DNA of 64,000 nt from Eledone cirrhosa (lineage: Eukaryota): the NCBI GenBank assembly GCA_964016885.1, contig OZ024743.1:182218001-182282000 (forward strand). The letters run 5' to 3'. Positions 1 through 64,000 of this stretch are shown here, one piece after another. Positions within the stretch are counted from its first letter, which is position 1; the number at the start of each line of letters is the position of its first letter. Both the position numbers and the translations under genes were made by a program. The notes beneath the pieces are model-generated. The model saw only the letters and a program-made list of their open reading frames with translations, was not told where the DNA came from and made no database searches.

Positions 1-272
1 TTAACTTTAAGACCTTTTGATTCTAGGCCATGCTTCCAAGTTTGGAATTTCTTCTCTAATTTTGCCATACAGAAGTTCCTTGGGCAGCCAGTCTTAAACT
101 CTTCTGTTAGAGCCTGCAGGAGAATATTAAACAGAAGATGGGCACCTACCTGCACGCTAAATTCTTTACTATAGTCATTGTTAATTCTCATCTAGCTGAC
201 TGTTCCTCAAAAATGGCTTGTACTGCCCTTACAAACCATTTGTCTACACCTAGTTTTCTAAGAGCCCACTAT
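1..272 (-). mobile_element. Degraded RTE-clade LINE fragment (RT region)
   Basis: Aligns by eye, with deletions, to 6050-6372 of the RTE copy in this window (e.g. ccttttgattctaggcc; acacctagttttctaagagccca). Confidence 0.85.
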
Positions 273-1296
273 AATTATCTTTCCTTGTTTTTTTTTTCTG
301 GACTTCTTAGATACTTGAAATCAACTTTTTTTTTAACCCTAACCGGGGGGGGGGGGGGGGGGGGGGCGTTAGCAAGCATCTAAGAGGTCCAGAAAAAAAG
401 ATGATTATTTTCCACCAAACGCGAGAGCTGCGAAACTCCGATGGTCATTTCTTTTCGTCCGCTTTCACCCACCTTTATTTACAAATCTCGTCGTTTTCGA
501 CTTATTTGGAGGTCTTACTCATCATCATCATTTTTCCCTGCTTGCATCGTTGATGAAAAAAAATCGTAGGGAAAACTTCGAGGAGGAGGGGGGGGGGGGT
601 ACTATCTAGGGGGATCCACCCCCTCCGTTTTCTAGGAAAGATTCTGATTGCTAGAATCTTGGAGGTTAGATTAGTTGATAGCACACGAAAAAAAGGGGGG
701 CAAAAATTTTTCCACTCAAATACCACAGACGCACACATATATATATTCAATTAGAGAAAGTTGGTTGAGAGAAAATCTGCCGACTTTTACATAACAGATG
801 TCAAGCACTCAACGATTTATGTTTATCCGGAGTTTTATAATGACAATAAACAAGACGTTTACATTACTCCATCCCTTTTTTATTATACGTATTTCGAAGA
901 CGTTTGGCTTTTGTATAACATCTGCCAACGTGGTCAGATAAAATCCACAGTAGATGTAAATATCCAGTTGATATGCAGCCGGTCATACGAGTTATTCACT
1001 TCAGCGACTGGAAGGTAAAAACCTTACTACCACGCTTCGCGGTTTCGGTTTGTATTCGGTAAGCCCTTTCAAAGGTCTCGGCACCGTAGATTTTATATAT
1101 ATATATATTTGATTGTGTGTGATTAAGATTTTTTTTTTTTACAATGAAACATTGAAGTTTATTTACAGTTGTATAAATAACATTACAAATATGTTTTAAA
1201 TATATAAATAATAATACAAAAAAGGCTTCTGCAGGACTAGAAATGTCTCATTTGGATGAAATCATCAGGAATGCCGGTTGATATATAATTATATAT

Positions 1297-1483
1297 GCGG
1301 TAGATTGGCAGTATCGGTAGAGGGTCGGACGCCATGTTTTGTAGCAAAGAGTTACGCCCCTTTATGGTCTGAGTTCAAATCCCGCCGAGGTTAACTTTGC
1401 CTTTCATCCTTACGGGGTCGATAAAATAAAGCATCAGTAATACACTAGGATAATTGCTGGCCTTGTGCCAAAAGTAGAAACAA
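1297..1483 (+). mobile_element. tRNA-derived SINE
   Basis: B-box-like GAGTTCAAATCC, then a central gcctttcatcct...ggggtcgataaaataaag segment. Related copies lie at ~26475-26630 and ~40025-40170. Confidence 0.75.
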
Positions 1484-1704
1484 TTATATATATATATATA
1501 TACAATAGTACAGCATATTCGAAGTTCGATTAGCAGCCAACCCAACGAATGCCTTCAGCTGTGGAGCCAAGCACTCGACAAGGAATAAACCTCAGAGTAA
1601 TAACATACAGTTTAAAGGGCTTTGCAAATTGAAAATAGCGACCTCTAAATTAGCCGCGTGATCTCTAGCAACGAAAGAACTGACTAGTGAGAAAAGGAAA
1701 TACA

Positions 1705-1705
1705 T

Positions 1706-1736
<31 letters not shown>

Positions 1737-1897
1737 GCATATATATATATATATATATATATATAGCATATATATATATATATATATATATATAGCATAT
1801 ATATATACAAATCAAGATTCACCGATAATCGCATTTTCGGCGGGCAGGAAAAGCGAATATCGAAAGTGAAAATAAGCGATATATATATATATATATA
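1705..1897. repeat. (TA)n/(CA)n microsatellites
   Basis: Direct reading. Confidence 0.9.
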
Positions 1898-2790
1898 TCG
1901 AAAGGAAGAATAAGTTAACACCCCTCTTTTTTTTTTTGCAAAACGTAAACAATTAATATTACTTAATTAACACAACACAATACAATAACGTTAATTTCAT
2001 TTTCACAAAGACAAAACAAAAATGTTAGAACTATAAAAATAAAATTATACCAGTAGATGCGATCTGAGTTTTCCATGGATGTACTTGCAGTAGTCTTTGA
2101 TATGATTTCCAAAGACCAGCCATGCTAATAAATATATTTATAATTATATAACAAGAATTAAGATCGTGACTTTGCTTCTATAACTTCTCAAGAGGTGAAT
2201 AATAATGTAATAACAAAACTACATGTTTTAGGGTACCTTCCGTATAAAGGGAGGCGATAGAGTGTTGTGTTCGTCTTTCTAGATAGGATTGTAAACACGC
2301 TCTTGCTAGGGCTGGCTCATTAGATCCACTTAACAACACAATTCAGGGATTTCTAACAGAAACGATGAAAGAATATTGAAGATAAAGGTGACTAGCCGTG
2401 TTATTAATATTATTGATAACTATTTTTTTAATTATTTATTTTTTCCTTCTTTCACTCTATCTTTAGAAACATGTATGTATACACTAAAATACGCTTACGA
2501 TTATATAAGTCTATAAAGCTAGGATATATACACACACATACATGCATATTTATATATATATGGTATATTTCACAACAGTCATTGCTAATCTATAAGTGTT
2601 GGTTGTTTAGTCTCATGATCGAGCATGACAACATCAATAGACATGACCATCCATTCTTTATAGGGACGTGTTATTTCTATTTCAAATATGGTTGTGTTTG
2701 ATATAAAGAGTTAGCTGTTGCTTTTAACAGGTCTTGCGGCCGTGTCGACATTGAGTATATCTCGCTAGCTCGTGGTACATTCATTGCTTA

Positions 2791-3703
2791 TCTCTATATA
2801 TAAAACTGAGGATGTCTGTCTGTGTGTGTGTGTGAGTTCGAATCCCTAAAGCTCGAGAACCACCCAACCGACTGTTTTCAAACTTTACACATGTAATACT
2901 TATGTTTCAGGGAGTGTTCTGACCAAAAAATTTCAAATTTTCTATGCCCCAGGGACCACATTAAGCGATTTAGCGATCTCGCTCTATAATTCTTAGTCTT
3001 TCTCTTTTTAGATAGATACATACTTATAACGTCGCACCCTTATAATATCTGTCTGTATGTCTGACTGTCTGCATTACGTCACTTCCTTGAGTGTGTGTGT
3101 GTGTGTGTGAGTTTGAATCCCTAAAACTCGAGAAGTACCCAACCGGTTTTTTTCAAACTTTACAAGTGTATTACTTATGTTTCAGGGAGTGTTATGCACA
3201 TACAAAATTCAACTTTTTGATCTCCTAGGGCCCGCATTAGGTGAAAAACTGCGTTTTTAAAGCTTTTTAGGGTGTTTTTGAGGCGTTACGTCAGACCGAT
3301 TTCCTTGAAATTGTAACTATGTATTATTCAGTCTCTTCTTCATACCGTGACAAAGAAAATCCAACTTTTTTATGGCCTAGGGCCCGCATTAGGTGAAAAC
3401 CTTCATTTTTTCAGCTTTTTAGGGCTTTTTGGAAGCGTTACGTCTAGTCGATTTTCCCGAAATTTCAAGGCATATTATGCACATAAAAAAAATTATTTTT
3501 TTGATCCCTAGGGCCCGCATTAGGTGAAAACCTGCATTTTTCCTGCTTCATCGAGGAAAATCTTAAAAATTATCCAGCCATCAGAGTATTCGGTTTATTT
3601 TCTTTACATATTGTCCAGGCATGCAGTTTTTCCACGATTAGGTCTGTTGGCGGCCCACGTTCCAAAATACCTTATCCCGTGCAACGCCGGGTACCACTGC
3701 TAG
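2791..3703 (+). mobile_element. Non-autonomous Helitron (complete termini)
   Basis: 5' TC at 2791 after an A (TCTCTATATATAAAA, then ctgt/gt microsatellite). 3' GC-rich hairpin cccgtgcaacgccggg (3676-3691), then CTAG (3700-3703) followed by T, giving an A|T target with no TSD. Internal subrepeats include cctagggcccgcattaggtgaaaa x3. Confidence 0.88.
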
Positions 3704-3735
3704 TATATATATATATAAGCAATGAATGGACTACG

Positions 3736-3784
<49 letters not shown>

Positions 3785-3787
3785 GTA

Positions 3788-3822
<35 letters not shown>
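3704..3822. repeat. (TA)n microsatellite
   Basis: Direct reading. Confidence 0.9.
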
Positions 3823-3826
<4 letters not shown>

Positions 3827-4081
3827 TTATTTAGTTAGCTAATTAAATACGTATGTTTTATATAGAGCACTCTTTTTTCCTTTGCTTTTTCTTCGGAAAT
3901 ACACATACACACACATATCGCCTGTTTATCACATGGTCATCAAACTCACGTTTTAGCCTGAATAATAAGAAATATTAAAACTCTACTTCGGTATTGAATA
4001 CTCCTTTCTCGCAGCCGTCGACCACACACACATATATGTATATATATATATATATACACATATATGTATATATATATATAT

Positions 4082-4700
4082 GTCAGGTCACCAGTTGGTG
4101 CTACTGGTAACATGTATCCCAGTACAACCTGTCTCATGGTCGGGTCGTTGGCGACTAAACTGGAAATCCCACCAAGGTTTCTTGGTGATGAGGGTGACTT
4201 TGGACATCCTGCAGGACTAAAAACAAAACCTGTCAAAGGGCAAAGGAGCTCTTAAGAGTCAATGGCCATCCAAAATTACCGGGAGAGATGACCCCTTAGC
4301 CTTTGTCAAGGCAGAATTCTAGGAGAAGGAAAACTCTGATATAACTCCTGCAACCCTGATGGTATCCAATGATGTTAACTTGTTATTCTTTTTGGTAAAT
4401 ATCATCTTGGTTAAGAGAGTGGGACTGGCTTTGTGCAGTGCCTTTGCTCACTATAAAAGTTTCACGGCACAGGCATTACTTTATATCTGGAGATCTCTCT
4501 GCACTTGTCGTCACATGGTACCATGGGCCCAGCACTATGTGTCAATAATTGTCACAAGTGTAGTGTTTGTACCAGAGATTTCAAGTCGCCGGCTGGACTA
4601 AAAAGTCACACAAATTCAGCGCATCGGTAGGGGTTCTCCTACATGGATATAAAGTAGTGGCCGTACTCGAAAACGAGTTGGCAGCCACCACCATCATCAT
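4082..4700 (+). mobile_element. Internally deleted (bipartite) RTE-like non-LTR element: 5'UTR-like part joined to the ORF C-terminus and tail
   Basis: 4553-4630 translates HKCSVCTRDFKSPAGLKSHTNSAHR*, a CxxC-x12-H-x4-H finger as found at RTE/BovB ORF C-termini, followed by a short 3'UTR and (CAC/CAT)n tail. The upstream part contains ggagaaggaaaactctgata, resembling RTE 5'UTR motifs. No RT is present. Confidence 0.55.
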
Positions 4701-4793
4701 CATCATCATCGTTTAACGTCCGTGTTCCATGCTTGCATGGGTTTGGACGGGAGTTTTCCCACTTGAGGCAAGAGTGGTTGTCTTGCTCGCATA

Positions 4794-5025
4794 GGACTGT
4801 CTGGCGGGTTTTCTACAGTTGGATGCCCTTCCTAACACCAACCACATTTACAGTGTGGGGCTGGGAGGTTTTTACCGTGTTGCCTACACGGCCACATTAC
4901 AGCGTGGACTGTCTGGCAGGTTTTCTACAGCTGGATGCCCTTCCTAACACCAACCACATTTACAGTGTGGGACTGGGACATTTTTACCGTGTTGCCTACA
5001 CGGTCACATTACAGCGTGGACTGTG
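4794..5025. repeat. ~112-bp tandem duplication in the RTE 3'UTR
   Basis: ggactgtctggc...ggatgcccttcctaacaccaaccacatttacagtgtggg...cacattacagcgt occurs twice (from ~4794 and ~4906). Confidence 0.85.
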
Positions 5026-5192
5026 TGTTTTTTTTTCGTGACACCTACACGATCTCATTTGTTTCGGCCTGGATTTTATGGCACCAACATAACTTTACAT
5101 TGAAAGGGGCGGTGTGGATGGGGTGGGGTGGGTGGGACGGGGGTGTATTTTGTTAGAGATGCCTACTGACTGTAGTAGGTTTTACTTTGTAT

Positions 5193-6413
5193 TTAGGTAA
5201 CGCGGGTCTTCTCTGTTACTGAGTACCGCCAAAGGTCTCGGTCCAGTGACATTGTCTTGGAGAGGTGTAAGTGTGTGAGGTCGGAATTTATCAGCTCATC
5301 CCAGGTTTTTCTGGGTCTGCCTACTCCGTGGCTACCATCTAACTTTATTGCCCTGCACTTTGTTATACAGCTGTCGTCTTTCATGCGCATCACATGACCA
5401 TACCAACGTAGCCTTCTCTCGAGTAAACAACATCTGATCCCTCTTATTTCTAATTTTTTCCTTAGTTCATTTATGCTTTGCCGTTCGCGTATATTACTAT
5501 TACACATCCAGCGGAGCATGCAAGCTTCGTTCCTCTCTAGTCTGCGTATATCCTCTGCACACAATGCCCAGGTCTCACTGCCATGCAACATTGCTGTTCG
5601 TATGCAGGCATCATACAACCTGCCTTTCACTTTTAGGGAGAACCCTTTAGCGGCTAATAGTGGTATAAGCTCTCTGAACTTTTTCCATCCAGTTCTGACT
5701 CTAGCTACTGTACTTTCGGAGCACCCTCCCCCACTGCTGATTTTGTCACCCAGGTAACGGAAGCTGTCCACTATTTCTATAGAACCCTCTGCGCAGTTGA
5801 AAGAGCTAGTATTTTGTGGGCACTTGCTGCTACTTATTGCACCAGAGCACCGGCCACATGTAAAATCTGTGTTCTTAGTTAGCTTACCTGTGATCCCACT
5901 ACATCTTTTATGCACCCATACTTTGCATTTGGGACATAAAATGGAGTTTCTACCTACGCCTTTCCTACACACTGAGCATGGCCATTTCCCGGAAGGGACC
6001 GGCGCCTTATTTTCTTTCCTACAAACTAGAACTTTAGTCTTAGCCATGTTAATTTTAAGGCCTTTTGATTCTAGGCCGTGCTTCCATGTTTGGAATTTCT
6101 TCTCTAGCTCGGCCATTGATTCAGCTATGAGCGTTAGGTCATCTGCGTATAGGAGTTCCCATGGGCAGCCGGTCTTGAACTCCTCTGTTATAGCCTGAAG
6201 AGCAATAATGAATAGTAGCGGGCTAAGAACAGAGCCCTGATGGACACCAACTTTTACGCTAAACTCTTCACTATATTCGTTGTTAATTCTAACCTTGCTC
6301 ACTGTTTCTTTATACATGGCTTGTATAGCTCTCACAAGCCATTCGTCAACACCTAGTTTTCTAAGAGCCCACCAGATAATGGAACGGGGGACTCTGTCGA
6401 AGGCTTTCTCCAA
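5193..6413 (-). pseudogene. RTE reverse transcriptase ORF remnant with inserted C4HC3 (PHD-type) finger
   Basis: 406-aa ORF with YADD; CSVC-x10-CPKC-x4-HKRC-x14-CGRC at 5847-5978. Confidence 0.9.
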
Positions 6414-7642
6414 GTCGACAAAGGCTAAGTATAGGGGTTTACTTTTAGCTAGGTACTTCTCCTGTAGTTGTCATACAATGAAAAGAGCGTCTGTGGTACT
6501 TTTGCCTGACACAAACCCAAACTGCATTTCATCTAGATCGATTCTCTCTCTGATTAGTTGCACTATTACTTTTTCCGTGACCTTCATGACCTGGTCGATT
6601 AATTTAATCCCTCTATAGTTACTCCTATCTAGGGCGTCTCCTTTACCCTTGCAACAGTTAATGATGATGCTGCTACGCCAGTCCTTCGGAACAACCCCAT
6701 TCTGTATGACTTGGTTTACTATCCGGGTGACCATGGTGTGTCCCACCGTTCCAGAGGCCTTCAGCATCTCAGCAACTATTTCCGAAGGCCCAGCCGCCTT
6801 ACCCGTCTTCATATCTTTGATCGCCTTACTTATTATACTACCTTCAACTAACACTGCTGGTCCCTCTATTGGATCGATCTGGGGGAGACTATCCTTCTCC
6901 CATTTATTCTCCTCATTTAGTAGCCTCTCGTAGTGACACTTCTAAGCAACCTTCTTATCAGCGTCAGTGATGGCGAGTACGCCATCATCATTTAGTACAC
7001 ACTTCTCCCCAACAATATCACGGTTTTCCTTGACACATTGCCTAGCAATCCTGAACACCTCACGTTTTTGGTCCTCGCGTTGTAGAACATGCTTGAACTT
7101 TCTTTCCTCTGCTTCCCTTCTTGCAAAGTACACTTGTCTCCTAGCTTCCTTCCTGGCCACTTGATAGTCTTCTCTACTTCCCCCATCCCGCCATATTTTC
7201 CAAGCCTGCTTTTTGGCCTTAATCGACTCCTCCACCTTACTGTTCCACCACCATGTTACTCTCCTCCTGCCTATAGGCCTGCTCCGGCCACAGACTTCGT
7301 CTGCCGCCATCAGCAGGTTTGCTTTCAGGAATTCCCACTGTCCCTCTATATTGTCCGACTCTAAATGCTCTTCCTTACTGTCGAAAGCGTCAAGTAATAT
7401 GCTTTGAAATTTATTTCTGGCTGTGGGGTCCTTTAACTTCCATATTTTTCTCCTGAGGATAGTCCTCTTCTGCTGTCGAGTACGTCTCGTCCTGACTATG
7501 AGGTCGCTAATTATCAGTCTATGTTGGGAGGTGCATTCTTCATGGGGGAGGGATTTAGTGTTTACAACAGTCACTCTGTCACGTCTTCTGGTAAGGATAT
7601 AATCTACCTGGCTGGTATGTTCCCCTGATCTGTAGGTGATCA

Positions 7643-7664
7643 TATATATATATACACATATATG

Positions 7665-7710
<46 letters not shown>

Positions 7711-7786
7711 TGTACATATATATATATATATATATGATGTATATATATATATACACATGTATATGTATATATATATATATATACAC

Positions 7787-7817
<31 letters not shown>

Positions 7818-7818
7818 T
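7643..7818. repeat. (TA)n/(TATG)n microsatellite
   Basis: Direct reading. Confidence 0.9.
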
Positions 7819-8116
7819 TAAAATGAAAATCCGAAGGCAAGGTAAAATTTCCAATCATTTTAATCACGACACATGTTTCAATAAGAGATAGATCGATCGT
7901 AAAGCCATGATCAATTATCACTGATTTCATCCGGTGAAAATGAATTGTCTTCAAATTCTTGATATGAGGGAGAAAATTAGCAATGTTCACTCACAGAGTT
8001 TATTCCCTCATATGAAGATCAAGCAGTCAAAATGCAGCGACTGCTATCAACTTCAGTTAAGGTCATAAAACTATCAAGTCTCTATCTCTCAATAGCTGCA
8101 AAAGACGCTGGACATC

Positions 8117-8330
8117 AATCAAATCTGTAAAAATACAGTCGGTCACAGTTAATGTGAGTGGGTACACACACACTCAACACCCACACACCGACTTGAAGTC
8201 AAAGAAGAAAATATATATATATATACACACATCAACACAGTATCAAATCTGTAGAATTATAGACGGTCACAATTAGTGTGAGTGGGTACACACACACTCA
8301 CACACACCGAAGCGATGTCAAAGAAAAAAC
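8117..8330. repeat. Diverged ~95-bp direct repeat pair
   Basis: atcaaatctgta...cggtcaca...gtgagtgggtacacacacactca...gtcaaagaa at ~8117 and ~8242. Confidence 0.7.
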
Positions 8331-9350
8331 AATAAATATAAGAATATAACAACATAGCATTCACGGAAAGTTAGTTTACAAAACAACAAATGCTACATTG
8401 GCTAAATCTCAATTTGACGATGCAAATTGGAAATATTGGGTCAACCACAGCCCATACACACACAAGCAAGTAAGTTCAGTTCAGTATTCTGCTATATGTG
8501 TATAGATTGAATTGTAACATCCGTATCTCCAGATAGTGTATGTTATGGTATATACACATCCGTATCGTCCAAAAAAGTGTATGTTTAGGTATATACACAT
8601 CCATGTGAAGAGCAAGCAATCAGCTCATATCGAACTCAGTATGTACCACTGTCCCATTGAGAATCCGAGTCTCCAAATCTGTGCGTGCAAGCAACCGCTA
8701 TGTAGGCCAGCAAGGGGCTCCGTGTAGGGTTGGGTATTTGGGTTAAGATGTCATATGGGCCCTTGGGCTTTTAAGATAGGTGTTTGAGTGGTGGAGGTGT
8801 GTTATCCAACACAAAAAGTAAAGTAAAATAACAAAGGATAGCAAAACCTAGAGGATGTGTGTAGGCCCATTAATGGTGTGTAAGTATTATTGTTCAATCC
8901 GTAACTGAGCACTCCATGGTTAGATGATAAAAACCTAGTGTAGTGTTCAATCGGTAGGAACGTGACCAGTCGTAACTGTGGGAACTCAGTGTCTAAAGAA
9001 AACGGGTACTGTGTGTAGAGTTATGTAAGAGAGCGTAAATGGTCTTAACTGAGTGTGCAATATCCCAACCGAGAGAACTCAATGGTTAGGGTATCTTAAA
9101 GTAAAGGTAAATGCGCGTAATCGGTCTTGCCTGAGTGTGTAATCATTTATTAACTATGTATTCTGAGTGTGTAATCATTCTAACTATTTACTAACTAGGT
9201 ATTCTAAAGTGCACTCAGCTGTGAGAACTCTGAGGAAACAGGCCGAGTACCGTTTGTAAGTGTGCAAATGATCTTAGCCGTCTAACTACCTGAGTGTGTT
9301 TATTGAGAGAACTCTAAGGCTAAAGTAGAGAGGGAGGAGTTAGTGGTGGG

Positions 9351-10310
9351 TTACTTTCCAAAAATCCTGTGGAAGGTTTTAGAGGTTCTATGTTGGCAGT
9401 TGCTGAAAAAATCCGCTCTCCTATTAATTAAATAATATTAAAGGTTTCAGCTATACACAAATTAGACGCCAGTGCTGCTGTTATAAGGCTGGGCTGAGCA
9501 CACTATGGACCAGGATAAGGAGTGCTCTATATTCTGTTGTTTAAGCTTCCAGACTAATTCAGAAAGCGCCGTGCTATTTTTTTTATCTAATCTATTAAAG
9601 GTATGGCGGTGATTATACAATCTATCCTTAAATTCAGTGGCAGTTGCCTCAACATACATGAAGGTTCTATCAAGAGTGGAGACCTTACAGTCGTAGACTA
9701 TGTTTTTGGTGAGGCATTTCCCAGCCATGGGGCAAGTGGCGGTGTTCCTGCAATTACATTTTCTGTAATCGACCTGGGTAGTTCCAGAGGAACCACGGTA
9801 CCTTTAGGTCAGGTCTCAGTTCTTGTTTGCTCTATGGGTAAGTTCCCAGGGCTTGGGGTGACCCGACTCGCCTCACGTGTATGAGTCCGTTCATCCATAG
9901 AGCTGCCATTAGTTCTGCCATGTCTAGTCCTCCCTTGGGCTGTCCTAAATCTACTATAATTCATCTTAGCTATATTCTTAGCTATTCTGGAGTAGGACAG
10001 CTTGATGGTATTCCTATTGAATATTTTATAGTATCTGTGTGATCTAGGGAAGCATTTGTCTAAGGCTCAAAAGAAAAGCTTAGCTATACTAGTGGTGAGG
10101 CCAGTGGAGTAAGGAGGGTTATACCACAGGATTTTTCTGGTCCGATGCCTCTTGTTCATACTAACTATATTAGAGTTACCTGTCTCCTTAGTAGCTACTG
10201 GTCTATTATAACTGAAAACTGCCTGTTGGTCGATGGTGTACTGGGGTGCCCCGATTGTGTTTGGAATCGTCCCAAGTCTCCGGGGTGGTGTAGCCCCCGT
10301 ACCAGCCATT
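9351..10310 (-). mobile_element. Penelope-like retroelement C-terminal region (linker + GIY-YIG endonuclease), Naiad-like, decayed
   Basis: Across frameshifts it reads RKILWYNPPYS...LDKCFP...KIFNRNTIKLSYS, CNCRNTATCPMAGKCL, VYDCKV...YVEAT..FKDRLYNH, STALSELVWKLK, WSIV..AQPY, NLCIAE, INRRADFFSNCQH, with stop at 9351-9353. No RT core is visible. 7820-9350 may be its 3' region. Confidence 0.85.
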
Positions 10311-10743
10311 GGGATTACCCTCGATAGCCGGGGTTATATCCACTATGCGTCTGCTACACCTATCCCTATTCCCTTTACTCGACCCTCATTCCATTTTACG
10401 TTCAATGGTTGTTTTATCAGTTCAATAAACTAGGAGAAAATAGAATACATTTAAATACTTCTACCATGGTTTCGTCCGCATTTTGAGATTTCCAATAATT
10501 ATGTAATAATTATGTAACTCGAGCATCGGATTCATCGGGAGATTTGCTCTGATCTAGACACTAAATTTTCCAAAGTGATCGCGCCAAGAATTCATTCAAA
10601 ATGGCTAAGAATCGTGACGTAGTAGCGGTCAGGTTGGAAGGGGTGTGGTAGTTGCTTACGGCTGGTGGTTTTTTTGCTAGAAAGCACAGCACAATACAGC
10701 AAAATTTGTATCTCAACCTAATGGGAGATTATTACATATAAAA

Positions 10744-10749
<6 letters not shown>

Positions 10750-10783
<34 letters not shown>
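10750..10783. repeat. (TA)n microsatellite at the end of the Penelope-type repeat
   Basis: Direct reading. Confidence 0.9.
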
Positions 10784-10789
<6 letters not shown>

Positions 10790-10833
10790 AAGTTAGATAA
10801 AAGTCAAATGATTAAAATTTAGCTTCGTTTATT

Positions 10834-10888
10834 ACTGCTATATATATTTCAGTGACAGCCATCTTTGGCTGTGACCTCTTCAGGCAGT
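10834..10888 (-). ncRNA. Minimal type I hammerhead ribozyme (copy 1)
   Basis: Reverse complement of the motif at 12200-12254. Confidence 0.8.
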
Positions 10889-12199
10889 TTGAATTAGTAT
10901 GGTATAGACAAGTACATATGTTGTTTAGGTGTATGATATTGTCAATACTCTGATATGCCCAGTTCCTTGTTGGGTTGTTAATTCACTGGGGAACTGGAGT
11001 CATATGAATTCAAACAAACGAATTTTAGTGTCACAGGTCCCCTTCTCCTCTCATTGGTCAGTTATTAGTGTTGTCATTGTTGGAGTTAGCTTAAAAATTG
11101 ATAAAATGGTAGAAGGGACAAGGTGTTGAAGGAACAAAATATCAAAAAATGTGTCAAACTTCCCATTGTTCAGTTCTGAGAGCATTCCTCAGTCAGAAGT
11201 CTATAGAATTCTTTCTGGGGTGAGGCTCCCTGTAGTGTTTATGTCTGCTATTGTTCAGTACATTTGACCTCCACCATTATTTTGGTACTGTTGTTGTTGT
11301 AGTGGTCAGCTTATATCTTGCTGCTGCTAACAATTTAGAAGTATTCAGTTTGTGTTTTCTCTTCATCCCACCCGCCACCATCGTAGTGGTGGTGGCGGGG
11401 GGGGGGGGGTTATTTCATGTATATGAAGAAATATAAGGCAATAAATGAAGAAAACAGATGATAAATAAATAATATAATAAAATAAAATAATTAATATAAT
11501 TTGTGTAATTTGAAAATAAATAAATAAATAGAGAATAAAGAATAAAGAGTAAATGAGAGATTGGTGAAAAAGTAATGATAATGTATATGGAGAAGTGAGA
11601 AATAATGTAGGATAAAGTGTGTGTGTGTGTGTGCTATAACCAATCTCAAGGTCAGAATATGTTGGATAGATTGGTATGATACAAGATGTTAAGATGAGAT
11701 ATTCAATGTGTTTGTGTTATAATCTATCTCAACTTAAAATAAATATAAATATAAGGTTATACAGTGAAGAGGGCAGAAAACAAATAACAAATTAATATAG
11801 AGAAATCAAGATTTAAGATTGGAACTTTAAAGTCAGAAATCTGGTAAATTAAAAGTGTTAAGCCTCACCCCAGAAAGAATTCTATAGACTTCTGACTGAG
11901 GAATGCTCTCAGAACTGAACAATGGGAAGTTTGACACATTTTTTGATATTTTGTTCCTTCAACACCTTGTCCCTTCTACCATTTTATCAATTTTTAAGCT
12001 AACTCCAACAATGACAACACTAATAACTGACCAATGAGAGGAGAAGGGGACCTGTGACACTAAAATTCGTTTGTTTGAATTCATATGACTCCAGTTCCCC
12101 AGTGAATTAACAACCCAACAAGGAACTGGGCATATCAGAGTATTGACAATATCATACACCTAAACAACATATGTACTTGTCTATACCATACTAATTCAA

Positions 12200-12254
12200 A
12201 CTGCCTGAAGAGGTCACAGCCAAAGATGGCTGTCACTGAAATATATATAGCAGT
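12200..12254 (+). ncRNA. Minimal type I hammerhead ribozyme (copy 2)
   Basis: Stem I ACUGC/GCAGU; core CUGAAGA; stem II GGUCACAGCCA-AAGA-UGGCUGUCACU; GAAA; palindromic short stem III UAUAUA; AUA cleavage triplet. Confidence 0.82.
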
Positions 12255-12439
12255 AATAAACGAAGCTAAATTTTAATCATTTGACTTTTATTTAACTTTA
12301 TTTTACACTACTCCGGAGTAACCAAACCAACCTGCGCACTTCGTCGAGTGCTCCAGCCTGCATACTGAGGTGTTGGTATACAACCAACATAAACTCAAAA
12401 TCTCTATATATATATATATATATACATACATACATATAC

Positions 12440-12849
12440 GTGTTTTGCAACGGGTCACTTTGTGGCTCAATGAAAATTTAATAAATTAAATAATCAGAGC
12501 TGTATATCATAAAACATGTCTATAATTATTGGAAATCTCAAAATGTGGACGAGACCATGGTAGAGGTATTTAAATGTATTTTATTTTCTCCTAGTTTATT
12601 TTACACCTAATTCTGTTTAATTGACTGTATCTGGTCGATTACGCTGTCGAAATATTCGATAAATATTCCGCTACGGCCGACGCGAAGGGCTAGTTTCGGT
12701 TATTTGTTGGAGATTTCTTCATAGAAGCCTCATTCTTATAGCCTGGTCTATTCGATTTTTTATATAGTTAATTATGCTAATTGGGAGACAAAATGGTATA
12801 TATTTTATCTTGTGATTCTATAGACATGTTTTATGATATATAGCTCTGA
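12440..12849. mobile_element. MITE-like element fragment with inverted repeats
   Basis: tcagagctgtatatcataaaacatgtctata (~12493-12524) is inverted to tatagacatgttttatgatatatagctctga (~12819-12849). Internal 12522-12600 is also an inverted copy of 10424-10502. Confidence 0.5.
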
Positions 12850-13062
12850 GGAGGCAAAGGTTAGGTGGACATGCTCACCAACATCCAGAGTTGACATTGC
12901 ACTCAGTGATCCTTTGGGAGCCCCTACATGGACACACTAGAAGAGGAAGACCAAGGTTATGTTGATGCCCTAAGGACAGACACTGGTCTGTTGGAGACGC
13001 AGGACATGGCAGCGATAATGAGGGACAAAGACCGCTGGAGAGAACTGGTCCATGGAGCTCGG
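12849..13062 (+). mobile_element. 3' fragment of a second RTE-like LINE family
   Basis: Translates with indels to [44 protein letters not shown]...[11 protein letters not shown], a typical RTE C-terminus. Confidence 0.7.
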
Positions 13063-13088
13063 GAATTTTACTCGCCTTAGAAAAAGAA

Positions 13089-13108
13089 ATATATATATAT
13101 GTATATAT

Positions 13109-13140
<32 letters not shown>

Positions 13141-13283
13141 GTATATGTATATATATATATATGTATATGTATGTATATATATATGTATATGTATGTATAT
13201 ATATATGTATATGTATATATATATATGTATATGTATATATATATATATGTATATGTATATATATATATATGTATATGTATATA

Positions 13284-13318
<35 letters not shown>

Positions 13319-13420
13319 ATATATATATGTATATGTATATATATATATATGTATATGTATATATATATATATGTATATGTATATATATATATGTATATGT
13401 ATATATATATATATGTATAT
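13089..13420. repeat. (TATATG)n/(TA)n microsatellite
   Basis: Direct reading; the YI/CI ORFs are artefacts. Confidence 0.95.
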
Positions 13421-13465
13421 AAAGTTAAATAAAAGTCAAATGATTAAAATTTAGCTTCGTTTATT

Positions 13466-13520
13466 ACTGCTATATATATTTCAGTGACAGCCATCTTTGG
13501 CTGTGACCTCTTCAGGCAGT
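13466..13520 (-). ncRNA. Minimal type I hammerhead ribozyme (copy 3)
   Basis: Identical to copy 1. Confidence 0.8.
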
Positions 13521-13881
13521 TTGAATTAGTATGGTATAGACAAGTACATATGTTGTTTAGGTGTATGATATTGTAATGAAAATAACAGTCTGAATATAAA
13601 TTTATCTAAGGTAACATGGAGTAAATAATTATTTTGAAGAAATTTATATAAGCATTATTTCCCATGTGTAATGAGTTAGACGCACATGACAGCAGAATTG
13701 GGAAACGGCTGGTTTACGATAATGTAGAATGTACATGGATAGAATATTAAGGGGAACTGGAGTCATATGACTCCAGTTCCCCAGTGAATTAACAACCCAA
13801 CAAGGAACTGGGCATATCAGAGTATTGACAATATCATACACCTAAACAACATATGTACTTGTCTATACCATACTAATTCAA

Positions 13882-13936
13882 ACTGCCTGAAGAGGTCACA
13901 GCCAAAGATGGCTGTCACTGAAATATATATAGCAGT
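13882..13936 (+). ncRNA. Minimal type I hammerhead ribozyme (copy 4)
   Basis: Identical to copy 2. Confidence 0.8.
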
Positions 13937-14083
13937 AATAAACGAAGCTAAATTTTAATCATTTGACTTTTATTTAACTTTATTTTACACTACTCCGGAG
14001 TAACCAAACCAACCTGCGCACTTCGTCGAGTGCTCCAGCCTGCATACTGAGGTGTTGGTATACAACCAACATAAACTCAAAAT

Positions 14084-16501
<2,418 letters not shown>

Positions 16502-16701
16502 NNNNNNNNNNNNNNNNNNNNNNNNNNNNNNNNNNNNNNNNNNNNNNNNNNNNNNNNNNNNNNNNNNNNNNNNNNNNNNNNNNNNNNNNNNNNNNNNNNN
16601 NNNNNNNNNNNNNNNNNNNNNNNNNNNNNNNNNNNNNNNNNNNNNNNNNNNNNNNNNNNNNNNNNNNNNNNNNNNNNNNNNNNNNNNNNNNNNNNNNNNN
16701 N
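16502..16701. other. Assembly gap (200 N)
   Basis: Run of n. Confidence 1.
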
Positions 16702-17020
16702 TGAGTTCCTGTTGGCCTACAAAATGGCTCAAATATGTTGTGTTTATCACCTCTGCTGGCCAAACTCCGTTCCATGTGTCCCTATCATGGCACTGGCTCC
16801 AGCAAATAGTGTTAGGTGTGAAAGTCAGAACTCAGTGCTATAACTGATGCAATGCTTGGATTACACTATCTTAAAGTGCATATACTTGCAGCTGGGCACT
16901 GCTTGTGAAACCAATCACTCAAAGAAACTCTCTTGAAATGAACTTACACTGTGAGTTCTTTCCATTGAGCCAGCTCAACCCACTCCGGGTGAACACTGTC
17001 ACAAGTACAAGTAAAAGGCT

Positions 17021-17195
17021 ATGGTTGCCATTGTGGGCCATGGTGGCCATTGTGGGCCATAGTGGGTCATGGTGGGCCATAGTGAGCCATGGTGGGTCAT
17101 GGTGGGCCATAGTGAGCCATGCTGGGTCATGGTAGCCATTGTGGGCCATGGTGGGCCATGGTGGCTATGGTGGGCCATATTGGGTCATAGTAGGC
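17021..17195. repeat. 10-bp minisatellite (GTGGGCCATG-like)
   Basis: ~17 degenerate units such as gtgggccata/gtgggtcatg/gtgagccatg. Confidence 0.85.
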
Positions 17196-17386
17196 CAACT
17201 CTCTCATTACCATATTTCTAATAAACGACACTGTTGTAGCAGGTATGTGAATTAGATATTGTTATTGCCGGCTGGTCAACTGGTTTACTGTGGTGTGGGA
17301 AGAATGTTGTTGTAAACCTTGTTTATGGACGAATGTGTAAAGTTGATCTGTCCCATATAAAGTGTTGTGTGTATGTCTCAGTATAT

Positions 17387-17545
17387 CTTCTTCTTCTTCT
17401 TCTTCTTCTTCTTCTTCCATAACATGACAACCTGTCTAACTCACACGAGCATGGAAAAATAGACATTAAATGATGATGATGGTGGTGGTGGTGATGGTGA
17501 TGTTGGTGTTGGTGGTGTTAATGAACGTTGATGATGATGATGATG
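17387..17545. repeat. (CTT)n, RTE-SINE tail remnant and (GAT/GGT)n
   Basis: agcatggaaaaatagacattaaatgatgat resembles the RTE/SINE 3' terminus seen at 4700-4740 and 34595-34635. Confidence 0.6.
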
Positions 17546-17716
17546 AGAAATAGTTCTACTATATTTCAATAGATACTTTACCCGGTTGTTAATAACTGTC
17601 ACTACACCCAAAAGATTGTGTTGACAATGTTTCACTATCTCCTTTCACACATATTTAGCATATTTTTCAGGTGAGGCTAGGTTATATATGTAATTATATA
17701 ACAATATATTTTCCTA

Positions 17717-18096
17717 TACTCTTGGGTCTTGAATAATGGCCCCTCCACCCCACTTATTAATTGTTCAGACCCCCACCCCGTATTCCCCACCCGCTTATTA
17801 AATTTTGCTAATCTATCTCCGGTAAAATTTTATTTTAAGTGGTAACATTACTGCGACAGTTAATTTTCTTTAGATATTAAGAAGAAATTATATATGACAA
17901 AAAATTACATTACTAGAAATCCCATGTTATAAAATATATAGGATGGGGGGTCTCAATATGTAAACTAAATGACTAATTATGGTTTTAAAAAAATATCAAT
18001 GAAGACAACCTAGAAAAATTACCCCTCCCCCCCCCCACCATTTATTCCAACTCCCACTATTTATTCCCCTACTCTATAATTTGAGACCTGACAATA
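17717..18096 (+). mobile_element. TA-flanked MITE (Tc1/mariner-type ends)
   Basis: Imperfect TIRs tactcttgggtcttgaat / atttgagacctgacaata; a second copy lies at 38776-39095. Confidence 0.65.
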
Positions 18097-18397
18097 TATG
18101 TGGCTTGATGTATTTCCGTTGATCAATGTAAACAGTTGAATTTCTATGTTATGGTGATGATGATGATGGTGAGTCACACAACATAGTCAGGCCATAACAG
18201 TAACTGCAGAAACTTGTCTATCAAAGATGTTTTAATAACATATTATTAGAGTTATGGTTGTTATTGTTGTATAGCATGGGGACAGCCCTGCTTGAACAGA
18301 CTTATGATCAAAGGGGTTCTCCTTATGACCATCCTATTTAGGACATAATATGTTTAGGACTAATATTTAGACATAATATATTTAGGATTTATATTGA

Positions 18398-21374
18398 GAC
18401 ATAATATAGATATGACCATCATGTCTAATATTTAGGACATAATATAGATATGACCATCCTGTCTAATATTTAGGACATAATATAGATATGACCATCCTAG
18501 CTAATATTTAGGACATAATATAGATATGACCATCTTGTCTAATATTTAGGACATAATATAGATATGACCATCCTGTCTAATATTTAGGACATAATATAGA
18601 TATGACCATCCTGTCTAATATTTAGGACATAATATAGATATGACCATCCTGTCTAATATTTAGGACATAATATAGATATGACCATCCTAGCTAATATTTA
18701 GGACATAATATAGATATGACCATCCTGTCTAATATTTAGGACATAATATAGATATGACCATCCTGTCTAATATTGAGACATAATATAGATATGACCATCC
18801 TGTCTAATATTGAGACATAATATAGATATGACCATCCTGTCTAATATTGAGACATAATATAGATATGACCATCCTGTCTAATATTGAGACATAATATAGA
18901 TATGACCATCCTGTCTAATATTTAGGACATAATATAGATATGACCATCCTGTCTAATATTGAGACATAATATAGATATGACCATCCTGTCTAATATTTAG
19001 GACATAATATAGATATGACCATCCTGTCTAATATTTAGGACATAATATAGATATGACCATCCTGTCTAATATTGAGACATAATATAGATATGACCATCCT
19101 GTCTGATATTTAGGATATAATATAGATATGACCATCCTGTCTAATATTGAGACATAATATAGATATGACCATCCTGTCTAATATTGAGACATAATATAGA
19201 TATGACCATCCTGTCTAATATTTAGGACATAATATAGATATGACCATCCTGTCTAATATTGAGACATAATATAGATATGACCATCCTGTCTAATATTGAG
19301 ACATAATATAGATATGACCATCCTGTTTAATATTTAGGACATAATATAGATATGACCATCCTGTCTAATATTTAGGACATAATATAGATATGACCACCCT
19401 GTCTAATATTTAGGACATAATATAGATATGACCATCCTGTCTAATATTTAGGACATAATATAGATATGACCATCCTGTCTAATATTGAGACATAATATAG
19501 ATATGACCATCCTGTCTAATATTTAGGACATAATATAGATATGACCATCCTGTCTAATATTGAGACATAATATAGATATGACCATCCTGTCTAATATTTA
19601 GGACATAATATAGATATGACCATCCTGTCTAATATTTAGGACATAATATAGATATGACCATCCTGTCTAATATTGAGACATAATATAGATATGACCATCC
19701 TGTCTAATATTTAGGATATAATATAGATATGAGCATCCTGTCTAATATTGAGACATAATATAGATATGACCATCCTGTCTAATATTTAGGATATAATATA
19801 GATATGACCATCCTGTCTAATATTGAGACATACTATAGATATGACCATCCTGTCTAATATTGAGACATAATATAGATATGACCATCCTGTCTAATATTTA
19901 GGACATAATATAGATATGACCATCCTGTCTAATATTGAGACATAATATAGATATGACCATCCTGTCTAATATTGAGACATAATATAGATATGACCATCCT
20001 GTCTAATATTTAGGACATAATATAGATATGACCATCCTGTCTAATATTTAGGACATAATATAGATATGACCATCCTGTCTAATATTGAGACATAATATAG
20101 ATATGACCATCCTGTCTAATATTTAGGATATAATATAGATATGACCATCCTGTCTAATATTGAGACATAATATAGATATGACCATCCTGTCTAATATTTA
20201 GGACATAATATAGATATGACCATCCTGTCTAATATTTAGGACATAATATAGATATGACCATCCTGTCTAATATTTAGGACATAATATAGATATGACCATC
20301 CTGTCTAATATTGAGACATAATATAGATATGACCATCCTGTCTAATATTTAGGACATAATATAGATATGACCATCCTGTCTAATATTTAGGACATAATAT
20401 AGATATGACCAACCTGTCTAATATTTAGGACATAATATAGATATGACCATCCTGTCTAATATTGAGACATAATATAGATATGACCATCCTGTCTAATATT
20501 TAGGACATAATATAGATATGACCATCCTGTCTAATATTTAGGACATAATATAGATATGACCATCCTGTCTAATATTTAGGACATAATATAGATATTACCA
20601 TCCTGTCTAATATTTAGGACATAATATTGATATGACCATCCTGTCTAATATTGAGACATAATATAGATATGACCATCCTGTCTAATATTGAGATATAATA
20701 TAGATATGACCATCCTGTCTAATATTTAGGACATAATATAGATATGACCATCCTGTCTAATATTGAGACATAATATAGATATGACCATCCTGTCTAATAT
20801 TTAGGACATAATATAGATATGACCATCCTGTCTAATATTGAGACATAATATAGATATGACCATCCTGTCTAATATTGAGACATAATATAGATATGACCAT
20901 CCTGTCTAATATTTAGGACATAATATAGATATGACCATCCTGTCTAATATTTAGGACATAATATAGATATGACCATCCTAGCTAATATTTAGGACATAAT
21001 ATAGATATGACCATCCTGTCTAATATTTAGGACATAATATAGATATGACCATCCTGTCTAATATTTAGGACATAATATAGATATGACCATCCTGTCTAAT
21101 ATTGTGACATAATATAGATATGACCATCCTGTCTAATATTTAGGACATAATATAGATATGACCATCCTGTCTAATATTTAGGACATAATATAGATATGAC
21201 CATCCTAGCTAATATTTAGGACATAATATAGATATGACCATCCTGTCTAATATTTAGGACATAATATAGATATGACCATCCTGTCTAATATTTAGGACAT
21301 AATATAGATATGACCATCCTGTCTAATATTTAGGACATAATATAGATATGACCATCCTAGCTAATATTTAGGAC
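18398..21374. repeat. 38/37-bp minisatellite, ~79 units
   Basis: Unit aatatttaggacataatatagatatgaccatcctgtct (38 bp) is interspersed with aatattgagacataat... (37 bp). Confidence 0.97.
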
Positions 21375-22002
21375 TCAATATATGTTGGACTAGATTATTT
21401 AATGTCTCCTTATTCAAAGATGATAGTATGTAATATTTTAGAGTGACTTGGCAGCTATTTCCAGCAGGTTGAATCCTAATCAGAGGTTGCGCCATCAGCT
21501 CATAGATTGATATAATGTAGTTAGGATGTGGTAATAATAGGTAACATATTATTACAAGGAGCATTAATACACTAACTAGAAATTATTATATTATACAAAC
21601 AATATTATATCATTTAACTTATCTTGTCTTAATTACTCGGAACATATGGGAGAGAACTGGATAATCATCATCATCATCATCCGTTGCTCGGGATTCTAAA
21701 CATAGATTGGCATGTATATCCCTCCTTTCTGAAACAGTACAGAGAAGTACGGAATACCTCGGCCTGGGGATGGTCTACATTTTGTGCTTATAAAAAAAAT
21801 TTGTTGTAGATTACTACCGGTTTAACTTAACTGGGTGTCTGAGAGTAAAATGTTCAACCCACAAAAGATAGTCGATAGTAAAAAGGCATTCGACAAACCG
21901 AACATGTATTTGTTGTGCTATGGTACAATGAAAGCAATAGTTACAGAGCAGTAAGCATGTGGGATTGCAGTGGTGGAGAGCATGAAGGAATTTAGTTGGA
22001 TA

Positions 22003-22491
22003 CTTTTAAGGTTACAGGCCCTAACGCAACCAAAATGCTAAACAATGCGGTCCCCAGGCAAAAATTTGAAATCTTTTTCAGTCAAGAAAATTTGTGAAAC
22101 ATAAGTAATGCATATGCAAAGTTTAAAAAAAATCGGCTGGTTACTTCTCGAGTTACAGGCCCTAACGCAACCAAAATGCTTCTTCAAAAAATCGTTTTTT
22201 TGCCAAATGCGGTCCCTGGGGCAAAAAATGAGAAAATCTTTTCTGCTCAAAACACTTTAAACAACATAAGTAATGCAAATTTTGAAGAAATCACCTGGAT
22301 TATTGTTCCGTTATGCCTCAAAAAAGCCTTTAAAGCCTAAAATATGCGGTTTTTCGCCTAATGCGGTCCCTAGGGCATTGAAACACTCACACGACCATAA
22401 GTATTACATGTGTAAAGTTTGAAAAAAATCGGTCGGGTGGTTCTCGAGTTTTAGGGGGACAGACTGACATTCTCTGTTTTAAATATATAGA
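22003..22491 (-). mobile_element. 3'-truncated non-autonomous Helitron, same family as 2791-3703
   Basis: Minus strand starts A|TCTATATATTTAAAACAGAGAATGTCAGTCTGTC...ctaaaactcgagaaccacccgaccg, matching the 5' end of the first copy. It has internal subrepeats but no 3' hairpin/CTAG. Confidence 0.8.
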
Positions 22492-22545
22492 TATGGTAAT
22501 GAAATGGTTAAAGATTCAGTAAGAACTAGACATTAGTATGTGTAT

Positions 22546-22582
<37 letters not shown>

Positions 22583-22795
22583 TGTATGTATAAGGCTGTG
22601 ATTTTGATTCCTGGACCGGGTGATGCGCTATGTCCTTGACATTTTATTTCTGCTGCCTAGACTTGTAACCAACCCATAGTATTAGCAATTAAAAAGACAA
22701 ACAGAAACATTGTTTCCTCGATCTGATGAGCTCCACCCCGCTCCACCCCCGCTCCTTCAGCAAATGAGATCTGGGATCTTGTCGATTGACTATCG

Positions 22796-23010
22796 ATTGT
22801 ATATGTATATGTGTATTGTATGTACATGTGTATTGTATGTATATGTATATGTATATATATATATATATGTGTATTGTATGTGTATATATGTATATGTGTA
22901 TTGTAGGTATATGTGTATGTGTACATATATATATGTAGTGAGGACTATACAAACATATCTATGTGTATTGTATGTATATATATATATGTGTATATATATG
23001 TATATATATA

Positions 23011-23059
<49 letters not shown>

Positions 23060-23282
23060 GTGTACTGTATATATATATATGTGTGTACTGTATATATATA
23101 TATTTATGTGTACTGTATATATATATATATGTGTTTATTGTATGTGTATATATGTATATGTGTATATATATATATATGTAGTGAGGACTATAAAAACATA
23201 TCTATGTGTATTGTAGATATATATAAATATATAGGTGTATATATATGTATATATATGTATATATATGTATATATATATATTA

Positions 23283-23313
<31 letters not shown>

Positions 23314-23445
23314 GTGTGTATATATATACGTTATATACGTATGTGTGTTATATATATGTGTTATATATATATATGTGTTATATATATATATATATATATA
23401 TGTGCATATATATATATAGTGAGGACTATAGAAACATATCTATCA
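22796..23445. repeat. TA/TG-rich tract with three spaced anchors (~240-bp higher-order units)
   Basis: tagtgaggactata.aaacatatctat recurs at ~22936, ~23179 and ~23417. Confidence 0.75.
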
Positions 23446-23553
23446 TTCTCTAACTTGACATCCTGATGATAAGATAATGCGTTATTGGAATGTCAATAAA
23501 CTGGGAACTTGGAAATATTTATATACACACTCTGAAACATGTCTAATGAACAA

Positions 23554-23870
23554 TGTATGTATGTATGTATGTATGTATGTATGTATGTATGTATGTATGT
23601 ATGTATGTATGTATGTATGTATGTGTGTATGTGTGTATGTATGTATGTATGTATGTATGTGTGTATGTATGTATGTATGTGTGTATGTGTGTATGTATGT
23701 ATGTATGTATGTATGTATGTGTGTATGTGTGTGTGTGTGTGTGTGTGTGCTTATATGCACCCAAACAAACACATAGACATAATCACTGGCACAGACGCAC
23801 AGAACACATTGACACAAACATAAACACAGGGAAACACAGACACAGACACACAAACACACACACACACACA
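23554..23870. repeat. (TATG)n, (TG)n, (CA)n microsatellites
   Basis: Direct reading. Confidence 0.95.
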
Positions 23871-23937
23871 CAAACATTCACATATTCCTGAACAGATGTG
23901 TGTAGACTCCTTTAAAGATAAAACTCTCACATATGTT

Positions 23938-24450
23938 AGTGCTGGTACCACCATAATATATACCAGTATACTCTATAAGGTGGTTAGTGCTAGGAGAGGC
24001 AGCTACCCAGAGAAACCATGCTACCAGTACACTCTATAAGCTGGTTAGTGTTAGGAAGGGCAGCCCTCCAGAGAAACCTTGAGAAAATAGTATTGTGAGG
24101 ACCCTACAGTCACATCATGGACACAATAACGTTTTTTGTGCTGGTGTCATGAAAAAGATGCCAAGTACACCATTTAAAGCACTTGACATTAAGAAGGGCA
24201 CTCAGCCATAAATAACTTACCAAACAAAGAATTGTGAGAACTCTTCAATTGTGACAAGGATATAACAACCTCCTTTGTGGTGGTATCAACAAAATGACAT
24301 TGTGTACATGCTGTAAACTTGTTAGTGATAGGAAGGGCATGGCAATCTCCCTAGTGCTGGTGACATAAAAATGGTACCATGTACACTCTGTAAAGTGTTT
24401 ATTGATAGAAAGATCAGCCAGCCAGTCATAGAAACCTTGCCAAGCAAAGG
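23938..24450 (+). mobile_element. Cluster of degenerate tandem copies of the RTE-derived SINE 3' segment
   Basis: Repeated cagtacactct.taa..tggttag...aggaagggca...agaaacc motifs at ~23965, 24025, 24165, 24305 and 24380. Confidence 0.6.
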
Positions 24451-24600
24451 GTTAGTTGTGTCCATGACGTAGCAGCCTCCCTGGTGCTGCTGCAAAACAT
24501 CCAAATAATTGGATGACTTGAATATTAATTGGACCCCAAATCACAAATTATGATTCAATGGCAAAATTTATTTATTAAAACATAGGAACAGATTAACTCA

Positions 24601-25310
24601 TAATGTCCTGTACCACATGAAACCACATTAACTTTTAATGTCCTGTACCACATGAAACCACATTAACTTTTAATGTCCTGTACCACATGAAACCACATTA
24701 ACTTTTAATATCTTGTACCTCATGAAACCGCATTAACTTTTAATATCTTGTACCTCATGAAACCACATTAATTCTTAACGTCCTGTACCACATGAAACCA
24801 CATTAACCTTTAATGTCCTGTACCTCATGAAACCGCATTAACTTTTAATATCTTGTACCTCATGAAACCACATTAATTCTTAACGTCCTGTACCACATGA
24901 AACCACATTAACCTTTAATGTCCTGTACCTCATGAAACCGCATTAACTCTTAATCTCCTGTACCACATGAAACCACATTAACTTTTAATATCTTGTACCT
25001 CATGAAACCACATTAATTCTTAACGTCCTGTACCACATGAAACCACATTAACCTTTAATGTCCTGTACCTCATGAAACCGCATTAACTCTTAATCTCCTG
25101 TACCACATGAAACCACATTAATTTTTAACGTCCTGTACCACATGAAGCCACATAAACTCTTGATGTCCTGTACCACATGAGACCACATTAACACTTAACG
25201 TCCTGTACCACATGAAACCACATTAACTTTTAATGTCCTGTACCACATGAAACCGCATTAACTCTTAATCTCCTGTACCACATGAAACGATATTAACTCT
25301 TAAAATTCTT
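24601..25310. repeat. 35-bp minisatellite, ~20 units
   Basis: Unit taatgtcctgtaccacatgaaaccacattaacttt. Confidence 0.95.
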
Positions 25311-25322
25311 GAATCACATTAA

Positions 25323-25542
25323 CCCTTTAGCATTCACATTACTCTATATATACTATTGTATTTTCATGGTAAAGGCTTTACCTCACATAATTATCTCACA
25401 TAATATCGAATCTATGAGATTTTGAAAGTGTTTATTTTGAGAACAAAACCTTAACTTCAGTTTCAGCGACCAGTTACAGGCAGTTTCAACAGAAAGAGGT
25501 AGAGAATTCTGGCTGGTTTTGGCCAGTTTGAACATTAAAGGG
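25323..25542. mobile_element. piggyBac-like MITE with TTAA target duplication
   Basis: TTAA|CCCTTTAGCATTC ... GAACATTAAAGGG|TTAA (TTAA at 25319-22 and 25543-46). Confidence 0.75.
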
Positions 25543-25807
25543 TTAAACATTAAAGTCTTTACTTTAGTCTACTGCAAGTTTTCACAATAATCTGTTCACT
25601 AGTAAAGATACTATAAATATTTGAATTAACAAACTTGTTTTTTGATACTTTTTGTGAAATCATTTTGAGATGTTAAGAGTTAAACAGTTTATTAAAGTGA
25701 GTGAAATCCATAGCTCCTCCTCCTACTCCTACTCCTCCTGCTTGTCCCCTTCTCCTTCTCCCCATACGCCCCGTTCTCCTCCTTCTCCTCTGCTCCCGAT
25801 ACACAAT

Positions 25808-25975
25808 GTATGGTGGTTGGCATCAGGAAAGGCATCCAGCTGTAGAATAACAAATCAAAAATGGAGTGTAGGAGTGAAAGAAGTGGTTACCTGACATGTC
25901 TGGCCTCATACTGTGACAGCACATCTAGTCTATACCAGCATAGAAAATAGACATTAAATTGTGATGATGATGATA
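25808..25975 (+). mobile_element. RTE-tailed SINE 3' fragment
   Basis: ggttggcatcaggaaaggcatccagctgtagaa ... agcatagaaaatagacattaaa..gatgatgat. Confidence 0.65.
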
Positions 25976-26471
25976 TTTATATAGAGAGGGAGGGAAGGAG
26001 AGAGAGAAATGCGTTAAACTGTGATGATGATCATGATATATATATATATATACTGCTGTTTTGTGAGAAAAAGAAAGCACCTGTTTTGGGGTTCTTGTGT
26101 TGTCATCTTGAGAAATTCCTATGGTACAAAGCAACAAATTTATTTTATTTACAATTATTTAATAACTGTGTAAACATGATATTATTTACAGTAACAATAA
26201 TAATAATAATAATAATAATGACAACTGTAATGATATAGAGAAAAAAGAGAGAAAGAAAGAAGAAAAAGAATGGGAAGGGGAGGGGATGGCAAGAGCTCTG
26301 GTGTCGCAGAAGAGAGGGGAGGGGTGAAGGGTGAGGGTGAGTGGCTTTGGGCCTAGGGCAAGAGGGCAGAAGTGCTGAAGCCCCTCTGACAAGATGGCAA
26401 AATTGTAATTGTTTTAAATTATTGTTTTGTTGATAATTTTAAAATTTGAAATGTGTACAAAAAAGGTAAAA

Positions 26472-26630
26472 TGGTAGCGAATTGGCAGAGTCATTGGAAT
26501 GTCAGATAGAATGCTTTGTGGTATTCATTTTGGCTCTCTGCTTTCAGAGTTCAAATCCAGTCCAAGTCAAATTTGCCTTTCATTTTTCCAAGATCAATAA
26601 AAAAGTACCAGTCTAGTATTGTGGTCGATT
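26472..26630 (+). mobile_element. tRNA-derived SINE (same family as 1297-1483)
   Basis: ttggcagagtc...gagttcaaatcc...tttgcctttcat...gatcaataaaaaagtaccagt. Confidence 0.65.
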
Positions 26631-26634
26631 CTTC

Positions 26635-26806
26635 CTCTATATCTCTTTCTCACTTCTACTATCTTTCTCTGGAAGAGATCTGCTTCACTATTCACTTCCC
26701 TGACATTTGTATATTATTCTATGTACTATACATGCACCTTTGACGAGTTGTAGTGCACCTGAGCACTTTACACAATAATTTCATTATTATTATTATTATT
26801 ATTATT
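26635..26806 (+). mobile_element. Probable 3' end of a non-LTR element with (ATT)n tail
   Basis: gtagtgcacctgagcactttacacaataatttc followed by (att)n; family not determinable. Confidence 0.35.
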
Positions 26807-28392
26807 CTTTGAGTTTCAGTCATTGATATTAGTTAACTGGAAAGTTTGTTGAAATGAATATCAAGCCACTACCTGCAGCCTCAGATATTCAGGACGTATC
26901 GGAGGGTTCTTGCTGTTCCCAGCAAGCATGCCTTTTGAAGCGTTCCAAAAAGCGTGAAGGGGCCAATTTTCTTTAACCATCCCTGGAAACTTTTTGAGAT
27001 AGTCCCTAGTGCGCCTATGACAATCGGGATCACTTTGACTTCATGGCAGTTCCAAATCCTTTTTACCTCCCACTTTAAGTCCTGGTATCGGTTAATTTTC
27101 TCCCTCTCCTTCTCTTGCACTCTCGTGTCGAATGGGCAGGCCACACCCACAATCAGGCACAATCTTTTTTCTTTGTCCACAACCACCAGGTCAGGTCTAT
27201 TGTGTTCCAGTTTCTTGTCCGTCTGTATCCTAAAATCCCACAGCACCTTCACCTGATCGTTTTCTATCACCGCTTCTGGCTTATGCTCATACCACTTCTC
27301 AGAATGTGGTAAATTGTTTACTTTGCACAGGTGCCAGTGGATCACCCTGCCCATCACATCATGTCTCCAGCCTTTATAGAGAGTCTGAGCTAGGTGTTTA
27401 CACTCGGATACAATGTGAGCCACAGTCTCCTCTCTCCACAGATCCTGCACAGCGGGCTAGCCTCCTCCTTGTAAATATGGTGTTTCAACCACTTCGTTTT
27501 GAGGGCCTGCTCCTGCGCTGCCATTAACATTCCTTCTGTAGCCTTTTTAAGGTCTCCTCTTTTCAACCAGTTCTATGTCTGTGGATCTTTTAATTCAGTT
27601 TTCTCAAGGAAGGCACTATGAAGGGATTTTTCATGAAGGTTGCTCTTTCTCTTTGTTGTTATTTCCTCCTTGGACATCCCCTGCTCTATTGTCCTCTCCT
27701 TCAGTACAATTCTGAGCATTGGCTCCTTACTATCGGTCACGTATTTGTGTAGGTTGTTTTTCTCCATCTGAACACAGTGCTCTATGCTGATAAGACCTCT
27801 TCCACCTTCAGATCTCCTTAAGTAGAGTCTATCGACATCACTCCTCTTGTGGAACATGTTGTAGTTAGTCAATAGCTTCCTAGTCTTCCTATCCATTTCC
27901 TTTTGTTCAGCAACATTCTATCTCAGAATTCCCACACTGTACCTAATAATAGACACAGCTTGGGAATTTACTGCACTTATGGCATTTCTACTGTTCAGAT
28001 GTGACTTTAATACGCTCCTTACTCTCCGAATGTATTCAGATCTTATCAATTCCTTCATTTTTTTGTTCTTGATGTCATCAGCCTCCAGAACACCCAAATA
28101 CTTGTATCCTTCTTCAGTGTCAATTTCCTTTATCATCTCACCTGTTGATACCTGGATTCCGTTGCTTCTGCTCAATTTACCCCTCTTCATCACAAGGACT
28201 CCACACTTACTAATACCAAATTGCATACATATATCATTGCTGAAAATATGGACAGTGTCAACAAGCACACCCAACTCCTTCTCACTCTTCCTGAAGAGCT
28301 TAAGACCGTCCATGAAGAGGAGGTGATTAATGGTAAGCTCTCCTTTTCCCAACTTGTATCCTGCTCTCACTTTCCGCAGTATAATGGTCAAG
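26807..28392 (-). mobile_element. 5'-truncated Dong/R4-clade (RLE) non-LTR retrotransposon, decayed
   Basis: RT HLLFMDGLKLF (MDD->MDG), YKYLG, RLYLRRSEGGRGL; zinc knuckle ..ETVAHIVSEC; RHD; restriction-like endonuclease RPDLVVVD..LIV(G)VACP..EK..RY..L; LQKACLLGT. Flanked by (TAA)n on both sides, the established Dong target. Confidence 0.92.
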
Positions 28393-28913
28393 GCAAAGGC
28401 AAGATTATTATTATTATTATTAATATTATTGGTGACCTACGTAGTAAATCGTATCATCGTGAGCTCCGCAAAGGTTTATTTTCAGTTGTTTAAAATTGCC
28501 ATTTATGGAAAATTTTTATTGTTAACTGTATATAACTGCACATACATTGATTTCTGAAAAGGACACTCAAAAATATTGGGGCCTTGAGCCCAAAATTTAA
28601 ACTTTTTATAATTATCAAACAAAAATTTTTCTTTGAAAAATCATGGATGTCTCAGAGTCACTCCTTCCTCACAATCTAACACCTCACACCGACACCACCA
28701 TGGTAAATATTGGTATGTTTCCAACACTGGAAATGTAAGCAGTAGCAATATTTTAAATTTGTCTCAGGCAGACGTTCATTTCCCGCCATTACCAATGACT
28801 GCAGGTGTTAAAGCCGCCACCACCACCACCACCACCGCGACAACCCCCCCCCCCCCACCACCACAGCGACAACAGAAACAAAAGAAAAAAATAAATTAAC
28901 TCGTGATATCGAA

Positions 28914-30576
28914 ATGAATTCAACCAAAATGAACTCTTCCACACCGAACACCACTGACGCCACCACCACCACCACCACAACTGAAACTAAAATTAACAAT
29001 AGCAAAAATAACAATAACAACAACAGCAACAATGAAATTAAGAAAATTACCCTGAGTTTTGCCAGAGTAGCAAAAACGTGCGAAGCGATCCAGGTAACTC
29101 AGGAGGAATTAGAAGAAGCCAAAGGAATGGTAAAGAAAGATGGGTACAGGGTCAGCCTCACCCCCACCTAATAAAATGGAGCAACGTCGCCTATGCACCG
29201 TGTCTTATTGGACAATTAACATAAAATCCCGCCGAGTGGAACGGGCATCTGAGTCCCAAATCCAAAAAGCTTTGGGACATGTGTGGGCAAAAAAACACCA
29301 CATCAGACGTGGGCAGAAAAATGGAACCGTGGACGTGTTCTTTGAAACACCACAGGAGGCCAGAGAACGCTCCATGGCCCCATTAAGAAGTGACGACTTC
29401 ACACTCGTCCCAAGCTATTGTGGCCAGAGACTTGTGAAGATCAGGGTGACCCACGTTCCACCAGCCATCGAAATTCCCTGGCTAATGGCTGCCATCCTTG
29501 CCGGCATCGAGGCCAACACCAAGATAATTGAAATAGCGAAAGAAAAGCAGGAGAACTGGTCCGGATCTGGGATGAGGCTCCGGATCCAAGCGGACCATAA
29601 AAGCATTGAGGAGATTCCAGAAGTAATAGACCTCACTGACGGCAGCCACCTCACCGTAATCGTCGAGGGCAGAAGACCTAGATGTGTCGTTTGTGGTGAA
29701 GGAACCCACCTAAGGTTGAGGCCACCTCTCTTACCCACCCCAGTGACTCAACCATCAACACCACCAGCAGCAGATATGGCAGCAACAACTGTAGCAGCAA
29801 CAACAGAAGCAACTGTAACAGCAACAACCCCAGCAACAGTAGCAAAACCAACACCACCACCACCCAACGCGCCAGAACTAGCACCAGCGCCTACACTATC
29901 CACCACGCCACAACCAAAACCAACGCCTGTGGAGGATTTTCCACTCCCCGGCTTATTGCAACTGGAGACAGATTGTGACGACGAGGAGTGGGAAACGGTA
30001 TCAGGAAAAAAGAAAAAAAGAAGCCAAAAAAGAAAAAAATTCTCTTCCTTCGCCCTCCAAAAACAAAATACAGAGGGAAACAAATAAATTATCAAACAAA
30101 AAAGTTAGGACAGATATGCCACCATCCACAACAGCATCACCAACCCCATCACCACAAACACCAACACCATCACCATTATTAACCCCAACACCACCATCAC
30201 CAACACCACAAAAGTCACCAAAAAGCGTAACAGAAACAAACCCACAACAAACGCAAACAAAACAAAACAACCAAAACGATACACACTACACAGCATTAAA
30301 TTTGAACAACAACCAATTATTACACTACATGCAACACAACACCAGCATCACAGAAAAAGACTATACAACAACCCAAAAGTCACACCACCTCCACACATAC
30401 AAATCACTCGCATCACACAGAAAACGTACATGACACTAAAACAAAAATTCCCCAAAGACATCGGAGACTTCCGACAAACACTCTCCAGGAGGATTTATAA
30501 GGACATCCTTCTGGAGGAGGCCACAAGCAGTGAAAAGGATGGACAAACCATCCTTCCTCTACGAGAAGTAAGGTAA
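28914..30576 (+). pseudogene. Tx1-like ORF1 (gag-like), frameshifted
   Basis: ORF pieces 28914-29171, 29140-30087 and 29975-30433 are homologous to ORF1 pieces of the second copy. Confidence 0.75.
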
Positions 30577-30610
30577 GTGGTCTTTCCCATCTTTTCCACT
30601 CCATTTCAAC

Positions 30611-33600
30611 ATGACCTCATTCAGAATAGGCAGCATAAATGCGCGTGGCTTGGGGTCGTCATGGAAGCAGGGCCACCTGCTCAACGACCTCAGGTCACTA
30701 AATATAGATGTAGTGGCCATCAGCGAGACCAGAATCTCCGAAGCACGGGCCCTCGCACCGATCTTAGGCGGCTACGATGTGTACGCATCTCCCAGCCGTC
30801 CGGGATCAGAGGGGGGGGGGGAGTTGCTGTGCTTTTTCGGAGAGGTTTGGATCTTGCCATACGGGCCATCTTCCTGGACCCAGAAGATAAGTTGGTGTTG
30901 CTGGACGTGACCAGCGGAGACGGGCAAGCTTTCAGGTTAGTGGCCGCCTATGCCCCGACAGGAGCAGGGCGGCCTGATTTCTTCCGGCGTCTGGAGACCT
31001 TTCTTGGAACGTCCCGCTCTTTAGTGTTAGTGGACGACTGGAACGGGATCTTAGATGCACGCTGGGACTGTGTGGGATTAGCGGATAGGGGAGGAGGGTG
31101 CAAGAGCCTCACCAACCTGCTCAGGCGTTTTGAACTGTCTGACAGGTACCGATTGGATTTCCCGAATGTGCCAATGTGGACTTGGACAAATCGTATAGGG
31201 TCATCCAGATCATATCTAGATAGAGTATTTTGTAGAGAAATAGATAGGTCTAGCATAGGCTGTCCACAATTCAAGATAGTCAGCTACACGGACCACAAAT
31301 TCGTGATCTGTGTGCTTGACTTAGATAGGCTTCATAGACGAGGACCCGGCTACTGGAAGCTAAACGCGTCTTACCAGCGCGCAAGGCCTACAGAGACCGG
31401 ATTAGTGAACTAGTTAAGCGGGCGTTGACGGGGGCCATCGTCAACAACAAGTGGTGATTTGCTCTGAAAAGAGCAATTAGAATAGAGTCCATTAGGTTTA
31501 GTAAGGCTTTAGCATTAGAGAAAAATAGAGCAGAGGGAGAATTAGTTAGAAAATTAGACGAGGCGCCTAGCAAAGGCATCGTGACCGACGTACTTGCAGC
31601 GAAATTGGCCCTTGACCAATTCTTCAAGGCAAAGCACGAAGGCTGCGTTGTCAGAGCTAGGGTGCGTGTAATCAGACACGAGGGGACGAAAGCCGTTCAA
31701 TGGGCCCGAGTGGCGGAGGCGCGTCGTGGCAACAAAGCCACGATCCGGTCTTTGATGGACCTCGACGGGCGCATGCTACTCGATCCCGGGCAAATGTGTG
31801 AAGCTTTTCAGTGACACTTTGCTCAGTTGTTCGGGGGCAGCGGCAGGCCGGATCGAGGGATGGACTTTAGTGCCTACCTCGACGGACTGCCGCGGCTCTC
31901 GGCCACTGAGGCGGAGTGTTGCGAAAAGCCGATAACAGCCGCTGAAGTGCGGGAGGCAATGACTGGCTGCACAAGGGGTAAATCGCCTGGTTTGGATGGT
32001 TTGCCCTATGAACTTTACGTACAGATGCCAGACTTGTTCGGAGGCCTCTTGGCGGACGTCTACTGCAACTGGCAACAGAACGGGAGAATTCCCAGCTCTG
32101 TGAGCCGAGGAGTGGTGGCGCTGCTGAGAAAGGATCCAAACAAGGGGGATAACATAGATAATTTTAGGCCCACAACTCTGCTAAACACAGAGTTCAAGAT
32201 TTTGGCCAAGGTGCTAGTAAAGAGGTTGGCGCTTGTCGTTGGTGGTCTGGTGGGAGAGGCGCAGACATGTGCCATTCCCGACAGATCCATCCACGACAAC
32301 CTCCACCTCATGCGATACATCATAGAGTGAGTAGCTAAGGAACCTGGCACAGGTGGGTCCTTGATCAATTTAGATCAGTCGAAAGCTTTCGATAGGGTCG
32401 ACCATCGTTACCTAGCGACAGTCCTGAGGGCGGCTGGATTTGGGCCCGTCTTCAAAGGCTGGATCGCTGCCATGCACAGCGACATCTGCTCTGTGGTGAG
32501 AGTGAACGGTCACCTTTCGGAACCGTTCAACATCATGCGCTCGGTCCGCCAAGGATGCCCCTCTTGTCCCTCTTGTACGTATTGACTCTCGAGCCATTAC
32601 TGCACAAACTGGAGACGTTGAGGGGCGTCCCGCGCGAACTAGGATGCGGAAGATTTGTGTCAGCATATGCGGACGATGTCACCGTAGTGGTGTCGAACGC
32701 CAAACACATCGAGGCGATCGGCACTACACTAAGAGAATACAAAGCGGTGACAGGAGCAATGATCAACCAGGAAAAGTCAGTGGGCCTGCAGCTCGGCACC
32801 TGCAGAGGCAGGTCCATGCCGTCCAACAGCATCGTCAGACACTGGACGGACGGACCGGTTAAATTGCTAGGGGTCTGGTTCGGTCCGGACCTCCAGACGG
32901 ACAAAAACTGGGACGAGGTGACGAGCAGAGTGGCTTCTCTCACCCAGAAATGGGCGGAGAGGAAGCTATCCCTGAAAGGTCGAGCGGAGGTGGCTAATGC
33001 GTACATCGCGTCTGTCATCTACTACCGCCTGACTATCGTACCTTGTCCCAAGCCCCGCCTGACTGCGCTGGAGCGTTTGCTCTTTCGCTTTTTGTGGAAG
33101 GGACGCGCTCCGATGGTCAGGCGGTCCATCTGCTGTCAACACCCGCTACATGGAGGGCTGGGAATGCTGTGGCAGATGATGCGCAGACACGCGCTCAGGC
33201 TACGACATCTCCACCTCTTCCTCGACGGTGATCAGGTGTGGTCGCCGTTTGCTAGACACGTATTTCTCCAGCTCGTTTCCTTGACGGAGCTGCAGTCCTG
33301 GGTCAAGCGAAGACCGAGAGGGAGCGCCTGGAGACTGGAATGTCTTCAGGCGCTCAGCTCGGCGTTCTATAGAGGATTAGTGGAGGGGAAGAGCAACGAC
33401 GTACTTGGGGAAACTCTAGGCGTCGACGAAAATCAACTAGCCAATCTCTTCGGAAGAACTTTCGGGCCGGGACCTATGGACAACTTCCAGAAATCTCTGG
33501 CCTTGCAGTGCTACCGAGGAGCCTTGCCAGTTCGGGATAAACTCTACAGGCATGGAGGTGCCGTCAGCCGGGCATGTCCGTGATGCGCGCAGGGCGACGA

Positions 33601-33991
33601 AACCGTCCTGCACGCACTCGTCCAGTGTCCGAAAATTGCTGACTTGTGGGTTTATGTCAAACACTTGCTGTCGCGTGTAGGACGGATCCGGCTATCATCT
33701 GAGTCCATCGTGAGGATTGCCCCGCCCTCTTCCTTTAGCCGGGAAGGGCAGGCAGTTTTTATCTGTCTGGTGGCCATGGCGAAAGAGATAGTATGGTGGA
33801 CACGTTTGAAAGGGCTGAAGACGAGCACTTACCTCTTCGGTGATGCCCTGATTAACTTTTTCAAATTTCATTTGAAAAGGAAAATCAGGGTAGAGAGGGA
33901 AGTGCTCTCTTCCCAGCATTTTGTTGAAAGATGGGTGAGAGAAGCAAGTATGGCCCGAATGAATGGGCCTTCTCTGAGTATGTGTCTGTAA
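30611..33991 (+). pseudogene. Tx1-like ORF2 (APE-RT-zinc finger), disrupted
   Basis: Pieces 30611-30910, 30577-31413, 31581-31814, 31827-32330, 32361-32585, 32555-33583 and 33644-33991. Confidence 0.9.
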
Positions 33992-34234
33992 ATTAAAGGT
34001 GGAAAACTGGGAGAGGGCACTTGCCCTGGTGGTCAGGGCCACTGTGGTCTTTTAATGGGCTTTCTCCACAAATGTCCCTCGGAAGTCTCCCCCCTATTGG
34101 GGAATTTTTCTTTGTTATTTTATTTCAACCTCCGTTTTTTTACACGCAGAAATGCCCATTTGTACCGTCCTGTATTGTCCTGTACTGTCCTTAATGTCTA
34201 CTTTATGTAAACCCTTGTGGTTAATAAAGAAAAC

Positions 34235-34243
34235 ATTATTATA

Positions 34244-34295
<52 letters not shown>
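34235..34295. repeat. (ATT)n microsatellite
   Basis: Direct reading. Confidence 0.95.
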
Positions 34296-34296
<1 letters not shown>

Positions 34297-34636
34297 GGAG
34301 GCACATGGCTTAGTGTTTAGAGCATTGGCCTTGCAATCGAAAGGTTGTGAGTTCAATTCTCAGACTGGGTGATGTGTTGTTTCCTTGAGCAAAACACTTT
34401 ATTTCACATTGCTCCAATTTACTCAGCTGTAGAAATGAGATGATAGGGACTGGGGTCCATATCATCCCACTGCAAAGTGGTCGTGGAGGTGCCATGGCAA
34501 AAAAGCACCCAGCACTCACTGTAAATGAGGTTGGTGTTAGGAAGGGCATCCAGCTGTAGAAATCAAGCCAGAATCAGTTCTCGTCCCACCCTTGCAAGCA
34601 GGGAAAGTGGACGTAAAATGATGATGATGATGATGA
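34296..34636 (+). mobile_element. tRNA-derived SINE with RTE-type 3' tail
   Basis: A-box TGGCTTAGTG, B-box GTTCAATTC and central ccttgagcaaaacactttatttcac. The 3' part ggttggtgttaggaagggcatccagctgtagaaa...gtggacgtaaaatgatgatg matches the RTE 3'UTR (reverse complement of ~4700-4850). Confidence 0.85.
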
Positions 34637-34639
34637 TTA

Positions 34640-37465
34640 TCATTTTTAAGGATATTGTTACAGATTTAAAATTACCAAATATTTCTAACACAAACAACAC
34701 CAACAATAATACCAACAACAACACCATCAATAACAACAGCAACAACAAAAATAACAGCGGTAAATTCGAGAATGACAATAATAAAAATAACAGCGGTAAG
34801 GTCGAGAACGACAATAACAATGACAATAACAACATCCACAACAACAATAATAGTAGGAACAGTATCAACAAAAACAACAATAATAACAACAGTCACAATA
34901 ACAGTAACAACAGCAACAGTATCAACGAAAACAACAGTACCAACGAAAACATCAACAATGATATCGATACCTGTAACAGCGATCTCAGCACCAACAACAA
35001 GACCAGTAGTGGCAGCAATAGTGGTGCTGCTGAAAAAGGGACCACTTCTTTTGCAGGTGTCGCCCAAAATATCGAAACAGTGTTAGTCACAGAGGAGGAG
35101 ATGGCAGTTGCAAGGGCCATGGTGACAAGAAGTGCCAATAGAGTCTCCCTGAAACCTCTACCCGATTTTTTCAAGGACCAGCAGCTACGGACGGTGATTT
35201 ACCGCACCGTAAGCAAAATGTCACATCGGGTGGAGAGAGCCACGGAGGCTCAAATCCAAAAGGCCTTGGGGTGCGTCTGGGTGCGCAAAACCCACATCAC
35301 CCGAGGCAGAAAGTACGCCACAGTAGACGTACTTTTCGCTACCCCCAAGAAGCAAAGTTTCACTCTTTGGAAACCCTAAAGAGTGAGGAGATAGTCTTGG
35401 TGCCCTCTTACTGCAGGCAGGAAATTGTGAGGGTCAAAGTGACCCAGGTCCCACCCGACGTGCCCATACCTTGGCTGGCCGCATCTGTTCTTGCTGGAAT
35501 CGAGGGCAGGACGACCATGCTGCAAGTAGAGAAAATAGGGAGAGAGAACTGGTCAGGTATAGGCATGCAAATGCTTATACAAACTGACCAGGAATGTATC
35601 GACGCTATCTAGATATCATAGACATCGAGGAAGGACTCCAACTCCCTATAAGCGTGGAAGGAAGACGGCCAAAATGTTATCTCTGTGGGTCAAAGGGTCA
35701 CCTCAGGGCCTTTTGTCCGCAGAAGACAGCGAAGAAGAAGGCCCTTCTCCTTCCAATACCTGGTCTGCTGCTACCGAGAGCAGGGCAGGCAACAAACACA
35801 GAAGCCCCTTCCACGGTGAGTAGGAGGGCAACGTCCGTGGCACCTGTACCAAGACCACGGACAACTAAAGCAGCAGCATCAGTGGCGGCAACACCAATAG
35901 CTACATTTGCAGTAGCTGCACCAGCAACAAAATTGCCGGAGAGGGCTCCACTACTACCACCAACAGCCGTGGAGCACATACCCCTCCCAGACGCCACGGA
36001 ATCCGACATGGAATTTGAGGCGGGAGTGAAGTGGCAAACAGTCTGCCACAAAAACAAAAAAGGAAAAACCCCTTAGCTTTACCCTCCAAAAGCGAAGGCA
36101 CACGCACGAAGAGGGGTAAAGGCAGCAAGGAGACTTGCAGAAACACCACCACCATCACCACCACAAGCACCACCGCCAACAACAACCACACCACCACCAG
36201 CATCACCAAAAACACCAACAACGCAAACACAAAACAAACACCAAACAGCAACAAGAAGAAAACAGCAACAAAATCACCCTCCCCAACAAAAAGTACACAG
36301 CCATAAACATGGCAAAAAAAGAACTCATACAAATATAAAGCAGCACACAGACATCACAGAAAAAACTACTACACCCCACCAACACCAAGAACTCTCCTGA
36401 CAAATATAAACATCATTGAAATCTCAATAGAACAGTACAAACTTTTAAAACAAAAATTCCCCAATGCAGTTGGAGACTTCAGAGGGTCGGTTACCAAGAG
36501 GATATACACTGACATCCCCTTGGAAACACCCATGACCAGCCAAAGGGATGGTTCTACTGTCCCTTCACCGCACGATCAAGGTAAGTGACCCTTTCTCACT
36601 TGCCCCGTTTCTCATCCAACATGGCCGTACTCAGAACAGGCAGTATAAATGCATGTGGCCTGGGGTCATCTTGGAAGCAGGGTCACCTGCTCAACGACCT
36701 CAGGTCACTAAACTTAGATGTGGTGGCCATCAGCGAGACCAGAATCTCCGAAGCACGATCTTTGGTGGCTACGATGTATACGCATCTCCCAGCCGTCCAG
36801 GATCAGGGGGAGAGGTTGCCGTCCTTTTTCGGAGAGGCTTGGATCTCGCGATACGGGCCATCTTTCTAGACCCAGAAGATAAGTCAGTGGTGCTGGACGA
36901 GACCGGCAGCGAAGGCAATGCTTTCAGGCTAGTAGCCGTCTACGCCCCAACTGGGGCAGGACGGCCAGATTTCTTCAGACGTCTAGAAACCTTTCTTGGA
37001 ACGTCCCGCTCTTTAGTGTTAGTGGGCAACTGGAACGGTATCTTGGATGCATGCTGGGATTGTGTGGGGCTAGTGGATAGGGGAGGAGGGTGCAAGAGCC
37101 TCACCAACCTGCTCAGACGTTTTGAACTGTCTGACAGGTATCAACTGGATCACCCGAATGTGCCAATGTGGACATGGACAAACTGCATCGGGTCATCCAG
37201 AGCGTATCTCGATAGGGTATTCTGCAGAGAACTAGATAAGGCTAGTATAAGTTGTCCACAATTTAAAATAGTCGACTACACAGACCACAAATTTGTGATC
37301 TGTGAGATCGACATAGACAGACTTCATAGACAAAGGCCCGGTTACTGGAAGCTGAACGCGTCTTTCCCGGCGCGCAAAGCCTACAGAGACCGGATTAGCG
37401 TATTAGTTAAGCGGGCGTTGACAGGAGCTGTCGTCAACAACAGGTGGTGGTCCGCCCTGAAAAGG
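34640..37465 (+). mobile_element. Second Tx1/L1-clade LINE copy, 3'-truncated after the endonuclease
   Basis: Asn-rich N-terminus; ORF1 pieces with an intact CCHC knuckle CYLCGSKGHLRAFC; APE from 36621 very similar to the first copy. Ends at (CT)n ~37473. Confidence 0.9.
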
Positions 37466-37471
37466 ACAGAA

Positions 37472-37510
<39 letters not shown>

Positions 37511-37787
37511 TATCTGTCTTCCTCACTCGATCAGTTTAGTTGCATTATAAGTATGAGAAAGGTCAGGGGAGACAAGTCACAGTGTCCCCCTTCTGATTAC
37601 AAATGGCAACATGATATCTCAACAATGTATGCTTGTGTCTGAATGAACCAACCACTTGTAATACGCAAATCATATGAAGAAACTCAGAGTAGCAGTACAA
37701 ATATGTATATATATATATATAGTGAAAGAGTGAAGAATAACATGGTTGGCTGTACAAAAAGGGTTTGGAATATATATGTATATAAAT

Positions 37788-37958
37788 GATCTAGATGAAA
37801 TGCAGTTTGGGTTTGTATCAGGTAAAAAAAGTACCACAGATGCTCTTTTCCTTGTACGACAACTACAGGAGAAGTACCTAGCTAAAAGTAAACCCCTATA
37901 CTTAGCCTTTGTTGACTTGGAGCCTTTGACAGAGTCCCCCATTATCTGGTGGGCCCTT
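37788..37958 (+). mobile_element. RTE LINE RT fragment
   Basis: DLDEMQFGFVSG.STTDALFLVRQLQEKYLAKSKPLYLAFVDLE, nearly the same as 6370-6540 of the first RTE. Confidence 0.9.
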
Positions 37959-37961
37959 TTA

Positions 37962-38440
37962 TAACGTCAGGTAGGCCAGATTGGGGTGCAAAGGAGATAT
38001 TATTGTCACAGTAGTTCTATTTAGGACAAGTCTTATTTTAATTATTCTGTCGTTCACTCTATTTACGGCAATTACCTTATCTACCCATTTTTCTGCTAAC
38101 ATAATTTCTACTCCACCCAGCCCATTGTCATTTCCCACCCAGAAAAGTTTATAGCATCGTTTTTTACCCACAATGAATCTAGCAGACCCACCTCTCTACC
38201 TAGTCTCTTGAACACAACTAACATCAACTTCCTTACATTCAAGCATCTCTACAACCTCGTTAGAGCAACCTTTCAAAGTGCCTACATTCATGGTACCAAC
38301 TCTGAAGTTTTGGATTTCGTTGGGTGGGTGGAAGGGATGGGTTAGAGGCGCAGGGAGGGGGGTGGGAGATGGAATATGTTGGCCATCCGTGTCTGAAATA
38401 AAGAGGAGTCCTTGCATTCTTGTCCGGCAGCAAGAGGTAA
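37962..38440 (-). mobile_element. RTE LINE AP-endonuclease N-terminal fragment
   Basis: FRVGTMNVGTL...DVSCVQETR*...YKLFWVG...GGVEIMLAEKW...VNDRIIKIRL. Confidence 0.85.
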
Positions 38441-38775
38441 ATTTATCTTTATCTTTGGCACTGTCATTATCATATTATATATATATATTTATACACACAC
38501 ATACACATATTATATATATATACACACACACATACACATATTATATATATATACACACACATACACAAGTGTAGGTAGAAATGAAAGAGAAGTCCAATCA
38601 ACACATAATGTGAAAGTTGAAAATATTTGCCTCTTTGTTACTTTTTTTAATCTTTATTAATATCTACAAATATTTGTTTTTTTCTGTTATAATGTTTGTG
38701 TTTTTTGTGCAAGTACATTCTTTCCAATGTCTCTTCCATTAATGACTGCAAATTACTCTTCTTTATTGACTCATG

Positions 38776-39095
38776 TACTCTCAGGTCTTGAATAACCCCT
38801 ACTCCTGCTTATTAATTTTTCAACCCACCCACCTTACTTATTAAATTTTGCTAATCTATCTCCAGTGAAATTTTGTTTTAATTGGTAGCATTCCTGCAAC
38901 AATTTTCTTTTGATATTACATGAGCCAAAACAGTACATTACTAGAAATCCCATACGTTATAAAATAAATAGGATGGGTTGGGGTCTCAATATGCAAACTA
39001 AACGACTAATTCTGTTTTTTTTTAAAAATCAATGGAGACAACCTAGAAAAATTACCCCCACACTTATTCCAACCCCTCCTATTATTTTGGACAAA
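38776..39095 (+). mobile_element. MITE copy related to 17717-18096
   Basis: Shared tactctcaggtcttgaataa, ttattaaattttgctaatctatctcc, cattactagaaatcccat and gacaacctagaaaaattacccc. Confidence 0.7.
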
Positions 39096-39415
39096 AAAAA
39101 AAATCTTTTTGTTTGGAATATTCCAGGCTAAGGTTTTTATTGGGAGTTATTTGAGGCAAAATGTTCTGTTCTTCTGGCTACATTAGTTGGAATCTTTTCC
39201 TGGTACAATGAACTATTTTCACTAAATTCATGGAACATACAAACGGAAATAATGGCACAAACATTTAGTAGAATATAGATAGGTAATGTCTGAATATGAG
39301 ATGACTAGGGATGGAATTTATCTGGTGAAAGGTCTGTTAGTGGTGACCTGAGGCTATACAATAACAACAACAATGAATACCATGTTTCCATTACCTAGTA
39401 GTAGTTTGGAATGGA

Positions 39416-39731
39416 AGGCACTCCATCAGTTATGATAATGAGTGTTCCAGTTGATCCGATCAACGGAACTGCCTGCTCACGAAATTAACGTGCAAGTGGC
39501 TGAGCATTCCACAAACACATGTACCCTTAACGAAGTTCTCAGGGAGATTCGGCATGACACAGAATGTGACAAGGCTGGCCCTTCGAATTACAGATATAAC
39601 TCATTTTTGCCAGCTGAGTGAACTGGAGCAACGTGAAATAAAGTGTCTTGCTCAAAGACACAGTGCACTGCTGGAAATTGAACTCCCAACCTTACGATCA
39701 CAAACTGATTTCCCTAACCACAAAGCCATGC
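39416..39731 (-). mobile_element. tRNA-derived SINE
   Basis: Minus strand: catggctttgtggttaggg...gagttcaatttcc...gtgtctttgagcaagacactttatttcac...cactcagctggcaaaaatgag. The head is shared with 34296; the 3' half differs. Confidence 0.8.
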
Positions 39732-40024
39732 TCCTAGTTTGGTAGTTTAGTAAACTACATGCCAGTCCTAATAGAATAAACATATGACCAGATACTTAAC
39801 ATAATTCAATTGAGTTGATTTGTCACAGTTTAATGCCACCATCTCTTCCTTGGGTTGCATTTAGCAGAGTTTCACTCTATTGGAAGTATTTGACCCAGGT
39901 TTCTTGTTTCAGGATACTCTTAGTCTCAGAGGCCCTGAAAAAATGTCAAAAACATTGGTATTCTTGGGGGGGGAAAAAGAAATCCTTCTTTTCTTTTTGA
40001 TTATAGTAGTGTTATGTTCCTTTA

Positions 40025-40170
40025 TGTTCGGAGCTCAAATCCCACCAAGGTTAGCTTTGCCTTTCATCCTTACAGAATTTATAAAATAAAGTGCCAGTAA
40101 TGTACTGGGATTGATTTCATCGATTTTCCCCTGCCGCCAAAATTGTTGACTTTGTGCTTAAATCAGAAAG
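40025..40170 (+). mobile_element. SINE fragment (family of 1297-1483)
   Basis: gagctcaaatccc...ctttgcctttcatcctta...ataaaataaagtgccagtaa. Confidence 0.6.
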
Positions 40171-40182
40171 CATCTTTAGTGG

Positions 40183-40366
40183 ATGAGGGTGCTGAAAAGT
40201 TCCTGTATTTAAGGGTATTATGAAAGGAAAGAGCTTTTACATTTACAGGGAAGGTACGACTGCTACAATAACTGTGAATACGAGAGGGGAATATGTTGAA
40301 TAAAAACATAATCAACTAATCCTCCTGTATTTTCTTTTACCCAAAGCCTTTTTCAGCAGCCTGGTA
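40183..40366 (+). mobile_element. Mariner-derived non-autonomous element
   Basis: Imperfect TIRs gagggtgctgaaaagttcc / cttttcagcagcctggta; internal gagaggggaatatgttgaataa encodes RGEYVE*, a mariner transposase C-terminus. Confidence 0.6.
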
Positions 40367-40448
40367 TAGAAACTTCTTTGTTGGTTTGAATATAGAATAG
40401 CTACCTGCAACTTGCTGTAGCTGATAGTTGAGAAGAGTGTTGTTGATG

Positions 40449-43400
40449 ACAACATAGTGGCAGCATGTGAACCACAATTGGTCACTATTCAACTCTCACA
40501 ACCATTGTACCAGTTGTAATGACATAACAACATAGTGACAACATGTGAAACACAATTGGTCACTATTCAACTCTCACAACTATTGTACCAGTTGTAATGA
40601 CATAACAACATAGTGACAACATGTGAAACACAATTGGTCACTATTCAACTCTCACAACCATTGTACCAGTTGTAATGACATAACAACATAGTGACAACAT
40701 GTGAAACACAATTGGTCACTATTCAACTCTCACAACTATTGTACCAGTTGTAATGACATAACAACATAGTGACAACATGTGAAACACAATTGGTCACTAT
40801 TCAACTCTCACAGCCATTGTACCAGTTGTAATGACATAACAACATAGTGACAACATGTGAAACACAATTGGTCACTATTCAACTCTCACAACTATTGTAC
40901 CAGTTGTAATGACATAACAACATAGTGACAACATGTGAAACACAATTGGTCACTATTCAACTCTCACAACCATTGTACCAGTTGTAATGACATAACAACA
41001 TAGTGACAACATGTGAACCACAATTGGTCACTATTCAACTCTCACAACCATTGTACCAGTTGTAATGACATAACAACATAGTGACAACATGTGAACCACA
41101 ATTGGTCACTATTCAACTCTCACAACCATTGTACCAGTTGTAATGACATAACAACATAGTGGCAGCATGTGAAACACAATTGGTCACTATTCAATTCTCA
41201 CAACCATTGTACCAGTTGTAATGACATATTAACATAGTGACAACATGTGAACCACAATTGGTCACTATTCAACTCTCACAACCATTGTACCAGTTGTAAT
41301 GACATAACAACATAGTGACAACATGTGAACCACAAGTGGTCACTATTCAACTCTCACAACCATTGTACCAGTTGTAATGACATAACAACATAGTGGCAGC
41401 ATGTGAAACACAATTGGTCACTATTCAACTCTCACAACCATTGTACCAGTTGTAATGACATAACAACATAGTGACAACATGTGAACCACAATTGGTCACT
41501 ATTCAACTCTCACAACCATTGTACCAGTTGTAATGACATAACAACATAGTGACAACATGTGAACCACAATTGGTCACTATTCAACTCTCACAACCATTGT
41601 ACCAGTTGTAATGACATAACAACATAGTGGCAGCATGTGAAACACAATTGGTCACTATTCAACTCTCACAACCATTGTACCAGTTGTAATGACATAACAA
41701 CATAGTGACAATATGTGAACCACAAATGGTCACAATTCAACTCTCACAACTATTGTGCCAGTTGTAATGACATAACAACATAGTGACAACATGTGAACCA
41801 CAAGTGGTCACTATTCAACTCTCATAACCATTGTACGAGTTGTAATGACATAATAACATAGTGACAACATGTGAAACACAATTGGTCACTATTCAACTCT
41901 CACATCCATTGTACCAGTTGTAATGACAGAACAACATAGTGACAACTTGTGAACCACAATTGGTCACTATTCAACTCTCACAACCATTGTACCAGTTGTA
42001 ATGACATGATAACATTGTGACAACATGTGAACCACAAGTGGTCACTATTCAACTCTCACAACTATCGTACCAGTTGTAATGACATAACAACATAGTGACA
42101 ACATGTGAACCACAAGTGGTCACTATTCAACTCTCACAACCATTGTACCAGTTGTAATGACATAATAACATAGTGACAACTTGTGAACCACAATTGCTCA
42201 CTATTCAACTCTCACAACCATTGTACCAGTTGTAATGACATGATAACATAGTGACAACATGTGAACCACAAGTGGTCACTATTCAACTCTCACAACTATC
42301 GTACCAGTTGTAATGACATAACAACATAGTGACAACATGTGAACCACAAATGGTCACTATTCAACTCTCACAACTATTGTGCCAGTTGTAATGACATAAC
42401 AACATAGTGACAACATGTGAAACACAATTGGTCACTATTCAACTCTCACAACCATTGTACCAGTTGTAATGACATATATAACATAGTGACAACATGTGAA
42501 ACACAATTGGTCACTATTCAACTCTCACAACCATTGTACCAGTTGTAATGACATAACAACATAGTGACAACATGTGAAACACAATTGGTCACTATTCAAC
42601 TCTCACAACCATTGTACCAGTTGTAATGACATAACAACATAGTGACAACATGTGAAACACAATTGGTCACTATTCAACTCTCACAACCATTGTACCAGTT
42701 GTAATGACATAACAACATAGTGACAACATGTGAACCACAAGTGGTCACTATTCAACTCTCACAACCATTGTACCAGTTGTAATGACATAACACCATAGTG
42801 ACAACATGTGAAACACAATTGGTCACTATTCAACTCTCACAACCATTGTACCAGTTGTAATGACATAATAACATAGTGACAACATGTGAACCACAAGTGG
42901 TCACTATTCAACTCTCACAACTATTGTACCAGTTGTAATGACATAACAACATAGTGACAACATGTGAACCACAAGTGGTCACTATTCAACTCTCACAACC
43001 ATTGTACCAGTTGTAATGACATAACAACATAGTGACAACTTGTGAACCACAATTGCTCACTATTCAACTCTCACAACCATTGTACCAGTTGTAATGACAT
43101 GATAACATAGTGACAACATGTGAACCACAATTGGTCACTATTCAACTCTCACAACTATCGTACCAGTTGTAATGACATAACAACATAGTGACAACATGTG
43201 AACCACAAGTGGTCACTATTCAACTCTCACAACCATTGTACCAGTTGTAATGACATAATAACATAGTGACAACTTGTGAACCACAATTGCTCACTATTCA
43301 ACTCTCACAACCATTGTACCAGTTGTAATGACATGATAACATAGTGACAACATGTGAACCACAAGTGGTCACTATTCAACTCTCACAACTATCGTACCAG

Positions 43401-46400
43401 TTGTAATGACATAACAACATAGTGACAACATGTGAACCACAAATGGTCACTATTCAACTCTCACAACTATTGTGCCAGTTGTAATGACATAACAACATAG
43501 TGACAACATGTGAAACACAATTGGTTACTATTCAACTTTCACATCTATTGTACCAGTTGTAATGACATAACAACATAGTGACAACATGTGAAACACAATT
43601 GGTCACTATTCAACTCTCACATCCATTGTACCAGTTGTAATGACATGATAACATAGTGACAACATGTGAACCACAAGTGGTCACTATTCAACTCTCACAA
43701 CTATCGTACCAGTTGTAATGACATAACAACATAGTGACAACATGTGAACCACAAGTGGTCACTATTCAACTCTCAGAACTATTGTACCAGTTGTAATGAC
43801 ATAACAACATAGTGACAACATGTGAACCACAAGTGGTCACTATTCAACTCTCACAACCATTGTACCAGTTGTAATGACATAACAACATAGTGACAACATG
43901 TGAACCACAATTGGTCACTATTCAACTCTCACAACCATTGTACCAGTTGTAATGACATAACAACATAGTGACAACATGTGAAACACAATTGGTCACTATT
44001 CAACTCTCACAACCATTGTACCAGTTGTAATGACATAATAACATAGTGACAACATGTGAACCACAAGTGGTCACTATTCAACTCTCACAACTATTGTACC
44101 AGTTGTAATGACATAACAACATAGTGACAACATGTGAACCACAAGTGGTCACTATTCAACTCTCACAACCATTGTACCAGTTGTAATGACATAACAACAT
44201 AGTGACAACTTGTGAACCACAATTGCTCACTATTCAACTCTCACAAACATTGTACCAGTTGTAATGACATAACAACATAGTGACAACATGTGAACCACAA
44301 GTGGTCACTATTCAACTCTCACAACCATTGTACCAGTTGTAATGACATAACAACATAGTGACAACATTTGAAACGCAATTGGTCACTATTCAACTCTCAC
44401 AACCATTGTACCAGTTGTAATGACATAACAACATAGTGACAGCTTGTGAACCACAATTGGTCACTATTCAACTCTCACAACCATTGTACCAGTTGTAATG
44501 ACATAACAACATAGTGACAACATGTGAAACACAATTGGTCACTATTCAACTCTCACAACCATTGTACCAGTTGTAATGACATAACAACATAGTAACAACA
44601 TGTGAAACACAATTGGTCACTATTCAACTCTCACAACCATTGTACCAGTTGTAATGACATAATAACATAGTGACAACATGTGAACCACAAGTGGTCACTA
44701 TTCAACTCTCACAACTATTGTACCAGTTGTAATGACATAACAACATAGTGACAACATGTGAACCACAAGTGGTCACTATTCAACTCTCACAACCATTGTA
44801 CCAGTTGTAATGACATATATAACATAGTGACAACATGTGAAACACAATTGGTCACTATTCAACTCTCACAACCATTGTACCAGTTGTAATGACATAACAA
44901 CATAGTGACAACATGTGAAACACAATTGGTCACTATTCAACTCTCACAACCATTGTACCAGTTGTAATGACATAACAACATAGTGACAACATGTGAAACA
45001 CAATTGGTCACTATTCAACTCTCACAACCATTGTACCAGTTGAAATGACATAACAACATAGTGACAACATGTGAACCACAAGTGGTCACTATTCAACTCT
45101 CACAACCATTGTACCAGTTGTAATGACATAACACCATAGTGACAACATGTGAAACACAATTGGTCACTATTCAACTCTCACAACCATTGTACCAGTTGTA
45201 ATGACATAATAACATAGTGACAACATGTGAACCACAAGTGGTCACTATTCAACTCTCACAACTATTGTACCAGTTGTAATGACATAACAACATAGTGACA
45301 ACATGTGAACCACAAGTGGTCACTATTCAACTCTCACAACCATTGTACCAGTTGTAATGACATAACAACATAGTGACAACTTGTGAACCACAATTGCTCA
45401 CTATTCAACTCTCACAACCATTGTACCAGTTGTAATGACATGATAACATAGTGACAACATGTGAACCACAATTGGTCACTATTCAACTCTCACAACTATC
45501 GTACCAGTTATAATGACATAACAACATAGTGACAACATGTGAACCACAAGTGGTCACTATTCAACTCTCACAACCATTGTACCAGTTGTAATGACATAAT
45601 AACATAGTGACAACTTGTGAACCACAATTGCTCACTATTCAACTCTCACAACCATTGTACCAGTTGTAATGACATGATAACATAGTGACAACATGTGAAC
45701 CACAAGTGGTCACTATTCAACTCTCACAACTATCGTACCAGTTGTAATGACATAACAACATAGTGACAACATGTGAACCACAAATGGTCACTATTCAACT
45801 CTCACAACTATTGTGCCAGTTGTAATGACATAACAACATAGTGACAACATGTGAAACACAATTGGTTACTATTCAACTTTCACATCTATTGTACCAGTTG
45901 TAATGACATAACAACATAGTGACAACATGTGAAACACAATTGGTCACTATTCAACTCTCACATCCATTGTACCAGTTGTAATGACATGATAACATAGTGA
46001 CAACATGTGAACCACAAGTGGTCACTATTCAACTCTCACAACTATCGTACCAGTTGTAATGACATAACAACATAGTGACAACATGTGAACCACAAGTGGT
46101 CACTATTCAACTCTCAGAACTATTGTACCAGTTGTAATGACATAACAACATAGTGACAACATGTGAACCACAAGTGGTCACTATTCAACTCTCACAACCA
46201 TTGTACCAGTTGTAATGACATAACAACATAGTGACAACATGTGAACCACAAGTGGTCACTATTCAACTCTCACAACCATTGTACCAGTTGTAATGACATA
46301 ATAACATAGTGACAACATGTGAAACACAATTGGTCACTATTCAACTCTCACAACCATTGTACCAGTTGTAATGACATAACAACATAGTGACAACATGTGA

Positions 46401-49400
46401 AACACAATTGGTCACTATTCAACTCTCACAACCATTGTACCAGTTGTAATGACATAACAACATAGTGACAGCTTGTGAACCACAATTGGTCACTATTCAA
46501 CTCTCACAACCATTGTACCAGTTGTAATGACATAACAACATAGTGACAACATGTGAAACACAATTGGTCACTATTCAACTCTCACAACCATTGTACCAGT
46601 TGTAATGACATAACAACATAGTGACAACATGTGAAACACAATTGGTCACTATTCAACTCTCACAACCATTGTACCAGTTGTAATGACATAATAACATAGT
46701 GACAACATGTGAACCACAAGTGGTCACTATTCAACTCTCACAACTATTGTACCAGTTGTAATGACATAACAACATAGTGACAACATGTGAACCACAAGTG
46801 GTCACTATTCAACTCTCACAACCATTGTACCAGTTGTAATGACATAACAACATAGTGACAACTTGTGAACCACAATTGCTCACTATTCAACTCTCACAAA
46901 CATTGTACCAGTTGTAATGACATAACAACATAGTGACAACATGTGAACCACAAGTGGTCACTATTCAACTCTCACAACCATTGTACCAGTTGTAATGACA
47001 TAACAACATAGTGACAGCTTGTGAACCACAATTGGTCACTATTCAACTCTCACAACCATTGTACCAGTTGTAATGACATAACAACATAGTGACAACATGT
47101 GAAACACAATTGGTCACTATTCAACTCTCACAACCATTGTACCAGTTGTAATGACATAACAACATAGTAACAACACGTGAAACACAATTGGTCACTATTC
47201 AACTCTCACAACCATTGTACCAGTTGTAATGACATAATAACATAGTGACAACAAGTGAACCACAAGTGGTCACTATTCAACTCTCACAACTATTGTACCA
47301 GTTGTAATGACATAACAACATAGTGACAACATGTGAACCACAAGTGGTCACTATTCAACTCTCACAACCATTGTACCAGTTGTAATGACATAACAACATA
47401 GTGACAACATGTGAACCACAAATGGTCACTATTCAACTCTCACAACTATTGTGCCAGTTGTAATGACATAACAACATAGTGACAACATGTGAACCACAAG
47501 TGGTCACTATTCAACTCTCATAACCATTGTACGAGTTGTAATGACATAATAACATAGTGACAACATGTGAACCACAAGTGGTCACTATTCAACTCTCACC
47601 ACCATTGTACCAGTTGTAATGACATAACAACATAGTGACAACATGTGAAACACAATTGGTCACTATTCAACTCTCACATCCATTGTACCAGTTGTAATGA
47701 CATAACAACATAGTGACAACATGTGAAACACAATTGGTCACTATTCAACTCTCACATCCATTGTACCAGTTGTAATGACATAACAACATAGTGACAACTT
47801 GTGAACCACAATTGGTCACTATTCAACTCTCACAACCATTGTACCAGTTGTAATGACATAATAACATAGTGACAACATGTGAAATACAATTGGTCACTAT
47901 TCAACTCTCACAACCATTGTACCAGTTGTAATGACATAACAACATAGTGACAACATGTGAACCACAAATGGTCACTATTCAACTCTCACAACTATTGTGC
48001 CAGTTGTAATGACATAACAACATAGTGACAACATGTGAAACACAATTGGTCACTATTCAACTCTCACAACCATTGTACCAGTTGTAATGAGATAACAAAA
48101 TAGTGACAACATGTGAACCACAAGTGGTAACTATTCAACTCTCACAACCATTGTACCAGTTGTAATGACATAACAACATAGTGACAACATGTGAACCACA
48201 AGTGGTCACTATTCAACTCTCACAACCATTGTACCAGTTGTAATGACATAACAACATAGTGACAACATGTGAACCACAAGTGGTCACTATTCAACTCTCA
48301 CAACCATTGTATCAGTTGTAATGACATAATAACATAGTGACAACATGTGAACCACAAATGGTCACTATTCAACTCTCACAACTATTGTGTCAGTTGTAAT
48401 GACATAACAACATAGTGACAACATGTGAAACACAATTGGTCACTATTCAACTCTCACATCCATTGTACCAGTTGTAATGACATGATAACATAGTGACAAC
48501 ATGTGAACCACAAGTGGTCACTATTCAACTCTCACAACTATCGTACCAGATGTAATGACATAACAACATAGTGACAACATGTGAACCACAAGTGGTCACT
48601 ATTCAACTCTCACAACTATTGTACCAGTTGTAATGACATAACAACATAGTGACAACATGTGAACCACAAGTGGTCACTATTCAACTCTCACAACCATTGT
48701 ACCAGTTGTAATGACATAACAACATAGTGACAACATGTGAACCACAAGTGGTCACTATTCAACTCTCACAACCATTGTACCAGTTGTAATGACATATATA
48801 ACATAGTGACAACATGTGAAACACAATTGGTCACTATTCAACTCTCACAACCATTGTACCAGTTGTAATGACATAACAACATAGTGACAACATGTGAAAC
48901 ACAATTGGTCACTATTCAACTCTCACAACCATTGTACCAGTTGTAATGACATAACAACATAGTGACAACATGTGAAACACAATTGGTCACTATTCAACTC
49001 TCACAACCATTGTACCAGTTGTAATGACATAATAACATAGTGACAACTTGTGAACCACAATTGCTCACTATTCAACTCTCACAACCATTGTACCAGTTGT
49101 AATGACATGATAACATAGTGACAACATGTGAACCACAAGTGGTCACTATTCAACTCTCACAACTATCGTACCAGTTGTAATGACATAACAACATAGTGAC
49201 AACATGTGAACCACAAATGGTCATTATTCAACTCTCACAACTATTGTGCCAGTTGTAATGACATAACAACATAGTGACAACATGTGAAACACAATTGGTT
49301 ACTATTCAACTTTCACATCGATTGTACCAGTTGTAATGACATAACAACATAGTGACAACATGTGAAACACAATTGGTCACTATTCAACTCTCACATCCAT

Positions 49401-52400
49401 TGTACCAGTTGTAATGACATGATAACATAGTGACAACATGTGAACCACAAGTGGTCACTATTCAACTCTCACAACTATCGTACCAGTTGTAATGACATAA
49501 CAACATAGTGACAACATGTGAACCACAAGTGGTCACTATTCAACTCTCAGAACTATTGTACCAGTTGTAATGACATAACAACATAGTGACAACATGTGAA
49601 CCACAAGTGGTCACTATTCAACTCTCACAACCATTGTACCAGTTGTAATGACATAACAACATAGTGACAACATGTGAACCACAAGTGGTCACTATTCAAC
49701 TCTCACAACCATTGTACCAGTTGTAATGACATAATAACATAGTGACAACATGTGAAACACAATTGGTCACTGTTCAACTCTCACAACCATTGTACCAGTT
49801 GTAATGACATAACAACATAGTGACAACATGTGAAACACAATTGGTCACTATTCAACTCTCACAACCATTGTACCAGTTGTAATGACATAACAACATAGTG
49901 ACAGCTTGTGAACCACAATTGGTCACTATTCAACTCTCACAACCATTGTACCAGTTGTAATGACATAACAACATAGTGACAACATGTGAAACACAATTGG
50001 TCACTATTCAACTCTCACAACCATTGTACCAGTTGTAATGACATAACAACATAGTGACAACATGTGAAACACAATTGGTCACTATTCAACTCTCACAACC
50101 ATTGTACCAGTTGTAATGACATAATAACATAGTGACAACATGTGAACCACAAGTGGTCACTATTCAACTCTCACAACTATTGTACCAGTTGTAATGACAT
50201 AACAACATAGTGACAACATGTGAACCACAAGTGGTCACTATTCAACTCTCACAACCATTGTACCAGTTGTAATGACATAACAACATAGTGACAACTTGTG
50301 TACCACAATTGCTCACTATTCAACTCTCACAACCATTGTACCAGTTGTAATGACATAACAACATAGTGACAACATGTGAACCACAAGTGGTCACTATTCA
50401 ACTCTCACAACCATTGTACCAGTTGTAATGACATGATAACATAGTGACAACATGTGAACCAGAAGTGGTCACTATTCAACTCTCACAACTATCGTACCAG
50501 TTGTAATGACATAACAACATAGTGACAACATGTGAACCACAAGTGGTCACTATTCAACTCTCACAACTATCGTACCAGATGTAATGACATAACAACATAG
50601 TGACAACATGTGAACCACAAGTGGTCACTATTCAACTCTCACAACTATTGTACCAGTTGTAATGACATAACAACATAGTGACAACATGTGAACCACAAGT
50701 GGTCACTATTCAACTCTCACAACCATTGTACCAGTTGTAATGACATAACAACATAGTGACAACATGTGAACCACAAGTGGTCACTATTCAACTCTCACAA
50801 CCATTGTACCAGTTGTAATGACATATATAACATAGTGACAACATGTGAAACACAATTGGTCACTATTCAACTCTCACAACCATTGTACCAGTTGTAATGA
50901 CATAACAACATAGTGACAACATGTGAAACACAATTGGTCACTATTCAACTCTCACAACCATTGTACCAGTTGTAATGACATAACAACATAGTGACAACAT
51001 GTGAAACACAATTGGTCACTATTCAACTCTCACAACCATTGTACCAGTTGTAATGACATAACAACATAGTGACAACATGTGAACCACAAGTGGTCACTAT
51101 TCAACTCTCACAACCATTGTACCAGTTGTAATGACATAACACCATAGTGACAACATGTGAAACACAATTGGTCACTATTCAACTCTCACAACCATTGTAC
51201 CAGTTGTAATGACATAATAACATAGTGACAACATGTGAACCACAAGTGGTCACTATTCAACTCTCACAACTATTGTACCAGTTTAATGACATAACAACAT
51301 AGTGACAACATGTGAACCACAAGTGGTCACTATTCAACTCTCACAACCATTGTACCAGTTGTAATGACATAACAACATAGTGACAACTTGTGAACCACAA
51401 GTGGTCACTATTCAACTCTCACAACTATCGTACCAGTTGTAATGACATAACAACATAGTCACAACATGTGAACCACAAGTGGTCACTATTCAACTCTCAC
51501 AACCATTGTACCAGTTGTAATGACATAATAACATAGTGACAACTTGTGAACCACAATTGCTCACTATTCAACTCTCACAACCATTGTACCAGTTGTAATG
51601 ACATGATAACATAGTGACAACATGTGAACCACAAGTGGTCACTATTCAACTCTCACAACTATCGTACCAGTTGTAATGACATAACAACATAGTGACAACA
51701 TGTGAACCACAAATGGTCACTATTCAACTCTCACAACTATTGTGCCAGTTGTAATGACATAACAACATAGTGACAACATGTGAAACACAATTGGTTACTA
51801 TTCAACTTTCACATCGATTGTACCAGTTGTAATGACATAACAACATAGTGACAACATGTGAAACACAATTGGTCACTATTCAACTCTCACATCCATTGTA
51901 CCAGTTGTAATGACATGATAACATAGTGACAACATGTGAACCACAAGTGGTCACTATTCAACTCTCACAACTATCGTACCAGTTGTAATGACATAACAAC
52001 ATAGTGACAACATGTGAACCACAAGTGGTCACTATTCAACTCTCAGAACTATTGTACCAGTTGTAATGACATAACAACATAGTGACAACATGTGAACCAC
52101 AAGTGGTCACTATTCAACTCTCACAACCATTGTACCAGTTGTAATGACATAACAACATAGTGACAACATGTGAACCACAAGTGGTCACTATTCAACTCTC
52201 ACAACCATTGTACCAGTTGTAATGACATAATAACATAGTGACAACATGTGAAACACAATTGGTCACTGTTCAACTCTCACAACCATTGTACCAGTTGTAA
52301 TGACATAACAACATAGTGACAACATGTGAAACACAATTGGTCACTATTCAACTCTCACAACCATTGTACCAGTTGTAATGACATAACAACATAGTGACAG

Positions 52401-55400
52401 CTTGTGAACCACAATTGGTCACTATTCAACTCTCACAACCATTGTACCAGTTGTAATGACATAACAACATAGTGACAACATGTGAAACACAATTGGTCAC
52501 TATTCAACTCTCACAACCATTGTACCAGTTGTAATGACATAACAACATAGTGACAACATGTGAAACACAATTGGTCACTATTCAACTCTCACAACCATTG
52601 TACCAGTTGTAATGACATAATAACATAGTGACAACATGTGAACCACAAGTGGTCACTATTCAACTCTCACAACTATTGTACCAGTTGTAATGACATAACA
52701 ACATAGTGACAACATGTGAACCACAAGTGGTCACTATTCAACTCTCACAACCATTGTACCAGTTGTAATGACATAACAACATAGTGACAACTTGTGTACC
52801 ACAATTGCTCACTATTCAACTCTCACAACCATTGTACCAGTTGTAATGACATAACAACATAGTGACAACATGTGAACCACAAGTGGTCACTATTCAACTC
52901 TCACAACCATTGTACCAGTTGTAATGACATGATAACATAGTGACAACATGTGAACCAGAAGTGGTCACTATTCAACTCTCACAACTATCGTACCAGTTGT
53001 AATGACATAACAACATAGTGACAACATGTGAACCACAAGTGGTCACTATTCAACTCTCACAACCATTGTACCAGTTGTAATGACATAATAACATAGTGAC
53101 AACATGTGAACCACAAGTGGTCACTATTCGCCTCTCACAACTATTGTACCAGTTGTAATGACATAACAACATAGTGACAACTTGTGAACCACAAGTGGCC
53201 ACTATTCAACTCTCACAACCATTGTACCAGTTGTAATGACATAACAACATAGTGACAACATGTGAACCACAAGTGGTCACTATTCAACTCTCACAACCAT
53301 TGTACCAGTTGTAATGACATAACAACATAGTGACAACATTTGAAACGCAATTGGTCACTATTCAACTCTCACAACCATTGTACCAGTTGTAATGACATAA
53401 CAACATAGTGACAGCTTGTGAACCACAATTGGTCACTATTCAACTCTCACAACCATTGTACCAGTTGTAATGACATAACAACATAGTGACAACATGTGAA
53501 ACACAATTGGTCACTATTCAACTCTCACAACCATTGTACCAGTTGTAATGACATAACAACATAGTTACAACATGTGAAACACAATTGGTCACTATTCAAC
53601 TCTCACAACCATTGTACCAGTTGTAATGACATAATAACATAGTGACAACATGTGAACCACAAGTGGTCACTATTCAACTCTCACAACTATTGTACCAGTT
53701 GTAATGACATAACAACATAGTGACAACATGTGAACCACAAGTGGTCACTATTCAACTCTCACAACTATTGTACCAGTTGTAATGACATAACAACATAGTG
53801 ACAACATGTGAACCACAATTGGTCACTATTCAACTCTCACAACCATTGTACCAGTTGTAATGACATAACAACATAGTGACAACATGTGAACCACAAATGG
53901 TCACTATTCAACTCTCACAACTATTGTGCCAGTTGTAATGACATAACAACATAGTGACAACATGTGAACCACAAGTGGTCACTATTCAACTCTCATAACC
54001 ATTGTACGAGTTGTAATGACATAATAACATAGTGACAACATGTGAACCACAAGTGGTCACTATTCAACTCTCACAACCATTGTACCAGTTGTAATGACAT
54101 AACAACATAGTGACAACATGTGAAACACAATTGGTCACTATTCAACTCTCACATCCATTGTACCAGTTGTAATGACATAACAACATAGTGACAACATGTG
54201 AAACACAATTGGTCACTATTCAACTCTCACATCCATTGTAACAGTTGTAATGACATAACAACATAGTGACAACTTGTGAACCACAATTGGTCACTATTCA
54301 ACTCTCACAACCATTGTACCAGTTGTAATGACATAATAACATAGTGACAACATGTGAAACACAATTGGTCACTATTCAACTCTCACAACCATTGTACCAG
54401 TTGTAATGACATAACAACATAGTGACAACATGTGAACCACAAATGGTCACTATTCAACTCTCACAACTATTGTGCCAGTTGTAATGACATAACAACATAG
54501 TGACAACATGTGAAACACAATTGGTCACTATTCAACTCTCACAACCATTGTACCAGTTGTAATGACATAACAACATAGTGACAACATGTGAACCACAAGT
54601 GGTAACTATTCAACTCTCACAACCATTGTACCAGTTGTAATGACATAACAACATAGTGACAACATGTGAACCACAAGTGGTCACTATTCAACTCTCACAA
54701 CCATTGTACCAGTTGTAATGACATAACAACATAGTGACAACATGTGAACCACAAGTGGTCACTATTCAACTCTCACAACCATTGTATCAGTTGTAATGAC
54801 ATAATAACATAGTGACAACATGTGAACCACAAATGGTCACTATTCAACTCTCACAACTATTGTGCCAGTTGTAATAACATAACAACATAGTGACAACATG
54901 TGAACCACAAATGGTCACTATTCAACTCTCACAACTATTGTGCCAGTTGTAATGACATAACAACATAGTGACAACATGTGAACCACAAATGGTCACTATT
55001 CAACTCTTACAACTATTGTGCCAGTTGTAATGACATAACAACATAGTGACAACATGTGAAACACAATTGGTCACTATTCAACTCTCACAACCATTGTACC
55101 AGTTGTAATGACATAACAACATAGTGACAACTTGTGAACCACAATTGGTCACTATTCAACTCTCACAACCATTGTACCAGTTGTAATGACATAACAATAT
55201 AGTGACAACATGTGAAACACAATTGGTCACTATTCAACTCTCACAACCATTGTACCAGTTGTAATGACATAACAACATAGTGACAACATGTGAAACACAA
55301 TTGGTCACTATTCAACTCTCACAACCATTGTACCAGTTGTAATGACATAACAACATAGTGACAACTTGTGAACCACAATTGGTCACTATTCAACTCTCAC

Positions 55401-58400
55401 AACCATTGTACCAGTTGTAATGACATAACAACATAGTGACAGCTTGTGAACCACAATTGGTCACTATTCAACTCTCACAACCATTGTACCAGTTATAATG
55501 ACATAACAACATAGTGACAACATGTGAAACACAATTGGTCACTATTCAACTCTCACAACCATTGTACCAGTTGTAATGACATAACAACATAGTGACAACA
55601 TGTGAACCACAAATGGTCACTATTCAAGTCTCACAACTATTGTGCCAGTTGTAATGACATAACAACATAGTGACAACATGTGAACCACAAATGGTCACTA
55701 TTCAACTCTCACAACTATTGTGCCAGTTGTAATGACATAACAACATAGTGACAACATGTGAAACACAATTGGTCACTATTCAACTCTCACAACCATTGTA
55801 CCAGTTGTAATGACATAACAACATAGTGACAGCTTGTGAACCACAATTGGTCACTATTCAACTCTCACATCCATTGTACCAGTTGTAATGACATAACAAC
55901 ATAGTGACAACATGTGAACCACAAGTGGTCACTATTCAACTCTCACAACCATCGTACCAGTTGTAATGACATGATAACATAGTGACAACTTGTGAATCAC
56001 AATTGGTCACTATTCAACTCTCACAACCATTGTACCAGTTGTAATGACATAATAACATAGTGACAACATGTGAACCACAATTGGTCACTATTCAACTCTC
56101 ACAACCATTGTACCAGTTGTAATGACATGATAACATAGTGACAACATGTGAAACACAATTGGTCACTATTCAACTCTCACAACCATTGTACCAGTTGTAA
56201 TGACATAACAACATAATGACAGCATGTGAAACACAATTGGTCACTATTCAACTCTCACAACCATTGTACCAGTTGTAATGACATAACAACATAGTGACAA
56301 CATGTGAAACACAATTGGTCACTATTCAACTATCACAACCATTGTACCAGTTGTAATGACATAACAACATAGTGACAGCATGTGAAACACAAGTGGTCAC
56401 TATTCAACTCTCACTACCATTGTACCAGTTGTAATGACATAACAACATAGTGACAACATGTGAACCACAAGTGGTCACTATTCAACTCTCACTACCATTG
56501 TACCAGTTGTAATGACATAACAACATAGTGACAACATGTGAACCACAAGTGGTCACTATTCAACTCTCACAACTATTGTACCAGTTGTAATGACATAACA
56601 ACATAGTGACAGCATGTGAAACACAATTGGTCACTATTCAACTCTCACTACCATTGTACCAGTTGTAATGACATAACAACATAGTGACAACATGTGAACC
56701 ACAAGTGGTCACTATTCAACTCTCACAACCATTGTACCAGTTGTAATGACATAACAACATAGTGACAACATGTGAACCACAATTGGTCACTATTCAACTC
56801 TCATAACCATTGTACCAGTTGTAATGACATAATAACATAGTGACAACATGTGAAACACAATTGGTCACTATTCAACTCTCACAACCATTGTACCAGTTGT
56901 AATGACATAACAACATAGTGACAACATGTGAAACACAATTGGTCACTATTCAACTCTCACAACCATTGTACCAGTTGTAATGACATAACAACATAGTGAC
57001 AACATGTGAACCACAATTGGTCACTATTCAACTCTCACAACTATTGTACCAGTTGTAATGACATAACAACATAGTGACAACATGTGAAACACAATTGGTC
57101 ACTATTCAACTCTCACAACCACTGTACCAGTTGTAATGACATAACAACATAGTGACAACATGTGAAACACAATTGGTCACTATTCAACTATCACAACCAT
57201 TGTACCAGTTGTAATGACATAACACCATAGTGACAACATGTGAAACACAATTGGTCACTATTCAACTCTCACAACCATTGTACCAGTTGTGATGACATAA
57301 TAACATAGTGACAACATGTGAACCACAAGTGGTCACTATTCAACTCTCACAACTATTGTACCAGTTGTAATGACATAACAACATAGTGACAACATGTGAA
57401 CCACAAGTGGTCACTATTCAACTCTCACAACCATTGTACCAGTTGTAATGACATAACAACATAGTGACAACATGTGAAACACAATTGGTCACTATTCAAC
57501 TCTCACAACCATTGTACCAGTTGTAATGACATAACAACATAGTGACAACATGTGAAACACAATTGGTCACTATTCAACTCTCACAACCATTGTACCAGTT
57601 GTAATGACATAACAACATAGTGACAACATGTGAACCACAAATGGTCACTATTCAACTCTCACAACTATTGTGCCAGTTGTAATGACATAACAACATAGTG
57701 ACAACATGTGAACCACAAGTGGTCACTATTCAACTCTCACAACTATTGTACCAGTTGTAATGACATAACAACATAGTGACAACATGTGAACCACAAGTGG
57801 TCACTATTCAACTCTCACAACCATTGTACCAGTTGTAATGACATAACAACATAGTGACAACATGTGAAACACAATTGGTCACTATTCAACTCTCACAACC
57901 ATTGTACCAGTTGTAATGACATAACAACATGGTGACAACATGTGAAACACAATTGGTCACTATTCAACTCTCCAAAACCATTGTACCAGTTGTAATGACA
58001 TAACAACATAGTGACAACAGGTGAACCACAATTGGTCACTATTCAACTCTCACAACCATTGTACCAGTTGTAATGACATAATAACATAGTGACAACATGT
58101 GAACCACAATTGGTCACTATTCAACTCTCACAACCATTGTACCAGTTGTAATGACATGATAACATAGTGACAACATGTGAAACACAATTGGTCACTATTC
58201 AACTCTCACAACCATTGTACCAGTTGTAATGACATAACAACATAATGACAGCATGTGAAACACAATTGGTCACTATTCAACTCTCACAACCATTGTACCA
58301 GTTGTAATGACATAACAACATAGTGACAACATGTGAAACACAATTGGTCACTATTCAACTATCACAACCATTGTACCAGTTGTAATGACATAACAACATA

Positions 58401-61400
58401 GTGACAACATGTGAAACACAATTGGTCACTATTCAACTCTCACAACCATTGTACCAGTTGTAATGACATAACAACATAGTGACAACATGTGAAACACAAT
58501 TGGTCACTATTCAACTATCACAACCATTGTACCAGTTGTAATGACATAACACCATAGTGACAACATGTGAAACACAATTGGTCACTATTCAACTCTCACA
58601 ACCATTGTACCAGTTGTAATGACATAATAACATAGTGACAACATGTGAACCACAAGTGGTCACTATTCAACTCTCACAACTATTGTACCAGTTGTAATAA
58701 CATAACAACATAGTGACAACATGTGAACCACAAGTGGTCACTATTCAACTCTCACAACCATTGTACCAGTTGTAATGACATAACTACATAGTGACAACAT
58801 GTGAAACACAATTGGTCACTATTCAACTCTCACAACCATTGTACCAGTTGTAATGACATAACAACATAGTGACAACATGTGAAACACAATTGGTCACTAT
58901 TCACCTCTCACAACCATTGTACCAGTTGTAATGACATAACAACATAGTGACAACATGTGAAGCACAAATGGTCACTATTCAACTCTCACAACTATTGTGC
59001 CAGGTGTAATGACATAACAACATAGTGACAACATGTGAACCACAAGTGGTCACTATTCAACTCTCACAACTATTGTACCAGTTGTAATGACATAACAACA
59101 TAGTGACAACATTTGAACCACAAGTGGTCACTATTCAACTCTCACAACCATTGTACCAGTTGTAATGACATAACAACATAGTGACAACATGTGAACCACA
59201 AGTGGTCACTATTCAACTCTCACAACCATTGTACCAGTTGTAATGACATAACAACATAGTGACAACATCTGAACCACAAATGGTCACTATTCAACTCTCA
59301 CAACTATTGTACCAGTTGTAATGACATAACAACATAGTGACAACATGTGAACCACAAATGGTCACTATTCAACTCTCACAACTATTGTACCAGTTGTAAT
59401 GACATAACAACATAGTGACAACATGTGAAACACAATTGGTCACTATTCAACTCTCACAACCATTGTACCAGTTGTAATGACATAACACCATAGTGACAAC
59501 ATGTGAAACACAATTGGTCACTATTCAACTCTCACAACCATTGTACCAGTTGTAATGACATAACAACATAGTGACAACATGTGAACCACAAGTGGTCACT
59601 ATTCAACTCTCACAACCATAGTACCAGTTGTAATGACATAACAACATAGTGACAACATGTGAACCACAAATGGTCACTATTCAACTCTCACAACTATTGT
59701 ACCAGTTGTAATGACATAACAACATAGTGACAACATGTGAAACACAATTGGTCACTATTCAACTCTCACAACCATTGTACCAGTTGTAATGACATAACAA
59801 CATAGTGACAACATGTGAACCACAAATGGTCACTATTCAACTCTCACAACTATTGTGCCTGTTGTAATGACATAACAACATAGTGACAACATGTGAACCA
59901 CAAGTGGTCACTATTCAACTCTCATAACCATTGTACGAGTTGTAATAACATAACAACATAGTGACAACATGTGAACCACAAGTGGTCACTATTCAACTCT
60001 CACAACTATTGTACCAGTTGTAATGACATAACAACATAGTGACAACATGTGAAACACAAGTGGTCACTATTCAACTCTCACAACCATTGTACCAGTTGTA
60101 ATGACATAACAACATAGTGACAACATCTGAACCACAAATGGTCACTATTCAACTCTCACAACTATTGTACCAGTTGTAATGACATAACAACATAGTGACA
60201 ACATGTGAACCACAAATGGTCACTATTCAACTCTCACAACTATTGTACCAGTTGTAATGACATAACAACATAGTGACAACATGTGAAACACAATTGGTCA
60301 CTATTCAACTCTCACAACCATTGTACCAGTTGTAATGACATAACACCATAGTGACAACATGTGAAACACAATTGGTCACTATTCAACTCTCACAACCATT
60401 GTACCAGTTGTAATGACATAACAACATAGTGACAACATGTGAACCACAAGTGGTCACTATTCAACTCTCACAACCATAGTACCAGTTGTAATGACATAAC
60501 AACATAGTGACAACATGTGAACCACAAATGGTCACTATTCAACTCTCACAACTATTGTACCAGTTGTAATGACATAACAACATAGTGACAACATGTGAAA
60601 CACAATTGGTCACTATTCAACTCTCACAACCATTGTACCAGTTGTAATGACATAACAACATAGTGACATGTGAACCACAAATGGTCACTATTCAACTCTC
60701 ACAACTATTGTGCCTGTTGTAATGACATAACAACATAGTGACAACATGTGAACCACAAGTGGTCACTATTCAACTCTCATAACCATTGTACGAGTTGTAA
60801 TAACATAACAACATAGTGACAACATGTGAACCACAAGTGGTCACTATTCAACTCTCACAACTATTGTACCAGTTGTAATGACATAACAACATAGTGACAA
60901 CATGTGAAACACAAGTGGTCACTATTCAACTCTCACAACCATTGTACCAGTTGTAATGACATAACAACATAGTGACAACATGTGAACCACAATTGGTCAC
61001 TATTCAACTCTCACAACCATTGTACCAGTTGTAATGACATAACAACATAGTGACAACATGCGAACCACAAGTGGTCACTATTCAACTCTCAGAACCATTG
61101 TACCAGTTGTAATGACATAACAACATAGTGACAACTTGTGAACCACAATTGGTCACTATTCAACTCTCACAACCATTGTACCAGTTGTAATGACATAACA
61201 ACATAGTGACAACATGTGAAACACAATTGGTCACTATTCAACTCTCACAACCATCGTACCAGTTGTAATGACATAACAACATAGTGACAAAATGTGAAAC
61301 ACAATTGGTCACTATTCAACTCTCACAACCATTGTACCAGTTGTAATGACATAACAACATAGTGACAGTTTGTGAATCACAATTGGTCACTATTCAACTC

Positions 61401-64000
61401 TCACAACCATTGTACCAGTTATAATGACATAACAACATAGTGACAACATGTGAACCACAAGTGGTCACTATTCAACTCTCACAACCATTGTACCAGTTTT
61501 AATGACATAACACCATAGTGACAACATGTGAAACACAATTGGTCACTATTCAACTCTCATAACCATTGTACCAGTTGTAATGACATAATAACATAGTGAC
61601 AACATGTGAACCACAAGTGGTCACTATTCAACTCTCACAACTATTGTACCAGTTGTAATGACATAACAACATGGTGACAACATGTGAACCACAAGTGGTC
61701 ACTATTCAACTCTCACAACCATTGTACCAGTTGTAATGACATAACAACATAGTGACAACATGTGAACCACAAATGGTCACTATTCAACTCTCACAACTAT
61801 TGTACCAGTTGTAATGACATAACAACATAGTGACAACATGTGAACCACAAGTGGTCACTATTCAACTCTCACAACCATTGTACCAGTTGTAATGACGTAA
61901 CACCATAGTGACAACATGTGAAACACAATTGGTCACTATTCAACTCTCACAACCATTGTACCAGTTATAATGACATAACAACATAGTGACAACATGTGAA
62001 CCACAAGTGGTCACTATTCAACTCTCACAACCATTGTACCAGTTGTAATGACATAACACCATAGTGACAACATGTGAAACACAATTGGTCACTATTGAAC
62101 TCTCACAACCATTGTACCAGTTGTAATGACATAATAACATAGTGACAACATGTGAACTACAAGTGGTCACTATTCAACTCTCACAACCATTGTACCAGTT
62201 GTAATGACATAATAACATAGTGACAACATGTGAAACACAATTGGTCACTATTCAACTCTCACAACCATTGTACCAGTTGTAATGACATAACAACATAGTG
62301 ACAACATGTGAACCACAAATGGTCACTATTCAACTCTCACAACCATTGTACCTGTTGTAATGACGTAACACCATAGTGACAACATGTGAAACACAATTGG
62401 TCACTATTCAACTCTCACAACCATTGTACCAGTTATAATGACATAACAACATAGTGACAACATGTGAACCACAAGTGGTCACTATTCAACTCTCACAACC
62501 ATTGTACCAGTTGTAATGACATAACAACATAGTGACAGCTTGTGAACCACAATTGGTCACTATTCAACTCTCACAACCATTGTACCAGTTGTAATGACAT
62601 AACAACATAGTGACAACATGTGAAACACAATTGGTCACTATTCAACTCTAACAACCATTGTACCAGTTGTAATGACATAACAACATAGTGACAGCTTGTG
62701 AACCACAATTGGTCACTATTCAACTCTCACAACCATTGTACCAGTTGTAATGACATAACAACATAGTGACAACATGTGAACCACAAATGGTCACTATTCA
62801 ACTCTCACAACCATTGTACCAGTTGTAATGACATAACAACATAGTGACAACATGTGAAACACAATTGGTCAATATTCAACTCTCACAACCATTGTACCAG
62901 TTGTAATGACATAACAACATAGTCACAACATGTGAAATACAATTGGTCACTATTCAACTCTCACAACCATTGTACTAGTTGTAATGACATAACAACATAG
63001 TGACAACATGTGAAACACAATTGATCACTATTCAACTCTCACAACCATCGTACCAGTTGTAATGACATAATAACATAGTGACAACATGTGAACCACAAGT
63101 GGTCACTATTCAACTCTCACAACTATTGTACCAGTTGTAATGACATAACAACATAGTGACAACATGTGAACCACAAGTGGTCACTATTCAACTCTCACAA
63201 CTATTGTACCAGTTGTAATGACATAACAACATAGTGACAACATGTGAAACACAAGTGGTCACTATTCAACTCTCACAACCATTGTACCAGTTGTTATTAC
63301 ATAACAACATAGTGACAACATGTGAACCACAAGTTGTCACTATTCAACTCTCACAACCATTGTACCAGTTGTAATGACATAACAACATAGTGACAACATG
63401 TGAACCACAAGTGGTCACTATTCAACTCTCACAACTATTGTACCAGTTGTCATGACATAACAACATAGTGACAACATGTGAAACACAAGTGGTCACTATT
63501 CAACTCTCACAACTATTGTACCAGTTGTAATGACATAACAACATAGTGACAACATGTGAACCACAAGTGGTCACTATTCAACTCTCACAACCATTGTACC
63601 AGTTGTAATGACATAACAACATAGTGACAACATGTGAACCACAAGTGGTCACTATTCAACTCTCACAACCATTGTACCAGTTGTAATGACATAACACCAT
63701 AGTGACAACATGTGAACCATAAATGGTCACTATTCAACTCTCACAACCATTGTACCAGTTGTAATGACATAACAACATAGTGACAACATGTGAAACACAA
63801 TTGGTCACTATTCAACTCTAACAACCATTGTACCAGTTGTAATGACATAACAACATAGTGACAGCTTGTGAACCACAATTGGTCACTATTCAACTCTCAC
63901 AACCATTGTACCAGTTGTAATGACATAACAACATAGTGACAACATGTGAACCACAAATGGTCACTATTCAACTCTCACAACCATTGTACCAGTTGTAATG
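40449..64000. repeat. 78-bp satellite array, ~300 monomers, continues past the window end
   Basis: Unit accattgtaccagttgtaatgacataacaacatagtgacaacatgtgaa(a/c)cacaa(t/g/a)tggtcactattcaactctcaca; period 40501->40579. The consensus has stops in all six frames. Confidence 0.99.

What the first reader, a model, noticed from the sequence alone, without database searches (positions are those of the whole stretch)
10784..14083. Four identical minimal hammerhead ribozymes in two inverted Penelope-type pLTR pairs embedded in (TA)n
Seen: the 55-nt motif ACUGC-CUGAAGA-(stem II, 11 positions with one mismatch, AAGA loop)-GAAA-UAUAUAUA-GCAGU occurs at 10834(-), 12200(+), 13466(-) and 13882(+), each followed by AATAAA, and all four repeats end in (TA)n. 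Known: Penelope-like elements carry minimal type I hammerheads with palindromic stem III that are proposed to cleave as dimers, and they often leave inverted pLTRs. Notable here are the AUA triplet, the pure (UA)n stem III, which has the same sequence as the tracts the element sits in, and the long stem II. Inference: a young (TA)n-targeting PLE family whose read-through RNA from either strand would hold two ribozymes plus long dsRNA arms.
Basis: partly seen in the sequence, partly recalled or inferred. Interest (0 to 1): 0.72.

Follow-up and report, generated by a model that had tools for sequence, protein, structure and literature searches.

The report
Head-to-head Hydra retrotransposon ends with hammerheads
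The four identical motifs are the tail ends of two mirror-image, cut-short insertions of a very abundant Penelope-type jumping gene that lands in TA repeats; each is a predicted self-cutting hammerhead RNA of a known kind, and where sister copies start and stop suggests the element is likely copied from two RNA forms, a linear transcript and possibly a circle.

Summary
Observation confirmed: four exact 55-nt hammerhead-shaped motifs. They are 3' ends of two head-to-head insertions of a young Hydra-clade Penelope-like element (3,638 exact motifs genome-wide; a natural 892-aa RT plus GIY-YIG ORF found; unit 4.1 kb). The 633-nt 'spacer' is element 3' UTR. AUA, the 8-nt palindromic stem III and the long stem II differ from published Hydra hammerheads but are shared by many families here. 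A (UA)n stem is not needed for TA targeting. Copy ends are informative: two fixed 3' ends 97 nt apart, paired long-with-short in 59 of 63 inversions; a fixed 5' end at an initiator-like TCA, repeated in two other families; no pile-up at the predicted cut. That 5' stop holds for 23 of 46 terminal copies but 0 of 25 ORF-linked repeats, and none of 67 ORF starts lies in a full tandem dimer. This fits a linear template plus a ribozyme-made circle (inferred; no RNA data). This scan had already noted the clade, paired ends, twin hairpins, RNA-start pile-up and a possible circle on other DNA of this genome. New member of a known kind.

The parts
10783..11859 (-). Pair 1, left arm: 5'-truncated 3' UTR plus hammerhead, from about -970 to the short 3' end (+106; +1 = first base of the 55-nt motif)
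   Evidence: 98.9% to the natural full copy L127 over 1077 nt; matches many loci over its whole length
11861..12402 (+). Pair 1, right arm: -339 to the long 3' end (+203), joined head-to-head to the left arm
   Evidence: 100% to L127 over 542 nt; 445-nt inverted repeat
10834..10888 (-). Predicted type I hammerhead, copy 1
12200..12254 (+). Predicted type I hammerhead, copy 2; predicted cut after AUA at 12249/12250
   Evidence: cleavage untested
13466..13520 (-). Predicted type I hammerhead, copy 3
13882..13936 (+). Predicted type I hammerhead, copy 4
12081..12088 (+). Initiator-like TCATATGA; the A at 12083 (-117) is the family's fixed 5' end, likely the transcription start
   Evidence: same TCA position in two other families; no RNA data
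12306..12402 (+). 97-nt one-sided tail between the two 3' ends
12310..12350 (+). Bulged hairpin 1, starting about 5 nt after the short 3' end; its twin starts at +210, about 6 nt after the long end, and exists only in ORF-linked copies
   Evidence: lead from earlier scan notes
13419..13577 (-). Pair 2, left arm: -58 to +102
13578..13750 (.). 173-nt filler that replaces about 41 nt of the left arm of pair 2
   Evidence: no match in the fetched loci
13751..13782 (.). 32-nt palindromic head-to-head junction of pair 2, centred on the -117 motif
   Evidence: same junction recurs in sister loci and as a loose end in short-read contigs
13763..14084 (+). Pair 2, right arm: -119 to +203
   Evidence: 100% to L127 over 322 nt
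10750..10784 (.). (TA)n target tract, left of pair 1; the right half is 12403-12440
   Evidence: an uninterrupted homologous tract is at L245:448-505
13089..13421 (.). TA-rich array left of pair 2; 14085-16501 lies to its right

Best explanation
These are the 5'-truncated 3' ends of two separate head-to-head insertions of a young Hydra-clade Penelope-like retrotransposon into TA repeats, each likely made by priming reverse transcription on both target strands, one at each of two fixed internal start sites. Shown: parent ORF, TA flanks, two 3' ends 97 nt apart, long-with-short pairing, fixed 5' end at -117. Inferred: the GIY-YIG domain nicks (TA)n; RT starts 5-7 nt before one of two bulged hairpins; the two cDNAs are joined head-to-head. 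Short copies likely come from the 5' end of the uncut linear transcript that starts at -117. The hammerhead is predicted to be unable to close stem III alone and to cut only when the two pLTR copies of a full transcript pair through the 8-nt palindrome; the cut monomer, if ligated, would give a 4.1-kb circle that templates the long, more-than-unit copies. The copies in this window are ORF-less products with no shown function.
For: Parent and clade; the model's top fold match is telomerase RT; Hydra motifs as in PMC8557442 section 11. 3' ends: 88 of 92 copies fall in two classes; 93 of 95 long ends run into TA or CT; 59 of 63 partners of a long end have the short end. Both-strand extension and two internal RT starts that define the tail are shown in vitro for another PLE (PMC11167929). 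5' stop: 66 of 170 terminal copies that reach -110 stop within -110..-126, 35 of the 66 without a symmetric palindromic junction; two other 8-bp palindromes stop only 7 of 216 and 4 of 238; sister families stop at the A of TTCA, 6 of 22 (non-palindromic) and 15 of 27. Two templates: 23 of 46 versus 0 of 25, p=3e-6, stable over four windows; no upstream repeat among 67 ORF starts reaches a full unit (longest -2493 of -3922) though 13 fetched elements hold more than one unit and end at the long end; 5' and 3' repeats differ at 146 of 13,623 sites, 4 recurring. Dimer: closing stem III costs 3.4 kcal/mol in the monomer; the palindrome is kept through double changes.
Against: No RNA data: cleavage, start site and circle are all untested. 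Rfam finds no hammerhead. The (UA)4 duplex is weak, -3.2 kcal/mol. No excess of 5' ends at the cut site (10 stops, rate ratio 1.3, p=0.27): cut linear RNA is not a visible template, and this is equally what an inactive ribozyme gives. In the one PLE tested in vitro, hammerhead mutants still insert and no reads end at the cut site (PMC11167929). Donor tandem dimers may be lost, unassembled or missed by an exact 20-mer (259 first-look candidates against 67 exact matches). The 15 hammerheads were picked by a descriptor that demands pairing. Ten of 39 arm pairs differ at a diagnostic site.
Confidence: 0.6

Rival explanations
1. Same element and dual priming, but one linear template only: RT jumps from the RNA 5' end at -117 to the 3' pLTR (strong-stop transfer), or long copies come from tandem donors now lost; the hammerhead is a passenger or acts on RNA stability.
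For: No cut-site footprint; hammerhead dispensable in vitro in PAc; Naiads proliferate without hammerheads; a jump also gives identical repeats.
Against: A jump predicts that the second arrival at -117 stops about as often as the first; seen 0 of 25, with the motif intact in 21 of 25. Hammerhead architecture is kept across many families.
Confidence: 0.25
2. The -117 pile-up is a DNA-level joining hotspot or self-priming at a palindrome, as proposed for rotifer Penelopes, and not an RNA start.
For: 31 of 66 stops are symmetric junctions at the 8-bp palindrome; PMC3846280 reports palindromes at inverted junctions and proposes self-priming on an antisense template.
Against: 35 of 66 stops are asymmetric or solo; other palindromes reached earlier do not stop copies; family B stops at a non-palindromic TTCA and family C has filler letters between two arms that both start at the A; the two arms of one insertion have different 3' ends.
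Confidence: 0.08
3. One reading: the (UA)n stem III matches the target, so the cut RNA end pairs with (TA)n and primes or guides insertion.
For: Sequence identity of stem III and target; many families here share it.
Against: 0 of 92 copies with a whole motif end near the cut; ends lie 55 and 152 nt further on (a sample that cannot show ends inside the motif). A family with a GC palindrome targets TA equally; 26 of 26 published Hydra rows have other stems yet the clade targets TA.
Confidence: 0.03
4. The short palindromic units are a separate non-autonomous lineage (retrozyme or MITE-like) that multiplies by itself.
For: ORF starts are rare, 67 against 2,321 tails; many pairs have the same spacing.
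Against: Short copies share the three common haplotypes with long and ORF-linked copies; they lack hairpin 2 yet often end at the long end; no tandem arrays.
Confidence: 0.04

Closest known systems
Hydra clade of C-terminal EN+ Penelope-like elements, e.g. Hydra-1_Obim (Craig et al. 2021, PMC8557442; seen: passages, section 11, supplement parts 1-2 and search passages of S4, S7 and the alignment figure)
   Same: RWK, DKT, CxCX5C linker, C-terminal GIY-YIG, CxxC and CxH, (TA)n insertion, 3' hammerhead, inverted truncated copies, one-sided tail.
   Different: A different family (N-terminus and hammerhead differ from Hydra-1_Obim, by eye). Unit 4.1 kb against 1.1-3.0 kb listed; two disordered inserts in the ORF and a 1.3-kb 3' UTR; tail 97 nt against 30-40; AUA triplet, perfect 8-nt palindrome and 11-position stem II against GUH in 26 of 26 listed rows and stems of 3-7 bp.
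PLE hammerheads with small palindromic helix III (Cervera and de la Pena 2014, PMC4209133; seen: parts 1-2 of 4 of the text)
   Same: Type I, short helix I, long helix II, palindromic helix III, proposed dimers, opposite-strand pairs 100-700 bp apart, proposed circle as template for more-than-unit copies.
   Different: U15.2-A16.2 pair and G-U closure of stem II; here the circle idea gets indirect genomic support from copy ends.
Poseidon PAc of Anolis (Frangieh et al. 2024, PMC11167929; seen: parts 1-2 of 4)
   Same: Both target strands extended, two internal RT starts bracket the tail, AT-rich target, uncut RNA as template.
   Different: In PAc the starts lie inside the ORF and about 30-40 nt apart; here they lie in the 5' UTR, 97 nt apart, each before a twin hairpin.
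Drosophila virilis Penelope internal promoter (Schostak et al. 2008, PMC2377424; passages) and Adineta Penelopes (PMC3846280; passages)
   Same: Internal TATA-less promoter with initiator in the pLTR; inverted junctions with palindromes; low-complexity inserts in the ORF.
   Different: Those papers, in the passages seen, do not report a pile-up of copy 5' ends at the initiator or its absence from ORF-linked repeats.
Non-LTR retrozymes (10.64898/2026.07.22.740005; part 1 of 5 seen)
   Same: Type I hammerhead in short non-coding PLE-derived repeats.
   Different: Retrozymes are head-to-tail tandem arrays; these are head-to-head truncations of a coding element.

Membership tests
EN+ Penelope-like element | Single ORF with telomerase-like RT and GIY-YIG endonuclease | tested here: met
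   892-aa open frame L127:2519-5197; GIY-YIG E=7e-4, below Pfam's cut-off, on the isolated segment; model pLDDT 78, top Foldseek match TERT 3du5, E=4e-9. Pfam alone does not name the whole protein.
EN+ Penelope-like element | Partial tandems (pLTRs), inverted 5'-truncated copies, one-sided tail | tested here: met
Hydra clade | RWK motif and DKG changed to DKT | tested here: met
   both in the ORF and conserved in alignment A1
Hydra clade | CxCX5C linker before a C-terminal GIY-YIG | tested here: met
   residues near 752-760
Hydra clade | [quoted passage not shown] | tested here: met
   read by eye from alignment A1 against PMC8557442 section 11
Hydra clade | Insertion into (TA)n; hammerhead near the 3' end | tested here: met
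Hydra clade | Placement in the RT phylogeny with the published reference set | not tested
   the published reference proteins were compared by eye only
Neptune clade | CX2-5CxxC linker, DKG and CCHH | tested here: not met
   linker is CxCX5C, motif is DKT
Naiad/Chlamys | N-terminal endonuclease, no canonical hammerhead | tested here: not met
   endonuclease is C-terminal
Type I hammerhead ribozyme | CUGANGA and GAAA core, A15.1-U16.1, NUH triplet, three helices | tested here: met
   double-sided changes in 9 of 12 pairs over 15 relatives (descriptor-selected); AUA occurs in a natural hammerhead, ELVd(+) (PMC1636495 abstract)
Type I hammerhead ribozyme | Match to an Rfam hammerhead model | tested here: inconclusive
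   no match; whether Rfam's models cover this PLE variant was not checked
Type I hammerhead ribozyme | Self-cleavage | not testable with these tools
   needs a bench assay
Non-LTR retrozyme | Head-to-tail tandem, non-coding units each with a hammerhead | tested here: not met
   same-strand neighbours within 5.2 kb: 3 among the first 100 listed matches, at 1.7-4.1 kb, parts of coding elements

The most novel reading that the evidence does not exclude
Copy ends record two RNA templates of one Penelope-like element: a linear transcript that starts at the initiator and yields the short mirror-image insertions, and a unit-length circle, cut out by paired hammerheads, that yields the long more-than-unit copies; a dimeric RT reads twin hairpins to start one strand at each. 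This would give the PLE hammerhead a job in vivo and explain pLTR, tail and inversion in one cycle.
Probability: 0.35. Interest if true: 0.72.

Novelty: new member of a known kind. Interest (0 to 1): 0.4.

Why it matters
The locus itself is ordinary repeat debris. The family matters because PMC8557442 and PMC11167929 both leave open what the PLE hammerhead does and how tandem and inverted copies form. Thousands of near-identical copies give exact, testable coordinates: RNA start (-117), cut (+50/+51), two RT starts (+106, +203), twin hairpins. The contrast between terminal and ORF-linked repeats makes the old circle proposal (PMC4209133) directly testable by one divergent RT-PCR.

Tried and rejected
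Neptune as clade (my first guess from recall): rejected on motifs. Cut-site footprint: 7 of 40 ORF-linked 5' ends near +41..+64 did not hold in 67 plus 95 copies. DNA search of the genome with 12146-12402 returned nothing because common words are skipped. Rfam: only microRNA models on TA arrays, nothing on the arm. Pfam and PDB sequence searches did not name the RT. No RNA holder listed; three contig runs of one sample, kind unknown, show loose ends at 12081 and 12305 and a depth step near 12086, but depth there is no copy number. The 5'-end column was spoiled by alignments running through the mirror arm and was redone (one search failed, one search used). No spliced copies were seen in the junction lists. 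The Lunse et al. dimer paper is not held; its claim is taken from the review PMC6765202 (passages). Paper searches.

Full report
Observation. The 55-nt motif stands, letter for letter, at the four places named, each followed by AATAAA, and a general type I hammerhead descriptor finds nothing else in the window. The arms are 10783-11227/11861-12305 (445 nt) and 13419-13574/13828-13983. The genome holds 3,638 exact copies, the reversed control none. Rfam has no hammerhead match. Coordinates below count from the first base of the motif (+1 = 12200).

The parent. Long loci show (TA)n, an inverted truncated copy, a direct truncated copy, an ORF, a 1.3-kb 3' UTR, the motif, (TA)n. One of 20 fetched ORF-start loci has an unbroken 892-codon frame (L127:2519-5197); the unit is 4,125 nt. 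Pfam names only the isolated GIY-YIG segment, weakly; the predicted structure (pLDDT 78) matches telomerase RT best. With 29 of 47 homologues it shares RWK, DKT, CxCX5C, CxxC and CxH, the marks of the Hydra clade, for which (TA)n insertion and hammerheads are published (PMC8557442). By eye it is not Hydra-1_Obim. The window's arms match L127 at 98.9-100%, so the 'spacer' 11228-11860 is 3' UTR and both pairs are head-to-head fusions. Pair 1 sits in a TA tract inside an older repeat whose uninterrupted form is in L245.

The hammerhead. The monomer folds stems I and II; closing stem III costs 3.4 kcal/mol, and two copies can pair over 8 nt, weakly (-3.2). This is the dimer design described for PLEs (PMC4209133; review PMC6765202). 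The 26 Hydra rows of Craig's File S2 all have G before the UH and stems II of 3-7 bp, so AUA and the long stem are a variant; AUA is known from the ELVd(+) hammerhead, where it was the slowest of four triplets (PMC1636495, abstract). The variant is common in this genome: a stricter descriptor gave 34 further hits from other families in 1.18 Mb of partly overlapping loci and 0 in a shuffled copy. Over 15 relatives, 9 of 12 pairs show double changes, including inside the palindrome; slid controls pair 33-55% of cells against 98% (the set was chosen for pairing, so this is partly built in). Two sisters, B and C, have 6,199 and 9,568 exact motif matches and Hydra-type ORFs. C has a GC-containing palindrome and still ends in TA, so stem III does not set the target.

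3' ends. Of 92 copies examined (the first 100 listed, 8 not yet fetched), 54 end at +102..108, 34 at +202..212, 2 run into the ORF, 2 end elsewhere. Of 95 long-ended copies 70 run into TA, 23 into CT, 2 neither; 63 have a head-to-head partner and in 59 it has the short end. Arms share diagnostic variants in 29 of 39 pairs, against about 16 expected. This is what priming on both strands from two internal RT starts would leave, as shown in vitro for PAc. Earlier scan notes pointed to twin hairpins; here they start at +111 and +210, in B and C likewise, and by eye in two published Hydra consensus ends. Hairpin 2 exists only where a repeat runs into the ORF.

5' ends. In a wider set of 245 terminal copies (all fetched loci, not a random sample), 66 of the 170 that reach -110 stop within 17 nt, modes -117 and -119; 31 are symmetric junctions at the palindrome, 23 asymmetric, 12 solo; two other 8-bp palindromes stop 7 of 216 and 4 of 238. 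B stops at the A of a non-palindromic TTCA (6 of 22), C at the A of TTCA too (15 of 27) (30 copies each). I read this as the RNA start at an initiator, as in the internal promoter of Penelope (PMC2377424); this is inference. Short copies share haplotypes with coding copies.

Two templates. The -117 stop holds for 23 of 46 terminal copies from the start of contig C1 but for 0 of 25 repeats that lie upstream of an ORF (all 67 exact ORF starts; p=3e-6), although 21 of the 25 keep the motif. No upstream repeat is a whole unit (longest -2493 of -3922), yet 13 fetched elements hold more than one unit and end at +199..203, which under the hairpin model needs hairpin 2 behind a whole unit. Their two repeats differ at 146 of 13,623 sites in 26 elements, 4 changes recurring, while 176 subfamily variants are shared by both: one template sequence copied twice, about 0.5% decay per copy. 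A ligated unit-length circle explains all of this, as proposed in PMC4209133; a template jump or lost tandem donors are not excluded. No RNA run was listed.

Novelty. Clade, TA targeting, hammerhead, inversion and tail are published. In searches I found no paper on the initiator pile-up or its absence from ORF-linked repeats; subscription papers, the Lunse paper and unread parts of the papers above may hold it. This scan had already noted the clade, paired ends, twin hairpins, an RNA-start pile-up and a possible circle on other DNA of this genome; those notes are not independent support. Verdict: new member of a known kind, interest 0.40; confidence about 0.95 in the identity, 0.8 in dual priming and the start site, 0.4 in the circle.

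Noticed in passing
window 10424-10749 and 12441-12600; L245:364-1064: Pair 1 is nested in a TA tract of an older repeat with a degenerate hammerhead of the CCATGG stem III type (about 10450-10545, minus strand; a half core near 12540-12575, plus). L245 holds the uninterrupted tract.
   Followed up: partly
window 12402-12404 and sister loci: 34 of 97 scored long ends carry two or more CT units before the TA (24 more could not be scored); none was seen at short ends. The empty-site homologue of pair 1 has no CT. Possible RT stutter at the start, telomerase-like, or insertion into compound microsatellites.
   Followed up: partly
L261-L290 (family B): A GTATGT splice-donor-like motif lies about 43 nt after the TTCA start, close to the 46-nt distance of the Penelope intron. 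No equally good donor in the window's family.
   Followed up: no
L127:2519-5197, residues 479-616 and 695-746: Two disordered low-complexity inserts in the ORF, absent from most homologues; reminiscent of the N-rich inserts in rotifer Penelopes.
   Followed up: no
window 12083-12134: A predicted hairpin covers the first 50 nt after the -117 start; several short upstream ORFs lie between it and the main ATG at +258.
   Followed up: no
L005, L020, L043 and others: Short-stemmed type I hammerheads with a 4-nt palindrome recur at 470-530 nt spacing, retrozyme-like arrays.
   Followed up: no
window 40449-64000: 78-bp satellite, about 302 copies; also a 38-bp array at 18391-21382 and an N gap at 16502-16701.
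   Followed up: no
window 5196-6470 (-), 29134-33580 (+), 36536-37639 (+): Broken LINE-type ORF fragments by their look; not searched against families.
   Followed up: no
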